Assembly (NCBI GenBank): GCA_010015585.1
Contig: ML975153.1
Strand: one strand, 5' to 3'
Length of the DNA stretch: 64,000 nt
From: Eremomyces bilateralis CBS 781.70
Lineage: Eukaryota
This document shows, piece after piece, positions 1 to 64,000 of the stretch. Under the pieces are notes generated by a model. The model had not been told where the DNA came from. It saw nothing but the letters and a program-made list of their open reading frames with translations, and searched no databases. Made by a program: the position numbers and the translations under genes. Each line of letters begins with the position of its first letter. Within the stretch, counting starts at the first letter, position 1.

Positions 1-400
1 GAGCCAGGTTAGTATCTTTATCATATGTCGTTCCCTTGATCTTGCTCAGTGCGATCAGAATGCCACCCTGGCTACTGGCATGTCCAGGATTGGGGTCGTG
101 TCCACCACTCTTGACACTAAAGTTCACATCCGTATATTCACCGAGAACCTGGAAAGCTTTACCAACTTCTTGGGAAGTGGTCGGCTTCAGGATACAGGCC
201 GGCTTCAGGTCTGAAAGACCGACGTTCCAGTAATCATCGTTCTCCTCCTTATATCCTGATGACCGGGGATTGAAGAGCTTCCCTGGGATAGCTTGGGTGA
301 GAGCATCGCATGCGTTCACTGTTGACTGTGTCGGAGCTTGCAAAGAGCTGGCCGAAAACAAAGACAGGATGAGCGCCAGAGAGACCTTGGAAAGAGCCAT
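1..400 (-). CDS. Secreted FAD-binding (PCMH/FAD_binding_4, BBE-like) oxidoreductase, 5' part; runs off the window start
   Basis: Absent from the ORF track. Manual translation from ATG at 400: MALSKVSLALILSLFSASSLQAPTQSTVNAC...YWNVGLSDLKPACILKPTTSQEV...NFSVKSGGHDPNPGHASSQGGILIALSKI. It shows a signal peptide plus the P.C...P....V and (K/R)SGGH flavinylation motifs. Confidence 0.85.
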   Translation of the reverse strand, partial: MALSKVSLALILSLFSASSLQAPTQSTVNACDALTQAIPGKLFNPRSSGYKEENDDYWNVGLSDLKPACILKPTTSQEVGKAFQVLGEYTDVNFSVKSGGHDPNPGHASSQGGILIALSKIKGTTYDKDTNLA

Positions 401-1039
401 TGCTAACGAAAGTCAAGATAGCCAGCAGTGGAACTGGATAACTTCAACCGAACAGTGAAGCGGACAGGCATTGCGACAGACTTATATGGAGGCAAAATCG
501 AGTTATTGCACCCGGACTTACTCCTGACACTGCAGCAGTAGCGCAATTTCACATGAATGAACCCCCACAAAATGAAGCTCTGTGATATACACCAAATATG
601 GAGTAATGCTGGAGGGCGACCTTTAGTTACCGGGGGATTGTTTGTAGAAATAATACCATATCTGAGTATTTTGATTCGGCAGTTTCGTCGGATGTAATTT
701 TAACCTCACTTAGTGCGACCTCATCGAGCATTTTCTATTCTTTCATGATTCCCCATGGAGTTGTACACGAGGTGCTGCCGTTCAGCGTTGGATGAAGTCT
801 GGGGAGTGTGGGTCGTTGGATGCTTGTATTCGGAATCTGGTGTTGAAGCGTCCAGCCGTCTCGATTTCTCAACGCTCGACCGTCGCGCATCTTGGATACG
901 GTGGGGCTCGAATAAATAAATTTGGAAAGGGAGACTGTCGTCCTTCACTTGTCCATTGCAATTGCTATCGAGTTGCACAAAACGACTCCAATTCTTGTCC
1001 TTGAATGGCGGTATTTTTTATCACCTGAAGAGTCGAGAT

Positions 1040-1820
1040 CAGGGAAGTTTGACAGGTGATAGCTCGAGAGATACCCCGGAAATCTACTACTTACATCACC
1101 GGCCTGTCAAAGACGGAGAAAGGGAGCACTGAGCTTTTGATTATCGTAGACCGGTTAAACAAAGGAGCAGTGTTCGCGGCCTGACCTAACGAGCGAAACG
1201 TCAGTCGAGACGTTCATCGAGCATTACCTAGCGCACTGCGCCTTACCAAGAGTAATCACATCCGACAGACGAGACAAGTTCGTCAAAGGAGTCAGATCGC
1301 AGATCTGCAAGCTAGTGAAGGTAAAGCAGAGGCTGTCAACCGCCTATCATCCAGAAATAGGTGGATCTACCGAAAGAATGAATTAGAATGTCGAAGACTT
1401 CGTACGGCATTTTAGTACATATAGGCAAGACGATTGGACACATTGTTACCCTTCGCCCAAGTCGCGATTCTCGGAAGAACGACAGTGGCAACCGGCATGA
1501 GTCCCTTCTTCATTACGCACGGCTACCATCCGTATTTGGGAGATTCAACCGGTTTCACAAGGGCTACAGACAACAAGAGTCCACCTAAGAGTCCGGCAGC
1601 AGCAGCGGAGATGAAGATGAAGAAGTTCCACGAATGCGTTGAATTCGCGCAAGCCGCTATGGCTACGTCCCAGCAGAGATAACAAGACGTGACCAACAAA
1701 CGACGCGACCCAGCACCAGCATATCAGACGGGGGACAAGGTGTGGCTCGACGTGCGGAACATCAAGTTGCCAGACAATTGGAGGAAAAAGCTAGCGAGAC
1801 TGCATGAGCAGTTAGAGCAA
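1040..1820 (+). mobile_element. Degenerate Ty3/gypsy integrase relic
   Basis: Broken frames give LLIIVDRLNK, LPRVITSDR, QRLSTAYHPEIGGSTERMN, TGMSPFFITHGYHP and RRDPAPAYQTGDKVWLDVRNI, which are typical gypsy integrase core and C-terminal motifs. Stops and frameshifts are present. Confidence 0.85.
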
Positions 1821-2601
1821 CTGAAATCATTGGGATTAGCGCATGCCGCCTGAATGTGTGTGAGAGAGAGAGAAAGAAAAGGGAGGAGACTATTCCGCAT
1901 CACGATCCTTGGATTCCCAGAAGGCGGTGCGCTCATTCATGCGAACGGATGAGGCAGCGCAAGGAGTAAGAGGTGTCGATGGAAATGATGGTTGACGCTA
2001 GGTGCGAGGGATTTGGGGAAGAGAATCATTCAGTGGATGATAGCTGTCGACTTTCGAGTAGGTCTTAGCGCTTGCTCTTATAACGGATCCAGAAGTCGCG
2101 TGTTCGTTCATGCGGTGGATCTGCTAGGCCGCATATTCATACGAAAGGAGGGAAGAGGCTCGCCCGCTACTTCGGCTGCCGGTTCCATCCCTAACCGCGT
2201 CCACGCCACAGCCCCTGGGCAGCGTGGATAGGTAGTTCTGGGCTGTTCTGGATGGCGAGCAGCGCACCGGAGGCAGGTCAAGGAATAAGCGAGGCCAGGG
2301 AGGGAAAAGAGAAAGCGCAATGAAAGCAAATCGATTGATCCGGATACTGGGACTCTGTGATTGTCTATTTCCCTTAGGTTGGAGATTGGCGTACATAGGG
2401 TGTTTCCCTTCCATCATTTCGTCGTATCAGAACATCTTTCATGTAAAGAAATCAGCAAATTGAATTTCAGATCTACTCCCAATGTCGTTTAAAAAGCGTG
2501 AAAGATCAACTGAGATTGAGCACCGTAGATCAGAGGCTGCTACGGCCCGCCCCCCAGAGCTTGCTTCGCTTCACCGGATGCCAGTAGTCGGAAGCGATTC
2601 A

Positions 2602-3560
2602 TCAACGTGACGGGGGCGCGAGATTTACCGGCTCTTGGATCTGGAATTCTTTAGTGACCTTAACCCACTCCTCGCCATACTCCTTTACGAGACGCAGCAG
2701 TAGGGAATCTTCCGCAGAAGTGAGGGCTACACGAAGGTTCCTCCGTTTTTGCTCTAGCTCTGGTATGAAATTCAAATCGAAGTCGTCGTCGCTAATGTCC
2801 TCTAGTGTGGAGAACTGACGTTCCCTCGCCACCGGTGAAGCGGCCGATACCGTAGCCAACGCTTCCACGCGGTCAAAGATATCCCGAACCATATCCATGA
2901 GGGCCTCCTGGTTCCCCGATATCTCGGACTGCGTCTGAGCGTTGCTGCGGATCGCTTCCAGCAGCTCCGGTAGGCTCTGAACCAGGGTTTGGTCTTGCGA
3001 AGCATGTGCATGGAGACTGTGGCCGTCCTTCAGTGGGGAATCCGGTGGGGCAGTGATCCTAGGTTCTAGCTCCAGCGAGGGCGAAGCGGGTAGCGAAGGT
3101 GACGGAAGACGGTCGACCAAAGTCAAGGGAGGCGGCGTAGCTTTCTGTTCGACGTATCCGGTTAGCTGAATAGAAAAAAAATGGCGACTCTATCCCCTTA
3201 CCCAGGTGATCAGGGGAGACGCCGGCGTTGGCGACTGCGCCGGAAGACGCCTATGGAAAGACATCTCCAGGCCAGAATACTGTACGACGATATGGTCTCT
3301 AGGTGCGAGGCGGAGTTCCTTGCGAATAAATTCCTCGACTCCGTGCGGATCTGGACAGTAGATGCGGAGGATGTTGCGCCATCGTCTAGCTCTGACACGT
3401 AGACCGTCACATCCTCTTCCTTGTTTGGAAAGCGAGTATTGAGAAGGTCCTGGACCTGTTGCGTGAAAGCTACTTTGACCCTTATACCCGCTTTGCCGGT
3501 CTCTTGACAGATGGATGTGTGACTCGGCGCCAGCCCCTACGTCCTCGCCCCTTCGTCGGC
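2602..3560 (-). pseudogene. Degenerate gene: unknown conserved domain, then an intron, then a Pro-rich linker and a Myb/SANT-like C-terminal motif
   Basis: The exon at ~3200-3500 (TRFPNKEEDV.../ILRIYCPDPHGVEEFIRKELRLAPRDHIVVQYSGLEMSF) ends at GTAAGG. The intron has GCTAAC...CAG. It joins ORF 2602..3126, which ends in LTSAEDSLLLRLVKEYGEEWVKVTKEF (Myb-like helices). A frameshift and a stop lie upstream. Confidence 0.55.
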
Positions 3561-4101
3561 GGGTTATGGTTGATCAGAGGGAATCGAGTGGCCGCCGTTT
3601 CCCCTAAGTGACGACCGCTTCTCAATGGATTCACCGATACGAAAGAGTACCTTGTATCCTGCGTTCATGCGTTCATGGAAGAAGCTCCACCGTCGGTCGA
3701 TGTCCCCTGTGATTGTGGATAGCCAGTCGGCGGGCCACGGCTGTTTAAGTAGAGAGAGAAACGAGTGGCCGTCGGTCCTCGATCGGCGATAGCATGAATG
3801 ACTGACATATTGAGGGAGCCGGAAGCCGTATCTCGGTTCATGCGTTCATGCAGGGTGGAGCGAAACCTGTTTGGGTTTTTGTTGGGACGAGGGGAGATTG
3901 GAAGGATCCGAATTCATGGTGTGGTAGTCGGTGGACGGGCGGGAGGTTTCGATGGATGATGGTTATCGTGAAAGATTTCGGGGATGGATGGGTTACGAAC
4001 AGACGGCGCTATACCTGGTCGGGCGGCGCTAAACTCAAGGAGGGAATTAACCAAAACTTCACGTACAAAGTTAAATATTTACAATAAGCTAGGACAGGTA
4101 T

Positions 4102-4327
4102 TGTCGCACGTGATGTGCTAAAATGGTTGGGAGTGAGGTGCTGTTGTTCCAGCAGCGAAGTTGTTGTATTGTGTGTTGTGTGTAAGTTGTGTGTAAGTTG
4201 TGTGTAAGTTGTGTGTTCTAGCTGAATGCCTGGTTCCCCGGCCCTACAGATATACGAGAGTCACGGCAAGATTATTAATGCAGTTTGTAGCCTTGGACTC
4301 CTAGAGCTCATGCCTTGGCCTGCGACA
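4102..4327. mobile_element. Solo LTR (226 bp)
   Basis: TGTCGCA...TGCGACA inverted termini with a perfect 5-bp TSD GGTAT (4097-4101, 4328-4332). It contains an internal (TTGTGTGTAAG)x3 tandem repeat. Confidence 0.85.
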
Positions 4328-4346
4328 GGTATTCCCCGGATTTCAC

Positions 4347-4797
4347 GTTTACTATGGTTACAGGCAAAAGTATTGTTAGCGCGGCGCTAATTAGGGGTCT
4401 AGCCTAAACCGTTTTGTTCATTCTTCCATTACTAATTAGATATAGATTTCACCATCTATTAGCCTGCTCATTCTCCGGACCCCAATCCTATTGAGACAGT
4501 ATGGAATTGGATGAAGGGCTGGATCCAGGACCACTATGGGGATGCCTGATTATATTATGACCAGCTTCAGGAGGGAATTAACGATGCTTGGGAGGCTATC
4601 AGAGGAATTCGTGTAAGAGTTGTCGAGTTGATGGGCCAGAGATGCCAGGATGTGATAGGCGCAAATGGAGGCTATACACGATAATGAAATCTATATCCAA
4701 TTAGTAATGGAAAAAAGAACAAAAACGGTTTAGGTTGGAAACTCCTGCTTAGCGCCGCGCTAACAATACTTTTGCCTATACAGTAACCATAGTAAAC
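4347..4797 (+). mobile_element. Internally deleted, non-autonomous Tc1/mariner element
   Basis: About 105-bp imperfect TIRs (GTTTACTATGGTTAC...GATATAGATTTCA and its reverse complement). The interior encodes the transposase C-terminus PAHSPDPNPIETVWNWMK...RCQDVIGANGGYTR with an internal stop. Confidence 0.88.
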
Positions 4798-5194
4798 ATC
4801 CAAGCCTCGGCCTGTATGTGGGGCATCCGGGTGCAAGGGCGGGAATAAACTCTACCTCGAACTCGGAGTCGGTCCCTAGCAACTTGTACGTACCAACAAG
4901 CGATGCTAGCTTATGATCTTCATTCGGGTGAAAGACGACTCCGAAAGATGTTTTCGGCTCGGATCTGAGGCGCTGGGTCATGCGTAGCACGAAGCAACAT
5001 AAAGAACGGAGTCACATTTGGCACGTTCTTCCAATTCCTTGATTTAGTGTATAGATCGACAGCACTCATTTCTTTCCCCGCGAAACCTGATTGATACCTC
5101 TCCAAGATAGCTACCATCGAAGTTCGGAAGTAGTCTTCCAACCCCCCAAGAGCCAATTGACCTGCTGCCGTGTCCTGCAAGACATATAACAATC

Positions 5195-7869
5195 ATGGGC
5201 GACGATTCCGATCCTCCCTCGTCATCTCATCCTACTCCACCAGACGTTGACCTGCTCCGCAACAATGCCACCCTCCACCCCTCCGGCTACGAAGAGGTCC
5301 CGTCCAAAGCATCCATCCTGCCGCCCGAATCGCCGTCCGATGTCTCCGTTATCGACATGCCCGATCCACCTGAGGCCGATGCGCCGGATCGGAACCTCAT
5401 CGAGCGAATGGCGCGTTTCCGTTCGACGCCCCTCTCCTTCCTCCGGGAAGTCAGCCTCCACGTTTCTGGTACCGGGTGGCGGAGCTATGACAATATCGTG
5501 GGGCAGCCGGTGTTCTATCCCGGGTTCAGCGAGAAGATGAAGCAGAGCGTATTGTCGAGCCCGATGTTACAGGCGAAGGTGGAGGAGTTGGCGGAGAAGA
5601 GGGTGAGGGTTGAGGAGGGGGAAGGGCGGTGGGGACTCGCTGTAGACGAGGGTCAGAAAAACTATACGGGTAGCACGAAGAGGGATAGGAGAGAAAAGAG
5701 GAAGAAAGACGTTCAGCAGAGTCTGGAGCAGGTGCTCGAGAAGATGACTGAGGACATGATTGCCAAGATGGAGGGCAAGCGGTTCATACGTGGAGCATAC
5801 TACATGGTCACACAGTTGTTGACGCGAGCATATCACCAAGGTAAGCTTTTTCCAATGTGCATGCTCTCTCTAGCTGACATCCAACCCGCGAAGGCATCCA
5901 CGTCTCCTCCGAAGAAATCGTCCGCCTCCGTAAAGTCGCAATCGAAGCTCAGAAAAAGAAACAGTCCATCATCTTCCTCCCCTGCCATCGTTCTCATGTC
6001 GACTACGTCTCATTGGCAATCATCTGCTACCGTCTCGGCCTTACTCTACCCGTGGTCGTGGCGGGCGACAACCTCAATTTCCCTCTCGTCGGTCCGTTCC
6101 TGCAAAGTGCTGCAGCGATGTGGATCCGACGGTCGTTTGGGGACGACCAGCTCTACACGACGCTCGTGCAGGCATACATGGACACTCTGCTTCAGCAAGG
6201 ATTCAACTTCGAGTGCTTCGTCGAAGGCACGCGATCGCGAACCGGAAAACTGCTCCAGCCCAAGTTCGGGATCTTGGGCTTCCTTCTCGACTCCGTACTT
6301 TCGGGCCGGGTTAAAGATGCCATCATCTGCCCCGTCAGCACACAGTATGACAAGGTCATCGAAGTAAACAGCTATGTCTCCGAGCTGCTGGGGCAGCCGA
6401 AGCAAAAAGAGAACCTGATGGACTTCCTCTCCGCGTCATCCATTCTGAGCCTCAGACTGGGGCGCGTCGACGTCCGTTTCCACGAGCCCTGGAGCCTTCG
6501 ATCCTTCATCGACGACCAGATGGCGAGTTATACCAAGATGCCGCCGCAAATGCCCACTGAGCCGAATGGGAAGGACACGACCCGGCTCCGGTTGCTTCGC
6601 ACGCTCGGTTTTAAGGTCCTAGCGGAAATCAACGAAGTGTCGGTCGTCATGCCGACTGCATTGATCGGCACCATTCTCCTGACATTACGGGGACGCGGCG
6701 TTGGAAAGAGCGAGCTAGTCAGGAGGGTGGATTGGCTGTGCGCACGCGTCAAGTCCCGAGGTGGGAGAGTTGCGCATTTTGCTGGACTCCCAACGGAGAC
6801 GGTCGTCGAGCGCGGGCTGGAAGTTCTGGGACCGGAGTTGGTCGGGGTCGTCTATGGCCTTGTGGAGCCGACGTTCTATGCGGTGGATCGGTTCCAGCTT
6901 TCATTCTATCGTAACATGACCATCCATCTGTTCGTCTCGGAGGCCATCGTGTCGGCTAGTCTATATGGCCGAGTAAAACTCGGCGGTGGTCTCGAGCACC
7001 AGCGCATGCCGTTTGAGGAGCTTCGTGATCAAGTTCTGTTCCTCTCGCAGCTCTTCCGCGGGGAGTTCATCTTCCCGACCGACGGCCTTGAAGCGAACCT
7101 ATCCAAAACGCTCCAAGGGCTCGAGCAGGATAAGGTCATCCACATCGTCAGGAACCAGCAAGATCCGTCGCAGATTGAGTTCGTGGAACTGAGCGAAGAA
7201 GAGCGGGACCAGGGACGCGAGAACTACGACTTCTACTGCTTCATGATTTGGCCATTTATCGAAGCCAGCTGGCTCGGTGCGGTATCTCTCATGGCGCTGA
7301 CGCCTCCATCAGGGCAAGGCGAGGATATGTGGCTGGACATGAAGAAGGTGCAGGATATGGCTCAACTGGTAAGTGAATATTGAAAAACTCCCTCAGCTCT
7401 TCGGCCGATAGCTAACGCGGGCACCCAGCTCGGTAAAACCCTCTACCATCAAGGCGACCTCTCCTACTTCGAAGCCGTCAACAAAGAAACCCTCAAAAAC
7501 GCCTACCAGCGCTTCGAAGAAGAAGGCATCCTCCTCGTCGCCAAATCCAAAGACGCCCGCATCCCCACCACCGTCCGCCTTGCCCCTGACTGGGTCCCGC
7601 CACGCGCCCCCTCCAGCAACCACCTCCTCCCCTCCGGCCGCCTCTGGGCGTTTGCCGAGCACATTAGCCATAGCCGACGTGAAGGGAAGAATCGGCGGGA
7701 CGGGAACACGGTGCGAACGCGGGTGCTGGGGCTGGTGGAGCTGGTGGCGGAGAGCTTGTGGGAGCATGCGCGGCCGGCGGCGAGTCCGGAGAGTAAGCCC
7801 GGGGCGTATGAGAAGGTGAAGCAGCGGCGGCCGAGAAGGGCGATTGGGGAGGGGAAGGCGAGGTTGTAG
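5195..7869 (+). CDS. Glycerol-3-phosphate/dihydroxyacetone-phosphate acyltransferase (PlsB/GNPAT-like), probably peroxisomal
   Basis: join(5195..5840,5894..7368,7429..7869). HRSHVD (HX4D), AMWIRR and FVEGTRSRTGK acyltransferase motifs. Ends in GKARL* (PTS1). Confidence 0.9.
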
Positions 7870-7986
7870 GATGGGCGGCGGCTGGGGCGGGTTGTTCGGG
7901 TAGATACATTTAGATGATATCCCTGGATGAGCGTTCGGGCATGGGCATTGATATAATGGAGTCCGCAATGAATATATTCAGGCTAC

Positions 7987-8264
7987 TGTTATGGTCCCGG
8001 GCCCGTGGCCTGGGCCCTTGAGTATGGCTGACGCCACAGGGATGTGGCTAGTGGATGGCATGGAGGATTATCAAGGATATAGTCATATGGGAGCTATGTG
8101 TTAGGACGGAGCTGTGTTAAGGAGCTGTGTTGAACTGTGTTAGTATAGTAGAGAGAAGAGTTTATATCTCGCACACAGGCGCTGGGAGATTTCTTCCTTC
8201 TCTCTCTTCTGTTTAGATTAATGGAACTTGGTAATCGCAGATCTTGCGCATCCAGACCGTGTCA
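7987..8264 (+). mobile_element. Solo LTR, family shared with 13325-13585
   Basis: TGTTATGG...CCGTGTCA termini. Flanks GCTAC/GTTAC are a TSD with one mismatch. It matches the reverse complement of 13325-13585 along its length. Confidence 0.85.
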
Positions 8265-9900
8265 GTTACGGCCCATAATCACAGCAAAGAGCTAGATGCA
8301 AGCTTGGTTTGAATGCGAGGACAAGACTTAAACACCAAGGACTACGGAGTAGTAGGTTTCAAATTTCTTCGCATCCTGGCTCTTATCCCTAACAGAATCG
8401 CCAACCCAATGCCAAAAATAGCAGTTGGACAGCCATGGATGGATGCGACTCGGATGAAAATGAGGTATTATGTAACATACCTAGCTAATTAATCCCTACG
8501 AAGTAACATTTTACTATTAGGACTCCGCATGTCGTATGGATTAGGACACCAGAAGTGCGAACACCCCTGCAGCAGTACCGGGACACCGGACGAACTGCTT
8601 CCAGTGAACACAAGCCAACAACCTAAATCTATCGTCTGCCTTCTACGACATTGACCAACACCAGATCAAATCTAAGCGAACCACGCTTGGGATTGCACAA
8701 GAAAGATGAGGAAAAGAGAAAGCGATCCAAATCTGCAGTCCTGGTCGAAGGGAATTACCAACACCCTGCTCGGTGACAGAAGAAAAGCGCTCGAAGGATC
8801 GGTTTACTGTTTATCCCATGTCCAAATTATTTTTGGAACGTCAAGCTACTATGTATGCTCAGTGCTCAACAATGCTCAGGGATGTCGGGTGACCGGAAGG
8901 CGGAATGCCATTGTCTTATATCTTTTCTTCTATTGGCATTGTGATTTTGTTCTGCATCGAGATGGGCGGCATTGTCGGCATCACGATCTGATATGCCGAG
9001 TCTATTGGTGGCGTCGGCCTCGTATTTCCGACTAATCATCTCCGATTCTGGTCTCTCTCGCAGTCCCTGCCTCTGGTGTGCCTGCTGCCCCGTGCCCCTA
9101 TCCCCCACATGTACGCCACTGCATAGTCGACGTTCACCTCATATCCTCGTTGTCCTCATGGTATCGCTCAACAGTTGAATGTCGTCATTCGACAACTATC
9201 GCTTTACTATCCATTTCAATTGCGGTTCGTCATTTTCATCTTTAGATGTCTTTGGAAGTTTAAAGTGGTCTACGGGAGATCGTCAACACCAGCATCTGCT
9301 GTTACCCGATAAGGCCGATATCTTTCACAGATCGCTCAAGATCTGGCGCGGAATGCGACTACAAGGAAACACACAGCATCGAAAGGTGAGGATCATGAGG
9401 TGCATAGGAATCCATACGCAAGAGGCTTGGATCTTCCTGCTAATCCGACAGCCAAGGGGGGTGGCTGCGACTAATAATCACAGTCAGCGTTGCAATCTCG
9501 TAATTATGGAGTCCATCGTGACGACGGCCCGGAGTGGGCGTCAATCCGATCTCCCCCAGGCCCACACAACGGTGGGCGAACACTCCCTCCCTCCTCGCGC
9601 TCCCCTCCATGCCAGGGCGAGGCAATACGAAGTTGATAGTAAAATTGCACCTCTTTTCTGCAACATTGTCTCTCCTCATCGGTCCGCGTGACGTCGCTGC
9701 TTAAGAGCGGTAGCTTCCCCTGTTTCTTGTCGGTCATAGGTGATGCTCTAAGCGGAAGTCAATCGTTTTCGAACTCTTATAGAATCATACATCCAGCTCC
9801 GAACCAGCAGTCACTCGTTTTCTATTTCTAGTCAAGTCATCTATTTCGCACTATATGGTAGAAATTACTGTTTTATTCTTAATTTCTACTCGTCTTTAAG

Positions 9901-12756
9901 ATGCTCCGCGACGCGGCTACGCTTCTTGCGCTTGCATTATGCATCCTCACCTATCGAACAACCCTAGTGGCGGCAATTAGTACAACATCCGTCGCTCCAA
10001 TTTCGAATGAGCGGGCTGGCTGGGTGATAACCACGGACAGTGCCATGCCAGGCAATGAGGCGACGCTTGTGCTGGACAATAACGAGGGGACATTCTGGCA
10101 TTCCGCGTGGTTTCCAGATGCCCCTTTGCCCCACTGGCTCAACATTGATATGGGCACCCAATACCTCATCAGCGGGTTCTCCTACACTCCACGTCAAGAC
10201 GAGGAGACCAATGGCAACATTGGGATGCATTCGATTGAGTACAGTGTTGACGGCAACAACTGGGCAACCGCGGCACAAGGCACGTGGGCCAACGATAATA
10301 CCGTGAAGACATCGTTATTCACCCCTGTTATTGCTCGTTGGATCCGCTTGAACGCTCTTACAGAGGCATCTAACACTGGCCTACAATTCTCGAGTGCGGC
10401 CGAAATCAACATCCTAAGAAACCCCCATTCATCGCTTCCACGGACGAACTGGGTCGTCTCTGCGGATAGTGAGCAAATTGGGGAACAGTCTTGGGCTGCT
10501 ACTTATGCTATCGACGAGAGCCCAACTACCTTCTGGCACACTGCATACTACGGGGGCGCTGATCCTCTGCCACACTATTTCACCATCGACCAGGGTGCTG
10601 CTACCACCGTTGGCGGTCTCAGCTATCTCCCTCGGCCACCTTCAAGCGGGCCAAATGGGCGCATTGGCGAGTACACAGTGCAAAGAAGCGATGATGGCAA
10701 TAGTTGGATTGACGTGACCAGTGGTACCTGGCCAGACACTGAATTCAAGAAGCTTGTCGAATGGCAACCGATAACCACACGATACTGGCGTCTTGTGGCT
10801 AGATCAGAGGCTGGAAATCGTGGTGAATGGACCAGCGCTTCCGAGATCAATTTGCTTGATGGAGCAAATCAATTGGCGAACTTCAGGGTCACGGTTGACA
10901 GCGAGGAAACCGCTCTCTTCAACAACAGTGCGGTTCGTGCTCTGGATACCGACATCAGCACCTATTGGCACACCGAGTGGTCAAGCGCCAACCCTCCTGG
11001 CTTTCCTCACTTCATCACCATCGACATGCAGACCAATCTACCGGTCAAAGCCCTGCAATACACCCCCCGACAAGACGGTGGCGTGAACGGCAACATCGGT
11101 CAGCATACGATCGATGTGAGTACGGACGGCAACTCTTGGACCACGGTGGCTACCGGTGCTTTCGCCGACAATGCCCAGGCCAAACTGGTCAACTTCCAAG
11201 AAACGTTGTGCCGGTATGTCCGGCTCACTGCCACTAGCGAGGCCGGCAATCGTGGGCCATGGAGCAGTGCAGCGGACATTGCTATTTCTTACGACGCAAG
11301 TTACATCGCACCCGCACCACAAACCAGAGGCCAATGGGGCCTGACTGTCAATTTCCCGCTTGTTCCCGTCGCGGTCGGTCTGGTGTACGATACTGGTGAG
11401 GTTTTGGCTTGGTCTTCTTGGAATCCATCGGGCTTTGGCGGTAGCCCGGGTGGTCAAACCGTCACTGCTACATACAATCCCTCCACCAGTCTTGTGTCAA
11501 AAGCTCTGATCACCGACACCCATCATGACATGTTCTGCCCTGGTATCTCCCTCGACTTCAACGGTCGGATGATCATCACTGGTGGCAATGATGCTCCGCG
11601 AACCAGTATCTACAACCCACCAGGCCATGGTTGGATTTCTGGACCGGACATGCAGATCGCTCGTGGCTATCAGTCCTCGGCGACCCTGTCCAACGGATGG
11701 GTTTTCACCATAGGTGGTTCGTGGTCTGGCGGTATCTTCCAGAAGAATGGTGAATATTACGATCCATCCGCCAACACCTGGAACATGCTGAACGATGCCG
11801 ATGTAACACCCATGCTCACGAATGATGCCGGCGGACTGTACCGCTCCGACAACCACGCCTGGCTGTTCGGCTGGAAGAATCAGGCGGTTTTCCACGCCGG
11901 GCCAAGCACGGCGATGAACTGGTACACAACCACCGGCAGTGGCGGAGTTACCGGTGCCGGCAACCGTCTGGATAGCGGAGATGCCATGTGCGGCATGGCC
12001 GTCATGTACGATGCCGTTGCCGGCAAAATCCTCACTATGGGTGGGTCTCGGGACTATGAGAACGCTCCGGCGGTGTCCAACACCTATGTCGTTACCATCG
12101 ACAACGTCGGGACCCAAGCGCAAACCGAGCGGGTTGCCGACATGAACTCCAAGCGCATCTTCGCTAACGCGGTGGGGTTGCCCAATGGCCAAGTGTTTGT
12201 CGTCGGCGGCCAGGACTATGGTTCGGTATTCAACGACGACTCGTCAATCATGTATCCAGAACTGTACACGCCGTCAAGCCAGACATGGACCGTCATGGCC
12301 CCCATGGCCGTGCCGCGCAACTACCATAGTGTTGCGATCCTCATGCCCGATGCCTCCGTCATGGTCGGCGGCGGTGGCCTTTGCGACGGTTGCAGCATGA
12401 ACCACTACGATGGGCAGCTGTTCAACCCTCCTTACCTATTCACGTCCTCCGGCGCCAAAGCCACCCGCCCCGTCATCGACTCTATTTCAGCGGACAACGT
12501 CGCTCTCGGTGGCTCTCTGACCGTCACCATGAACAGCGCCGTCACGACTTTCTCCATCGTCCGTTTGGGTTCCGCCACCCACACGGTCAACACCGATCAG
12601 CGGCGGATTCCCCTCACTCCCAGTTCGGATGGCGGCAATACTTACAGCATCACCATTCCCAGTGACAGTGGTGTTGCTCTTCCTGGCTACTGGATGTTAT
12701 TCGCCATGGACGCAGCCGGTGTTCCCAGCATTTCCAAGACGATCAAGATCTTCTAA
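9901..12756 (+). CDS. Copper radical oxidase AA5_2 (galactose oxidase-like) with three tandem F5/8 type C (CBM32) modules
   Basis: Signal peptide; three repeats of DS...A.D....T.WH...P.PH...ID...Y.PR....NG.IG...SA.EI. Catalytic residues MFCPG (Cys), RGYQS (Tyr), GGSW (Trp), RNYHS (Tyr-His) and ATHTVN (His) are all present. Intronless. Confidence 0.95.
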   Translation: MLRDAATLLALALCILTYRTTLVAAISTTSVAPISNERAGWVITTDSAMPGNEATLVLDNNEGTFWHSAWFPDAPLPHWLNIDMGTQYLISGFSYTPRQDEETNGNIGMHSIEYSVDGNNWATAAQGTWANDNTVKTSLFTPVIARWIRLNALTEASNTGLQFSSAAEINILRNPHSSLPRTNWVVSADSEQIGEQSWAATYAIDESPTTFWHTAYYGGADPLPHYFTIDQGAATTVGGLSYLPRPPSSGPNGRIGEYTVQRSDDGNSWIDVTSGTWPDTEFKKLVEWQPITTRYWRLVARSEAGNRGEWTSASEINLLDGANQLANFRVTVDSEETALFNNSAVRALDTDISTYWHTEWSSANPPGFPHFITIDMQTNLPVKALQYTPRQDGGVNGNIGQHTIDVSTDGNSWTTVATGAFADNAQAKLVNFQETLCRYVRLTATSEAGNRGPWSSAADIAISYDASYIAPAPQTRGQWGLTVNFPLVPVAVGLVYDTGEVLAWSSWNPSGFGGSPGGQTVTATYNPSTSLVSKALITDTHHDMFCPGISLDFNGRMIITGGNDAPRTSIYNPPGHGWISGPDMQIARGYQSSATLSNGWVFTIGGSWSGGIFQKNGEYYDPSANTWNMLNDADVTPMLTNDAGGLYRSDNHAWLFGWKNQAVFHAGPSTAMNWYTTTGSGGVTGAGNRLDSGDAMCGMAVMYDAVAGKILTMGGSRDYENAPAVSNTYVVTIDNVGTQAQTERVADMNSKRIFANAVGLPNGQVFVVGGQDYGSVFNDDSSIMYPELYTPSSQTWTVMAPMAVPRNYHSVAILMPDASVMVGGGGLCDGCSMNHYDGQLFNPPYLFTSSGAKATRPVIDSISADNVALGGSLTVTMNSAVTTFSIVRLGSATHTVNTDQRRIPLTPSSDGGNTYSITIPSDSGVALPGYWMLFAMDAAGVPSISKTIKIF

Positions 12757-13324
12757 GTTTATCGGGTTTGTTTATCCACGACTTCAACTGCTCCTTGGTT
12801 CTCGTTTTCCTAATTACAACTTGTCTCAGCGCTTTCCTGCTAGATGTTGGCAAAGTCATTCGTGGTTATACCCTTGGTGGCCGAGCAGGGTTACAGTGCT
12901 CAACCCCCCAAAGGGTCTGTCATGACTAGTTTTGTATAAGGAAAGTTGAGCACTGGAGTGACTCAAATTCTGATCCGCCACCAAGGGAATTTTGATAGCT
13001 GGTGAACATTGTTGGCTTGGGCATCAACAGGGTCTCGGGCCCATTGAGGCGGAACTATCTCTATCACGTCGAGACCCGGATCATACTTGTCTAATAATAT
13101 GATTAGAAATCTAGGGAACGGGTAGAACATCAGCAGATAGGAACCAGTATATGGGGGTATATTAGGGGAGGAAGTGTTTAGTTTGTCATCTTGTTTTCTC
13201 CCCCCATCTCTTACGCAAGGTCTACCTACACATCTTGGATAGTTAGACAGAGTAATGAAATGAAATCCTGAAGTTAAAAAGATTTAGTTCTTAATATTCT
13301 CTCGAGTTGTATAATCGTTGCAAC

Positions 13325-13585
13325 TGACACGGTCTGGATGCGCAAGATCTGCGATTACCAAGTTTCATTGATCCAAACTGAAGAGAGAGAAATGGAAGAA
13401 ATCTCCCAGCGCCTCTGCGCGCGAGATATCCTCTCTGCTGTCCTAACACAGCTCCCTCATGACCGTCCTAACATACAACTCCCATATGACTATCTCCTCG
13501 ATAATCCTCTATGCAATCCACTAGCCACATCTCTGTGGCGTCAGCCATACTCAAGGTCCTAGGCCACAGGCCTGGGACCATAACA
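13325..13585 (-). mobile_element. Solo LTR, inverted copy of 7987-8264
   Basis: TGACACGG...CCATAACA termini with a perfect TSD GCAAC (13320-13324, 13586-13590). Confidence 0.88.
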
Positions 13586-13732
13586 GCAACATCAATAATA
13601 GTGTCCAGCTGTTTATTAATACACAATATATTCATGAAGATAGATTCGAGTTATGTACACAATACCATTGGCCACGCTTATGCATTATATCATCAAATAG
13701 AACAGGGAGTTGGGAACAACTGTGCAAGAGAA

Positions 13733-16625
13733 CTAGAGTCGCGGCTCAACTCCACTCCAATGCCGCTCACCGGGCCAATGTGAGTCAGGCCAGACGTAAC
13801 GGAGTGCTTCCCAAATATGCCTAGAATCGTCGGTTAGCAGGGTGCTCAATATCCAAACTCAGACAGCAGAGATGACTTACTCAACATGATGAATCTTTAA
13901 GCCATTCTTGACCTCCTCCGGCAAGTCCTTTACATCCTTGCGATTTCCCCTCGGCAGCATCACCGTATGCACCCCGGCCCGCAGCGCACCGATCAACTTC
14001 TCCTTGATCCCGCCGACGGGCGTCACCTTGCCGCGGAGACTGACCTCGCCCGTCATCGCCATTGTCGGCGGCACACTCTTCCCCGAGAACAGGCTGATCA
14101 GCGCGATCGTGTGCGCGAGGCCGGCCGACGGCCCATCTTTCGGCGTCGCGCCCGCAGGGCAATGCACGTGGATCGACCGGTTCTTCATGATGTCCTGGTC
14201 CGGATCGTGGGTGAGGGCGAGCTCGTACGCGTGGGCCTTCACCCACGTCAGGGCGACTTCGACGCTCTCTTTGAGGACGTCGCCCAGGGTTCCGGTTAGC
14301 TGGACGCGGCCGGTGCCGGGCATGTCGGCCACTTCGATGAAGAGGATGCTGCCCTGGCCGCCGGTGGAGTAGGCAACGAGTCCGGTGACGACGCCCGGGC
14401 GGGAGGACTTTTCTGCGATCTCCTCGTCGAAGCGCTCGATGCCTAGGATGTTCTCCAAATCGTCGACCATTACCTTGGGGTTATATTTCTCGAGCGCGGC
14501 CGAGTCCTTGGCGTCCGCAAACTCGACCGCTTTAGACCGGCAAACGCTGCCGAGCTCGCGCTCAAGGTTCCGAACCCCACTCTCGCGAGTGTAAGAGGTG
14601 ATGATCTTGTCGATAACATCGTCCGACAACTCCACGCGGCTTGACTCCAGACCATTCGTTGTGATCTGCTTAGGGAGGAGATGGCGGGTTGCGATGTGCC
14701 TCTTCTCCAAGGTTGTGTATCCTGGAAGACTGATCATCTCCATTCTATCCAACAGAGGAGGTGGAATTGTGTCTAGAGAGTTCGCAGTGGCGATAAAGAG
14801 AACTTTCGAGAGATCGATGGGGATGTTGACGTAGTGGTCAACAAAAGTATGATTCTGCTCCGGGTCAAGCACCTCAAGCATCGCGGCAGAGGGGTCACCA
14901 TGGAAGTTGCTGGTGCCGATCTTGTCGATTTCATCCAAAAGGATGACAGGATTAGTGACGGCGACTTTCTTCAATCCGCTGACAATCAATCCAGGCATGG
15001 CGGCAACGTAAGTGCGCCGATGGCCACGGATCTCAGCTTCGTCTCTCACACCGCCAAGGGAGATGCGATGGAATTTCCTTCCAAGAGCAGTAGCAACCGA
15101 TTTTGCTAAGCTAGTTTTGCCGGTACCTGGAGGACCAACTAGTAGCAAAATCGGGGACTTGTCGACCATTCGCTTCGTCTTGAGGATCTGAAGCTGGTCT
15201 TCGTTCCGAGGAGCCGTATCCGCACTCGCCTTGTTGTCTTGCGTTGCCTCTTTTGCTTGTTCTGTTAACATTTTGATTTGCGTCTCCAAGTCGGCATTGA
15301 CGGATTGCTTCAGTTTCAAGACCGCCAGATATTCCAGGAGCCGTTTCTTGATCTTCTCCAAGCCATAGTGATCGTCATCCAACTGCTGCCTTGCACGTCG
15401 CAGGGTTTCCCTATCGAAATGATCCTCGGTCATCTTGCTCCATGGGATCTCCGCGAGGTTCTCAAGGTAGTTTCGGCAGACTTGGTACTCCGCTTGAGCA
15501 GGGTTCATCTTCTGCAACCGTTGGAGCTCGCGCTGGGCAACCTTCTCCGCTTCCGGTGTAAGTCCGGCCTCGTCTATGCGTTTCTTCAGCTCATCAAGCT
15601 CGTTTGTATCCTCTTCAGCTTGCCCGCCACCACCAGGAAATCCGGGTGGAAAGCCTCTTCCGCCGTTCCCTCGCCGAGCAATGGCATCGTTCTGCAGGCG
15701 CTTTAATTTGTCCGAATCAATTCCGTTGATGTTGTTGCTAGATGAAATAGTCATCATCCGACCGTTGCCTTGCATGGTATTTATGTGCTTGCGCAAGATA
15801 TCGACAACCCGTTCCACGCGATCATTGACAGGGAGGGCAGCCAGAACCAAAAGTTTCTCTTCATGTGTGCATTCGACAACATTAGCCATGAAATCGGCAA
15901 GGGCACCGGCGTCGTCGATTTCCTTTCGTCCGATGAATATTTCTAGCCGTCGTGCAAGTATAGGCGAGATCGCTGTCGATGCTCCTCGGGGAAGCAGGGC
16001 GGAAAGGCGGACAAGAGCTAGAAGCTGTCTCGACGATTGTTTCAACTCCGAGAAGAGGGCTTCGATGTGGGCGTCTTGAGGGTTTACCGCTTCTAAAACG
16101 TTAGCATTCATTGCCTTCTCTCGCGTAGACGTCTAACTTACGTTGATCCGGCTGGATAGTCACCACAGCCTCCATGTACGGCTTCTGTTGGGTAAACTTC
16201 TCGATCTGGAACCGTTCCATACCCTCAACTATTAACGCCAGGTCGCCTGCTCGTCTCCCTTGGACACCGTTAACCCGTCCAAGCACTCCAACGCTAAACA
16301 GGTCTGCATCGCCAGCTTTGGAGGGATCGGTGAGCCCCACTCTTGCCTTGACTTGCTTGTCCGCATCGCCCTGCTCTTTGCCATCATCGATCAACTGTTT
16401 TCCATCCTTGCTCAAATATGGACTCGCCAACGGCACGCAGCCAATCGTCACCGGAGATTCAGCCCGGGACTGGTCAGACGCTTTGCTGTAAATAGTCGCG
16501 AGAAGGGCTGCGATATCGGGTCGGTTGGAGACGGGAATGCGGAGTGTTACTCCAGGGAGGAGAACGAGATCCCGTGGAAGCGGGAGTAAAGCGAGGGTTC
16601 GCTTGACTGATGTTGACTTCGCCAT
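13733..16625 (-). CDS. Peroxisomal Lon protease (LONP2/Pln type)
   Basis: Lon N domain ([12 protein letters not shown]), Walker [10 protein letters not shown], Walker B ILLDEIDK and PKDGPSAG catalytic Ser. Two introns. The last exon [11 protein letters not shown]...GVEPRL* ends in a PTS1 variant. Confidence 0.93.
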
Positions 16626-18055
16626 GGTGGAGAGAGTCGAGTTGCGTGCAGTGTTCAGTCACCACGTAGTGTATTGACTTATAGCACCCCCGCGGAGTGG
16701 ATTTACCCTCTGTGTATACGCCGGATTGCCAGGATTGAGTGAATACGGTCGTGAGCTTGCGTGGTTGATTTACGTGCTGGGTAAGGTATATAATCATAGG
16801 AGGAGGCCATCGGCTACAAGGAGATCCGATCAATTCATTCTAGAACCATCGGTTGCTATCATGAGATGAACCTCGAGGGCTACCGTCATCATCGCCGAGG
16901 TTATCGTCGCGTCACGTGCCGTGTCAATTGAAGGGGGCGTCGATATATCAATTTGATACTCGATTGTGTCGACACACTCCCCTTCATTCTACCGTCCTGA
17001 GAAGATAGAACAATCGCTGGCTGGTTTAACAACAACTAATTATCAATATTCTGTTCTAGAGCTCTGATAACAAATTATTACACTTTTAATTCGACCACTC
17101 AGTTTGTGAGTTTAGAGGCAAGCGAGAGCCTGAATAAACGGCAGAACTAGGTACCATGGACTTAGAAGGTCGATTGATCCAACTTACGTCACTATCATGT
17201 TTTTGTAAACTTACGGATTAAATGAGTTTAATGTATCAAAATAGTGGAAAATTTCAGTTGTAATCGGCTGAATCCCCCTGCTACCTGTTGGCCGGCTTGC
17301 TCAATGTGATCTTGAGTGCCCGGGGAAGACCCCACATGGTCACGGTGGGAATCGTCACCACGAGGTTCCTGTTTCCATGTTTGTGTAACCGCGTATGACT
17401 TGCTGTGAATATTAGATAGGACCATTGGCTCTTGGGCCGTGGCACCTATACGCAGAAAAGAGAGCATCCATGGGGACTCACATATATATGTTGCTAGGGG
17501 ACCAGGCAAGGTTCGACATAAAACGATCGATCAACTTCCTGACCATGGGCTTCTGTCGGAAATCCGGGTTTCCTTATGCTATAGTAACGATGTGGCCTGG
17601 CAGCAGGATGGCTAATCCAAACTTGAAACAATAGACAACGCTGTGGCATAGACTTGTGAGAACGAATTTGCCAACAGATGCTTGCCATTTTTGCACATTC
17701 CGCTCTGCCAGTCCATTTCTTGGGCCATGTATTCTGCGTTCATGCGCTACGTGTATACGTACCTTGGAGAAGAGGCTTCTCGGCCACGATCAGTCAGTCA
17801 CACGGCCCGCAATAATTAATCCCTTTTCATAGGGGTAGGGTAGCTGGGTATGGCAGCCGGATGAACAATGTGCTTCAATTTGGTACCCTGATAAGAGAGG
17901 CATCTGTCGTTAATAACGATCGCATTAGCTTAAATGGTCTTTGTAATTCCCACGAGGGATCTGATAGAAGAAAAGTCTGTCAATGCCTCGCAACCTCGCC
18001 GCCGCCGTCGTCATCCTCGGCGCCCACGCAGTTTTCTGTTTCTGTTCTCCCTCCA

Positions 18056-21000
18056 TCAGTCTCTCACCACACGCGCTCCCACCCATGCAAATCGATAGTT
18101 TCGTTGATACCAGTTGATGCTGTGGAACGGTCAATAGATCTCTTCAACTTGTCCATCAGGAAGATGCGACTTACAATGTCTTCCTTCCCGCAATGCGGGG
18201 GTGTGTAGCCCAGGAGCCCCCAAGCACAACATTATGCTTGCCGTCAAAGAAATCCGCTACAAAAACGCTATCCATCAGCACCCATTTATTATAACAACCT
18301 CAATGCTTTGCTGCATTGTTGCATACCTGTGTATCCTGGATATACATCCATGGGCTGGAAGCCTTCATGTTTGACCAGCGGTGTCGAAGTCCATTCCCAG
18401 ACACCACCGAGTTCTCCTTGCCCACGGACGTGGTTGCCATTTTGGGTCACTGAAACTGGGTTCCAGTGCTTAAAAGCAACATCAGCGTGGTCGAGATCGA
18501 CAAAAAATCCATCGATCGAAGAGAACTCGGCGGACTTCGGCAGCTTGGTCACTGATGGAGGGGTCTCCTGAACGCCGTTGTTTGAAAGGTGGCTGTGACA
18601 TTGGTGGTAAGTCCAGCTCAATCACACAAGCACTGATGATCTGACCTATTGACGGCGGGAATAGCTTTATCCAACGCATTCTCAAAGACCTGCTCCTTCA
18701 TCTGTTCTGAATACTGGTAGATGCTGCGAACTTCCACCATCGTCGGAATGCGTCCGCCCATCCATGCGGCGCAGGCGGAGAGCTCATCATAAGACGCCAT
18801 AACTGGCCAATGTAAGGCATACTTCAACGGTACCAGACCGAAAACAGTCTTGACCAACTTGTCCTCAATAAACGCCTTCGGGACATCGCGAGCGGCAGAT
18901 CCGTTTGAATGAACACCATTCGTGATGCCATTAGACCCCCCGTTCGACAAGATTCCGTTCGTACGGTTGGAACCAACGGCAGTCCAAGATTCTGGAATAC
19001 CTTCGACACCATTTCTCGCCAAGAACTGGGCATACTCCAGATTCGTAATTGGACGAGCAGACGCGGTGAAGGATGGAACGCGACACTGTCTCATAGGCTT
19101 CTCATTGTCCCACCCAAACGCTCCACTCGACTCATTCAACCCGAGGGACACATCTTGTTCCGGGATACGGAACCACGTGTTTGGAACGGCCTTCTGTTCA
19201 GCCAACATGGCTTGAGCCTCCCAATTTGGTTCAACCACCCCTGGAGGCGGCTTGACAAACTTGCTTTGCAACAGCATATAAAGAATGGTCTCCAGGTGCA
19301 TCGCTTCATGCTCAAAGCCGAGCCACAAAGCTTCCTGGACAATCTGAGGCAACTCCTTCTGGGCGGAGGCAACATACAGATCCTCGACACGTTTCCGCAC
19401 CGCGGTCTGATACCTGTTGATCAATTCAATTGCAGGCCATTCATTTGGAATCTCCGAATGAGAATGGCACTGCTCCGGATTGTCAACATCAGGGTCAATC
19501 CCTCGCTCAAATATTCTGGCGAAGTATTTCGGTTCCGTGGCCGGCGTTCCCGTCGACCTGGTCAAATGGATGTCCAAGAATGTCGGGATATGGCCGAGAT
19601 AGAACACGCATTGATTTCGAAGATCAATGGGTTTATCGTACAAATCCTTCTCGGAGACCATCCCACGCAAGCAAGTGTCCCATGCAGCCCATAACTGCCC
19701 CCAGTCTTTCCACGTGGGTATTGCGCTGGATGCATACTCCGCCTTGGAGAGAGGAAACTCGAACGTCGGCTTAGTCGCCATGTGCAAGCCTGGAAAATGA
19801 TCAGAACACACTTCAAGTTGATTCAACAAAGCGAACAGGAGAGAGGCAACATCGCGCAATTATATCGCGATGGGAGTGAGAGATGACGAGTGACATGGGG
19901 CAAGCTAAATCGAATGCACAACATAATAAGGGTGGGGGACATTGCATACCATGCTCACACGCCTTGCCCATCCATGAAGCACCAGAGACCAATCCGGCTT
20001 GCTGCCAGAGCTCCTGAAGCTGGTCATGCGAGTACTTGTGGCTCTCCTCGATACGAACCCGTTCGTCCCGTTTGATGTGGATCCCGCACACCTCTACGTC
20101 TTTTACAGGGGAAAGAAACGCCTGATGACGTCCGGCTCGATTGTCATAGACGTATTCACCGATGACTCTCCAGTCCGCAACGCTGAACGCATCCTCGCCA
20201 AGGATCTCATTCGCGTGTAGCAATCCGTTCAGGATGAACTGGTGCGTAACCCCTGATGTATCATTGTATGCGCTGTACACTTTTTGCGGGTTTTCGCACG
20301 AATCAAGTCCCACAATTATGGAATCTCCGCCCACAAGGCTATCCGCAAACATCTGCAGAAAAGCTGCAGCTTCATGATGTCGAAAATTGCCGACACTGGA
20401 GCCCATACTCAAAACGCATTTTGAACGGTGCCGGATGGCTTCGGACTTTAGCCACTCGGCACCATCATCGTACGTTCCATGCAGTCCGTAGAGCTTGACA
20501 TGGCGGAATGAGCCCTGGGGTACAGCAGACAAGGTCCGCTGGAGCTCGCTCAGATCCAAGTCAAGCGCAAAGTAATCCACGTTCTTCTCCTGTCTCTCCA
20601 ATGCCTGAAGAAGGATGTTGATCTTCCTCAAGTTGCTATACGAACATTAGGGCCCTGGTCCTCCCGGAAAGGTCGCTTGAACAAGAAAACAGCACTCACC
20701 CGCTTCCTAACTCAACGATCACGGAGTCTTGCTTGATTCGGCTTGCAATATCATCGGCATGGGACTCGAGGACGTCAATCTCGGCGTTGGTGAGGTAGTA
20801 CTCATGCAGGTACGTGATGCGTTCAAAGAGCTTGAGCCCAGCTTCATTGTACAGCAAGAGCGTGGGGAGTGTCTTCTCTACCTTCGTTGGATCAAGACCT
20901 GAAAGGATCTCGTTTCGAATGGATGCCTCGCTAGCGCCTCGGCGGATCTCGAAAATCTGTGGTCCATGATGCGCCTTTTCTTCAACATTGAGTTGGATTG

Positions 21001-21064
21001 CCTTGCTCGGAATTTGAAACTCCAAAGGCCCAGATGCCGGAATGGTCTCCAATAACGGAGACAT
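18056..21064 (-). CDS. egt1: Ergothioneine biosynthesis protein 1 (histidine methyltransferase fused to sulfoxide synthase)
   Basis: Multi-exon. KTLPTLLLYNEAGLKLFERITYLHEYYLT and VELGSG (EgtD-like methyltransferase), FYLGHIPTF, FEHEAMHLE (HX3HXE Fe site), GWDNEKP, GGVWEWTST, and the final exon NWYQRNYRFAWVGARVVRD*. Confidence 0.93.
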
Positions 21065-23222
21065 GGCTCTATGAGATGCTGCTCAATATCGGGACAGTGT
21101 TTGGCTAGAGGAAAAGCCACAAGTTGAAGATACCTCTTTGTCAATGGACGGTATGCTGCTTTTGAAAGCCGCGAGAGCTCTGATATGAATGTCACACAGA
21201 GGTCAATCTGGTTCAGCAGCCGCACCTTGATCCAACAAATGCCGCACCCCATCACCATGGTCATTCGTCATCATTGGGAGCACCATGTCCGTTGCCCACG
21301 GAGTGGCGAGGCATCCAGATCCAGCCATTGATGGCTCCGCTGATCCCCACGGTTTACGTCAACATCCAATCAGTTGCTCCGGCGGCTGGATCGATCCAAA
21401 AATCATTGAATGGGCACATAACGGTCGATCAGGAACACGGGGTTCCGCTTGGAAGAGCATGCTTTTCCCTGGCCTGTTTTCTGTGCATGCGCACTTCTGC
21501 AGCTTAATAATGGTATCTTTGCCTTTATTGCGGTCTCCGGAAGTATCACATAATCGACCCCACGCCCTCCAAAGCGCTCCACAAAGTGTCGCGCCCTATC
21601 AGTCACCCTCTGCTCAGTCATTGTCCAGGCGCATCCAGGCCACCAGGCAAGGGATTTCTATGCATGACGGCGTCATAGTGTCGCGGAAGATTGGATGACA
21701 TGAACCGATGAAAGACCCCACGGAGCGGCTGCAGGCTGAGTGGTGCGGTGCAGCTTGAGAGGACCCCGCAATTTTTATGGGCCTGATTAGGCAACTGAAG
21801 CACCAAGCGGAATGTAACTGAAGCTTTCCCCACCCAGATGTGGGGCGGTACCACACCAGAACCCTCCGAACTAACTGGCGACCTGGTGAGAAACACTATC
21901 AGCACCTTCGGTTATATCAAAATACTGTATTCCGTACTGTTAATCAATCATGAAGAGGGATTCCGGGTTCACTCGACGATAACGTTCTAGCCAGCCCCGG
22001 CCCTATCACGGCATGTTCTGTTAAAGCCGGCATGTCAACCCCAGAGGAAGGGCCCACAAATGCCGAAATCGATGCGCAGCCGCTTTGGAACGGTTTTTCC
22101 TGAGGGGCTATCCAGGATTGCTGGTCGGGAGCTCGGGATGGTTCTGATAATTATGTCCCTGTCAAATGTGTTCCTGTTATATCATGCGATGACAGGAATG
22201 AAATTGGGGCAAGCAACTAGAATGCAAGGAGGAGTGGCAGTCCATCATGCGAACAAAAACGAGCGGACATTCGACGGATGTTCTGCATTCACGATGCGGT
22301 TGGCCGAGCACGTGAGGTCGCGTCAAGCAAGGGGGCGTCTTAGCGAGACGTCTCAGGCAGGGCTCTGGGCTGGACTAGGACAGCAATACCACAACGCACA
22401 TGTAAAGACTCCCATCGAGCATCGCCATGCTATTCCTCTGCCACAGGCAATATCTGGTCTACTCCGTGTTCTAAATGCCTCAAGGTATTGAGAATCGTGG
22501 ATCCTGCCACCAGGAAACCTTCGGAACAGTATCGAAATGCTCTTTCTGTCCGGGGTCTCCTCAAAATCGGTGCCCCTGAAGTAGACTGACGATAAGCACC
22601 ACTAAAGAGCCCAGACATGTATCATTCATGAATCACCATGGAGCTACTTGTTATAACAAACATTTTTACTGTTCAACAGTGGGGCAATGGTTTCCAAAGT
22701 ATATCAAGCCCAACCATTCCTTCTGGCGACTCAGGATAGCTCCTCAGTCGGACCCCATCCTTTGGTCAGCTACAATGGTCAACACGAACATGACCAGACT
22801 CTCTCTCACCTTAATTATCCATAAGGGATATAGTTATGATGCTCTACGGGTATGTCAGCCGTCTCTTGATGGGTGACCACTGCAAGACATGCCGCTGGCT
22901 TGTCCCTTGATTTTATACATCTTTTATCTTCCAGTGAGTTCTGTTTCCTATTACAAACATCACATTTTCATTCAGAGCAGTTTCGATACAAAACCATCGT
23001 CTGCCCCATTACTATCATCCCCTCCACCATCATCCGAACAATCTCAAGACTTGATATCAAGACCCTCACCCCGACCACCTATAGTCTGAAGAATTCGACA
23101 ACCATTCGTTGCCGAATCCACAAAAACAATCATTGACAAGTAAGTACTCCAACCATCCTTCGCTATCCCGGCAAAATCTAGCTACTGACGATGAGCATCA
23201 CCACAGGTTGTCAGTGAAGACC

Positions 23223-24722
23223 ATGACTGAGGACCAGTGTACCGCGGTCAGCAAGGACGGCGGAGAGCCCGGTACTCCATCGTTCGACAACCTCTCTGGC
23301 TCCGCGGCACAGACAGTCTCAGAATTCCTCGAGTCCCAGGAGCCGCAGCCTGTGGAACGGGTGCTAGTGGATAGGCTAGCATGCCAGCTCCCCATCCCCA
23401 AGTTCGAGAACCCGGGGCTATCCCACCTGGCCCGGGTCGCCCAGGGGCAGGCGGGGGAGATTCTCAAGGAGGAGTATCTCCACAAGTTCAAGTACATCAA
23501 GAACTCCGAGATGGCGATGGCGGAGCTCGGGAAGCTTAGGTGGAAGCCCAAGCAGGGGCAGAATGTACCTCTAGACGAGTCCGCGATCTTGCCCTACGTG
23601 GACATCATCCTCCGGGCGCTCCGGGTCCACTTCTCGTCCAGGGACCCCCGATACATCGAGCATCTGGTCGAAACCACGGCATGGCTCGTTGTGATCTATG
23701 CCAGAAGCCTCCATCTGGAGGGATCTCGAGTTCCGCCGCTCAGCGACAAGTCGATCAACACCTTCGAAGACAAGCACCTGGACTTCGATACCAGAGTCCT
23801 AAAAGTCGAAGATCTCCTTGTTCGCTATCGAGGCTGTGCAGAGTGGGTGATGACGTGGGTCTCCATCCCAACCATTGTCAACGGGCCGTACGCATGGGAG
23901 AACTACATGCTCGAAAAGAAGACGACCACGGTGGAGAAGGATGGAACGTCCGAAGATCTGAAGGATGCCGTGCGACGACTCCAGATCGAAAACCAAGAGC
24001 TCCGAGCTTCACTTGCAGTGGTTTCACAGAACCGCGACCCAACCACCGAATTCCAAGAGTTGAAGGCTTTCATCAAGCGCGTCGACGAACGTACACGAGA
24101 TACAATCAGCCAAGCCAACATGGCCTCTGCGACCATGAAGGCATTGTTCACAAAGGAGGGTAAAGATATTGCGACAGCGTTGAACATCGCTAAGCAGGAG
24201 ACACGCCCCCATATCAATGAAGAGCCACAAGCCAAAGGCAAAGGGAAAGATAAAGTGGGGGTAGTCCCAAGCGTCATCGTCGCCGAAACAGGTTTTTCAA
24301 GCATCCTGGCAGATCCTGGGTCCACTGTCATTGAAGCTGAGAGCGTTGCTACCGAAATGGCTCCCAGCGAAGTTGTTCCAGCCGAAGTCCTTCAAACCGA
24401 GATCCCTCAGATCATCCTCTCTCGACCCAATCTTCTTGTCCCTGAAATCGACCCCACCCAGCTCAGGACAGCCGATTTCGAGCCTTCTGATGACGATTCC
24501 GTCGATAGTTCCCCTGAAATTGCGAGCCAAGATGGCTCTGATGCTGGTTCTCAAGCTCCTAACGACGCCGCTACTAAAATTGCCACCGATGCTGGTGCTC
24601 GGACGGTCACTGAAGACGCATTCGACAATCATGGCCAGGCGTTCACTCAAGCTGCCTCCGGTTCTGATACTCGATCAACTGCTGAAGCTGCCACCGAGGC
24701 TGCCATCGAAACTCACGCCTAA
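23223..24722 (+). CDS. Hypothetical protein with a central coiled coil and an acidic, low-complexity C-terminus
   Basis: Long ORF with coding-like codon bias. An upstream intron (GTAAGT...CTGAC...CAG, ~23140-23206) suggests the ATG at 23223. No family recognised. Confidence 0.6.
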   Translation: MTEDQCTAVSKDGGEPGTPSFDNLSGSAAQTVSEFLESQEPQPVERVLVDRLACQLPIPKFENPGLSHLARVAQGQAGEILKEEYLHKFKYIKNSEMAMAELGKLRWKPKQGQNVPLDESAILPYVDIILRALRVHFSSRDPRYIEHLVETTAWLVVIYARSLHLEGSRVPPLSDKSINTFEDKHLDFDTRVLKVEDLLVRYRGCAEWVMTWVSIPTIVNGPYAWENYMLEKKTTTVEKDGTSEDLKDAVRRLQIENQELRASLAVVSQNRDPTTEFQELKAFIKRVDERTRDTISQANMASATMKALFTKEGKDIATALNIAKQETRPHINEEPQAKGKGKDKVGVVPSVIVAETGFSSILADPGSTVIEAESVATEMAPSEVVPAEVLQTEIPQIILSRPNLLVPEIDPTQLRTADFEPSDDDSVDSSPEIASQDGSDAGSQAPNDAATKIATDAGARTVTEDAFDNHGQAFTQAASGSDTRSTAEAATEAAIETHA

Positions 24723-25962
24723 CACGCCGCCCACTGTGCTATCCATGACCGCCCCGAGTACATTTCAAACCAGCAGGCAACTTTGGTCCCTCGCTCCGTT
24801 TCTGTCTCCTCTACCGATACCGGACTCACGCTCAGCAACGGCCTTTCGGATGAAGTTCCTCAGGATGAATAGTCCCACCCCCGATTCAACGACATGTTAC
24901 GAGATACCTATTCCACCGCAACATCAACTAAATACATACGAAATCAAGACGTAATATAGAATTATGATATCGGGAGATGAGCTATGAATTGGTGCAAGAA
25001 ATTTGGCCGCAATAGGCATGAGCACAAGAATGGTTCTCATGCGTTGGAGAATGGGTGCTTGATCAAGCGGCGCTAGATAATGGCGTTCACGGATGTTTGA
25101 CCGATGTTGATGGAAGAGCTTTAGCTGCTTCGTGTATAAGTACGATGCGAGTACCTGGTGATTGTAAGATAGTTTGAGGTTGGAAGCAATCCGAAGGTGG
25201 AAAAATATTACGTCTCGGGCCACTATTTGAGACAAGAGCCCCTAACATGGAGGGTCTTGAACGTTGGCGATTTCAAACTGGACGGCTTGCCGGAAAAGGG
25301 CTTCACCAGACAGATGCACGTTCAATGCGATAAGAGGAAGAACGCCCTCACCCACACGAAATACGTGGATAATGGTTCACTTCACGTGGAATGAGAAAGC
25401 CGATCTCCCGATTTTTCCCTTTTGAATGTGATGATATGATGACTTGTCGGTTCTATTCTTCCCAAATTCTTCCTGGAACCATTTCTGTTGATGGTTCTTG
25501 ATATCAACATATGTAAAAGTTTGGTGTTGATAGGGGCTTGCGCACCCGGTGGCTTTCGTCCGCTCAAACATTTGGCCTCACCTACTATGTTACACCAGCA
25601 GGCTGGGAGCACCTTGCCTGCACCAGCACGCATATTCAGGCACCAAGGCTTCAATATTTTGTGAACTGAGTTTAAGATGACCAACCTCCTCGTGTTTGTC
25701 GGATTTGATACTCCGTACTGTACACATACTAATTATCCTAACTATTCCATTTGCCGTTCATATCCGGGATCATTCATTGAAATACTTTTTGCTTTTGTTT
25801 CGGGGCCCATAGTGTTCCTTTCTCTATGATCGCACACCATACCTTGTGGCTACGGTAGTAATCATTTGCTGCATCACGCGACAGGCTCAAGGGGTCGATA
25901 TGACGGACGAAAACTTGGACACAGTCGAATGACTCTATTGAGGGCCCCTTAGACTCGCGATC

Positions 25963-28900
25963 ATGGCGACGCCTCAGACTTCGCGTATCCAGAAGATATG
26001 TACGCTATGGACTCACCAAGAGGGCTTTTCGAAGGAGGATGTCGTGTTCAATGCAGACCGATTTCAAGAGCTTGGACTTCTCCCCGAATCAATGGCGCAG
26101 ATAATTCCTATCAAGCAAGGCGGTGCTGTTATGGGTTTCCAAAATGAAACCTTTGGTTCATTAAAAGACGATGCGGGTAGGACCTCTGGGCAAACGAACA
26201 ACTTGCAGAAGAAGCACGATAGCTCCGAATCCCGTCCTATCACCCTCGATGAAAATGGGGTGCAGATACCTGGTGGAAAGGCTGTAGATGCTGAGAAAGC
26301 CTTTATTTTCATAACGAAAGATGCAACACCGGACTTGAAGACCAAACACCCGGGCCTCCACATCTCAGTTGCCGAAGGCGTCGCAGCATCATTTGGCTTG
26401 AAAAACCGAATGCAAGTCGTGGTGTCAGCTGCCTGCTCTGAGATTCACGCTGCGTCGCATGTCGAGTTGACTTTCCGAGACCAGTATCTGTCTCGAGCAG
26501 ATATGTGGCAAATGGCCATCTCCGAGCTGAGCGGACACGCTATCTATCGGGACCAACGGATCTTATTCTTAGGCGCCATCAAAGCGACGGTGAAGAACGT
26601 GTATATAGATGGCCAGAAGCGCAAGTCGGCATACTTTTCCCCAAGGACGAAAGCGATTTTCCGAAGCGAGTCGGCTCGGTACATCTTGTTCATCCAGATG
26701 TCCCGGGAGATGTGGGATTTTGACTCCGAGGGATCTGGAGAGATCATGTTCAATAAGGTCATCAACGGCTTCTTGCCCGAGCTATTCAAGCATTGGATGT
26801 CGATGAACTCACACCATCTCGTCAGCATCATCCTGTTTACCAGGCTGGAATACGACGATGGTGTGGAGACTACGGATGAGCAACCACAACGGGTGAAGGA
26901 CTTCTACCGTGTCGTCGTCAGCGATATGGCAAGTGCAGACTGGGTGAACATTCTTTACCAACTCAAGAGGGAATTCAAAACGTTCTTGAGGGACGTATCT
27001 ATAACACCACAGGATCCAAGAGGCAATTCACCCGAAGGCCAGAGTATCCTAGCCGACGGCATTACAGCTCCTAGCTATACCGTTGCAGGTACACCGACCA
27101 TGGCTGTGCGAGGCAATGTTTTAGAGGCGATCAATCTTGCTTCATCCCAGTTTTCGAAGGACTACATAGATCGAGACCTCATCCGAACAGGGATCTCAGT
27201 TGTGGTCATATCTGCAGGAACTGGCGTTTTCGAAGTGGACTATCCCTTGCTGAAGCTCACAACCGATACCTTGATTGGTAGTGGGATTGGGATTGATCTG
27301 GTCTGCCTTTCCCCGATGCCGTTGCATTCGGTACCCTTATTCAAGTACCGGAATCCCCGGGTTCGGGAGGACGTGAAGAGAAACTCGCAATCTCCCTTCC
27401 CGAAACCGACGCCTCCCAACGAACCTATTTTACAAGGTCTGACTCCTGTTGACAAATCTGTACTTTCCCAAAGCTACAGTTCTGAACAACAGATGGTCAA
27501 TGATGCGGCAGTTGTCAGGAAGTTGCAAACTTTGAACGAACCAGTTCCTGGTGAATGGAGCTATGCCATGCCTCACTGGGTCGACATCTCATTTTGGACA
27601 AGGCCGTCCGATGAAGAAGCACTATCGTTGGGCCTAAGCGATCTAACTTCGTCAAAATCCCGTTCCCGAACGTCGAAGGAACGAACTTTCCAGGTGAGAT
27701 GCCGCATGTACGAGCTACAAATGATGGGAGTCATGGAGAATGAGATGAGTAACATCTCTATTCCGTTGCTGCGCGAGCATCCCTTGCATCCCTCGCATCG
27801 CATCATTGACCCTTCGAAAAGACGCCATTCGGAACACGGACTTGTTGATCGCACCGCCACAATGGCCTTCATGGACAAGCACGATGAGGCCGTGTTTCAT
27901 CCGATACCTTTAAAGCATCGAGAAAGGTCTCCCAAAGCGCAATCACAAAAGGCTGGGAGTGGTATGCCAGAGTCCAACTCGACCTACGGAACAGAAGACA
28001 AATCAGATCCAAAGAATCAGCATGCTATCGAGCCTACAAGGGCCCCTGCTGACTACCTCGAGTGGAACTTGAAGAAGAGACCTTCAGGTGCCACAACCTT
28101 CCCCCGCCGTAAACAGAGCGCCACAAGCCTGTTCTCCAATGCAGATTCCACTTCAAGTCGACCTCCAGCGACTAGAAAGATAAGCTTCTTCGGTCCCAAT
28201 GCGGAGGTCCAAAAAGCGTCAGCCGTCACCGAAGTATCCACCCCTGACTGGGAAATACACAAAAAGAATGCTGGACGGGGGATGCCATCCAACAATACGC
28301 GTCCTTCCAATACCATGTCATTCACACGGCAAATTCTAGCTACGCTCACTCGCTCAAATTCAAGCTTGTCTTCACAGCCACAGCCCCCAGGCGGAGGAAC
28401 ACCAGGCTCGCACTCCAAGAGTTCTTCCGGCGACCCGTCCCGCCCATCGAAACCAATTGACATCAGCAGCTTGCCGATACCAGATCAGAGCAAAGGGTCA
28501 ACACCTGTAGAGGACACTGGATCAGCAGAGACGATAAAAGCTACACAAAGTTCGATTAAACTTGGCTCCACTCCGGATAATTCGAAGCCACAAGAGACGG
28601 GTGCCATCTTGTCCGTAGCATCGCGCAACCGCCGATTCGATCCAAGACACGAGGGTCCCCCAGGTAGCATCGTCAACCCAATACCGAAGGTCCTTTCCCC
28701 TGCGAGCGCGCTCTCGCCGTGGTTAGTGCTCGTCAACCCGTGCAACCCGAAGAACAATGACATTACGTTAGCCGGGCACTTTCGCCGGTGGCAGCACGTC
28801 TTTCCAAAACCGTTGCCTGCCTCCCAAATCAAATGGAAATCGCTTTGCTCTCCAGCAGCTGTTCCGCTGACGAATGACTTCTTCCCTTCCGCTGAGCAGT

Positions 28901-31311
28901 TAAAGGTGGAATACCACGAGTCCCTCTACAGGATCGCACCGAATGTTGACTTCGAGCCAGAACCTGGGAAAACGAGAGAGTCACTAGTAAGAGAATTGAT
29001 TGGTTGCCGGTTGTCCCATGGATTCCAACTTATTATCGGCCCTGCGGTGGCAGAATTCCTCGGCACTCGAGAGCGGGATCTGGTGAATATTTTCAGCAAG
29101 GAGTACATGTCCAGAGATGGAGCGACCGTCTTCATGGCTGTAGGTAGTGCAATCCATCAACTTGTCTGTGTCGCGGGAGGGGAGGTTGAAGTACGGAGAT
29201 TCAATAGAAAACCCGCGGCAGAAGTGGATGGTGGTCAGAAACAGTTCATCTATGAATCCTATATTCGAACAGCGTTCGCCGAGGAGTATGAACCGCGCAC
29301 GGCCATCTTTTCGCACCCGAGGGCGGAGTACAATTGGAACTACATTGACAGCTTCTTGGCCGGATACCACGACGAATTCACGGATGTGTTACGGTTTTGG
29401 CGCGCACGTTATGTCCTCATACCGGTTGAGCTACCCAAGAATCGTCTAATCCCAGAGTTATCTGAGGAGGAAATTCGGATTGAGGGCATCCAGAAATTGA
29501 CCCGGCTTTGGGAAAAGCAGCGGTTCATCCCCCCAGAGGAGCGCCACTACCAAGCGCGGGCAAAGAAGAGCTATATTGAGGCCAATCCACTTCAGATTGA
29601 GTATCAGACGCGTGATCCATCGGCTGTCGTCGCATCTGGCCTTGAGAGCACTATTCTGGCTGAGGGCGAGGGGGCATTTCAAACCCAGCTGTTTTCGGAC
29701 GACGAGCTATACTCAACCAGAAATATCGACATTCAGAAACTCGCGATGGACCTTCAAGGTGATGGAGGCATCAGGATGATGGACAGAAGATGGCATTTGC
29801 GACTGCATTACAACTGCTTTATCGGATTTGACTTGACGACATGGATCCTACACAATTTCTCCGATATCAAAGTTCGACAAGATGCGGAAAACCTTGGCAA
29901 CGAACTCATGGACCAGGGGTTGTTCCAACACGTACAGCGGAAACATCGATTCCGAGACGGAAACTTCTTCTATCAGATTGCAGACAAGTACAGACTGCCT
30001 CGTGATAGGAGTTGGTTCAGTTCCCGGCGTGCTGGACCTTCAATCCCTTCCACACCGATGACCGACACCCCGAAACCCCGGCCTCAGTCCGTAGACCGTA
30101 GTCGGTCGCGAACCCTGTCGAACTCATCATCAGATTCAGGAGCTAAGACGCCTACCAAATCAACCCGACGAGTGAAGTTGAGCAAAGTCATGCGATATGA
30201 TGTCGACCGACACAAGCGATCCAACCGACCGGAGATTATCAACTTGCACTACGACCGTCTCCACAATCCGGAGAACTGCTATCATATCCGGATCGATTGG
30301 ATGAATGTGACAGCGAAGCTCATCGACGAATCGCTACATTACTGGGCAACAACCGCTGAGCGCCACGGCCTGAAGCTTGTTGAAGTGCCGATTGCCGAAG
30401 CCTGTCGACTCATAGATGTCCACCCCTTCCGCGCTCCATTTCTTATCAAGCTCGCAGTACAACCTAGTCCTTCCAAATCTAAACCACACCAATACTTCGA
30501 CGCTAGTTCTTTCTCTCCTCTTGTACCGACAGATCTCTTCTATTTGCACAAGGCGCTACTCAAACATTTCAATTTCGTGCTGGACATGGAATCAGCTTCT
30601 TCGTTTCCTCCCGACCTCCGAGTAGAGTTCTCCTGGGGCAACCCCGACTACCAATACCCACAATATCTGCATCGGTCCGGCGTCATATTCGCACAGATTA
30701 ACGACGACGGAGAGTTTCTCCTGGTCGCCAACCGGCTGGTTCACAACCGCGGCACAACCACCGAGCGGAGCAAATTCGACAAACCCGATCCACCTCACTC
30801 ATCCGTTCCTCAACCACGAATGACTAGCAGCACTGGCGGGCTTCGCAATACATCGCCTACCGCATCGCCTGTTGTACGCCCTGCATCAGTCGCCGAAGGG
30901 AGCATCACAACGCCCAGCCGCGCTTCCATCGCACCTTTTAGCTTCGTCGCGGCATCGCCGCTGGCCCCTTCCACCAATCTCGCATATGGCCCTGCAAGAA
31001 CTGGAACACCCACCGCGGAAACTATCGCGCGGGAGCTAGGCACATTTTGTGCCGATGCCGTCGCCCTTCGGAAGTTCTTCGACGAGGAGGCGGCGCGTTT
31101 GTCGGAGTCGCGGAATTTGGGGATTGGCAGTCCGAGACCGACTCCAAATCTCGGTCCAACGGGCCTTGTACCTGGATCCACGGATCTCAATATTCCGACT
31201 CTTGGGCTGCCGGAGAGCATCACGAGAGGTGGGATGGGTACGCCGGAGCCGGCTGCGGGGAGTGGGCGCAGTAGCCGAGTGAGTGGTAGGGAAAGCGCGG
31301 GAAGTGGGTAA
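25963..31311 (+). CDS. IML1: Iml1/Sea1/DEPDC5, SEACIT/GATOR1 subunit
   Basis: 1782 aa. FRDQYLSRADMW, FRSESARYILFIQMSREMWDF, GNVLEAINLA, WKSLCSPAAVPLT and a DEP domain (DRRWHLRLHYNCFIG). Confidence 0.95.
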   Translation: MATPQTSRIQKICTLWTHQEGFSKEDVVFNADRFQELGLLPESMAQIIPIKQGGAVMGFQNETFGSLKDDAGRTSGQTNNLQKKHDSSESRPITLDENGVQIPGGKAVDAEKAFIFITKDATPDLKTKHPGLHISVAEGVAASFGLKNRMQVVVSAACSEIHAASHVELTFRDQYLSRADMWQMAISELSGHAIYRDQRILFLGAIKATVKNVYIDGQKRKSAYFSPRTKAIFRSESARYILFIQMSREMWDFDSEGSGEIMFNKVINGFLPELFKHWMSMNSHHLVSIILFTRLEYDDGVETTDEQPQRVKDFYRVVVSDMASADWVNILYQLKREFKTFLRDVSITPQDPRGNSPEGQSILADGITAPSYTVAGTPTMAVRGNVLEAINLASSQFSKDYIDRDLIRTGISVVVISAGTGVFEVDYPLLKLTTDTLIGSGIGIDLVCLSPMPLHSVPLFKYRNPRVREDVKRNSQSPFPKPTPPNEPILQGLTPVDKSVLSQSYSSEQQMVNDAAVVRKLQTLNEPVPGEWSYAMPHWVDISFWTRPSDEEALSLGLSDLTSSKSRSRTSKERTFQVRCRMYELQMMGVMENEMSNISIPLLREHPLHPSHRIIDPSKRRHSEHGLVDRTATMAFMDKHDEAVFHPIPLKHRERSPKAQSQKAGSGMPESNSTYGTEDKSDPKNQHAIEPTRAPADYLEWNLKKRPSGATTFPRRKQSATSLFSNADSTSSRPPATRKISFFGPNAEVQKASAVTEVSTPDWEIHKKNAGRGMPSNNTRPSNTMSFTRQILATLTRSNSSLSSQPQPPGGGTPGSHSKSSSGDPSRPSKPIDISSLPIPDQSKGSTPVEDTGSAETIKATQSSIKLGSTPDNSKPQETGAILSVASRNRRFDPRHEGPPGSIVNPIPKVLSPASALSPWLVLVNPCNPKNNDITLAGHFRRWQHVFPKPLPASQIKWKSLCSPAAVPLTNDFFPSAEQLKVEYHESLYRIAPNVDFEPEPGKTRESLVRELIGCRLSHGFQLIIGPAVAEFLGTRERDLVNIFSKEYMSRDGATVFMAVGSAIHQLVCVAGGEVEVRRFNRKPAAEVDGGQKQFIYESYIRTAFAEEYEPRTAIFSHPRAEYNWNYIDSFLAGYHDEFTDVLRFWRARYVLIPVELPKNRLIPELSEEEIRIEGIQKLTRLWEKQRFIPPEERHYQARAKKSYIEANPLQIEYQTRDPSAVVASGLESTILAEGEGAFQTQLFSDDELYSTRNIDIQKLAMDLQGDGGIRMMDRRWHLRLHYNCFIGFDLTTWILHNFSDIKVRQDAENLGNELMDQGLFQHVQRKHRFRDGNFFYQIADKYRLPRDRSWFSSRRAGPSIPSTPMTDTPKPRPQSVDRSRSRTLSNSSSDSGAKTPTKSTRRVKLSKVMRYDVDRHKRSNRPEIINLHYDRLHNPENCYHIRIDWMNVTAKLIDESLHYWATTAERHGLKLVEVPIAEACRLIDVHPFRAPFLIKLAVQPSPSKSKPHQYFDASSFSPLVPTDLFYLHKALLKHFNFVLDMESASSFPPDLRVEFSWGNPDYQYPQYLHRSGVIFAQINDDGEFLLVANRLVHNRGTTTERSKFDKPDPPHSSVPQPRMTSSTGGLRNTSPTASPVVRPASVAEGSITTPSRASIAPFSFVAASPLAPSTNLAYGPARTGTPTAETIARELGTFCADAVALRKFFDEEAARLSESRNLGIGSPRPTPNLGPTGLVPGSTDLNIPTLGLPESITRGGMGTPEPAAGSGRSSRVSGRESAGSG

Positions 31312-31434
31312 ATCGCTACAGAGGGGGGGATTAAATGTACATATACGAGAAGGTGGGGCTGCAAGATTCGCGTATAGAACTGTTATCATTCTTTGCTGTG
31401 GTCCTGATTCTCAATGTGGCTGTTCGATGAAGTA

Positions 31435-31624
31435 TGTTATGCGTTGAAACCCTTGGTTGGCTAAGTCTTAGAGCCTAAGCCTGATTAGGCCAATGGTTGA
31501 ACCAGAGTCCAACCCTCTTCAATGTAAACAAGAAGGCTTCCCCTTCTTGTTCTCTTCTTTAGCTTAATCTAGAATACCTTTGGCTACGTGTATGTTGTGT
31601 GCATCCAGCTACCGTGCCGTAACA
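31435..31624. mobile_element. Probable solo LTR ~200 bp upstream of the tRNA gene
   Basis: TGTTATG...CGTAACA inverted termini and LTR-like size. The TSD is only partial (AGTA/AGTG). Confidence 0.45.
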
Positions 31625-31822
31625 AGTGGGGATGTTTTTTTCGGGGAGATATACTAGCGCCCGTCATTTAATAGTAAATAAAGCTTTTAGTTACAGTGTT
31701 CTTATAATAAAATGCTTTATCAAAGGGTTTTTGCATTAAATATGGTAAAATATCTATATTCCATTACAAGGCTCCAAAATAAAAATATCAATTAAACCAT
31801 GAAAATAATTAGAGTTTCCATT

Positions 31823-31923
31823 GCGAGGATGGTGTAGTGGTTATCATTTCTGTTTTACAGCCTCTGGATAATTTCCAGTTGAAGTCTCACAGACGGCCGC
31901 AGGTTCGAACCCTGCTCTTCGCA
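31823..31923 (+). tRNA. tRNA-Val(TAC) with a 28-nt intron (31860-31887)
   Basis: Acceptor stem GCGAGGA/TCTTCGC, D arm GTGTAGTGGTTATCAT, anticodon stem TCTGT/ACAGA with loop TT-TAC-A, and T arm GCAGG-TTCGAAC-CCTGC. A poly-T Pol III terminator follows. Confidence 0.93.
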
Positions 31924-32223
31924 TTGTTCTTTTTATTTTTTTGCCGTCAGTCACGATGAATAGACTTGATTGCGATGGCCCGTATAGCTACGGGAGTACA
32001 TTTTTTCACAATTTACCAGACGCACTGTGGGGATGGATGAAAGAAAATTTAGCTCTGAAGAAATACGAGAACAGGGTGAACATTGGCGGTCATATTTTCT
32101 GCCCGGCTTCCAGACTTCATTTGATTTCATGAATTTCTTGAGACGATTTGCCTAGTTTATCAAGGCGAACCACGTCAAACTCCACCCTGAGTTTAGCTTC
32201 AACACAAGGATCTCCTCTCGGAG

Positions 32224-33424
32224 TTAGAGGATCGCGTGAGCGCTACAGTAACTCACGCTACTATCCCTCACGTCCACGCAATCACTACTCCTCTCATACC
32301 TCACGAACTTAAACCTCCCACCTTCGTCAGCCTCGGAGCTCGGATTTGCGGTCCAGAGCTGCTCGATCGCCGCCATCATCACACCGATAGGATGCCTTCC
32401 ACAGACTGTATTTCCCGTCTCGTGTAGGACGGACAGGAATTCGTCATGCTCCCCTGACTCCACTGCGTCCATGCACATCTGGTCAACCAGCGCGATGCTC
32501 TCGTGGATTCTGGGGTTGGATGGTCGCTTGCCCGCTGAGCGGAGATTGTGAGCGGTGCCATCGGGAGTGCGGTAGTATGTGTATCGGAATCGCTGACCCC
32601 AGTGGCAGAAGTCTGAGGAGATGATGAACACGTTGGACGGGTCGGATAAGTAAGGTGCAAGCAACGCCCCGTACTGTTTCTCGGTCGCGGGTTCAGTAGA
32701 TCCGACGAGAATAGGGACTAGCTTTGGAAAGGCAGATGGGCTCGAAAATGCTCTAAATCGTTTGGCCGAGAGTTAGCACAGAATAGGGAACGAGATCGAG
32801 TTCAGAAGGACTGACCGGGAGCACATCTTGTAGATGTACGGTAGATGCATTTCCAAGCTATGCTCTGCTTCGTCGGTGTCAATAGACATCCTATCGAAAT
32901 GTCCGGACTTATCAAGCTCCGCAACCGTCGCTAGGTCGATCTGAAGGTCTCCAAGGGGGGTTTCATAGGCTCCGCATCGTGATAGCGCGCATCGCGAGAG
33001 GTAATAGTGATGCGAAGGACCAAGCAGAAAGATCCGCTTCCTGTTGCCGGTCAGTGGCGATCTCTCATGATATTGACATCGAAGATACTCACGCATTGGA
33101 GAGATCCAAAGCCTTATACGCCCATGCCGCTGCAGGTCCTGAATAGGCGTATCCAGCATGCCTGCAGAAGTCATGGTAAGCCCTCCATCCGCTCATTCTC
33201 TGGCAAACCAGCCGAGTTGCAGGGCCCTACGGTGCGATAATTGCTCTTGCTCCCGACGAAGGGATGGACACCGGAGCTCCTTTGGAAGACTCCGTCCCGA
33301 TCGGGGTGGTTGAGGCGGGCACAGCGTCGAGGAATCGGTCAAGTTGAGCGGACAGTCCTGGCCCGCTGCTGTCGTACCATGACCCCGCATGTGAAGCGAT
33401 CCTAGATGGCTTTGGGGGACTCAT
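32224..33424 (-). CDS. MEMO1 / Mho1 family protein
   Basis: Multi-exon. [53 protein letters not shown] and NTVCGRHPI. Confidence 0.93.
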
Positions 33425-34002
33425 CGTGCTAGAGGCATTCGGATGCGAGGATATGGTTGAGATTTTGTAGTAAAGGTGAACGCAGGACGAAAGTTTAGAA
33501 ACAAAGGACAATGGTGTAGTTACGGGATAGAGAAGTACTGGGGCAGCTTTAATCTCGAAGTGTGATATCACCAAGATCATGACCCCACCATCCCGAAATC
33601 GTGGGGGAGTCGGGGTAATCCCTGTGAGTTAGTTGACAGGTGGTGACGGATATGTAACCAGTTATCAAGGGTCAGCGCCACGGGTTATGGCGCGCCAAGG
33701 CCGCCTGATAACCCAGCCTCTCGCGCCAGCGACCGCAGCGCTGCCCCCTTGATATACCACTTATCTGAAGGCCTTCGCGGTGGCTGGGTTATTGGCGAAG
33801 ACATGGCGCAGCGTTAAGCCCTTTGCAGTAAAGCGTCGGTGGAAACGATCGCTATATACGGTATAGCTGTGACTTGGTGGCGCTTAGCTCAGGCATTTCT
33901 TCCCCCTCCCCTCCTTTCGCGATAGAACGAGCCATTCGCGATCATACAGATGAATAGTTTACTCGAATTATCCCCTACCTACCGCCATTAGACCGTGAAG
34001 AA

Positions 34003-36334
34003 ATGCCTCCTAGCTCGCAGCTCTCTATAGAGCATGCGATCGAGCTGAACAGCCGTTTAAATGCCGCGACACAACGAGCCCTTGCAACGCCAGATGGCAG
34101 AGTAACGAGTACGAGGAGAATATATGAGCCACGACAGCAAGAGTTTATTGTGAGAAGCGCTTTCGTACGGGAAATCCAACGAAGGAGGAGGCTAATTCGG
34201 TTAGGCGTGGTGCCAGAAGAACCAGTGCAGCGACGGTATACTCGTTACCAGTGCCAAGATTACCCTCTTTCTAGAAGAAGAGGTTATCGGTCGCATCGCA
34301 AAGCCGACCCGGCCAGGCCGGAGGCTGAAGCAGCCTTGTACGGACACGGATGGCAATCCGATCGTGCAAACGCTCGGAGCTCGATCGATTGAAACGTACG
34401 TTTCTGCGATTATGGAGCTGTGGAAAGTGCAGCACAGCCTTGCTCAGAACCAAAATGTCCCCGTCCGGTCGTACGCGTTGAAGCAGCTGCTGCAAAAGCG
34501 TAAGATGGCCGAGGCGGCCCGCAAGCGAGAAGAGTACGTTGATCGCGGTGCTGGCACACTGCTCGACGGCTATTCGGAAGAAGAGTTCGTACGATGTATA
34601 CGAGGCTGCTGGCAGCCCGAGGCGTCTGAAACGTCCGTCCTGGCAGGCCAGAAAAGAAAGCGAGAGAGACCGACATCGCAGGCCTACAGCGGATGGCTTC
34701 GTACGGCAGTCGATCTCCTCTTCTCGCATAACATGTTTCTGCGTGGGGAGACTGTACGAAACGGAGAACTGCCTGATCTCTTCGCCGTCCCGCTGCAGAA
34801 TGAAGGAGCAACAGATTGCCGTGTTCTCTGTATGATTGTAGACAACGGGAAGACAAACGCCTTTGGAAAGCTAGAGTACGGTGTTACCGTACGACACAAG
34901 GAGCATTGGAAATGTCTAGTCTCTCAGTTGGCGTTCTACCTCTTCTTCCGCTGGGACCTTGAGAGAGAACCGCCGCCGACCTTCAAGCAGCGCTCGGATT
35001 GGTATCGTACGAAGATTTTGAAAGGTGGCCAGAATACCCATCCTCTCTCGTACGCTACTCAGCTGCAGTGGGTCAATGGGATCTTTGACCGCTGTGAGGT
35101 CTCGTCATACAAGAAGACGCATGCCGGACGAAAGCAAGGTGCTCAGCATGCGGAGATGCTTGGTGTCAGCGAATCTCAGATTCAGAGAGCGGGACGATGG
35201 AATTCGGATTCCATGTCGAATGCATACCTCAGCCATATTCCCCGAAAGTTCGTACGAGCAGCCGCTGGCTTCCCTCCCAGCGGCCGAGGAGACTACTTCA
35301 TTCCGCGAGCACAGATCCTGCCTCCTGAGACGCTCGTACGGAAGATCTGGCCATGGGTGGACGAGTGGATCGAACGGTTCCAACAGAATGAGAACACGGT
35401 GCGTGATGATCACCAGTTAGACGAACAGGATGAGGGAGATCGGAATGACCTTGCTGGAAAGGCCTTCCTCCGGCTACTTGATTATCTTCGTACGGTGCTT
35501 CTTCAGGACTCCGTCCTAATCCGCGATGAGTTTCCACGCCACCCTCTCTTCCAGCATCCGATCTTCTCTGATCCGGAGTACCTTGACTTTATGCGGAGGA
35601 TGAGGCAAACTCTTGCTGCTGAAGTGGTTCCACCGCAAGATGTACTCGTACGACAAGCTGTTCCGATAATTGCAGATCGATTGAGTGTGATGGAGACCAA
35701 TCTTGGACAGAGATTACAAGAGATGTTCGACTCTCTTCGTACGGAGCAAGGCCGTCAGCGTACGGTTCTAGATGGTGTATTCAGTGGCAGAACACCTATT
35801 TACCTTAATGTGGGACACTCATCCTTACTCCAGGATCCATTTCCAGCGGTTCGGACGGCCGCTCCCGGCACGAGAATACCTTCAACGCCGGTAATAGAAA
35901 CTCCGGTTTCTATCGCACGCTCCACTCCGACTACCTCTTCGGCTCCGCCGCTATTGGCTATTAGCCCTTCTACCGTACGACCGCTACCTGATCGACCGAT
36001 AAAAGAGAATGGAGAGCCAATCTATACTATGTCTCGTACGGTAGAAACTGTTGGTCAACTCTGGCGAGAGTGGTTTGAAGGATTTGCACCTAATCCTTCC
36101 GTACAAGCGTTAGAGTTAAGGTATGGCGCCTTATGGCGACAGAAAGATTCAGAGAAGACGTGGTATAGTCGTAGAAAAGCTATTATTGATTATATCCGTG
36201 TAGTATCTGAGGCGAAGAGAATACCAGCTCTGCTTGCGGTAACACGGTTGGAAGAGGTACGTACGAGATCAAAGTGGAGTCTACATCATCTCTACAAGGA
36301 GATTGCTCAAAAAAAGAGTAATCTACTTGGATAA
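34003..36334 (+). CDS. Crypton tyrosine recombinase (Ndc10 domain-2-like YR plus C-terminal GCR1_C DNA-binding domain), 758 aa
   Basis: join(34003..34149,34205..36334); the intron GTGAGA...GCTAAT...TAG joins the frames. Catalytic set R (LRGE), K (GKTN), HxxR (THAGRK), W (GRW) and Y (NAYL) is intact. GCR1_C signature MSRTVETVGQLWREWFEG...PSVQALELRYGALWR...YSRRKAII. Confidence 0.9.
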
Positions 36335-36403
36335 GCTCTAAGATTGATAGAGGAGGTGCTTGTACGATAATAAATTAATTTGGAATCAAGCAGGAGGAAG
36401 TAA

Positions 36404-36597
36404 AATGAGGAGGATCAAGAGGATCAAGAAGAGAAGGAAGGGGAGGAGGAGGAGGAAGAGGAGGAGGAGAAGGAAGAGGAGAAGGAGAAGGAAGAGGAGA
36501 AGGAGAAGGAAGAGGAGAAGGAGAAGAAGGAGGAGGAGGAGGAGGAGGAGGAGGAGAAGGAGGAGGAGAAGAAGAAGAAGAAGAAGGAGAAAGACGA
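36404..36597 (+). repeat. Polypurine (GAG/GAA/AAG)n tract between the two convergent element genes
   Basis: About 190 bp almost entirely A/G, with 15-bp AGGAAGAGGAGAAGG-type periodicity. Confidence 0.9.
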
Positions 36598-36905
36598 GAA
36601 GCCTCGTACGAAGCGCAAAGTTAGAAAGATTCAACTTTCAGGCCCTGTAGAGCGAGCGAAAAGGCGTCGGAATTAAACAAAGGAGTTTTTAGACGTATCA
36701 TTATATTCCAATTATAGCGGATATCGTACGAAACTTTCATTAATTAGCATATACCTATAAAAGATCTGTTTAGTTTCACCGTACGGTTACTTGTCTTGAA
36801 CTCCACGTAGAGGAACAGATTCTGTCTAAGTACTATCAACAGCCCTGATAGCTAGGATGCTGCCAGTGCTAACATAGAAAGAGACCTTACGAAATTGAAC
36901 TTACA

Positions 36906-36947
36906 TTAATCACCTAGAAGGGTTTCACTTGAATCCGACCGTACGGA

Positions 36948-36978
<31 letters not shown>

Positions 36979-37463
36979 GCATCCTCGTCGTTATTCTCCT
37001 CTTCAGACGATTCTTCGTCCGAAGAATTATCCCAAGAGCAGCGCGTACCGTGGTCACGCCACTTACAATTACCGCAGCAATCACTAAAGTGAGCGATCGC
37101 ACGGCGGCACTCGGGGAAGGGCGTCAGGCCGCGTCGTACGCATTCAGTGCAAGCTGTCGGCGCCGCTGTCCCCCGGGATTGGATAAGGATGGCGTTGATG
37201 TATGACGGGCGGTGGCTTAAGATCTGCCCAGCCGATATCCGGTTGCGTACGAACCGGACGTGGACGCCGGGACCGGTAGCAAGAAGCTCCCGAGGCTAGG
37301 GGGAGTGGCAGAGAGCTACAAAGATGGGGTTACCCCTAACCTGCAGCGTACCAATTCCCGGAGTAGGAGGACCTACCGCCGCACCGTAGGTACTATTAAA
37401 CAAAACAAGAGCCCTAGGAAGATTAATACCCGTACGGAGTGGAAATAGATCAAATGCTTACAT
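36906..37463 (-). CDS. DUF3716-like Cys-rich protein with an acidic tail (169 codons, one in-frame TAG)
   Basis: The ATG is split by a 48-nt intron (AT|GTAAGC...TAG|G, 37414-37461). Translation: MALVLFNSTYG...CHSP*PRELL...RPSYINAILIQSRGTAAPTACTECVRRGLTPFPECRRAIAHFSDCCGNCKWRDHGTRCSWD, then poly-Asp/Glu. The TAG is at 37296-37298. Not in the ORF track. Confidence 0.75.
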
Positions 37464-38206
37464 CTTCGAACGTTGGAGAGCACTGAAGGAAGAAAGAGAG
37501 AGAGAAAGAAAGGAGGAATCGAGTAGGATAGAAGCATAGACTTATAACGACACCTTCCTTAGTCAAATGAATCACTCCTTCCTTACGAATTCCTATTTTA
37601 GAAAGGGAAATTTCCACCTACGTACGAATTTCTATCTCAGAAGGCCCATCCTATTGTACTGTACCTTGGGTAGTCGGGATTTCAATATGACAAGGTTGAC
37701 TTTAGTTACTTGATACTTATAAGTCGATATGACTAACAGCTTACCGTACCTACTGTTGTTGTTATTGCTGTTGTTGTTGGTTAGTATAGGCAATGAGAGT
37801 ACCATTTCCGCGATGGTTGTTATGTGTGAAGAACTAGGGTCTTGGCATTTTTGCCTAATAACCCAGGCCATGACGCGCCAAAATTCCCCTTATGATATGT
37901 CCCAGTTAATGGATGCACACGCTCTGTGATACTTCGCATTGCGTTGTAATTCGGTTTTATTATCGTACGGTAAGCACCAGACTTTGTCTCAAATAGATCG
38001 AGGTAGAAGATGTGGCTAAACGGTGTGTATGAGGGAGCAATTATTATATCAGATGGCTAAATCAGCTACCACGAACAATGGAGGTCAAGCAACGCAAACA
38101 TAAACGCCACATCGCTTGACATGGAACCTGTCTCAACGAGCCCCATTCCAACCCAATTCAAACATCCACCGGGTATAATCATAATCAGTTATGTCTAAAA
38201 CGGGTA

Positions 38207-41167
38207 TCATCTAGTCCTCGAAGGGGCGGAAAACGGCTGATTCACCCTCGACGACCAGCCTTGCACCGGTCTCCGCGTGCCCAACGTCCGCCTCTGCCCG
38301 TAACTCCCCATTCCATTGACCTGATCCATCGTGGTGGTGTGGAATGTCGCCGGTAAGATGTTGGTTTCTTCCGCTGTCTCGTCTTCATTCACGATGTCCT
38401 CCTCAGCCCGCTCGCATTTGGTGGGCGAGCTGCTCAGGAGAACATGGCCCTTTTCTCTCCCGGTGTCGTCATGCTCGATAGTCGTCGGACGGCCTGGTAT
38501 GCGAGATCGTTGGATCTTCCAATTTGGAGGTGCGGTAATACCAAGGTTGACCCTTTTCCTCGGTGGACTCTCGTTCATTTGGACTTGGGGTGGAGGAAAC
38601 CGTCCGCGCTCCTCCTTATATGAAGTCTGCGTCTGCACTGTCAACTCTCCCTTTCCCTCTTCTTCCTTCGCGGACTTTGCGCTGAAGAAGGCTTTGAGGG
38701 TGCCCTGAGTTTTTCCTTTGGCGAACGGTGCGGTTCGTTTCTGTGCGTTGGTATTGGTTTCCTGGTCCATCTTCGACCCGGATACTTTCGAAGCCGCCAC
38801 CACGCTTTCTTCTAGTTGCTTCATCTTTGTACCTGCGGAGATAAAGCTGAGCGGTAAAGTAGTTGAGGACATGGAGAATGCACCAGTATTGGTAGCGGTG
38901 ACGTCCACCACCACTCCGCTTGCGGGCTGGCTCTCTTCCATTCGTGACCGTTTGAACTGTCTTGCTCCTGGTAGGTTCGAGGCAACTTCCCACGACATCG
39001 CTTGGTAGCCGAGCCGGGATCCATCTAGAGGGTACAGGTCGTCCTCGATACGTTCAAGCGCTAAAGCACCGTCGATAACCGTTCGGTCTGAGGGACAGTC
39101 TCGTCGCAAGATCCGCGCAAGATCTTCGATGATGGCCATGGAAATGGACGGACCTTGCTGAAGACAATAGGGCTCCAGTTCTGGGACGGCGAGAAATGGG
39201 GAAACCGCATGCTCCGAATCGCTTTCCCTCGAGCTGTTCAGCGGACAGCTGAGATATAGCAGCGACTGGGCTCTTGTCATCCCGACATAAAGCAACCGCC
39301 GCTCCTCATCGGTGTCGTCCGCACGAGAATGGGGGATGGACCCGTCATAGACCCCGGCGATGAACACCACTGGCCATTCCAAGCCCTTGGCTCCATGCAG
39401 TGTTGAAATTGTGACTTGCTTCGTCGCCTCCCCATCCGCGTCTTTCAACTCAGCGTTGGAAGATAAGGCGACGTTCGACAAAAATTGGGCCAATGTCTCT
39501 TCGAGTGGAGAGGGGCCCGTTTCCATCTGTTCCAGAAGATCCTCATCAGGGAACTCGAGGCCTAATGCGTCAATCGCCGATATTTCTGTCGCTTGGGCAA
39601 GAAGTTCTTCAACGTTCGCCCATCTCGCCTCGAAATCCTCCCCCTCATCCTTTCCGGCTCCTCGCTTCTGTAGGAAACTTCGGAACTCGATCTTGTCAAT
39701 AATAGTCCCAATTAGGTTGACAAGTGAGAAGATTTCATCGCTTTCCCGTTTGATCTTACTCTGGCAAGTCAAGATGATGTTCACGAAGGATTGCATCCCT
39801 TTCAGAGCGGATGCGGATACCTTCGTTCGAACATTTCCTCTGCACTGTGCAATGGCAAAAACAAGGCTCCACAATGACACTTTCTTGTTTTCCGCCTCTT
39901 CCAACAACTCTCTAAGCGTTGCTTCGCCTATCTTTCTCGGCGGTTCGTTGATAACCCGGGCAAGCGCGTCGTTGTGATTTGGCTGGTTGATGACTCGTAA
40001 ATAATCCAGCAATACCCGGACCTCTTTACGGTCGAAAAAACGAAATCCTCCCACCATTCGGTATGGAATGCCCGCTTTCCCCAGTGCCGTCTCAATCTTC
40101 AATGAGAGGGCCGATGATCTGAGGAGGATGGCAAAGTCATCATGATGGAAAAGTGATCCTGCCAGCGTTTTGATCCGTTTAATTTCCGTTACGATCCACG
40201 CAGCTTCATCTGTCGCTGATGGGAGTTTTCGAAGAACAGGCCGCTGTCCAAGACAATGGGTCGCTGTAAGCGGCTTTTTGATCCGGTTTGCATCCTGCTG
40301 GATCACCTTGCTGGCACAACGGAGGATGGCCGCAGACGACCGATAATTCTGCTCCAGATGGATCGACAACGTATCTTTAAGGTCTTTCGTCATTCGGTTC
40401 AAGTTCTCAATCTCAGCGGAGCGGAAGCTGTATATGCTTTGATCCGGGTCGCCGACAATGGTAATTCGCTGTCGATGTTGGGCAAAGAGCATCATGAGCT
40501 CGTATTGGACAATGTTGGTGTCTTGGAACTCATCGATCAAGACCGCTTCGACGTTGGCTACGCACTCGGGGTGGTTGTGCAGCAGCTCCACGCATCGGAG
40601 GAGGATGTCATCGTAGTCAAGCAGGTTGGATGATGCCAAAGTGGCTTCATACTCCTCATAAATTCTCGCAAAATCCTGCTCTTCAATTTTTTTCGATCCA
40701 TGGAACTCTGCCGGACGCTTCTTCTTTGCCTTCGCTCTCGATATCCGGGAGGCGATCTTGCCTGCTTCCAAGGGGGATCGCAAACGCTTGTGGATACGTT
40801 TAACGATGGCTTTTGTGTCGGAAGAATCTGCAATGCCGAATCCCTTCTTGATCCCTATCAAATGCCCATAGGAAACCAGAAACCGCCTGCCAATAGAATG
40901 GAATGTTCCCAGCTGAAGTTTCTTCTCCAGCTCTTCACCAACGATACCCCGAATCCGCTCCTTCATCTCCCGGGCCGCTTTGACAGTAAACGTGCAAACA
41001 ATGATATTCCACGGCTTGTATCCTTGCTTGGAGATCAGGTATGCGACTCGAGCAGTTAGTGTTTTCGTCTTGCCGGAACCGGGAGGTGCCAGGACCTGGA
41101 GGGTGGGATGTGGGCTCGTGACGGCACATTTTTGCTGGTCATTGAGGTTTTGGAGTAGATCGTCCAT
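38207..41167 (-). CDS. srs2: UvrD/Rep-family DNA helicase, Srs2-like
   Basis: APPGSGKTKTL, VLIDEFQDTN, VGDPDQSIYSFR, LEQNYRS, STLHGAKGLEWP and EERRLLYVGMTRA, followed by a long disordered C-terminus. Confidence 0.9.
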   Translation of the reverse strand: MDDLLQNLNDQQKCAVTSPHPTLQVLAPPGSGKTKTLTARVAYLISKQGYKPWNIIVCTFTVKAAREMKERIRGIVGEELEKKLQLGTFHSIGRRFLVSYGHLIGIKKGFGIADSSDTKAIVKRIHKRLRSPLEAGKIASRISRAKAKKKRPAEFHGSKKIEEQDFARIYEEYEATLASSNLLDYDDILLRCVELLHNHPECVANVEAVLIDEFQDTNIVQYELMMLFAQHRQRITIVGDPDQSIYSFRSAEIENLNRMTKDLKDTLSIHLEQNYRSSAAILRCASKVIQQDANRIKKPLTATHCLGQRPVLRKLPSATDEAAWIVTEIKRIKTLAGSLFHHDDFAILLRSSALSLKIETALGKAGIPYRMVGGFRFFDRKEVRVLLDYLRVINQPNHNDALARVINEPPRKIGEATLRELLEEAENKKVSLWSLVFAIAQCRGNVRTKVSASALKGMQSFVNIILTCQSKIKRESDEIFSLVNLIGTIIDKIEFRSFLQKRGAGKDEGEDFEARWANVEELLAQATEISAIDALGLEFPDEDLLEQMETGPSPLEETLAQFLSNVALSSNAELKDADGEATKQVTISTLHGAKGLEWPVVFIAGVYDGSIPHSRADDTDEERRLLYVGMTRAQSLLYLSCPLNSSRESDSEHAVSPFLAVPELEPYCLQQGPSISMAIIEDLARILRRDCPSDRTVIDGALALERIEDDLYPLDGSRLGYQAMSWEVASNLPGARQFKRSRMEESQPASGVVVDVTATNTGAFSMSSTTLPLSFISAGTKMKQLEESVVAASKVSGSKMDQETNTNAQKRTAPFAKGKTQGTLKAFFSAKSAKEEEGKGELTVQTQTSYKEERGRFPPPQVQMNESPPRKRVNLGITAPPNWKIQRSRIPGRPTTIEHDDTGREKGHVLLSSSPTKCERAEEDIVNEDETAEETNILPATFHTTTMDQVNGMGSYGQRRTLGTRRPVQGWSSRVNQPFSAPSRTR

Positions 41168-41258
41168 TAGGCACCGAACCCAACATTGGCAATTGAAGGA
41201 AGCATCGATGAGAAACGGGTGATGTTCGATGATACGGCGTAACGCAACAGAGGAGGAG

Positions 41259-41312
41259 ACGCGTCAAAAGCTGATATGACCAATTGACGTGTCCAAACGC
41301 GCTACCGACGCG
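41259..41312. promoter_or_regulatory. MCB-like elements upstream of the Srs2-like gene
   Basis: ACGCGT at 41259-41264 plus ACGCG cores near 41297 and 41308, all within 150 bp of the ATG. Confidence 0.5.
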
Positions 41313-41685
41313 ATATCACGTGATAATTCTCGAGATTCTATTTAAGGAGGACAACACGGCCTTTACGAGGTTTTGAATATCTTGATGCGATATAAATCCA
41401 ATTAAAAAGTCATAGACAATCAACTTGAGTGTAGAAGAGCAAATCCGGATAAGGATGATGGTTGATATGTTGCCACATCTCATACTTCACAGGCCGTGAT
41501 TGGCCCCAGTTGCCTGTCGTGATGGGAACTTGTCGATCTTTCATCGGCTTTCTCTAAGTGCTCTCCTGAATACTCCTACTATTACAGTAACCTCCCAATT
41601 CGCCTCCATTTAAACTACAGTCGTTCAAGCGACCTGTACAAGCAAATTGATTCAACCTTAGCCACTCTCTAAACCAATTCCCACC

Positions 41686-42240
41686 ATGCATTTCTCCACC
41701 ACCCTTGCCCTGACCTGCCTGGCCTCCGTCGCCATGGCCCTGGACAAGCCGCTCGACATCAAGATCACCAACGCCGGCGAATGCACCCGCAAGACCGTCG
41801 CCGGCGATAAGATCCAGGTCCACTATCGCGGAAGCCTCGAGGACGGCACCGAGTTCGACGCGAGCTACAATCGCGGGCAACCGCTGGGCTTCGCCGTCGG
41901 GACAGGCCAGGTCATCAAGGGGTGGGACCAAGGATTGTTCGATATGTGCCCCGGCGACAAGCGGACGCTGACGGTCCAGCCGGAATGGGCTTATGGCGAC
42001 AGAGATTTGGTATGATTGCTTGTGGTTTTGATTTTCTGGGCATTTTATATTGATATCACTGTTATAGGGTGTCATTCCTCCGAATAGCGTTTTGAGTAAG
42101 TGACCTGTGCAGCTGTTTTCAAGAAGCGGCGGATGATTAACGGTTGGATAGTCTTCGAAACGGAATTGGTCGAAATTGAGGGCGTCGAGAAGGAGACGGT
42201 TGAGAAGGTCGAGGAGAAGGAGGAGAAGGAAGAGTTGTAA
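41686..42240 (+). CDS. ER-resident FKBP-type peptidyl-prolyl isomerase (FKBP13/Fpr2-like)
   Basis: Signal peptide; GDKIQVHYRGSLEDGTEFDASY and GQVIKGWDQGL. Two introns. Ends in KEEL*. Confidence 0.92.
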
Positions 42241-42527
42241 TTGAACAGCCCTCGGATCTATTGAAAGTACCTGTACAGCGAGCAACATGAATCGTCACTG
42301 TGCTGCTCCTTTATAGCAGAACATTCGAGCTTCCGGCCCACATACACAAGCACATTCCTCGGGACCCGCTGCTCTCTACACCAACTTTTGAAGTCAGATG
42401 CGAACCATTGCCGTGATCGGACTTTATTAAAACAGTACGAGATCCAATTCAATTCCCCAGCATGTCCAAGACGCCGACCCTTCCACGGACACCTCCCGCG
42501 AACCAGACTTTACGAGCAGGCACTCGA

Positions 42528-43103
42528 CTAATCTTGATTCTGCGCATACTTCTCCAAGTTCCCCACCGCGTTGTCCAATTCACGTATCCGCTGGCCTATC
42601 CGCCGTTTGATCTCCTCACCTAGTTCCGTATCCGGCCCTTCCACCACGGCCTTGTATGCTTCCGCTAGCTTATTTAATGCGTCTCTGGCGGCTTCTCGGT
42701 CCCCTGGGGCGTAGGTGGTGTTCTTCTCGGTTTCTTCCGCGGCGATTTCGAACTGGGGTCGTTAGTTGTAGGCTTTATACCGGTGGATTTGGAACACACC
42801 TCGTCTCTTGCCTCACCGTACCTGTACTCTGGTTAGCAACCTGGTAACCCTTCCAGCTGAGGTATTGGCGGGTTGATACATGTCTTGCAATTCTTCCATC
42901 GTCGCATCCGCTTCGGTCTTAGAAGCGAAAGTCCGTCTACCGTAATTTAGACCGTAACTTGGTAAACATGACGCATTTCTGAAGGCGTCAATGGCGGGCC
43001 TTGATGTGAAGCATCGAGGGCGGCATGCAGCGTATGTGGATACGGACAAGACACTGCTCCGGTTCAATGAAGAACGGGATAATCGCAATAATCTTTGGGC
43101 CAT
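42528..43103 (-). CDS. Conserved hypothetical protein, probably mitochondrial
   Basis: Arg/Ser-rich presequence. The spliced product reads ...TMEELQDM|YGEARDE|FEIAAEETEKNTTYA...EEIKRRIGQRIRELDNAV...QNQD*. Confidence 0.7.
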
Positions 43104-43385
43104 GGTAACCTGAGTAGTGCAATCGAAGAATTACAGGAAAGCCAATAGAATTGAGGATCAGGACGATGAAGGTACAAATGATGTTTACAGAATAATACTC
43201 GACATCAAGAGACAAGAAGTGATGCAATCGGTGTAGGTCAATTGCAGGGATGAATCTTAGTGGAGGTGGCGGACCCTTCATCGCGATTCAATACTTCAAC
43301 TTTCACCAACTTACTCTCCATCTTCGCTGCCAGTAGAGACCATAGCGTGCTTATCTCCTCATCCTCCCATGGTTACGGAGGAACT

Positions 43386-44375
43386 ATGATCGTAGGGATA
43401 TGCATTATCCTCCTATCTGTGTCTTTCTTCGTCTACCAGCGGGACCCTGCGAGATGGAATCGATATCTCCATCCCGCCCCAGCCACCGATGCGTCACCCT
43501 CAAGCAAGTCACCATCGCCGGGTCCTGCAGATGACAATAAAGAGGAGTTGGATGGCAGAATATCAAGCGTGGGAATTGTTATAGAGGAGAGGACGCCAGA
43601 TGTCGAAGCCAGCGAAAGTCGCGACTCAACTCCCAAAGCGAACGCCACCACGAACGGCATCCCTCCGATTCCATCTTTCTCTTTAGAGTCCGATACAGCC
43701 AGCGATGACGATTACGATGACACGGATACCATGGCCCCTCCAGTCTTCCCCGCTCCCAACTCTGCACAGCGCGCATCCGCCGGCCCCATCCCCGCCAGGT
43801 TCCGCCTCCCCAGTTCCGCGCCGCGTGCGCCGACTACGTCCCCTCAACTCATGGCGCCTCCACCCGTCCCCATGCGGCGACCACCGGTTCCAGGCACCGC
43901 TGCCTCCCTGCGCGTACCGAACGGACCAATCCCGAACCGCGCAGCCCCGACACAGAGCAGCCTTGGGGTCCCTCTGTCCACCGCCGTCCGGGCGCCGAAC
44001 CCACGGAAGAAAGTGACGTTGGAGCCCGGACACTCGCCTCTCGACTGGGCGGCGCTCAAGCGGTCCAGCGCGAACCTATCCGGGGTTTCGTCGCTTCAGA
44101 GAGTCACGCCGTCGCAGCTGAAGCAGCACAATGGGCGGAAGGGGAAGCCGGCGTGGTCGGCGTATCAGGGGAAGGTGTATAACGTTACGCCGTATGTTCC
44201 GTTCCATCCTGGGGGAGAAGGAGAGATTAGGAGGGCGGCGGGGAAGGATGGGGAGAAGTTGTTCAATGAAGTGCATCCGTGGGTGAATTGGGATAATATG
44301 CTTGAGTCCTGCATCGTAGGCATCATGGTTGGAGAAGCGGAAACCTTGAAATCGCCGTTGGATGAGGTTGATTGA
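43386..44375 (+). CDS. Cytochrome b5-like heme-binding domain protein (Irc21-like)
   Basis: N-terminal transmembrane segment, Pro-rich linker, RKKVTLEPGHSPLDW, KVYNVTPYVPFHPGG and FNEVHPWVN. Confidence 0.88.
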   Translation: MIVGICIILLSVSFFVYQRDPARWNRYLHPAPATDASPSSKSPSPGPADDNKEELDGRISSVGIVIEERTPDVEASESRDSTPKANATTNGIPPIPSFSLESDTASDDDYDDTDTMAPPVFPAPNSAQRASAGPIPARFRLPSSAPRAPTTSPQLMAPPPVPMRRPPVPGTAASLRVPNGPIPNRAAPTQSSLGVPLSTAVRAPNPRKKVTLEPGHSPLDWAALKRSSANLSGVSSLQRVTPSQLKQHNGRKGKPAWSAYQGKVYNVTPYVPFHPGGEGEIRRAAGKDGEKLFNEVHPWVNWDNMLESCIVGIMVGEAETLKSPLDEVD

Positions 44376-44772
44376 GGTTGAATGTGAACATATTTATGTC
44401 TCTGACATGATTTTGATTATGATACCCGGGTTTGGATTCATGTTTCTATAATTGTGATATGAGTTCAATGTTGTTAGGAAGTACGGTAACATGTATAGGT
44501 TGACCTTGTACAAACCACTCTTAAATAGCAATCATAAAGGAGCAGCAACTCATTTTCCGATATCATATAAGTTACTACAACCGAAATAACCTCCGTGGTG
44601 AAGATTAATATCCCACCTTTGACGTCAGGCGTCGACTGTCGTTCACGTGAGTTCGCGAAACCGCGCGCTGTCGCCTGGAGAGAAGCGCGTCTTTCTCCTC
44701 GGTCTCCACCGCAGCACTTTAGACCGGAGCTTTTGCTCGTGCATCCAGCAACGGCTGTAACGGACAACCAAC

Positions 44773-47448
44773 ATGTGGACGCTGGAGAGTACCGGCGACC
44801 TTTTCGGAGGTAATATCAGCTGCGACATCTCTCCATATCCCCGAACTAACGATTTGGCAGGTCGGCAAATATGGCTTCGTCCAGGAACAAAGCATTTGTT
44901 CGGACGGACTAAACCTCCGCAGGGTGAAGGCAGTCCTATTGAACGTAAGAATCCGAAGATATAGTGGCATGGGAGCACGTGGTTCTGACCGAAAGCAGGC
45001 AATCACTATATCGACAACAAGTCCGTTTCGCGCAAGCACATAGTAATCGAAGTCCAGACCGTGCACCCAGGAGCAGCTGTACGTAGAGTCCTGTCCATAC
45101 CACACTATCTTCGAGTCGCTAAGGAATACAGACCTCTCTTCGATCGAGATCGAAGATTACAGTCACGGACACATCCAAAGTCGGTACCAAGGTGGACGAG
45201 GACAAGTTCTCTGGAAGTTCAAGAGAGCTATCGAATCATGAGCACCGTATCCAGCTCGGTCTCTATGATCAGGCATTCATGTACGTTTCCTCAGTTGCGG
45301 AGTACCAATGATATATGCTGATAAATCCCCAGTGTCAAGTGGCAGCCCGTCGTCATCACCTTTATTTCCTACCCCAAGTCGCTGAAGAATAACCCCGATC
45401 CCTTCAAGATCATGCAGGAGCGACTTGAACCCCTCGATATCAAGATTACCCGCGAATATGTTGTAGGATCGACTACGCATATCGTCTCGAACAAGCGGAA
45501 CATTGCGACAGGCCTCCAGGCTCTCATCAACGGGTCCTACATTGTGACGGACAGTTTTGTCGACGCAGTGATGGAAGCTGCTCAGGCTCCCGCCGATGCA
45601 TCCGATCCAGATTCCGATTTTCTACTCGACAATGACTTCTCCAACATGCCAAACCCAATGAAATACATGCCGCCGGCCGGTAAAGAACCCATTCCTCGAC
45701 CGCCGGAGTATTTCAAGCCCAACCCGGCACGGGCGGACATCTTCAGCGGATATACGTTCATATTCTCGAACAGCACCCAATTTAAGTCTCTCGGTGAAGT
45801 GGTCAATACGGGCGGCGGAAAAGCGTTTGAGTTTGAACTAAAACCGCAAGTGTCAACCGTGCAGGACTTTATTACGTATGTCGCCAACATCGCCGGCGAA
45901 AAGGGGTTGAGTAGCATCCGCAATTTCAAGTCCGGAAAGGGCATTGTCATTGTTCGAAACAAGGATAACGATTCCTGGACTAGTTCCTGGCAACGACAAG
46001 TTGAGGCGGAACTGAAGCAGGAAGCTCTAAATCAGAATGCGTTGCTTGAAATTATCCTAACCATTAACCCCAGCGTTTTGAGGAAACCTCTGACCGCTGG
46101 TATTGAGGTCCCTTCCAGCTTCCCAGCTCCTCCAAGCTCCAGTATGTCATCTGTTCTGCTGTGTTTCTTGTATATGCTAACGTCCATAGCGCAACCAAGC
46201 CAGAGATATATCTCGCAGCCGTCTGCGCAATCCAGTCGACAAACTCAAGTCGAGTCTGAGAGTGTGGAGATGAAAACCGAATCACAACCGCGTCGTCGAC
46301 CACCAAGGAAGCTCGTCACCCAGAGCCGCTTCACAGGGTTTGATGATTATAAACCGGAGCCGCGTTCCATGGTCCCAGAGCCAGAAGAGGACAGTCTCAT
46401 TCCGGACTCTGTACCGGACGCGGACGTGGAATCTGAAGCCCAATCTGTGGATCATATGGAGATTCAACCGGTAGGGACTCGATCTCGGAAACGAAAGGCA
46501 TCCCCGGTCGAAGGAGACAAGGGAGATCTAGTCGATGAGCTTCTGTCCGGTACGGCCGCTATGAAACGGCGTCGACTTGCGCAAGGCGTGGAAGGGGGTG
46601 CAAAGTCACGCACACGCGCTCAGTCGATTTCGCGAGAAGAAAGCTCCGGCCGCACTAGCCTCTTCAAGAAGAAAAAGAAGGACGTGGAGATCGACGTCCT
46701 CGAGTCCGCGCGAGAACGACGGGAGGCAGAGGAAGAGGTGGGTCGACTCGATGCGGAGGCGTTACACAGTGCGATGGAGGGGATGGACATCGAGGCGATC
46801 AGAAGCTTAGTGCAAGTGGAGGAGATGTTGATCCAACCACGCGCGAACAAGCCAGCTCCGGCCAGCGGTGACCGGTGGGACGACCGGTGGGACGGGCGGA
46901 GGAATTTCAAGAAGTTTCGGAAGGTGGGGGGGCAGGCTCCGATGCGCGGATCGAAGATCATCGTGCCACTGGAGGAAGTGAAACGGAAGGAATATGGGAT
47001 GGGGCAGGACTACTTTTTCGAGGAGAACAGCGGTGCCAGGCCACCGATCCCAGCGGGCAGCACTTTCGAGCGGACCCAGGATTCTCTACCCACCGGTCAA
47101 CAACAGAGCAAACACCCAGCGGCATCTCCACGTGACGGGAGCGAAGCGCCGCGCAATGCCGCGACAGTCGATCTGACGTTCGAAGATGACTATCAAGACA
47201 CGATGGAGGTGCCCGAGTCGCCGCAGACGGTGGCGTCCGAGACGCAGCGATCGAAACGGAGCACGAAGGGTACGCAGACATCGACGACTCAGGCGTCAAC
47301 ATCAAAAGCTGCGAAGAAGAGACCAGCAGAGGCGGAGCCGCCGAGGCCGCCGCCTATGAAGAAAGCGAGGGCGGTGGCTAGAGCGAGGAGTCCGGATGAG
47401 AGTGAGGGTGAGGATGACTTGCGGTTCAAATTTCGGAAGAGGAGGTGA
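44773..47448 (+). CDS. nbs1: Nbs1/Xrs2 (nibrin), MRN complex subunit
   Basis: Multi-exon. N-terminal FHA domain (WLRPGTKHLFGRT...SVSRKH), BRCT region, Mre11-binding RNFKKFRK and C-terminal acidic DDLRFKF motif. Confidence 0.88.
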
Positions 47449-47914
47449 GCGTTATTATGCCCAAGAACATGTGCAGAGCGGCTTCTCTGCAATGGGATAT
47501 ACCGGATGGTTCTTCACGTGTGCTGAAATTTCTCCCCATAACTTATAATATGAACAGGGGCAACACAATGGGTAATCCAGGCGTGATGATATATGAAACA
47601 CATATATAAGCTGCTGCCTTTTATAGCAATCACTGCATTGCCGTCCATGACACCTCCGTCGTTTGACGAATGAAAAATGTATCCCGAAACCCCAAACTAT
47701 CTTCCCCAGTAGTCATCAATTCCTCGGCTCGAGCTCATGAGCAAAACAACATCAATGCCTATCACTGTGACTTTTCAACCAACATAATCCCCATAAACCC
47801 CCTAGATCCCTTCACACATCCCCCCTCTCCTCAAAATCAGGGCTCGCCATCCTCCGTACGCTCTTCTCCGGCATCATCGACATTCCGCTCCTCCGCTCCC
47901 CTTGCACTCCCATC

Positions 47915-50900
47915 TCAAGAAACCCACCCCGATCGCCCAGCGTCGAGGGATGATATCCTCCCGACAACCCCTGTACCATGAGGTGGTGGTGACCGCTTCT
48001 CGCGATAGGCGAGGGGGATGTGGTGGGGGTCGTGGGAGAGGCCTAGGGTGGAACGGAGGGGAGGAGAGGGTGGGTGAGAGGGTGGGGCGGGGAAGTGGGA
48101 GAGGGAGGGGGCCATTGGAGGAGGCGGAGGGTGGGAGTGAGTGTAGGATAATGGAGCGGAGGAGGAGTATTGCGGAAGGGGATGTTGCATTGGGGGAGGA
48201 GTGTGCCCTTGTTGAGGGGCGCTGTTGTATTGGGAGGGTGGCATTGCGTATTGCTGCCGCGGAGGTTGCTGAGAGGGGTAAGGATGGGCGGGTTGCATGT
48301 TGCGCTGCGCCGACGATTGCGACTGGTGGTGTTGGTAGGCGGCATATGGATGGCTGAAGTTGTAGCTCGGATTTGGTGGCGGTGCGCCTGGCATCGCCGA
48401 GTGTGGATGTTGGGGATGCATGGTATGCGCTTGAGGAGATCCGATCTCTTGCGAAGACAGCGCTGTGGTCGCTCCTGAAGGCGGAATTCCGCTTGGGTCT
48501 CGATACGTCATGGTTGGGCTCAGTGCTGTTCCCACTGCTGGAGATGTTGGGAACGTATATCCCCCACTCGTTATGTTCCTCTGGCTTGCTTGCATAGCCA
48601 CCTGGACACTCGGGCTTAAACAGGCTGAAGTAGCAGTTGGACTACTCATCTTCGCGCTCCGCTGGATGCTTCGTCCGTCTAGCTCACTGATCTGGTCGCC
48701 CTCCTCGGACAGCTCGTAGCCGAATACACCATGCAAGCCTCGTTTGTCGGCGTAAACATGTGCTTGGCCAGAATTACCAGCGCTGTCATCTACCCACAAG
48801 AGGCGACGTGTCCAGCACCAGCTGCGGGTCTGGATGGCTTCAATGGCGCGGAACGGATGAGATTCATTTCTTCTGGGTGTCGCGGAATCCCTAGTAGGCG
48901 GCCAGGGCGGGCAGCCAGTGAGGGGCGGGCTGAGGAAGTAGGAGACGCCTTGGGTATATCGTAGTGGTGAGACATCGACGGAGATGGTGGACAGGACTTG
49001 CAAGATGCCGTATAGAAGAAGCCAACGGCCGAGACGAGCTTCGCCTGGAGGAAGGTTTCCGTTCTGAGGCGACTTTTCGAACGATGACAGAGAGTCAAGC
49101 AAGGTGTTTTCTATACAAGCAGTCAGCTTGAAGCGCTTATACCTCCATATTCAAATATGTTACCTTCAAAAGTCGTTCCCAACCTGTTGATATTGGTCGC
49201 TCCATTGAACGCCAAACTTATCTGGAACTGTTCCTTTGGATCCTTCACCGTTACTGCTTTCCCCTTCTTAAACCCTCCGAACGAACCCAAGAACTTGTTC
49301 TTTGCCCCTTTCTTTTCATTCCCATTCAATCCAGTCTCGCCATGCAGCGAGGCCCGTGACACCGGGAGTAATGGGAGTGGATGGGGGATATGGAGGTAAT
49401 CTTTGCGTAGGTCCCAGGACACGACCATATCCGTGAATGGGAAGCCGCCAACATCAGCATCGAATGACCCTGACCGTGGCTTTGTTGAAACGATCTGCCA
49501 TTTACGGGACGGGCGCATTTCGTCCGCGTCCCACGCCGCATTGCGATCCACGAGATAGTCATACATGGCGCCGAAATCTTCTTGTAATCGCAGGGCAATG
49601 GTCCTGGACAACCAGCTCGCTCGGCCATCAGGATTGTTTTGCGTGATCCCAGAGTTGCCCCTCGGCCGATTTGCGCTTGATGGGGGAGGAGGCCATTCCC
49701 CATACGTGCGTTGGTAGAACTGCCAGAGAAAGAATTGGAAGTTCCGGAACGCAAGCAGGGCGGGATGGTCTTTCGAGACATGCCCTGCAGATTGGGTTCC
49801 TAGTAAGTTCGTGTACATGTCAGTGAAATCGAAATTTGTGAGCTGTTCTTCGGCACTCAGCACGCGGAGCTGGAGGGAGTTGTATGCATTTACGAGATTG
49901 TGCCGAGTAACAGGCGAGATTTGCTTGAATGCTGCTGAATGGATCGTGTCTTCGGTCATCATACCGACGGTATGTACGAAAGCCTCGACGAATCCTTCTT
50001 CCCATCGGACGGTTTCCTGTTCGCACCATGCCAGTAATCCTAGCGCGGCGTCCAGATTGCCACGAACATCGTCAAGCTTTCGGTCCGCAAGATAGTTCAC
50101 GACCATATCTACCGAGTTCCGCCGCTGGGACGGGTCGTTCAACTCGTAGTAGTTATCCATAACCGTCTGTAGGTCGGACAACATCTGCAAATACTCCTCC
50201 CCCACGATAGGCTTTCCGTACAGCAGGGCGATGAAATTCCTAGTCGCGATATGATGTCTCCGTAAGATTTGCGGAGACGTTTTCAGATGCGCCGGGGCCG
50301 GGAACCATATCTCATGAGTGATTTCGGCTTGTTCATTACTTCGCGCTGCCGTGGATGCAATGTCGCTTGCGGCTGAAGACAGCGGAGGAGTGTACTCGTT
50401 AAAACCGCGGAAATTGCGAGCACTGGGAGTCTGACTGGCCGACGACCGTGTCGTTCGAACAGTCGAGCCGCGTAGTAAGGTCGAACCAGATATTCGCTCC
50501 CCTGCCTGCCAGGGGCTGGATTCTTCTTCCTCGTCCAGAAAGCCGAGATTGGTTTTAGTCAGTGGATAGGAGGGATTTGGTGCTACGATTTGTGGAGCGG
50601 TCGAACTGGATCGGCTAGAGGGTGGCGTTATCTCCTGCTCTTGGTATATCTCGCCATACTTTAACAAGTTGACCAAGAACACCGACTTGGCCTGCTCCAG
50701 TACAGAAACATGGACTCGCAACGTCGGCGCTGCATCCACTTCGGATGTTTCCTCACTGAAGTAGACAAAGCAGTCCCCGCTTGTCATCCACATCTCGGAA
50801 TCATTCTCAAATCCTTTGTATTGCTGGGGTGCACGCCCATTGCCGACCCACAGCTTAATCCCTGACCATGTTATGTTCCGAATCGTCGCGGTTGTCTGAG

Positions 50901-51339
50901 GGCGATGGACATCTGATATTAATTCCCATCCTGTTGGACTGGCAAGGTCGGCCGTGTTCCTCCCTCCTCCAGTGCCCGTACTTGAGGATGCTTTCGTAGG
51001 GACACCTCCGCGTCTTCCTCGTGGTGCCGAGGATTCCTTTTTCCCCTCAGCTTTGTACCTCTCGTCCTCCTTTAAGCGGATGCTGACTTTACTGCGGCCG
51101 CTCTCACTCGGTGCACGAGAGCCACCGGGAGAGGGGCTGTCCACACTTCCATGACCGTGAGAGTGGCCACTGGGTCGTGTAGTTGTTTGGGAAGTAGACG
51201 AACGGCGTACAGGAGACCCCCAACCGCTTGAGGAGCGACTTTTGAACGAATCGGCGAAATCCTTGGCGGCCTGTTTCTTTTCTTTCTTTTCTATTTGCTT
51301 CTCAACGACCTTCCTGCTCCGTGCCCCTCGTGCAGCCAT
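47915..51339 (-). CDS. Conserved fungal hypothetical protein with a Pro/His/Gln-rich tail
   Basis: ORFs 49123..51339 and 47915..49102 are joined by a short intron. Motifs MWMTSGDCFVYF, HIATRNFIALLYGKPIVG, EAFVHTVGM and ARLGRWLLLYGILQVLS...YFLSPPLTGCPPW. The 3' end is uncertain. Confidence 0.7.
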
Positions 51340-54263
51340 TGGTGAATTCTGACCCCGAGCCCACTACGGTATGTTCTTGAAGACTAGGAGCTTCAACTCT
51401 GGCCTTCGGGTTCCAAAGGAGCAACCTAATAGGAATCGGTCCTGCCGTGGAACCACACCACGATCGTCAAACGAGGAGCATCTGGTGCCACGATATTAGA
51501 CAGAGTTCGTAACAGATAGATGGATCGCTTAGGACGTGGACAAGCTTCCTAAGTCCGAGGATGAATTCGAACCGTATCCTAGAGTTTTGCACGATTTGAC
51601 GGTTTATAATTCGGGCAGTTGAACCCCGCAACCGTTATCAATATCAGCCCAGACCTGTATATTCGCCGATCTTTTGTGGGTAAGGGTCTAAATGGAACGA
51701 CGGACGGGAATAGGCAATCGGCAGTTCTGGAATATCATAGAATGCCAAAATTTCGAGAAATCGCAAGGAGTTGTGAGAGCGCCAAAGATTCGGAGGTATA
51801 GCCTGATATATGTATGCAGCACCAGCTCATCGACCTAGGACAGCCTTGCAGATTGGACATGCAAATGAGCGACTCTGTTTGGGTTCAGCCGCAGGGAAGC
51901 CTGTCGGGCAACATGAATAAGGAAATTGCCTTCCCAGGACTAAAAAATACACAACAAAGGGAGGGACAGGATTGCAACAAATTTCAAATACCAAGAAAAG
52001 GTTTGCGAGGACTGCCAATGTGGTTAAGGGACGTCAATGCAAAACAGACGCGACGTACTAAGTACGGGATGCGGAGGTGGATATGAAGACTCCGGACTGA
52101 CCACGACTGAAACGCGATGGCAGACCAGAAAGCCGGTCGGTTCAAGATCCTTGCGGGGATCTGGACAGTATCAGGAAGGTTCAAAGTCTAACCTTGTCAA
52201 CACATGGTTAGCCTTGATATAAAAGAAGGAGGTGTGATCGGTGGTTCTGTTTCTAATTCAGACCCTCAAGGATGTTATGTATTGGGATAAAGAGCTCGTC
52301 GTCTGTTCCTGCATCTGCTTGCCGTGTGGGTCGCATCATCGCCGAAAGGATCGAGAAAGGCTTCCAGAGACCAGATGTCTCCCAATCCACAGCATGGGAA
52401 ATGAGTGGCGTCCCTCCGACTGGGGGATCTTAATGTTATCAGTGGTTCATAAAATACATACGTACGATTCCGTAATGCAACAGATAAGAATGTCGTTTCT
52501 CCAACTGCACAAGCAAATGCTGACGGACTGTTGCATTATTGTTCAGCCACAAAGGTCCTTTGTATACGCAGAACCAATTTTTGCCGTCATGTCTGACCAC
52601 ACAGGTTGCTGACTGGCTTGTCTGGTCTCTCCATGTCTTGCGTGCTGGTTGCAGAATTGATTGCGGACCAGCCGTTCACTGACAGCCTGGATTATGTTTG
52701 GCGAAAATCAGACGGCGGGAACCATTGGGCAGGGGTTGCAGGGGCCGCATACTCAGCGCTTCCACGTTCGAGCCAGGATTTGTTGCCTGGCTACTGGATA
52801 GGCGGTCCTGGAGGCTAGAAAGTCGGAAGGTCAGTGGTACTACCATATTGTACTATGTAGAGATACTGGAAAATGGAAGCGGATCCCCTAGAGCCTTGGG
52901 GGCCTGAGAGCTGATCTGGTTGACTCCTCGACTCCACGATCGCGATCACAGGCCACGAATTGCAAATCTATGGAGCTATAACAGGACCGAGATATCTTTT
53001 AGGTGCAGATCGTGATTCCCAATCATCATTTAATACCACCAATGTATCTACATTGGTGGTTCGTGGACTCTGGAGAGGACAATTCCTAGCTGGTGAGATG
53101 GTTGGTGGTCGACATCTGTCCACGCTAGCCAATGTGCATGGTCTACCCTGTTGGCAGTATTAGAACAACCCTAGAACGATCGATAACGATCGAGCTCCCC
53201 AATGGCTGGGAATGCGGAACAAGATTGTGTGGTTACTACAAGTCCTATTTGGACAGGGCCTCATTTGGGAGCACGACAGGCCAGAAGTAAGACTCGGGAT
53301 GGACAAGACGCGGATAGGGGAGTTTTGAAGCAGCAGACAGCTACTTCGTGATGTCCGTTCTCTCCTCTCAGCCATCTTTTCATGTTGAGGTTCTGCGGAG
53401 ATATATGCTCGCTCGACATGTCTTCCTTGCATGCGCAAAAGAAACTCTCAGGTTGCTCTGTGATAACAGTCCAGGACTTCCTGCGTCGGGATTGCGAGAG
53501 TAATACAAAGTGCGAGACTGCCCAAAGACCATGGGATTTCAGGCTACCTTGATCCTTCAACATTCCTCTATGAGTTGAGCTCTACTCGCCTAAAGTCGAA
53601 GTCGATTGGTTACAGGGCATTCCGTCTCCCAAGTGAGGGTGTACGTTATAAGTCGACATAGGAGAGTCATGTGTTGTATATACATGAAATGAATCACGCC
53701 ACGCATGCCAGTAATGTTAATATTCAAGCCATTCCTTCAATCCTTCTACGAATGAACAAACACAACGGGACCTAAGTCCTGAAGCTCTAACTGTTTAGGC
53801 TCAAACAACCCATTATTCCGCCGCAATTATATCAGTTACGGCCTCCCCTTGCTTCGTTTGTAACGGCATGCAACAACATCGGAATTGAAAGCATAGCAAC
53901 TTTCAAATGCTGGGGCCTATTCAGACCTGCCTTCTCTGCAACCGACAGTTCTGCACAGCTAAAGAAAGTCAACCTGCCTAAGTTTTCAGGTTTATGACCA
54001 TGACCTGGTCACAGAGATATATGGATGCTAAGTGTTGACACGGTCATTCAACAATGGACAGTTGACTCATGTCTGGGTCTCAACGCTGGTTGGACCTTGC
54101 TACCGGAACAAGGTCTAGGAATGAGTTAAGGTCCTTGAGGAGGAAAGGGAGGACAACCAGCATATATATATGGAGGAAATAGTGACTTTCATCCCCTCTC
54201 GTTTTCTGCTGTCTTATTAACGGAATTGAGACTTGCTTCGTTAGAGCTCACCACAGTTCCTCA

Positions 54264-56365
54264 TCACATTGAGCGTGGATGGATGATCGGGACCCAGCGC
54301 TTCTTCGTACCCCTGTACCATAGCGCTCGCATGTACTTCAGAGCAAGCTTCGCCATATCCTGACTCCATTCTTGATTCAGAACATGCCTCGTCCACGAGT
54401 GTACACAACTATGCATGCTGTAGCCTCTTGACTCTACTAACTCTTGCGATGACGAGTCCGCCTCTACTAGTCCGTGATTACACAACACTCGAATCGCGTT
54501 ATTAAAGCTCATTTCGTCTTTAGTGAGCTCACGGATCCACTCTGGATCCCCGGAGTCGCTGTGCCGAAGAAGCTCGAACCAGATGTCCTGGTTATTAAAG
54601 TATGCCCACAGCTGAAGAAGCTGGGCCGGAAGTCTGTTCTGTCGTTGAACGTGCTTAAAGGAGGTCTCCCATGTAGAGTATAGCATACGATCCTCATATG
54701 AGCTTAGCTCGGGGCTTGCCTGCTGCAAGTTCAACCATGATTCCTTATATAGACGGAGATAGCGGGCTAAACTGATCGTCACTTGATCGAGGTATGCTCC
54801 AGCTGTGGCTAAGGTGAGAGGAAGTCCATCTAGCTCTTTGATACGCTTCATGGCGTCAGGATCTATTATTCGTATTAAAATCATATTTGCAAGTCTCGTC
54901 TGTCTCACCTTTGTTTAGCCCTTCTCGTCTTGACGCCTTCGACAAGATTTCTAGGCTATCCTGTGCGTTCTCCAGTTTTCGGACTGGTATGCGATAACCG
55001 ACTATGACCCGTGATGACCGTGTGGTAATGATGATCGATCCTTGGTATGATTCGGGGAGGAACTTTCGGATAACTAATGCCTTGATATCTGAATCGCCTG
55101 GCAATTTAGGATTATCGTAGTTATCAAATATTACCAACAATCTCGTACTCTTTGAAAGACTCAGTCACCCCTTAACAGCTTCCACTACTTCGTCAACGCT
55201 CCCTTCCAAATCCACACCGCTTAGACACTTGGCAGAGGGATTTTCTTGTCGTATCCTCCTAGCAGCATTGCCAAAGCTCTGCTTCAAAGAATCTTCATCT
55301 TTAGCGTTGAGCCAGAACACAGCGGAGTAGCTGTCTCGATACCGCTTCGCATAGGCGACCGCGAGCTGCGTTTTGCCGATTCCTTCCAGACCATGAAGAA
55401 CTGCGATGCGACGGCTGCCATCACCACTGAGTACCGTATGTATTTCTATAAACTCCATCTCTCTTGCAACAAAGTGCTCTGTCTCTGAGATATCAGCAAG
55501 ACTAAAGCTAATAGAGGAATCGTTGATCTGATCGCCTATTCTAATCAGTTGTGTCCTAGCTCCTGCATTCATCGGTTGCGATCTGAGAAGATGTATGAGA
55601 CGATGACATACCCTTCGATGCTCTTTCAATCTCCACCCGCAGCCGTCTGAATGCACCCTCTCTCCCTTCTCCATAGATTAAGGGCATATTAATGCCGAAA
55701 ATCCCCCAGTAACGAGTAAACTTTATCTTCCTTTTTCGTAGTCTCGCGATTTTTCGCCCATGACAGTCGCTCTGCCTCTCTGAATTGAATGAGTGCCCCC
55801 CCTCGAAGGGCTCCGACTGGAATTCCGGTGATTTCGCGAATCTGTAGCTCGAGCGATCTCTTGCTTCCCAGCTTCTCACCCTCTTTTGAGAAAAATTCAA
55901 CCGATTCCGGAGCAATCGGCTCTTGAAGTGCCCAACCCCGAGTGAACCATCGACTTTTCCGAAAGGCCGACTTCCAAGTCGAGTGATGCAAGCCGTCCCC
56001 GTCGTTCTTTCCAGCGTTCCGTATCGAAACGTCCGATAGATAGACGTAGCATTTCCCTGCATTATGGTACCACTGAAACATGGAGTTGATAGCTTCGGAG
56101 AGCTCCGTATTATTTCGTTTATCGATACAGCAGGTATCCACCCAGAAGTACTCCAAGCCATCACGAGCTGCCTGTTCTCCACAGAACTCGATCTTCTTAT
56201 AACCCGTCTTATTCTTTCCCGTACTTTCGACGAACTCTTCGAACCTTACTTCCTCACCATCCGTCCATGTATGCGAGAGTATAGCATACTTTTGGGGAAT
56301 CTTCTCGTCACAAAATCTTCCGTCACACAGAGCTCGCCGTTGGGGTTACGCTTCAGGAGACGCAT
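54264..56365 (-). pseudogene. HET-NB-ARC-TPR fungal NLR pseudogene
   Basis: MRLL...YAILSHTW, YFWVDTCCIDK...ELSEAINSMFQWY and SRWFTRGW (HET); HGLEGIGKTQLA P-loop, IFDNYDN, GSIIITTR and LDGLPL (NB-ARC); a truncated TPR (LGPDHPSTL). Several frameshifts. Confidence 0.88.
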
Positions 56366-56634
56366 CGCTCTAGCTTGGACTTGAAAACGCTCGCGGAAGT
56401 GAAACCACTAATAGTGCCATACATTCTTTTTTGTTTGGGAAGAAATAAAGGCGATAACATGCAGTGGTGGACTTGGAAATGCAGATAAGGCTGGTATGGG
56501 GCAGTGCAAGAGGGTTGAGCTTGGCAGGAGAATGAACTCGCATGAACAGCGCCAGTCAATTCTCAGCACAAAAAGATACAAACCCGTCAGCCACGGAGCA
56601 CAGCCATATAAAGGCTACCCCCGTAGCCGTGATT

Positions 56635-57580
56635 GTGCCGACGCATCGATTAACGGACATTCTACCTACACTCGCGACTCCATCTCCCGCCCTCACTTAC
56701 CGAGATAATCAGGGGCGGTGGCGAAGACAGTATCTACGCCAAAATACGGCCGCGGAAAGACATTTCGAGGCCGGAACGTTAGACGACGATGTGGTCTTCG
56801 GGGGCAGGCGCATTCCTCGTGATTGAAATCCTCGACTCTGTAGAGATCTGGGCAACAGACGAGAAGGATAGCTGTACCTTCGAACTCCGGGACGAACATT
56901 CACGTCCTCTTCCTCGTCCGGGAAGCGAGTCTCTTGAAGAGTCTAGACACTCTGCATGGAAGCTACTTTAGATCTTAGGCCCAGCATCAGTACGAACAGA
57001 ATAATGAGCGAGTTAAGAAATGAAAGCAGGAACTCTAAAAGTGAAGGAAGAATTCGAGGGAGAGGGGGCCAATTTGATAGCTGTTCCTATCTCTTTTTAT
57101 AGATATTCATCGTCATCGATCTCCTCCATAACCAGGCTTTGCATTTTACCAGTCTCGGACGATAGAGAGGTGACTCTGCGCCAGCCTCGTTTTCGTCCCT
57201 TCCTCATTCGCGGGAACAGCTGAGACCTTTGTCCGTAGAGTCATGGCTGCTAATGTAGAAAGAAACCAAGCGGTCATTGTTGGTCGAATTCGGGGGATGT
57301 CGCTCCTAAGTAGCTTGATACAGGATTATGATCACGATCAGGATTCCGGAAGCAATATTCCGATCATGCAGGAAGCGCTACCGAATGAAAGCCCGGCGGT
57401 GCAAACCCTTTGTTAGGGCAAGAAGGATTAAAGAATCTAAATTAATGGTATCGTGGACGGGCGGGAGGTTTAGTATCGTGAAAGATTTGGTGTATCGTGA
57501 TGGGGAGAACCGGTGGGTACGGACAGATGGCGCTATACCAAGTCTGGCGGCGCTATGCCAAAGGAGGCAACTAGCCAAGG
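56635..57580 (-). pseudogene. Second degenerate copy of the unknown family at 3150-4055
   Basis: Colinear nucleotide similarity, e.g. GTGGACGGGCGGGAGGTTT at 3931 and 57453, and TATCGTGAAAGATTT in both copies. Shared peptides TRFP..EEDV, CPD and DHIVV..SGLEMSF. Confidence 0.7.
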
Positions 57581-58005
57581 TAGGCTCGTCGATGGCGAGA
57601 AGATGCTCCAGCGTGCCTCACGAAGAATGCCGCGCCAAAAGAGTGTAGACGGCTAGCTCCCCTCTTACAGCGGTTTATTCTCGCGTCAGCCTCTGAATAT
57701 ATTAGCGCTCGTTCGCAGTCTCATAAACTCTGCTTCCTTCCTACTCCTCTCTGCTCACGCCTACCCGCCACGAATTCTGCACGACAGCGTGCCGCCCCTT
57801 TGCGTAGTAGTTAACAGTAAAGGCGGCGATGCGGTAATAGAAAGACTCACCCAATCGTTTTTCTCGCTCGGTGCATCCCGCCAGGCTGTGCTGTAGATGG
57901 AGCTTCAGCAAGGAAGCGCAGAAGGGAAAAGGGAACTGGCAAGAGAGGGAACAGAACCATCTCACTGGCACGCCAGGGCGAGTATTAAAGTATAGGGCGA
58001 TGCCG

Positions 58006-58126
58006 GGTTACTAACTAACTAGTTAACTTAACTTAGTTAGTTAGTTAACTTAACTTAAGTTAGTTAACTTAACTTAGTTAACTAACTTAAGTTAGTTATC
58101 TCTTACCTATCGTTAGTTAGTTAACC
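58006..58126. repeat. TAAC/GTTA low-complexity, quasi-palindromic array
   Basis: Built almost entirely of TAAC, TTAAC and GTTA units in alternating orientation. Starts GGTTA and ends TAACC. Confidence 0.85.
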
Positions 58127-59464
58127 AAAATCTATCTTTATGCTTGCAAGATCTGACATTCTGACTTAACCAATGGTAGTATTACTAATCAAATACTTTG
58201 TTCCGCCCGTGTTCGTCCCTCTTTTCCCTCCTCAGCTGTCTCCCTGTAGCATCCCGCCCCTGACCAACCCAATGTCATGTCTAACCCTTCATCATATTCC
58301 CTCGATAGAATTGCACAAGGTACTCGGATAGAAGGCGGGCTAGATTTCGCAATATCCAGGAGTGTGCAGCTTGATCCCATCCAGAGATCTGGAAGGCCGC
58401 ATAACGCATCGCGAGTTCTGTCGATCTCCCGAGCCACTGACATAATGCTTTGCATATGGCGCTTTTCATCTAGTTTTGCTTCCGCCAGGCAATGGGAGCA
58501 TAGGACATTACGTATGTTCTAGATGGGATCTGATTATGCTAATACAGAGGTATACATTAGAACGAAAGACTTTGACGGCTTGCTAAACAGCTGCAGAAAG
58601 AGGTATCAATGGGGGATGGGCAGCAATGGCTTGGGTCAAGATCACCATATTGAAGGTGATCTACACCCTTAGTCCTCTCTCTTGTGCTTTCTCCAGAACA
58701 TCTGATCTTACTGTCAAAGACCAAGGCATAGCTGCAACACCAATTTTCTCCCAAAGCAAGTTTTTTTAATTCTGGTGATGGTGTCCCGCACGTGGGACTA
58801 CAGTATCTATCCCAGCCACCCCAGACGGCCCTTCACCCAACCCCCGCATTCCGCCAACCTCGTGAATTCCCAGGATCCTGTCCAAGTTTTTGAGCAACTG
58901 TTAAGTTTTAAAGTCCCTTTAATGCGAAGGAATAAGTACTACCTTACCAACCTATCTTACGGAAATACTTCCTGTTTGCTACGTCACTTCTCCCTTGGTC
59001 ACACTGCCTCTCACACACCTTCATCACAACCAACCCAACACCTCGTTCGCTCTCATGCATACGCACGTCTAATATAGACTCACTTGTCCCACAACCATCT
59101 TCCCTCTTCTCTTCGTTTCTTTCCTCACTCTGCTTCAGCGTCTTCACAAATCCTCCCTCGCTACCCTGTCAAAAATCCTTTAACCACGGTCTGATCCAGC
59201 CTTTGAGCTTGATATTGCCTGGTTCACCAGATCACAGCTTGTGGTGTCACATCCAATCACGCATCTTGCCAAGCAGGTCGCACAAGTAGCAGCTGTGATA
59301 CAAGTTTAGTCGGATGGTTCAGCTGCGCAACCAGCGCATCGCATCGCATTGACATTGCCATATATCGCGCCCAACCACCGCTGGGCATCGCATTCGCCCT
59401 CCGCTCTCCGAAAACCCCACTCCCGATATCTACACCAAGACACAACCACATCACCACCGCCACT

Positions 59465-60148
59465 ATGATCTTCCGCCGCACCCTCTATACCTTCTGGCGC
59501 CTCTCCGAAATCATCACCCTCATCCCCGTCATCGGCATGCTCGCCTGGTTCGTGCACGGCTACGTCGAGAGCAACCAGTTGACCCCGAACTTCATCCTGA
59601 TCCTGTTCATCGTCTCCGTGCTGGCCGGCGCCTGGGCCCTCGTCACTCTCTTCCACGTCGGACACAGCGGTCACTTCATCGGGTTGGTCGACCTGGGCTT
59701 CGTGGGCGCCTTCATTGCAGCCGTCTACGAGATGCGCGCCATAACTGAGGTGAGCTGCTCGAACTTCGAGGCCGGGAAGATCTACATCAATCTTGGGCCG
59801 TTCGGGTACTATGGGCGAGAAGGCGGAAACGAGTGGTCGGTGAACCTCAATAAGAACTGCGCGATGTTGAAGGCCAGCTTTGCGTTTGGGATCATGAATA
59901 CCCTGTTCTTCTTCTTCACAGCGGTAAGTTTCCAATCTATACGGCGGACCTTTTCGCTCGTTCGAAAAGGATTCTCATTTGACTGCGAGCGCTGGCTGAC
60001 TCTGTTGTAGTTCCTGGCATGGTGGATGCACCGCTCTAATGATAAGGAGGTCGTGCGCCACTCCCATCGTGGTTCGTACTCTGGCAGCCCGCGTCGTTCG
60101 CATCATTCGCGTCATAGCCACCGCAGCTCGAGGCGCTATTACGTTTAG
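59465..60148 (+). CDS. Four-TM MARVEL-like membrane protein
   Basis: join(59465..59922,60011..60148). Four hydrophobic segments, DLGFVGAFIAA and CAMLKASFAFGI, then an Arg/His/Ser tail. Confidence 0.8.
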
Positions 60149-61258
60149 AAGGCGTTTCCCAAACATCATATCTGCTTTACGAGGATTTCCGGACGATAAT
60201 GCTCGATTCACGGTTCAACGAGAGACGCCGAATCCAGGCTCGGTTTTGTATCTGTTCATACAGTCTCTTCCATTTCCTGTTGGTTATTTGACGAGGGGGA
60301 CGGACATGACGATCTCAATTCGTAGATTCCCTTGATCGATTTCCCATTGTGGCGGTTCCAACAAAGGAGCCCTGCATCTAATGAGTCACGATGATGATTT
60401 CCTACGCTTTCCAAACTATTTCGAGTTCGTATTGTGTACCGGTAGTGTAGATATCCAATTCATGGCTGGCCAACCGGACTTTTATCTAAACAATGCTAGG
60501 CATGAGCAAATGCTGTAGACCCCACTATTCTATTCTTAGGTAGTACGGCAAGGTAGTCTCGTTGGACAAAGTGAAAAAGGGTTTAACATTTCAGTGGTTG
60601 ATGCGTCTCAAGACGAACCATGGGTCTAGATGAATCGTTCCGTCCCGTACCTATCTGCAAAATCGATGAACCTGCAGCTTCAACCACCAGTGCTTTGTTA
60701 GGCCAAATAAGGCCATATCATTTATCAACCACTGTTCACAATTCACATGTGTGAAATGGCATAACACTCGGACAAGGATAATTTCGGGTGTCAAATGACA
60801 AGCTATTAAATTAATTAGTGGCGGATCCGGACCCCATAAGGCGTAAGCACTCTCTCTGAGCAGGCTGAGAGCCCACCGCCTCCCTGACAGCCGCTTACTT
60901 TTACGACTCTGACTGACCAGGGGACTCCAGCACATGTTGGTTCACCAGGTCGTCCCATCTTGCTCACTGCAACAACCGTCCAAAGGCCGAGCCTGAGGCC
61001 GTTCCACACTCTCGGAGAACATCAAACAGCCACTCGAGTGTATCATATTGTCTTGCCTTATCGCTATGTTGTGAATTGTGATCCAGTTGCCCTGTACCTA
61101 CGGATTGGTCGGTCATTGGTGCGTTGCAGCGCTCCGTCAGCTCCGCCCGTCAGCACGAGGCAGGTTGTTCTCCGCCGTTGTTGTGTTCACAGATTCGACG
61201 CTTGCAAGCAAAATCATCGATTTGGGTGCCTGGTGGCGCAGAAATACTGTGCAAAGCA

Positions 61259-62830
61259 ATGCTCCTCCCATATACCGAAGAGTCACGACGAAGCGCAGTG
61301 GTCTGGGGAGATGATGGGAGGGAATGGCATCGCAGACGAGCAACGCCTGGTCAGCGGAACAAGTCGCTGGTGGTGGTAAGTGGTGATTCCAGCCGGGCGA
61401 TAGGAAGTAAATGTTGAATTGACAATTCCAGGTCCTCGTCATCGGCGTCGTCCTTCTCGCCGTCGCCATCCTTTTATATTTCGTAACTCGCTGGCATCTC
61501 CAACGGAAACGACGAGAAGCATTACCGACATCGCCGACGCAAGCGAAGGCCCCGAGCAAGTTTTCACGGTTCCGGTTACCGCCTCCCCGGTTCCCGACAT
61601 CATGGTCGAGAGGACGGTCGACGCGAGGCGAATATTCCGATCAACTGCAGGAGGATCCGTCAACGGTTTCGCTGGCGAACAATGGACAGGCCGGTGGAAA
61701 TGAGCACGATACGGATGTGGTCGTCACGAATCTCAATCGAGACGGAAGCCAGTCGAGCCACGTGAATCGGAACACGAGCGTTCGCAGCATCATGACCCTG
61801 CCGCCGTATACCCCTTCTGTGAGAGACACCGAACAGGTCATCGCTCGAGAAGGCGAAAGAGGCGGCATGGATACCGTGGTCGAGTTCCCCGAGACTGTCG
61901 ATGACGAGGAACAACGAAGGGAAGAGGAAATGGAGTCACTATGTAAGTCGCTCCCGTTGTCTTTCTTACCCTATCCATCCATTCACTCTTCTCACCTACC
62001 CCCTATCGTCGCATCCTAACCTCTCAGACCAAATCCGCCGCACCCGCCGCCAAGAAAACACCGACCGCGAAGAACGCCGCCGCCTCCGCCGCGAAGCCCG
62101 CGAACGCGGCGACCTCGCCGCCCTCGAAGAGCTCCGCGAATCCACCCGTGCCGCCTCCGAAGCCGTCCACACCAACCCGGAGCACTCCGCCGCGCTTATC
62201 GCCGCACACCAGACCGTCAACCGCGACCGCCGCGTCTCGTCCGTGCAGTATGGCAACATCGGCGTTGTGCAGCACGACGGGTCGCGGCTGCGATCGCACT
62301 CGACGGAATCGGAGCGGCCGCTGCTAGAGGGGGCGGCGGGGATGGATGGGCAGGAGAGGAGCGTGAGTAGGTCGACGTTGACGACGCATCATCGTGGACG
62401 GTCGGCGTCGAGTGTCATGAGCGTGTCGACAAACGCCTCGGACGACGGGTTTCACACGGCGGCAGCGTCGCCGGCGTTGTCGCTGTCACAGCCTTCGCGA
62501 AACGGGAACGGGGAGTCGGAGTTCGAGATGGTGGCGGTGGGGGGGAGGGGATCGTGGCCGTCGCCGATGGCGAGAGCGCGGTCGAATACGGGGACGACGG
62601 CGGAGGGGACGGGAGGGGATGTGGCGGATCAGCGGATTCCCGAACTAGACCCGCCGATGTACGAGGAGGCGTTTGAGGCGGTGCCGTTGGAGGATGCGCC
62701 GCCGTACGAGTCGCCAGTGAGGGTGGGGGCGCCGCAGTTGCCGATGCTGGAGCAGTTGCCGAGCATCACGGTGACGGAGAGTCACTCCCCGGTGACGCCG
62801 CCAATGGGGGGAGACGAACGGAGGTTTTAA
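61259..62830 (+). CDS. Single-pass membrane protein with PPxY/LPxY motifs
   Basis: Three exons. TM segment [48 protein letters not shown]...[13 protein letters not shown] and PPYESP. Confidence 0.75.
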
Positions 62831-63479
62831 AGAGTGGGATATAATACTTGCTCGCAATTTTCTTCACGATCTGTACTGTGCTGTCTGGGCCTTGCGAGGA
62901 GTTTTGGTTTGGACTACACCATATTGGATGGGGCGGGTACGATGGGACGTATGCGCCGGCGTTTGTGTGCATAATAGGTCTATGGACAGGTCCCTTAGTT
63001 GGATCGGTCTATGTTTGGATGGGTTACGCCTTTGTCTCCAACTTCTAAAGGCTGTTTCTAATCCAGCATGGGAGCTATTTAACGCTAAATCTAAGTAATA
63101 TCACTGTATAGACAGCAACATCATGTTGTGGCATCCTGAACACCACTGTAGCACTGAATTTCGCTATTGGCCAATTGTTTACAGAAACCTGCTCGTCCAA
63201 CCCCGTTTTTCCATGAGGCTTAAAGGACTAGTGCAGTGGGCAGTGAAAGCAAGATTGCAATCATGCAACGCAGCCTTGAGAATGTATTAGATGGACTGGA
63301 TGCTAAGCCTCAATGAATCCCACCAGGCGTTCTTGCCTCGATATTTCTCCAGTCCAGGCACTTTTTGGATTTCATAATGTCTATCAAGTGAACCTGTATC
63401 TTTGCAGCAAGCACTACTTACCCATGTTTCTATCTACGAAGCATCGCCGAAGAAGCGCCAAAGAAGCAGGCAAAGCACC

Positions 63480-64000
63480 ATGCGGTTGCTCAACGTATCA
63501 ACACGGAAACTTGAGGAGTTTCAGGGCCCGCGGCCACGGTACGCGATCCTATCACATACCTGGGGCAAAGAGGAGGTAACCTTTGAGGACCTCAAGACCA
63601 GCGACTATACCGAGAAGCTAGGGTACAAGAAGATCGATGGGTGCTGCAAGCAGGCTCAAAAAGCTCGGATCGAATACGTCTGGATCGATACTTGTTGTAT
63701 CAATAAGTCAAGCAGTGCGGAACTATCTGAAGCAATCAACTCCATGTTTGAGTGGTATGCAAGATCGCGGGTCTGCTATATATACCTGAGCGATGTGCCG
63801 CCTGCAAGCCTTGATGAGCACAAAAAGCCCGGCTCTCTGTTTCGGTCGAGTCGATGGTTCACAAGAGGATGGACCCTGCAAGAGTTGCTCGCACCAAAGA
63901 ATCGAATGTTGTTTGATTCAAGCTGGCAGCAAGTCAAGTTTGATATAGAGGACCGCATAAGATACGACGGAAGAGACCTTGGCTACGGCTCCAGGTACCT
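63480..64000 (+). CDS. HET-domain (HET-E-1-like) protein, 5' part; runs off the window end
   Basis: Not in the ORF track. MRLLNVSTRKLEEFQGPRPRYAILSHTWGKEEVTF...YVWIDTCCINKSSSAELSEAINSMFEWY...SRWFTRGWTLQELLAP; the frame stays open to the window edge. Confidence 0.92.
   Translation, partial: MRLLNVSTRKLEEFQGPRPRYAILSHTWGKEEVTFEDLKTSDYTEKLGYKKIDGCCKQAQKARIEYVWIDTCCINKSSSAELSEAINSMFEWYARSRVCYIYLSDVPPASLDEHKKPGSLFRSSRWFTRGWTLQELLAPKNRMLFDSSWQQVKFDIEDRIRYDGRDLGYGSRY

Follow-up and report, generated by a model that had tools for sequence, protein, structure and literature searches.

With a Memo-like gene on one side and the gene of an Srs2-like helicase on the other, the window (the whole stretch of 64 kb of DNA that was analysed) contains an intergenically inserted element of 4251 bp (33658-37908), which lies about 235 bp upstream of the Memo-like gene's start codon. 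The host is a Dothideomycetes-like ascomycete. The body of the element consists of the following features:

34003..34149, plus strand: recombinase exon 1, 49 codons, ending ...YEPRQQEFI
34150..34204, plus strand: intron of 55 nt (GTGAGA...CTAAT...TAG), splicing predicted from the sequence
34205..36334, plus strand: recombinase exon 2 with NDC10_II core and GCR1_C, including the stop codon
36906..37295, minus strand: main exon of a second gene, DUF3716 cysteine-rich domain and acidic tail
34164..37626, no strand: CGTACG array, 25 evenly spaced sites with the consensus T-CGTACG-A/G and a mean gap of 144 bp

Splicing of the two recombinase exons is predicted to result in a single open frame of 758 codons, and a corresponding N-terminal motif, YEPKQxEW, is present in the relatives P0005, P0010 and P0019. 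In Pfam scans of the five ORFs of the element, only NDC10_II (5.8e-70), GCR1_C (PF12550, 2.4e-22, residues 538-617 of the 640-aa ORF) and DUF3716 (PF12511, 2.7e-15) were above the cut-offs, these scans found no reverse transcriptase or other transposase, and going by the ORF lists, a further long gene would not fit. The original prediction that the R-K-H-R-W-Y set is intact proved right, as all six residues (R111, K147, H237, R240, W263 and Y272 in the numbering of the 640-aa ORF) are kept and invariant in an alignment of 26 sequences. Their spacing is close to that of Cre, for which we presume the common residue numbering. A PDB sequence search with the recombinase gave a weak Ndc10 match alone (E = 0.0038), DUF3435 was not matched at E <= 0.1, and no 100%-identical product of the gene was found among the collection proteins, while the neighbouring helicase does have one. 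The catalytic tyrosine recombinase with GCR1_C in the same protein, encoded by one long gene, the short terminal direct repeats, the size (3-4.6 kb in CryptonF elements) and the missing reverse transcriptase are all in line with the CryptonF elements, which reportedly go back to Goodwin et al. in 2003.

The second gene lies downstream of the recombinase gene in convergent orientation and is conserved: its ORF shares 49% identity with the corresponding one in copy A at the related locus L044, and tblastn matches were obtained in L012, L013 and L044. The predicted model of the protein (pLDDT 83) gave only very weak Foldseek matches (best E-value 5, all 6 rows Hap1), and in case of VIA-align 2 of 48161 chains reached Z >= 2, both weakly, namely Hap1 (Z 2.1, rmsd 5.9, 55 aligned) and Pho7 (Z 2.0, rmsd 10.0, 56 aligned). 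The matches in both searches were without exception DNA-binding domains of the zinc-cluster type. A function of DUF3716 as zinc-cluster-like DNA-binding domain is thus a lead from model comparisons, not a result. In the literature mentioning DUF3716, no report was found that links this domain with Cryptons, and the accessory genes listed in the available portions of the Crypton literature are a DDE transposase, a C48 peptidase and HTH, so that the second gene sets this element apart from the CryptonF elements covered there.

The two ends of the element are composed as follows:

33649..33657, plus strand: target-side flank GATATGTAA, in which the GATATGT of the right end recurs; interpreted as belonging to a chromosomal pseudo-site
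33658..33664, plus strand: first copy of the direct repeat, CCAGTTA, where crossover presumably takes place, followed by TCAAGGG up to 33671
33663..33671, plus strand: left arm TATCAAGGG, strict motif TATC[AG][AG]GGG
33682..33714, plus strand: left subterminal motifs GGGTTAT-GGCGCGCC-AAGGCCGCC and ATAACCC
33746..33771, plus strand: internal palindrome-like site CCCTTGATA-TACCACT-TATCTGAAGG with a spacer of 7 bp, some 85 bp inward from the left end
33786-33792: a further left subterminal GGGTTAT
37837..37881, plus strand: right subterminal motifs GGGTCTTGGC-N6-GCCTAATAACCC and ATGACGCGCCAA
37886..37901, plus strand: right arm with the beginning of the spacer, CCCCTTATGATA-TGTC; the whole stretch reads CCCCTTATGATATGTC
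37902..37908, plus strand: second copy of the direct repeat, CCAGTTA, which forms the right boundary

All end sequences quoted in the original prediction were recovered at their positions when checked in the letters of the window, including the further arm copy CCCTTGATA at 33746-33754 and the four occurrences of GGGTTAT/ATAACCC (33682, 33708, 33786 and 37858). The latter motif has 9 matches in the window against a shuffle mean of 5.2, and 4 of the 9 lie within about 200 bp at the element ends. ATG(G/A)CGCGCCAA, noted earlier at 33687 and 37870, is restricted to these two places within the window and was seen in none of 100 shuffles.

Could the end repeats and inverted motifs have come about by chance, the gene not having its boundaries at these places? 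A single 7-mer shared by the two 150-bp end regions is to be expected, as it occurred in 11397 of 20000 shuffles, and the bare CCAGTTA repeat is for this reason not significant. The two-block repeat GATATGT(AA/C)CCAGTTA is significant, however, since two collinear 7-mers at most 3 nt apart were found in 9 of 20000 shuffles, and the 12-mer ATGRCGCGCCAA occurs at the two ends only. The best direct local alignment of the ends, GCCT(G/A)ATAACCCAG, was reached by 12 of 2000 shuffles, and the best inverted one, TT(A/T)TGGCGCG(C/T)CA(A/T)GGCC, by 11 of 2000. As also the cross-family alignments of right ends and joined site (below) were reached by none of 2000 shuffles, a chance origin is highly improbable, and the data support the view that these are real element ends.

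The comparison with related families shows where such elements begin and end. L059, L060 and L061 represent three copies that are 96-99% identical and have different flanks. Their left junction is flank followed by AGGTATCGAGGG, their right end is a C-run followed by GATATGTG, after which the flanks diverge, and their joined form would be CCCCCGATA-TGTGTTAGG-TATCGAGGG. The joined site of the element aligns with that of L060 without gaps across the join (score 69, best of 2000 shuffles 53, reached by 0 of 2000). It had been claimed that joining the ends at CCAGTTA rebuilds a recombination site, and this claim is supported by the homologous joined form in L059-L061. Taken by itself, the right end aligns to the right ends of three other loci, with copy A of L044 at a score of 50, and with L052 and L060, in each case reached by 0 of 2000 shuffles. 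The similarity of the left end alone to that of L060 is weak, with a score reached by 29 of 2000 shuffles.

Shared motifs also recur at other loci. A C-run and then GATATGT closes the elements in L043, L052, L055, L059, L060, L061 and L074; GTTAT(N0-6)GCCAAG is present at the left ends of L003, L013, L044 (twice), L060 and L061; and sites comparable to the internal palindrome-like one exist in L060/L061 (some 130 bp inward), in L044 (near 5380-5410) and in L043 (1228-1290). The strict right arm motif was found downstream, on the correct side and strand, at 10 of 45 loci (control 0 of 45), and TATC[AG][AG]GGG upstream of the recombinase gene at 6 of 62 related loci (control motif 2 of 62); most related loci, many of them on truncated contigs, lack the strict arm motifs. 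The tips of L013/L044A, starting with ACATGTCGACG, and of L006/L007, starting with ATAAC(C/T).GCGGTTATACC, do not align to the tip of the element. For the family L013/L044A/L040/L042 only the left boundary was mapped, and the right one is a guess because L013 runs off its contig. Two candidates were discarded: GATATGTCGCATATC at 1228 is more likely internal than the left junction of L043, given its close similarity to the internal site that L044 has near 5395, and L003 is not regarded as a circular permutation and gives no evidence of a circle, because no right-end consensus precedes its left end.

In the joined form, the arms CCCTTATGATA and TATCAAGGG (complement CCCTTGATA) match at 9 positions if a 2-nt bulge is permitted, and the distance from GATA to TATC is 9 bp, which is also the spacing in L059-L061 and, by eye, in L074. 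The canonical tyrosine-recombinase geometry that had been postulated is only approximate, as the arms are imperfect and the spacing exceeds the 6-8 bp given for tyrosine recombinases in the accessible part of Kojima & Jurka 2011.

The junctions also bear on the position of strand exchange. CCAGTTA copy 1 corresponds to AGGTATC in L060, which forms a 7-bp direct repeat there and at which the flanks diverge; in L061, 5 of 7 positions of the repeat match. Both left junctions of L053/L074 begin at AGGTATCG. As the flanks of L059-L061 and L053/L074 diverge just before AGGTATC, 33649..33657 can be assigned by homology to the flank, and the junctions suggest an exchange within TT-AGG, adjoining the right arm. 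In L059 the right flank departs 2 nt sooner than in L060 and L061, and the L061 repeat is incomplete, so that the exchange point is known only to within about 5-9 nt. If strands were instead exchanged in the GATATGT block, the element would begin 9 nt further left, and the empty site would have C, not AA, between the blocks (...GATATGTCCCAGTTAATGG... as opposed to ...GATATGTAACCAGTTAATGG...). The GATATGT block is indeed duplicated as exactly as CCAGTTA, the L059 right flank differs directly after GATATGTG, and L035, L058, L069 and L080 end in CCCTTGATA and diverge directly after its GATA. However, all four left flanks of L060, L061, L053 and L074 diverge just before AGGTATC and lack GATATGT, and the published CryptonF repeats correspond to the AGTTAT/TAACT block (PMC3212892), which makes an exchange in GATATGT unlikely.

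Taken as a whole, 33658-37908 is probably one intact CryptonF-type insertion, the joined ends of which form a conserved core site that would serve for integration as a circle. The ends carry imperfect inverted motifs (C-run, GATA and TGT on the right, TATC-AAGGG on the left), with GTTAT/ATAAC and GGCGCGCC-type subterminal motifs just inside both of them. The element would excise as a circle with the junction ...CCCTTATGATA-TGTCCCAGT-TATCAAGGG..., recombinase subunits would bind the two arms, and strands would be exchanged within the 3' portion of the spacer (CCAGT/TA), the partner being a chromosomal site with this short sequence in common, which would leave CCAGTTA at both junctions. The chromosomal site may have been a good pseudo-site because it resembled the left half of the element (GATATGT), and the predicted empty Memo-Srs2 spacer is GGATATGT(AA or C)CCAGTTAATGG. 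We infer the circle, the exact exchange points, the arm binding and a present-day activity of the element. That a circle integrates where it has a short sequence in common with the target corresponds to the model published for Cryptons, as far as the accessible portions of that literature go, and is not new. Site selectivity, which had also been proposed, would be loose: the two left flanks of L060/L061 and the two of L053/L074 share AG(G/A)T.TC-type microhomology only with the element and lack GATATGT.

It could also be that the insertion is old and fixed, either with a gene on its way to domestication of the Ndc10/Gcr1 type or simply immobile, and that the ends are relics. The single copy, counted in the 64-kb window alone, would agree with this, and Crypton-derived host genes are documented in the accessible part of PMC3212892. 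According to the same part, Cbf2 and Gcr1 no longer possess the catalytic site, while here all six catalytic residues are kept, both ends still match the family consensus, and the second gene and the CGTACG array correspond to those of multi-copy relatives. With catalytic site and ends both intact, a fixed or domesticated insertion appears rather improbable.

How does the element compare with known systems? Published CryptonF terminal repeats are ATAACT, TAACTA, AGGTAG/AGWTAT and CAGTAT (PMC3212892, supplement 1), for named elements such as CryptonF-2_ACap, CryptonF-1_CI, CryptonF-1_MC and CryptonF-2_TS (Kojima & Jurka 2011, PMC3212892), and in their motif they agree with CCAGTTA or with the complement of it. 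Cryptons are described as lacking terminal inverted repeats in the accessible parts of Kojima & Jurka 2011 and of reviews, whereas here the ends show inverted arms, though imperfect ones, together with common subterminal motifs, and these features are conserved in several families. CryptonF-1_cRei of Chlamydomonas reinhardtii, according to the available part of PMC9977147, is an active element with CACCG ends that targets CAYCG, excises cleanly, and inserts near genes or in 5' UTRs; it is similar in its integration at a short sequence common to terminus and target, and in its position relative to genes. It differs in the crossover motif and the kingdom of the host, and its activity was seen in mutation-accumulation lines, whereas the element described here is known from sequence. 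Starships are likewise fungal tyrosine-recombinase elements with short flanking direct repeats that reflect the target, and the accessible part of a preprint reports a circular intermediate, but their DUF3435 captains belong to a different family, and they comprise tens to hundreds of kb with cargo, in contrast to the 4 kb found here.

In Cre/loxP and Flp/FRT, two inverted recombinase-binding arms lie on either side of a short asymmetric spacer, within which strand exchange takes place; the arms described here are candidate binding arms of about 9 bp, imperfect, and spaced by 9 bp, not 8. As the chromosomal partner shares only microhomology, the enzyme would behave as an integrase with loose target choice and not as a strict two-site recombinase.

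A further feature of the element is the array. TCGTACGR is about 30x more frequent in the element than expected, is kept partly through synonymous codons, and also fills several diverged relatives. The array is confined to the elements, with the exception of one CGTACG at 37964, 56 bp outside the right end. That CGTACG sites mark the true ends was rejected: the first one (34164) is inside the intron, downstream of exon 1, and it is 33658 and 37908 that match the family consensus. Among the matches listed in searches of the literature on transposons and fungal palindromes, no CGTACG array in Cryptons was found, and for TCGTACGA the relevant match listed was the cyp51 promoter repeat of Pseudocercospora fijiensis. 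It is conceivable, but at present speculative, that the cis architecture has two layers, a lox-like core with subterminal motifs, and the TCGTACGR array as binding platform for a dimeric factor that coats the whole element. With about one site per 120-150 bp, through both genes and non-coding DNA, such a factor could be the zinc-cluster-like DUF3716 protein of the element, the GCR1_C domain or a host activator, and the coating might keep the element transcribed and unsilenced, or might organize and retain the excised circle. If true, the transposon would label its whole length, and not its ends alone, with a recognition code.

Among the DNA transposons of eukaryotes, Cryptons are the ones understood least, and to our knowledge no definition of their recombination site goes further than terminal repeats of 4-6 bp. 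The element and its related families now offer a candidate site of 30-40 bp with conserved arms, 9-bp spacing and a crossover window, and as this site adjoins an intact recombinase gene, a direct biochemical test of Crypton recombination is possible, which may also be a starting point for judging the enzyme as a eukaryote-derived integrase. Neither the DUF3716 companion gene nor the dense TCGTACGR array was found described for Cryptons in the literature searched, and the array raises the new question of how a transposon marks itself.

The transposon studied here (the element; window 33658-37908; 4251 bp) lies between a Memo-like gene, from whose start codon the insertion is about 235 bp away, and a UvrD/Srs2-like helicase gene. 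Because the closest named helicases, which come from Dothideomycetes and allied lineages, are only ~51% identical to the flanking one, the host is placed by sequence comparison among the ascomycetes, with no closely related sequenced species in the protein collection compared. The sequences quoted in the original prediction were each found at their positions, and the features of the element and of its relatives (L-numbers denote related Crypton loci; L044 carries two copies, A and B) are as follows.

Window 33649-33657: left flank, GATATGTAA
Window 33658-33664: left CCAGTTA, followed by TCAAGGG
Window 33746-33771; L060 ~326-360; L043 1228-1290; L044 ~5380-5410: internal palindrome-like site
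Window 34003-34149, plus strand: recombinase gene, exon 1
55 nt, plus strand: recombinase gene intron, predicted splice, GTGAGA...CTAAT...TAG
Window 34205-36334, plus strand: recombinase gene, exon 2
Window 34164-37626 and one site at 37964; L013 5545-9005; L044 1668-8323; L003 308-2731; L012 6127-8505: CGTACG array
Window 36906-37295, minus strand: DUF3716 gene, DUF3716 domain (2.7e-15) and acidic tail
L044 4293-4916 (minus strand); L013 ~8587-8871; L012 ~8123-8284: DUF3716 gene in relatives
Window 37886-37901: right end, CCCCTTATGATATGTC
Window 37902-37908: right CCAGTTA, followed by ATGGATGC

The direct repeat CCAGTTA alone is not significant, as 11397 of 20000 shuffles gave two 150-bp regions with some 7-mer in common. 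Significance is attained by the two-block repeat GATATGT(AA/C)CCAGTTA, which only 9 of 20000 reached; within the window, ATGRCGCGCCAA is restricted to the two element ends, and 4 of the 9 copies of GGGTTAT/ATAACCC fall in ~200 bp at these ends. The best local alignments of one end with the other were reached by 12/2000 shuffles in direct and by 11/2000 in inverted orientation.

Comparative evidence for the boundaries comes from 80 related loci taken from metagenome contigs, which were screened for families whose multiple copies sit in distinct flanks. The three copies of the L059/L060/L061 family are 96-99% identical across ~3.6 kb; at two left junctions the flank passes directly into AGGTATCGAGGGTC..., and on the right all three copies end in ...CGCGCCAAAGTG-C-run-GATATGTG, followed by TTAGGTATCTGACG in L060, TTAGATGTCACC in L061 and CAAGTTAGATAG in L059. 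L060 has the 7-bp direct repeat AGGTATC, the repeat of L061 matches at only 5/7 positions, and divergence of the flank sets in 2 nt sooner in L059 than in the other two. In the second family, L053/L074, both copies begin at AGGTATCG, and the right end of L074 is C-run-GATATGTGATAG. C-run-GATATGT is the closing sequence in L043, L052, L055, L059, L060, L061 and L074, and four further loci (L035, L058, L069, L080) have ...GTAGATATACCCTTGATA in common and diverge directly after it. The right end of the element aligns with those of L060, L052 and L044 copy A with scores each reached by 0/2000 shuffles, and the strict right-arm motif occurs downstream of the gene in 10/45 loci (control 0/45). Of the 62 loci with enough upstream sequence, 6 carry the strict left-arm motif upstream of the gene (control motif 2/62). 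The left end alone gives a weak match to L060 (score reached by 29/2000 shuffles), and the tips of two related families, L013/L044 copy A beginning at ACATGTCGACG and L006/L007 beginning at ATAAC(C/T).GCGGTTATACC, do not align to the element tip.

When left and right ends are put together, the L059/L060/L061 family gives CCCCCGATA-TGTGTTAGG-TATCGAGGG, in which the arms agree at 8/9 positions and GATA is separated from TATC by 9 bp. The joined site predicted for the element was CCCTTATGATA-TGTCCCAGT-TATCAAGGG, and both sequences align, ungapped over the join, as GATATGT-N-YYAG-K-TATC-R-AGGGTC with a score of 69, the best among 2000 shuffles being 53. The base adjoining the arms differs symmetrically, with TGATA...TATCA in the element and CGATA...TATCG in the family. 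This score and the comparison of related families support the boundaries and the rebuilt recombination site. The geometry, which the original prediction had called canonical, holds only approximately: there are arms around a spacer, but the arms are imperfect and the 9-bp spacing exceeds the usual 6-8 bp. The terminal repeats of published CryptonF elements (ATAACT, TAACTA, TAACTA/TACCTA, AGGTAG/AGWTAT, CAGTAT; Kojima & Jurka 2011, Additional file 1; PMC3212892) correspond in motif to CCAGTTA or to its complement.

The best reading of these ends is the published Crypton model, in which a circle integrates via tyrosine-recombinase exchange at a short sequence that it has in common with the target. 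The junction of the excised circle would read ...GATATGTC-CCAGTTA and then directly TCAAGGGTCAGC..., and the predicted empty chromosomal site between the Memo-like and Srs2-like genes is GGATATGTAACCAGTTAATGGATGC. For an active CryptonF of Chlamydomonas, the terminus CACCG, the target CAYCG and clean excision are reported (PMC9977147), and the Crypton descriptions consulted state that terminal inverted repeats are absent. Site selectivity, which had also been proposed, appears loose in the relatives. Because GATATGT is absent from all four mapped left flanks (L060, L061, L053, L074), the strong resemblance between target and left half that is found in the element is not general, and target choice in the family follows microhomology.

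Conservation extends inwards from the ends, with GTTAT-(N0-6)-GCCAAG-CC as left subterminal motif and GGGnCTTGGC-N6-7-GCCTAATAACCC and CGCGCCAAA as right ones. The internal palindrome-like site is found in several families ~85-130 bp inside the left end, forms a complete second site with a 7-bp spacer, and is represented in L043 by two perfect copies of GATATG-N3-CATATC; candidate roles are regulation or use as a second recombination site. In L044 (1490-8460), two different CGTACG-rich Cryptons are arranged head to tail with ~100 bp between the right end of copy A and the left-end motifs of copy B, and the terminal site of one, or its immediate neighbourhood, may have served as the integration site of the other.

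With the predicted intron removed, the recombinase gene is an open frame of 758 codons, and its long exon gives Pfam matches to NDC10_II (5.8e-70) and GCR1_C (2.4e-22). The R-K-H-R-W-Y set is intact, as originally proposed: R111, K147, H237, R240, W263 and the catalytic Y272 (positions in the 640-aa ORF) show no variation across 26 aligned relatives. The top match of the gene (34003-36334) among the proteins of the collection is only 79% identical, with no 100%-identical product. Both the helicase next to it and the DUF3716 ORF have 100% matches there, with no source given; in the source genome, masking or missing annotation may have affected the recombinase gene.

The DUF3716 gene, with its cysteine-rich domain, runs convergent to the recombinase gene, and its product is 49% identical to the ORF at the same position in L044 copy A. 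By tblastn, DUF3716 was found only in the element, L012, L013 and L044 copy A, all CGTACG-rich, and gave no match in the likewise CGTACG-rich L044 copy B; this second gene is conserved in three Crypton families rich in CGTACG. DUF3716 genes are also reported from the Zymoseptoria transposon REP9 (PMC8232023). Fold matches of the predicted model (pLDDT 83) are very weak and every one is a Zn2Cys6 DNA-binding domain; together with the cysteine spacing they may recall Zn2Cys6 zinc clusters, as a lead only. Between the convergent genes lies a GAG/GAA-rich low-complexity tract with 9-nt periodicity (36397-36618), which contains the largest gap of the CGTACG array (345 bp).

This array is built of the palindrome CGTACG (consensus T-CGTACG-A/G, TCGTACGR), with a site roughly every 120-150 bp. 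The stretch 34164-37969 holds 26 of the 34 sites in the window, and shuffles average 9 per whole window; 25 lie within the element, compared with ~0.85 expected from dinucleotide content. The spacing is even, with a coefficient of variation of 0.51 versus 0.94 for random placement (P = 0.0004). Even spacing was likewise seen at P < 0.001 in L003, L013 and copy A of L044 and at P = 0.007 in copy B of L044, and more weakly in L012 (P = 0.05). The sites occupy all three codon phases, and CGTACG encodes 7/9 Arg-Thr pairs, 6/11 x-Val-Arg contexts and 3/3 [SPTA]-Tyr-[VADEG] contexts. Where enrichment is strong, conserved amino-acid motifs are spelled with CGTACG; the remaining families mostly spell them with other codons, with single CGTACG sites in L001, L004 and L030 as exceptions. 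The array is kept partly through synonymous codon choice. On long contigs no sites occur outside the elements, and L013 has none in its first 5544 bases and 27 over the next 3.5 kb. CGTACG was the top enriched hexamer in 12 of 20 element stretches tested, with no enrichment in L059-L061, L053/L074, L006, L009, L010 and L002; the array is present in several diverged families and absent from others. One TCGTACGG site (37964-37969) falls within the 3' part of the helicase gene, 56 bp past the right boundary, which may reflect chance, given 8 other sites in ~60 kb of host sequence, or hint at target choice.

The motif may be a host activator site, because a 19-bp cyp51 promoter element with TCGTACGA, present in up to six repeats in azole-insensitive isolates of Pseudocercospora fijiensis, a Dothideomycete, is described in a published report (PMC6637983). 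Among the matches listed in a literature search on CGTACG, no such array was described for transposons. The element is a CryptonF, set apart from known CryptonF by its conserved lox-like ends, the DUF3716 companion gene and the CGTACG array. Its ends supply, as a new result, a concrete candidate for the core site, complete with arms and crossover window and accompanied by conserved subterminal motifs.

Follow-up and report, generated by a model that had tools for sequence, protein, structure and literature searches.

The palindrome CGTACG is iterated along a Crypton of the CryptonF type, about 4.24 kb long, and composition and codon usage fail to account for its count. In the window (the whole 64-kb stretch of DNA that was analysed) 34 exact copies are found, of which 26 lie between 34164 and 37969, every one at a coordinate named in the original prediction, and 8 lie elsewhere, about seven having been spotted by eye in the other 60 kb. 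The explanation favoured here, although it falls somewhat short of probable, is that sequence comparison and structure modelling point to a selected array of predicted binding sites for the element's own accessory protein, DUF3716, acting along the whole element. A literature search found no published description of such a word array in Cryptons, as had been supposed.

The element and its genes

The transposon occupies 33658-37908 on the plus strand (about 4244 bp and one terminal repeat), as delimited by the ends of its copies, by depth and by CCAGTTA repeats. At 33661 and 37908, mapping of reads and contigs places the contig breaks and loose ends of other copies in the genome; the former coincides with the left terminal direct repeat CCAGTTA (33658-33664, plus strand) and the latter with the right one (37902-37908, plus strand). 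The element is multi-copy, with DNA depth of 2-5 times that of the flanks over parts of 33658-37908, and in a related species without it just 831 nt separate the counterparts of 33413 and 38322. Further inside, a subterminal repeat GCCTGATAACCCAG with the core ATAACCCAG (33703-33716, plus strand) has an inverted copy at 33784-33792, and the subterminal repeat GCCTAATAACCCAG on the right (37853-37866, plus strand) is accompanied by contig breaks at 37847-37867. The 26th site (37964-37969) sits in single-copy flank 56 bp beyond the right end, so that 25 of the 26 sites first assigned to the element are inside it.

The transposon is transcribed and spliced, as seen in RNA contigs. Recombinase exon 1 (34003-34149, plus strand, 49 codons) has no CGTACG; an RNA contig over 34006-34149 is joined to 34205, and this spliced contig (run X2, joint 34149>34205) proves a GT..AG intron of 55 nt at 34150-34204 on the plus strand, which contains site 1 (34164-34169). 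Exon 2 (34205-36334, plus strand), supported by Pfam, the open reading frame and RNA, carries the tyrosine-recombinase/NDC10_II domain (7e-70) and GCR1_C (3e-22) together with 16 sites, and RNA contigs at 34205-34837 and 34929-36428 are colinear with the DNA. Directly after the recombinase stop there is a purine-rich (GAG/GAA)n microsatellite (36379-36618, plus strand) at which reads are skipped. These domains, with DUF3716 in the second gene, bear out the assignment of the array to a Crypton.

CryptonF DNA transposons are reportedly the subject of work by Goodwin et al. in 2003. The window element resembles them in its single protein with a tyrosine-recombinase domain and GCR1_C, in its size of about 4.2 kb and multiple copies, and in short direct repeats at its ends (ATAACT/TAACTA type), with no inverted or long repeats. 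In the published list, CryptonF-2_ACap measures 4251 bp, and the terminal repeats tabulated for CryptonF (ATAACT/TAACTA) are resembled by the reverse complement of CCAGTTA (Kojima & Jurka 2011, PMC3212892). In the CryptonF passages and table of that publication there is no mention of a palindrome iterated inside the element or of an accessory gene for DUF3716 (PMC3212892).

Count and distribution of the word

Under 100 dinucleotide-preserving shuffles of the window 9.0 +/- 2.8 copies are expected, with a largest value of 17, against the 34 observed. Between 33600 and 38200 CGTACG is the most over-represented hexamer (26 against 0.66 expected from word frequencies elsewhere in the window), two is the most that any other 4248-bp stretch of the window contains, and the exact word is enriched about 28-fold in the element (25 vs 0.9). 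The many one-mismatch variants that had been reported are only mildly raised (26 against about 16 expected, the best, CGTACA/TGTACG, at 4-7 against about 1), and the signal resides in the exact word.

The 16 coding sites were correctly said to use all three reading frames. Arg-Thr is spelled seven times: at site 5 (34700-34705, R166-T167, widely shared among relatives), site 7 (35006-35011, unique, with G at 35008 in one other genomic copy), site 11 (35489-35494, R429-T430, mostly R-E, R-V or R-I in word-poor relatives), sites 13 (35738-35743), 14 (35759-35764) and 17 (36260-36265), all unique, and site 16 (36035-36040, within GCR1_C, common to L004 and L050b). Three sites read x-Tyr-x, namely site 2 (34395-34400, T-Y-V, common to L050b only), site 3 (34470-34475, S-Y-A, only in the window lineage) and site 8 (35049-35054, S-Y-A, widely shared). 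The remaining six read x-Val-Arg: site 4 (34588-34593, F-V-R, only in the window lineage), site 6 (34888-34893, T-V-R) and site 10 (35335-35340, L-V-R), both common to the L016 family, site 9 (35251-35256, F-V-R), and the unique sites 12 (35647-35652, L-V-R) and 15 (35974-35979, T-V-R). Beyond the recombinase, sites 18 (36605-36610), 19 (36725-36730) and 20 (36780-36785) fall in the spacer separating the two genes. Within the DUF3716 frame are site 21 (36940-36945, in the acidic tail) and, read on the minus strand, sites 22 (37135-37140, C-V-R) and 23 (37246-37251, F-V-R, which is conserved in the DUF3716 family). Site 24 (37431-37436) lies inside a possible intron of that gene and site 25 (37621-37626) in the interval from the gene to the right end. 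Sites had been placed in both introns; the recombinase intron stands on spliced RNA, while that of the second gene is a model only, in a gene with an in-frame stop.

Shuffling of synonymous codons with protein and codon usage kept gives 2.26 +/- 1.37 copies in the recombinase coding sequence (maximum 8 in 5000), against 16 observed, and the word is spelled at 16 of the 23 amino-acid contexts able to spell it. The remaining 1971 nt of the element contain 9 sites, where 2000 dinucleotide shuffles give 0.35 +/- 0.58 and never more than 3. The excess, 7-fold over synonymous shuffles and 25-fold in non-coding parts, thus survives a codon-preserving null and upholds the claim of an element-wide pattern unexplained by protein sequence.

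Spacing is more regular than random, with a coefficient of variation of inter-site gaps of 0.43-0.62 against about 0.94 under the null (P <=0.0002 in the window element, L004, L016 and L050a; 0.008 in L050b), and 86 of 105 pooled gaps measure between 60 and 240 bp. The leftmost 500 bp, promoter region included, and the rightmost 290 bp are free of sites. Around the word the flanks prefer YCGTACGR, and in relatives they extend symmetrically to CTT..AAG, with Y before and R after the word.

Relatives and turnover of sites

Relatives were collected as 80 soil-metagenome loci, and seven of these exceed first-order Markov expectation at a Poisson p<1e-5: L004 (21 against 0.2 expected), L016 (27 against 0.9), L050, comprising two adjacent elements, L050a and L050b (48 against 1.2), L043 and L045 (15 against 1.0 each), L014 (14 against 1.8) and L025 (12 against 0.8, where a CGTA microsatellite supplies at least 5). 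Protein identity between the rich elements and the window, counted over what could be aligned, is 38-44%, and homologous Cryptons as divergent as this share the same CGTACG, a comparison proposed beforehand. In a 64-row tree a single clade of 19 rows (SH-aLRT 97) takes in all 6 rich rows, and in this analysis the word-rich elements constitute one clade within the CryptonF family. The word is confined to the elements: on long contigs the flanks contain none in L016, L043/L045 and L050, and two in L014.

Rich recombinase genes carry 16-17 sites each (9 in L014), and 8 of the 16 coding sites of the window are at positions used by no other family, the remainder being shared; sites turn over and density is constant. 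Judging from the alignments, the protein is recoded to spell the word and conserved residues are replaced. At 349-351 F-V-R stands instead of the F-M-R of 56 word-poor relatives (Met to Val, site 9), and of 16 residues discriminating rich from poor at least 7 are word-spelled (V253, R254, E284, V350, R379, R456, V685). Among 52 database homologues RT occurs 313 times vs 85 for TR, and VR 293 times vs 99 for RV. Word-column differences among same-family copies number 0/138, 1/96 and 0/90, a comparison confounded by CpC-specific C-to-T change, since such copies differ by C-to-T almost only at CpC, a dinucleotide absent from CGTACG.

The accessory gene

The DUF3716 open frame (36906-37295, minus strand, 129 codons, PF12511, 2.7e-15) has six conserved cysteines and contains sites 21-23. 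It is preceded by an in-frame TAG (37296-37298, minus strand) at a position that is Gln in the DUF3716 family (..HSPQGRAVL..), and therefore the gene of the window copy is probably broken. The upstream part (37299-37463, minus strand), with a possible ATG split by a 48-nt intron at 37461-37414, is a model only, and splicing of this gene was not seen in the RNA contig covering 36601-37749. The region is at single-copy depth, and with the in-frame stop this means that a working reader may be missing from this genome. The window copy keeps all its sites intact despite that stop.

The DUF3716 profile matches 4 of 81 sources (the window, L050a, L016 and L014), all word-rich, and in 4/4 the gene is 3' of the recombinase and runs in the opposite direction. 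All 13 word-poor loci whose downstream sequence reaches 1.5 kb or more lack a match, and the L004 contig ends too early for a judgement. Among loci with enough flank, the covariation of word and gene that had been proposed for testing holds for the most part; it fails in L050b, whose 25 sites go with no DUF3716 gene inside the element, although the adjoining L050a carries one. Independent lineages behind the link number two or three (the window, and the clade of L014 with L016/L050a). DUF3716 accessory genes are also carried by REP9 of Zymoseptoria, an unrelated fungal transposon (PMC8232023).

In the family alignment the conserved cysteines are C49, C52, C63, C74, C77 and C86 (C-x2-C-x10-C-x10-C-x2-C-x8-C). 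The Cys-rich half was predicted at pLDDT 78, and all 11 Foldseek matches listed (of 12) are Zn2Cys6 DNA-binding domains, with E of 1.2-4.8 and TM up to 0.65. Of 48,161 chains aligned to the model, those with Z>=2 are Zn2Cys6 in 7/7 cases (Z 2.2-3.7) and include HAP1, GAL4, LAC9, Leu3, Pho7 and AlcR; Pfam Zn_clus touches 1 of 42 family members (E 4.9). The modelled Zn2Cys6 likeness is weak by score.

Possible readers of the word

The 25 words would constitute a cis-acting signal maintained by selection, that is an array of short palindromic protein-binding sites with the core CGTACG, the wider form YCGTACGR and up to CTTCGTACGAAG in relatives, placed roughly every 60-230 bp over coding sequence, intron, spacers and second gene. 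Their likeliest reader would be the small DUF3716 protein. Members of the Zn2Cys6 class typically recognise CG-containing palindromes as dimers, and the six-cysteine half with its similar predicted fold would read them in this manner. The sites must cover the whole element and not one cluster, and local action on element chromatin is therefore most likely: the bound protein would most likely hold this chromatin open or unsilenced and, less likely, coat or tether the excised circle. From the data above we infer the binding of a protein, DUF3716 as the reader and the role of that binding.

It is possible, if rather doubtful, that a host transcription or chromatin factor reads the word and that the element accumulates host sites to stay expressed or open. 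In Pseudocercospora fijiensis the cyp51 promoter contains a 19-bp repeat, TAAATCTCGTACGATAGCA, with the octamer TCGTACGA as its core; more copies of the repeat go with reduced fungicide sensitivity, and the octamer may thus be a cis-regulatory site for a host factor in another ascomycete (PMC6637983). The octamer is identical, and the copy number of the cyp51 repeat matters, but this repeat is arranged in tandem in the promoter of a host gene and belongs to a different fungal class (PMC6637983). The intact sites beside a DUF3716 gene that looks broken, and the richness of L050b without its own gene, would also suit a host factor. However, enhancer sites usually cluster upstream, whereas here the promoter-bearing first 500 bp are empty and the coding sequence is filled evenly; the remaining 60 kb or so of the window show no excess, their 8-9 sites being the number given by shuffles; related Cryptons without DUF3716 are word-poor, some of them from the same metagenome sample series; and no fungal factor with a CGTACG motif was found in a literature search.

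That the recombinase itself reads the word, via GCR1_C or its N-terminal part, is unlikely; the array would then recruit the recombinase in many copies, so that the element is condensed or synapsed or its excised circle tethered. The protein is present in every element, L050b is rich without DUF3716, and Pfam finds in the recombinase GCR1_C, a known DNA-binding domain (PMC3212892). In addition, a second CryptonF clade without any accessory gene has an excess of its own in GCCGGC/CGGCCG, which is weaker (about 2-fold against synonymous shuffles) and confined to the element, and which, if real, would suggest that a host factor or the recombinase is the reader. Nevertheless, only 4 of about 100 GCR1_C positions discriminate rich from poor, one of them word-spelled, so the clade-specific word lacks a matching clade-specific reading domain, and the terminal repeats, where recombination is expected (CCAGTTA; published ATAACT/TAACTA types), are unlike the word.

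A signal acting in RNA, with UCGUACGA palindromes serving transcript pairing, processing or protection, is very improbable. The embedded GTACG looks like a 5' splice site in an element that is transcribed, GTACGT is a common fungal donor site, and T immediately 3' of the word is rare (1/26), as if GTACGT were avoided; yet RNA is colinear over the contigs given above with no site there spliced in the main form, the sites go on through the spacer and the convergent second gene up to 37621, and the symmetric flanks fit a two-fold symmetric DNA binder. Equally improbable is a by-product without function, from mutational or repair bias or inherited codon or peptide bias, for although some sites lie on conserved residues (R166-T167, Y283, R351), where part of the conservation could be protein constraint, and the word, being no target of the CpC-specific hypermutation of one family, survives passively there, the 7-fold and 25-fold excesses, replacements creating the word at otherwise conserved positions, lineage-specific positions at constant density, even spacing, sites on aligned residues without indels, and an element neither AT-rich nor TpA-enriched as in repeat-induced point mutation (GC 0.46-0.54) all stand against it, and the mutational footprint once suggested is unlikely.

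Comparison with known systems

The VANC proteins of Arabidopsis VANDAL21 are anti-silencing proteins with motifs which sit mostly in non-coding tandem repeats of this plant Mutator element, and their effect is probably local. The Crypton resembles this system in having a short element-specific word over the transposon and an element-encoded accessory protein, and a local effect as for VANC would explain the need for sites over the whole element. Unlike VANC motifs, CGTACG is an exact palindrome, evenly spaced and running through coding sequence at an amino-acid cost. In cyanobacteria the highly iterated palindrome HIP1, GCGATCGC, is likewise short and exact, occurs in every reading frame and influences which codons and amino acids are used, but it is prokaryotic and genome-wide, whereas CGTACG is confined to a 4-kb mobile element with flanks at background.

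Among Zn2Cys6 transcription factors, Pdr1/Pdr3 act on the CG-containing palindrome TCCGCGGA. The likeness here would lie in a cluster fold built on six cysteines and in an 8-bp palindrome that has two CG steps and could serve a dimer, but the loops between the DUF3716 cysteines are longer, there is no significant Zn_clus sequence match, and the sites lie outside promoters. In CBF3 of budding-yeast point centromeres, Ndc10 and the Zn2Cys6 protein Cep3 are placed on CDEIII, which may offer an analogy of a Crypton-type recombinase fold beside a zinc-cluster protein reading a short CG-containing, partly palindromic word; in contrast to the array, CBF3 has one site per chromosome, catalytically dead proteins and host genes. 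Ndc10 of CBF3 is itself Crypton-derived (PMC3212892).

CGTACG excess in the window

The palindrome CGTACG occurs 34 times in the 64-kb window. All 26 coordinates given for it by the original prediction are exact, and 8 further copies were counted in the other 60 kb, where about 7 had been estimated. Dinucleotide shuffles of the entire window contained 9.0 ± 2.8 copies and at most 17, and every other 4248-bp stretch of the window holds no more than two. Judged by the word frequencies of the remaining window, no hexamer of the region is more over-represented than CGTACG (26 vs 0.66), and TCGTACG leads the heptamers (16 vs 0.35). Of the 26 sites, 16 have T and 5 have C immediately 5' of the word, and 22 have A or G immediately 3' of it, so the wider word can be written as YCGTACGR, symmetric as expected of a palindrome.

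The array was thought to extend over the whole Crypton element (33658-37908), and this holds for 25 sites but not for the 26th, which starts at 37964; the first 503 bp and the last 287 bp of the element are free of the word. The outlying copy (37964-37969) lies 56 bp past the right end in single-copy flank and may be due to chance or be a hint of target choice. In the recombinase coding sequence 16 copies are present, while synonymous shuffles with protein and codon usage fixed gave 2.26 ± 1.37 (maximum 8 in 5000). They use 16 of the 23 amino-acid contexts able to spell the word, namely Arg-Thr (7 of 9), x-Tyr-x (all 3) and x-Val-Arg (6 of 11), which agrees with the exon count and the three reading frames first proposed. 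Outside coding sequence the element (1971 nt) holds 9 copies vs 0.35 ± 0.58 in dinucleotide shuffles (maximum 3 of 2000). Neither composition nor protein sequence accounts for the excess, the latter as anticipated from the sequence alone. The abundance of one-mismatch variants was overestimated at that stage: their rise is only mild, with the CpG-transition products CGTACA/TGTACG foremost.

The element as a CryptonF transposon

The element shows each of the four defining CryptonF features that were tested and counts as an ordinary member of the group: it has a recombinase with catalytic residues, a GCR1_C domain and short terminal direct repeats, and it is multi-copy and presence-variable. Its identification as a Crypton was thus correct. 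The long frame at 34205-36334 contains NDC10_II (Pfam, 7.3e-70) and GCR1_C (PF12550, 2.6e-22, residues 607-686 of exon 2). An alignment of 35 sequences shows no variation at R180, K216, R309, W332 and Y341 and almost none at H306, and the window protein has all six; R..K..HxxR..W..Y is the catalytic set. Directly after the recombinase stop codon lies a purine-rich (GAG/GAA)n microsatellite (36379-36618) within which read assemblies break, and further downstream, on the strand opposite to the recombinase, the frame of a small accessory gene, DUF3716 (36906-37295; Pfam, 3e-15).

The heptamer CCAGTTA occurs only three times on the plus strand across the window and two of these, at 33658 and 37902, mark the element limits as terminal direct repeats; other copies in public runs cease to resemble the window at 33661 and 37908. 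The reverse complement of CCAGTTA resembles the ATAACT/TAACTA terminal repeats that PMC3212892 (Additional file 1) lists for CryptonF elements from related fungi, including an element of 4251 bp. Since CCAGTTA stands at the copy limits and resembles the CryptonF repeats, the element was delimited as a 4.24-kb CryptonF transposon (33658-37908). Long terminal repeats were searched for in the element and not found. Parts of it reach 2-5 times the flank depth in two public DNA runs (X1 and X3), and in a related species 33413 is joined to 38322 by 831 nt instead of 4908. A role of CGTACG as recombination site or terminal repeat was rejected because the ends are CCAGTTA and the CryptonF repeats published in PMC3212892 are ATAACT-like.

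A third public run (X2) was identified as RNA by its spliced joints, canonical ones in the neighbouring gene and the joint 34149>34205. The latter joint proves a 55-nt GT..AG intron and demonstrates both transcription and splicing of the recombinase gene. The contigs of X2 are colinear across 34205-34837 and 34929-36428; as this colinearity spans the coding sites, mimicry of splice donors by CGTACG was dismissed.

The highest DNA depth, above that of the recombinase body, was observed in the end regions 33802-34018 (about 5 times the flanks) and 37708-37924 (about 3 times), which suggests that the genome may hold end-only or deleted derivatives. Near the ends the core ATAACCCAG is found three times, at 33708 (+), 33784 (inverted) and 37858 (+), beside GC-rich arms that are mutually inverted (TTATGGCGCGCCAAGGCC at 33685 and GGCCATGACGCGCCAAAA at 37867). 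These end repeats (33685-33813 and 37853-37885) are possible, putative binding sites of the recombinase.

The word in related Cryptons

The relatives gathered comprised 52 homologous proteins and 80 metagenome loci encoding relatives. The homologous proteins already bear the footprint of CGTACG, with RT 313 times vs TR 85 and VR 293 times vs RV 99. The proposal to look for the same hexamer in homologous Cryptons was borne out, as seven of the 80 loci exceed the first-order expectation (p<1e-5): L004 (21 seen vs 0.2 expected), L016 (27 vs 0.9), L050 (48 vs 1.2, in two adjacent elements), L043 and L045 (15 vs 1.0 each), L014 (14 vs 1.8) and L025 (12 vs 0.8, a CGTA microsatellite contributing at least 5). 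On L050 (1-8103) two Cryptons stand head to tail, L050a reaching to roughly 3100-3400 and L050b starting at roughly 3400. L050a belongs to the family of L016, L043 and L045 and L050b is distinct; both are saturated with the word and only L050a has a DUF3716 gene. Nearly all sites of the L016 family are the full octamer TCGTACGA, and the pooled consensus of sites in relatives extends to CTTCGTACGAAG. Flanks on long contigs contain no CGTACG, except for 2 in L014. A genome-wide palindrome of the HIP1 type was therefore rejected: the 8 sites in the other 60 kb are at chance level and the flanks of relatives are at background.

Word-rich elements share 38-44% identity with the window protein over the aligned part. 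In a tree of 64 rows all 6 rich rows fall into one 19-row clade (SH-aLRT 97), alongside 13 poor rows. Several word-poor rows keep relics of CGTACG. L001, the closest relative found, covers 13 of the window positions and at 6 of them differs from the word by a single mismatch, and L005 and L007 remain mildly above synonymous shuffles.

Probable selection on the DNA word

The CGTACG array is very probably a selected cis-acting signal. Each word-rich recombinase gene carries 16-17 copies, apart from that of L014 with 9, and the positions are partly shared: R166-T167, S-Y-A at 282 and F-V-R at 349 are used widely, while 8 of the 16 coding sites of the window lie at places used by no other family. 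Residues 349-351 are F-M-R in 56 word-poor relatives and F-V-R, spelled TTC GTA CGN, in rich ones, and residues 429-430 are R-E, R-V or R-I in word-poor elements and R-T in three rich families. Sixteen residues separate rich from poor elements and at least 7 of them are spelled by CGTACG. The sites are also evenly spaced, with a coefficient of variation of gaps of 0.43-0.62 vs about 0.94 expected (P does not exceed 0.0002 for four elements; it is 0.008 for L050b and 0.03-0.06 for the two elements with the fewest sites); 86 of 105 pooled gaps measure 60-240 bp, with no single period. That one exact word persists at regular intervals through coding sequence, in elements whose proteins are about 40% identical and at the expense of conserved residues, makes a strong and uncommon case for selection at the DNA level. 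Even among word-poor relatives R166-T167 (window 34700) is spelled CGT ACG in 11 of 49, vs about 5% expected from codon usage, so this site may predate the array.

The other reading first offered, the footprint of a mutational process, was not supported: against repeat-induced point mutation speak the GC content across the element (0.46-0.54) and a word that is exact, regularly spaced and written through amino-acid replacements. A comparison of copies within one family was set aside as a sign of purifying selection. Differences in word columns are nearly absent (0/138, 1/96 and 0/90 vs 4.6-7.2% elsewhere), but nearly all changes between the copies are C-to-T at CpC and CGTACG contains no CpC, so these figures do not show selection.

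Candidate readers of CGTACG

CGTACG would be the binding site of a two-fold symmetric DNA-binding protein, for which DUF3716 appears the most likely candidate; that DUF3716 reads the word is a tentative proposal, somewhat short of even odds. Of 81 sources, four match its profile (L014, L016, L050a and the window); all four are word-rich, and in each the gene follows the recombinase and is encoded on the other strand. The gene is absent from the 13 word-poor loci with the recombinase end and at least 1.5 kb downstream. The suggested co-variation of word and gene was accordingly seen in these sources but not in L050b, which is word-rich without a copy of its own and adjoins L050a; the contig of L004 is too short to judge. 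As it rests on two or three independent lineages, the co-occurrence is suggestive only. Among 92 DUF3716 homologues RT occurs 70 times vs TR 30, and VR 98 times (minus the conserved FVR) vs RV 72, which suggests that many such genes may sit in CGTACG-rich DNA.

The window protein scores 56.5 bits against the Pfam model PF12511 (cut-off 22), which all 42 aligned relatives match. Six conserved cysteines (C49, C52, C63, C74, C77 and C86) follow the order C-x2-C ... C ... C-x2-C ... C, with loops of 10 residues vs about 6 in the classic Zn2Cys6 domain. Zn2Cys6 clusters typically read CG-containing palindromes as dimers. Structure models of DUF3716 reach pLDDT 81 for the whole protein and 78 for the Cys-rich half. 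In Foldseek, 11 listed of 12 matches of this half are all Zn2Cys6 domains, though weak (E 1.2-4.8), and in VIA the 7 chains with Z of at least 2 among 48,161 aligned are likewise all Zn2Cys6 (HAP1, GAL4, LAC9, Leu3, Pho7, AlcR), also weak (Z 2.2-3.7); the whole-protein model finds the same families more weakly. Pfam Zn_clus (PF00172) had no real match among the 42 members (one at E 4.9), a PDB sequence search gave nothing meaningful and the Protein Atlas no match above 0.82. A homodimer prediction scored 0.00, which is evidence in neither direction. None of 16 longer DUF3716 proteins is fused to another Pfam domain. In PMC8232023, DUF3716 genes are described as accessory genes of an unrelated Zymoseptoria transposon.

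The window copy has an in-frame TAG (37296-37298, minus strand) where the family has Gln, whereas the L050a type keeps an unbroken frame of 207 codons. The one plausible start of the window copy, in a model, is an ATG interrupted by a 48-nt intron, at which the RNA contig covering 36601-37749 shows no splicing. Read depth over the DUF3716 region is that of a single copy, in contrast to the multi-copy recombinase part. The TAG and the single-copy depth count against DUF3716 as the reader in the E. bilateralis genome.

It is possible that the word is read by a host protein instead. The identical octamer TCGTACGA is the core of a copy-number-dependent cyp51 promoter repeat of Pseudocercospora fijiensis, according to PMC6637983; apart from this promoter the octamer was met in the literature mostly in primers, and no usable CGTACG-binding fungal factor was found there. 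The recombinase as a clade-specific reader is argued against by its GCR1_C region, which hardly differs between rich and poor elements.

Proposed function and known systems

Self-marking through binding sites is a plausible, unproven interpretation. Because the sites have to span the element body instead of clustering, the effect is probably local: a bound protein could, by analogy, keep element chromatin open or shield it from silencing, or alternatively coat or tether the excised circle. For VANC in plant VANDAL elements a local anti-silencing manner has been proposed. VANC motifs are likewise spread over an element, but they are non-coding and occur in plants; HIP1 is an iterated palindrome too, but genome-wide and bacterial; subterminal transposase-binding repeats are similar but confined to the ends. 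The recombinase and DUF3716 may also be likened to yeast CBF3, where Crypton-derived Ndc10 and the zinc-cluster protein Cep3 act on a short CG-containing word. It is conceivable, though very improbable, that the Ndc10-like recombinase and the Zn2Cys6-like DUF3716 would form a two-protein system reading an element-wide palindrome, a distributed "holding" system under which the element, or the circle once excised, would stay bound and open and be inherited, as a free transposon counterpart of the CBF3 logic. If this were true, the origin of point centromeres from the DNA-marking system of a mobile element would become testable.

Cryptons are among the least understood eukaryotic transposons, and we know of nothing on how they are recognised, regulated or protected. 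The feature is real and strong and apparently undescribed: as had been supposed, no account of it was met in the CryptonF literature searched, where an earlier mention may still exist, e.g. in Goodwin et al. 2003 or preprint supplements, and a search for CGTACG in the fungal transposable-element literature gave nothing relevant, one instance being a BsiWI optical map. The array suggests a function for the widespread fungal DUF3716, which is carried by at least two unrelated transposon types. An element-encoded reader would make it the first known fungal parallel to plant VANC-type self-marking. Since Ndc10 and Gcr1 descend from the Crypton family, the array may bear on the origin of host DNA-binding systems.

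A possible second word and apparent CpC hypermutation

There are hints, to be taken as a lead only, that different Crypton clades may use different words. In six loci of one CryptonF clade without any accessory gene, GCCGGC/CGGCCG is about 2-fold over synonymous shuffles; an order-3 Markov model from the element's own tetramers absorbs this excess. The GCCGGC/CGGCCG-rich loci of the clade are L047 and L060, and also L064, L036, L025, L026 and L020. GCCGGC lies inside the element in 22 of 23 cases in L047 (3500-6420) and 17 of 20 in L060 (3500-6100).

Classic repeat-induced mutation prefers CpA or CpG, and a CpC-preferring form is not known to have been described. Among copies of the L016 family (L016:3600-7282, L050:1-3405 and L043:3600-5800) CpC is changed by C-to-T (G-to-A) at 117 of 293 sites between L050a and L016 and at 83 of 172 between L050a and L043, while CpA, CpG and CpT are changed at 0-3%. 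The pattern resembles repeat-induced hypermutation that favours CpC. The recombinase of L016 carries 9 stop codons.

Follow-up and report, generated by a model that had tools for sequence, protein, structure and literature searches.

The window, by which we mean the whole stretch of 64,000 nucleotides analysed here, contains a CryptonF-type element, and a second gene within that element encodes a bona fide protein of a compact DUF3716 subfamily found in transposons of both classes. The same element bears an array of CGTACG palindromes. We give a probability of roughly 0.5 to the reading that the subfamily represents a portable, transposon-borne zinc-cluster DNA-binding protein that, together with a cognate site array, would act on chromatin in a VANC-like manner.

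A DUF3716 gene with a split start codon

The first-pass annotation had described a minus-strand, DUF3716-like Cys-rich gene with a start codon split by an intron, an in-frame TAG, and a poly-acidic tail, and all four features held up. The stop-to-stop ORF (36906..37295, minus strand) encodes 129 aa without a Met, and Pfam matched its residues 35-87 to DUF3716 (PF12511; E 2.7e-15; 56.5 bits, against a gathering cut-off of 22 bits) over profile positions 1-57 of 59. We identified 93 relatives at E ≤ 1e-3, and 1125 cluster representatives passed the same threshold among 1.84 billion proteins. The Pfam score and the 93 relatives together rule out chance for this ORF.

The complete gene (36906-37463, minus strand) has 169 codons. 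The AT of its start codon (37463-37462) is followed by a 48-nt intron (37414..37461, reading GTAAGC..CTAG from 37461 to 37414), and exon 2 (36906..37413, supported by the ORF and Pfam) opens with the G at 37413 and closes with the stop codon TAA at 36908-36906, giving a protein that starts M-A-L-V-L-F-N; transcription starts further upstream. A CGTACG site lies inside the intron at 37431-37436. Among 80 related loci, the N-terminal motif A-L-V/I-L-Y-N was located in 52, none of which has a direct ATG. AG|G stands immediately 5' of the Ala codon in 43 of the 52, and 37 of those 43 also have AT|GT 38-99 nt upstream (18 with GTAAGT; most introns are 44-62 nt). A colinear read-through (M, TAA, ...) was rejected in favour of the intron model, which is the version conserved in relatives. 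As a consequence of the start-codon intron, gene callers miss or mis-start genes of this subfamily.

The Cys-rich core (37035..37193, minus strand) is supported by Pfam, invariant columns, and AlphaFold2, which gave pLDDT >90 at residues 11-90 of the 129-aa ORF. Numbered on that ORF, the six conserved Cys are C49, C52, C63, C74, C77, and C86, and the window protein keeps every column that is invariant among 64 relatives (Y32, L37, C49, F60, C63, F70, N76, C77, K78, and W79). The core is followed by a tail of Ser, Asp, and Glu (36933..37025, minus strand); relatives have acidic tails too, ending in a short hydrophobic motif. The in-frame TAG occupies codon 40 (37296..37298, minus strand) and aligns with the Gln of 'HSPQ', which is conserved in relatives.

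The surrounding Crypton element

The element spans about 4.15 kb on the plus strand (33703..37866, approximate ends). A 14-nt direct repeat, GCCTGATAACCCAG at 33703-33716 and GCCTAATAACCCAG at 37853-37866, coincides with breaks in the DNA-run contigs at 33690-33701 and 37847-37867, and DNA depth is 2-4x across 33607-36315 vs 1x in the flanks. Terminal inverted repeats were not found; the ends of the window Crypton show the direct repeat only. The end motif occurs once more, in inverted orientation (..CCAATAACCCAGCC..), at 33784..33797 (minus strand); judged by its sequence, this third copy is a possible recombinase-binding arm. The end motif is not shared with the five related loci in which DUF3716 is also linked to a Crypton recombinase (L005, L013, L015, L027, and L045).

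The tyrosine-recombinase gene consists of exon 1 (34003..34149, plus strand; 49 codons from the ATG) and exon 2 (34205..36337, plus strand, stop codon included). An RNA-like contig of run X1 joins 34149 to 34205, skipping 55 nt with GT..AG borders, and the spliced CDS is open over 759 codons. That X1 is RNA is a guess, although splicing is seen in its contigs; the contigs are strandless, and rare forms are dropped from them. Over exon 2 they show 0 differences from the genome at a depth of 73-79. The recombinase gene carries no disruption, and it is both spliced and expressed. In the ORF at 34205-36334, Pfam identified NDC10_II (E 7.3e-70) and GCR1_C (E 2.6e-22); the window element thus combines, in one protein, an NDC10_II-type recombinase core with a C-terminal GCR1_C, and it is, by DNA depth, a repeated unit that lacks terminal inverted repeats, as in CryptonF. 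The contigs showed no empty site and no circular form.

The DUF3716 gene lies inside the element ends and is convergent to the recombinase gene. Between the two, the contigs are cut at a (GAG/GAA)n low-complexity tract (36379..36618). Runs X4 and X5 contribute almost nothing over the window, X4 having a single record, confined to this tract. By depth, the host genome has one copy of the DUF3716 segment but 2-4 of the recombinase part. The TpA/ApT index was 1.01 in the element vs 0.41-0.54 in host genes, and (CpA+TpG)/(ApC+GpT) was 0.67 in the DUF3716 gene; CGTACG itself contributes TA, AC, and GT dinucleotides to these RIP indices, and we therefore drew no conclusion about RIP from them.

Transposon carriers of the subfamily

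We surveyed carriers in the 80 related metagenome loci, all of which were chosen for holding DUF3716. Many are near-duplicates (L020/21/22, L002/10, L005/13/15), so that independent families are fewer than loci. A Crypton recombinase is linked to DUF3716 in five of the 80, representing two element families besides the window: in L005, L013, and L015 the two genes are convergent, as in the window, and in L027 and L045 they are in tandem. These recombinases are 31-40% identical to that of the window. Elsewhere, DUF3716 lies beside or within hAT elements (12 loci), RVT_2 retroelements (5), OrsD/DEAD helicase ORFs (4), a gypsy-type element (1), and an IS3EU-like element (1; L001, with rva_4 next to DUF3716). 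Across these other carriers the DUF3716 proteins show 40-64% identity and belong to the same subfamily.

In two hAT carriers, inverted repeats enclose both the transposase and the DUF3716 gene (17/17 nt in L020, 15/17 nt in L011). The right flank of the L020-type element in L021 differs from that in L020 and L022; the ends of the L020 and L011 elements showed no obvious target-site duplication. In an RVT_2 carrier, DUF3716 falls within a repeating unit of 7,160 bp, as calculated by arithmetic on coordinates. A tree in which all hAT-linked DUF3716 proteins form one clade was rejected (p-AU 6.6e-62).

The CGTACG palindrome array

The window has 34 CGTACG sites vs 9.0 ± 2.8 expected, and 26 of them fall within 3.8 kb (34164..37969). 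Twenty-five lie inside the element limits (33703..37866), on both sides of the DUF3716 gene, and the last (37964) lies ~100 bp past the inferred right end. T is preferred before the hexamer and A or G after it, giving (T)CGTACG(A).

The same motif emerged from the related loci: every carrier, and the DUF3716 gene within it, is dense in the palindrome, at about 7 sites per kb. In an unbiased hexamer scan, the top-ranked word in 48 of 80 loci was CGTACG, either exact or offset by one base; a decayed clade had TGTACA or TGTATG as top hexamers instead. In L023, L035, and L036, TCGTCCG is a candidate variant of the motif. TGTACA and TCGTCCGA are point-mutant versions of the palindrome TCGTACGA. Inside runs of sites we counted 850 sites in 122.9 kb (6.9/kb) and outside them 115 in 193.7 kb (0.59/kb); clean long loci had 0.00-0.29 sites per kb outside runs. 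Solo DUF3716 cassettes are motif-dense too, with 12 sites in 1.27 kb in L053 and 8 sites in 1 kb in L007. Sites within ORFs are distributed over the three reading frames as 97:74:77, and a recurring peptide was accordingly rejected as the source of the motif. Site positions are partly shared between recombinases that are only ~40% identical.

Spacing is even, with a median of 143 bp and a CV of 0.58; 1000 simulated runs gave a CV of 0.98, with a minimum of 0.87. Only 1.8% of inter-site gaps exceed 400 bp, and gaps <40 bp make up 5.4% vs 22% simulated. Among the titles and abstract openings listed from the literature we found no link of CGTACG to fungal transposons and no prior description of DUF3716 combined with a CGTACG array; a match in the Blastomyces literature concerned only a BsiWI optical map.

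Predicted fold and proposed mechanism

All six rows returned by Foldseek were Zn2Cys6 DNA-binding domains, and VIA-align returned only two rows from 48,161 chains, both of them also Zn2Cys6 DNA-binding domains; the scores of neither search were significant. The matched structures include HAP1 (1hwt), Pho7 (6o19), and Cep3 (6gys_B). The ESM Atlas gave one match at 0.81, under its useful range, and the rows of a PDB profile search (Pickpocket 26, E 0.016; dystrobrevin, E 5.1) were weak and irrelevant.

Zn2Cys6 domains of the Gal4 type have the spacing C-x2-C-x6-C-x5-12-C-x2-C-x6-8-C and recognise half-sites that contain CG, in many cases as dimers on a palindrome. The Cys of DUF3716 are spaced x2, x10, x10, x2, x8 in the same C-x2-C..C..C-x2-C..C order; the window protein departs from the Gal4-type spacing, and Pfam gave no Zn_clus match to it at E ≤ 1.

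In the reading that we prefer, the DUF3716 core would be a zinc-cluster DNA-binding module that reads the TCGTACGA palindrome. Gene and array would form a portable kit, with the protein coating its own element at about one site per nucleosome, and the acidic tail would then work on chromatin, by activation or anti-silencing, as VANC does on VANDAL elements. The protein would act in trans, so that sister copies with sites but without the gene would still be served. The link between array and gene is one of guilt by association, since the loci were chosen for DUF3716 and the controls are internal only.

A further-reaching proposal, which we rate as rather unlikely, is that the gene plus TCGTACGA about once per nucleosome may be a self-marking kit that any class of Pezizomycotina transposon could acquire. 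The zinc-cluster protein would coat all copies of its carrier and thereby shield them from repeat-directed defence. The defence evaded could be cytosine methylation, heterochromatin, or homology sensing of the RIP type; the shortest repeats that RIP senses are near 400 bp, a length that few gaps between sites exceed. Arrays would then be selected even within coding sequence, and gene-less copies would free-ride on the protein.

Alternative explanations

The protein may bind the array with another outcome, either as a self-repressor or copy-number control, or by tethering or protecting DNA intermediates (Crypton circles, excised hAT DNA, retroelement cDNA). This explanation rests on the same motif-gene association data as the chromatin reading, and a role on DNA intermediates would account for use by both transposon classes. 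Autoregulation is suggested by a CGTACG conserved within the intron that splits this gene's start codon: of 50 relatives, 21 have an exact site within the 40 nt leading up to the acceptor, and 10 others have a form decayed by C>T. However, sites are spread evenly over whole element bodies at nucleosome-scale spacing, unlike known tethering sites, which are clustered, and acidic tails are found more typically in activators or in proteins that bind histones. We consider these other outcomes rather unlikely.

The DUF3716 gene might instead be a passenger, acquired through repeated capture or as a small independent cassette landing near transposons, with the array read by another factor such as a host protein. 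Solo DUF3716 cassettes adjoin host-like genes in L007, L053, and L061. Transposon type changes often on the DUF3716 protein tree (24 changes vs a minimum of 9). Motif-rich Cryptons without the gene also exist, namely a second copy in L015 and, by depth, sister copies in the host genome; we counted these against the chromatin reading as well. On the other side, DUF3716 is the only gene common to all motif-rich carriers, and it is itself motif-dense, intron included. It sits within the hAT inverted repeats and the RVT_2 repeating unit, and its ORF is intact in nearly all non-decayed loci. Adjacent ORFs of other transposons on the same contigs have few sites or none: the Tc1-like ORF of L005 has none, nor does that of L021 (positions taken from L022, assumed to hold the same element), and the pogo ORF in L038 has one. 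A passenger role is, in our estimate, distinctly unlikely.

A narrower question is whether the window copy itself still functions, with its TAG read through or recoded to Trp by A-to-I mRNA editing in the sexual stage. The window copy keeps every core residue that is invariant or nearly so, and a precedent comes from PSC58 of Fusarium graminearum, described as a DUF3716 protein with a premature stop restored by editing (PMC10776026). However, an edited TGG would restore the ancestral residue only if that residue were Trp, and relatives have Gln at this codon. Only one RNA-like contig spans the gene (36601-37749 in run X1, at depth 14.5); of unspecified stage, it keeps the genomic TAG with 0 differences and is genome-colinear, hence unspliced. 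The window copy is on a long branch of the protein tree (0.9 vs a median of 0.11), and comparable C>T stops turn up at scattered points in relatives that have clearly decayed. The host is nearest to Dothideomycetes, in which, to our knowledge, A-to-I mRNA editing of such stops has not been reported. Function of this copy is improbable, and the gene is probably a recently disabled copy; its stop codon and its low, unspliced RNA-like cover were counted against the chromatin reading.

That the protein is a Crypton-dedicated recombinase partner, serving directionality or excision in a two-gene recombination system, is highly improbable: the convergent layout recurs in one further family and a tandem one in another, and a single clade of all six Crypton-linked proteins was not rejected (p-AU 0.325), but the same subfamily occurs in hAT, retroelement, helicase-ORF, and IS3EU-like contexts that all lack a tyrosine recombinase, Crypton copies without the gene exist, and, despite at least 1 kb of flank downstream in 52 loci and upstream in 36, only 5 of the 80 showed the linkage.

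The first-pass annotation was right to place the gene inside the element and to expect recurrent linkage to Crypton recombinase genes. Its proposal of a Crypton-dedicated factor, including a recombination directionality factor, was not supported by the range of carriers, and is further opposed by the single-copy DUF3716 segment alongside a 2-4x recombinase and by the premature TAG. Its other guess, an anti-silencer or activator, fits the CGTACG array at the level of sequence.

If the chromatin reading is true, it would provide the first function for DUF3716, a widespread fungal domain, and would mean that Cryptons, hATs, and retroelements share one accessory module and that a DNA-level code is written through transposon coding sequence at nucleosome spacing. 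A protein that reads this code would be a fungal counterpart of plant VANC anti-silencing, portable across transposon classes, and would bear directly on transposon survival in the face of fungal genome defences, RIP and heterochromatin among them. CGTACG is also a practical marker with which to delimit elements and to spot copies that need a helper in trans.

Comparison with known systems

The DUF3716 subfamily resembles Zn2Cys6 domains in the order of its six conserved Cys and in its restriction to fungi, and those domains were the only fold matches returned. It differs in its longer inter-Cys loops (10, 10, and 8 residues), in the lack of a Zn_clus match and of significant fold scores, and in an extra conserved N-terminal beta/helix part.

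Direct DNA binding has a possible precedent in Neurospora crassa, where, according to part of the published account, recombinant NCU05718 binds double-stranded DNA at TTAGGG repeats (PMC4650311). The presence of DUF3716 in NCU05718 is taken from one sentence in PMC10776026, which calls PSC58 its ortholog. Binding to TTAGGG and not CGTACG was counted against the chromatin reading. As far as these sources describe them, NCU05718 and PSC58 are host genes, whereas the window gene is transposon-borne; the PSC58 stop is edited back, whereas the window stop replaces Gln and nothing shows editing.

CryptonF elements, reportedly described by Goodwin et al. in 2003 and by Kojima and Jurka in 2011, encode an NDC10_II-type tyrosine recombinase with a C-terminal GCR1_C in a gene that contains an intron; they lack terminal inverted repeats and occur in few copies per genome. 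The window element shares the recombinase core, GCR1_C, the intron, the lack of terminal inverted repeats, and the low copy number. CryptonF elements are generally regarded as single-gene, whereas the window element and two other families add DUF3716 and a dense CGTACG array.

REP9 of Zymoseptoria tritici is, in the relevant portion of its description, an IS3EU-type DNA transposon with two DUF3716 genes, REP9-1 and REP9-2 (PMC8232023). As there, extra DUF3716 genes adjoin an integrase-core transposase in a fungal DNA transposon, and L001 shows the same pairing (rva_4). The DUF3716 passages of that paper give the domain as of unknown function and mention neither a motif array nor a wider spread among superfamilies.

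The VANC proteins of Arabidopsis VANDAL elements, which are Mutator-like, have been described as anti-silencing proteins (Hosaka et al. 2017, PMC5735166). The protein families are unrelated and the hosts belong to different kingdoms; homology is unlikely, as Pfam gives DUF3716 only. VANC motifs are tandem repeats in non-coding DNA, whereas the sites here are single palindromes, evenly placed in coding and non-coding DNA and in all frames. VANC is limited to one transposon family, whereas the DUF3716 gene occurs in six or more types of element, spanning both transposon classes. Motif binding and its effect have been shown for VANC, and for the DUF3716 subfamily we infer them; VANC acts in trans on motif-bearing copies, as the DUF3716 protein may do here. 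VANC anti-silencing proteins of VANDAL elements were reportedly also treated by Sasaki et al. in 2023. In both systems, an accessory protein separate from the transposase is encoded within the transposon (here inside Crypton ends or hAT inverted repeats) and is paired with short motifs accumulated in the same element.

A DUF3716 gene with a split start codon

A minus-strand open frame of 129 codons without Met lies at 36906..37295 and matches the Pfam profile DUF3716 (PF12511; E = 2.7e-15, 56.5 bits, cut-off 22), which confirms the hidden gene proposed in the first-pass annotation. The poly-acidic tail and in-frame TAG described there are also present, as a Ser/Asp/Glu run C-terminal of the domain and a stop at 37298-37296. 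Homology with relatives continues upstream of this TAG. Read colinearly, the ATG at 37463-37461 runs straight into a TAA. In the model adopted, the ATG is split by a 48-nt minus-strand intron (AT/GTAAGC...CTAG/G, 37461-37414); the spliced product starts M-A-L-V-L-F-N, spans 169 codons and stops at TAA 36908-36906. The single internal TAG of the spliced frame is codon 40; it aligns with the Gln of H-S-P-Q, conserved in relatives, and thus looks like a CAG>TAG transition. In X1, a run judged to be RNA-like, whose contigs are strandless and lack rare forms, the sole contig over the gene (36601-37749; 0 differences, depth 14.5) shows no splicing and retains the TAG; it could be read-through out of the convergent recombinase gene.

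The intron that splits the start codon, also predicted in the first-pass annotation, recurs among relatives. A metagenome scan yielded 379 confirmed relatives, and we kept the best 80 loci (L001-L080) for analysis; the N-terminal motif A-L-V/I-L-Y-N was locatable in 52 of these. AG/G stands immediately 5′ of the Ala codon in 43 of the 52 loci, and 37 of those 43 have AT/GT 38-99 nt upstream (GTAAGT in 18); in the nine of the 52 that lack AG/G there, the acceptor context is decayed, by G>A or otherwise. None of the 52 has a plain ATG. Intron length is mostly 44-62 nt, and the acceptor is preceded by branch-site-like CTAAC or GCTGAC words. Of 50 loci, 21 have an exact CGTACG within 40 nt of the 3′ end of this intron and 10 more have a decayed site there; the window intron also contains one (37431).

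With the 129-aa ORF as query, 93 of 107 candidate proteins matched at E ≤ 1e-3, with identity up to 57-65%; named sources include Histoplasma, Blastomyces, Usnea and Botrytis, and many matches lie on short metagenome contigs. In a profile search, cluster representatives numbered 1125 at E ≤ 1e-3, falling to 400 at 1e-10 and to 127 at 1e-30; almost all are 100-270 aa long. AlphaFold2 (64 sequences) predicted residues 11-90 with pLDDT >90 and a disordered tail. The six conserved Cys are spaced x2, x10, x10, x2 and x8.

The Crypton element of the window

The plus-strand recombinase ORF (34205-36334) matches NDC10_II (E = 7.3e-70) and GCR1_C (E = 2.6e-22). An X1 contig joins the splice 34149 to 34205 (GT..AG, 55 nt), giving a CDS of 759 codons open from the ATG at 34003, at an X1 depth of 73-79. 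A 14-nt direct repeat marks the element ends (about 33703-33716 and 37853-37866), and an inverted third copy lies near 33784-33797. The consensus of the three (33702-33717, 33783-33799 and 37853-37868 when its full length is counted) is GCC-(T/A)(G/A)-ATAACCCAG-(C/G)C, and a GGCGCGCC-like word lies near each; these copies are candidate recombinase-binding or crossover sites. The end motif is absent from the related Cryptons of L005, L013, L015, L027 and L045. Contigs of two DNA runs break at the repeats, where depth steps from 1x to 2-4x; since repeat, contig breaks and depth rise coincide, we place the element at ~4.15 kb, with the DUF3716 gene ~400 bp inward of its right end. None of the sequencing runs yielded an empty site.

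Across the recombinase part, and again across 37520-38121, depth is 2-4x; across 36617-37519 it is 1x (249 and 152 vs 234 and 167 in the flanks). The genome's other Crypton copies, at ≥80% likeness, therefore lack the DUF3716 segment. This segment is flanked by a 240-bp (GAG/GAA)n tract between the convergent genes (36379-36618) and a CT-rich tract just upstream of the DUF3716 start (37480-37520), with contig breaks at each. The window gene belongs to the Crypton, whose recombinase gene is still active. The DUF3716 gene is interrupted by a stop, evolves fast and has no second copy in the genome, so it is probably a recently lost helper. Its branch length in the protein tree is 0.9, against a median of 0.11; the host Srs2 helicase shares 63-65% identity with Dothideomycetes Srs2. 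Elsewhere, between Iml1-like and Memo-like genes, ~120 bp at 31503-31624 form a very high-copy short repeat that is not a tRNA (in run X2, contig depth ~23,500 compared with ~234 where DNA is single-copy; 5,700 in X1).

DUF3716 genes travel with several transposon superfamilies

The small DUF3716 gene, intron included, resides within transposons that belong to several superfamilies. Linkage to Crypton recombinase genes, which the first-pass annotation had expected to recur, does so: TBLASTN of the spliced window recombinase found it in 5 of the 80 loci (best of 379), at least 1 kb of flank being available downstream in 52 and upstream in 36. In L005, L013 and L015 the recombinase is convergent and 365-670 bp downstream, a layout like that of the window; in L027 and L045 it lies upstream on the same strand. 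L015 holds two head-to-tail Crypton copies, both dense in CGTACG: the one at 5518-9059 has the DUF3716 gene, and the other (2404-5220) has 23 CGTACG sites and no DUF3716 match. Array-bearing copies without the gene thus exist.

A Pfam scan covered 154 of the 185 neighbouring ORFs of at least 150 aa, the other 31 being overlapping ORFs of L054 and L061. It identified the hAT dimerisation domain at 12 loci, RVT_2 at five (ORFs of 1557-1736 aa in four), OrsD and DEAD helicase ORFs at four, gypsy-type pol in L056, an rva_4 integrase core in L001, pogo DDE_1 in L038, and host-like genes in L007, L053 and L061. In two hAT families, terminal inverted repeats enclose both transposase and DUF3716 gene: L020 (9540-9556 and 12859-12875; 17/17 nt) and L011 (108-124 and 3380-3396). 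The right flank of the L020-type element in L021 differs from that in L020 and L022. A single RVT_2 element appears at different offsets in L002 and L010, and from their coordinates we calculate a repeating unit of 7,160 bp, with the DUF3716 gene inside it.

This implied unit may be repeating or circularly assembled; its ORF reaches 1,736 aa (a contig end cuts the L002 copy), its RVT_2 match is weak (E about 1e-9), and gag, protease and integrase domains were not found at E ≤ 1e-5. Giant ORFs with OrsD zinc-finger-like and DEAD/Helicase_C domains, saturated with CGTACG, adjoin DUF3716 genes in L027 (2971-7359), L054 (1-4065), L006 (3100-6051) and L019 (1457-3853); they may represent an undescribed helicase-type mobile element or kin of telomere-linked helicases. 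In L053, two inverted, overlapping DUF3716 matches (3086-3733 plus, 3681-4028 minus; together 3086-4028) form a solo cassette without any transposase, in a 1.27-kb island with 12 CGTACG sites adjoining a host-like NOPCHAP1 gene.

In a protein tree of 81 rows and 149 columns (quick search; many rows near-identical), transposon type clusters at the tips yet requires at least 24 changes, against a minimum of 9. A single clade of the 12 hAT-linked rows was rejected (p-AU = 6.6e-62), and one of the six Crypton-linked rows was not (p-AU = 0.325). Given the near-identical rows, independent families number ~8 for hAT, ~4 for RVT_2 and ~3 for Crypton, the window included. The core ORF is intact in 30 of 52 loci examined, including nearly all non-decayed loci. 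Abundant C>T-type stops (TGA/TAG) characterize a clade of ~20 rows, mostly from one metagenome assembly series. Decayed copies are L039, L050, L052, L055, L058, L060, L064 and L066-L080; their C>T changes strike motif CpGs, in the manner of RIP or of deamination of methyl-C.

Carriers bear an array of CGTACG palindromes

Carriers and gene bear an array of TCGTACGA sites that is evenly spaced, frame-independent and partly position-conserved. The window contains 34 CGTACG (9.0 ± 2.8 expected; 0/100 shuffles reach 34), 26 of them within 34164-37969. Related Cryptons have 25 sites in 4.1 kb (L005), 25 and 23 in the two L015 copies, and 15 in 2.4 kb (L013); solo cassettes are dense too (L053, 12 in 1.27 kb; L007, 8 in 1 kb). 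An unbiased scan (order-2 background, both strands) returned CGTACG or a one-base shift as top hexamer in 48 of 80 loci, and the decayed clade shows TGTACA, TGTATG and CATACA in its place, all C>T products of CGTACG. Over 960 sites, T precedes the hexamer in 72% and A follows in 65%, so the full word is TCGTACGA. L023, L035 and L036 are enriched in a one-base variant, T-CGTCCG-(A/T), with 6-9 sites each and few CGTACG; L035 and L036 form a separate long-branched protein clade. Protein and motif possibly change together in these three loci, at small counts.

The motif-rich stretch is coextensive with the transposon and DUF3716 gene. In site runs containing the DUF3716 gene, 850 sites were counted over 122.9 kb (6.9 per kb), vs 115 in 193.7 kb (0.59 per kb) outside, where some DNA is transposon body since runs were split by a 600-bp gap rule; outside density is 0.00-0.29 per kb in clean long loci and 0.13 in the window. 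L020 has 17 sites in 10039-12724 vs 2 in the remaining 14 kb, and L005 has 25 in 9517-13162 vs 1 elsewhere. The Tc1-like ORF adjoining the L005 element has no CGTACG site; we infer the same for that of L021 from site positions in L022, where this L021 element also occurs. A single site lies in the pogo ORF of L038.

Across intact, long ORFs for unrelated proteins, site counts by frame (0, 1, 2) are 97:74:77, the site encoding R-T, [SPAT]-Y-x or x-V-R; the signal therefore lies in DNA (or RNA), not protein. Recombinases 31-40% identical share sites at common codon positions (residues 215, 277, 331, 398, 426, 660 and ~733, for example). After near-duplicate loci were removed, 41 runs gave 683 gaps; their median is 143 bp and spacing is more even than chance (CV 0.58, against 0.98 in simulation, where the lowest of 1000 values was 0.87). 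Of all gaps, 5.4% are <40 bp (22% simulated), 6.9% are >300 bp (14% simulated) and 1.8% are >400 bp.

Proposed function and comparison with known systems

We propose that the Cys-rich core would act as a zinc-cluster reader of the TCGTACGA palindrome, probably as a dimer. The DUF3716 protein would load in trans on each array-bearing copy, at about one site per nucleosome, and its acidic tail might alter chromatin to the element's advantage. We put the probability that the protein binds its own array at roughly one half; the direction of any effect on chromatin is more tentative. According to the available text of PMC10776026, the DUF3716 protein PSC58 is the ortholog of NCU05718, which, in the available text of PMC4650311, has no known DNA-binding domain and in recombinant form directly binds double-stranded TTAGGG repeats.

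The main texts searched contain no account of the CGTACG array or of DUF3716 spread across superfamilies. The one published DUF3716-transposon link in this literature is REP9 of Zymoseptoria, as described in the available text of PMC8232023, and L001, with its rva_4 integrase core, recalls this element. Judging from the available text of PMC5735166, the closest functional analogue of the proposed DUF3716 role is VANC of the Arabidopsis VANDAL elements.
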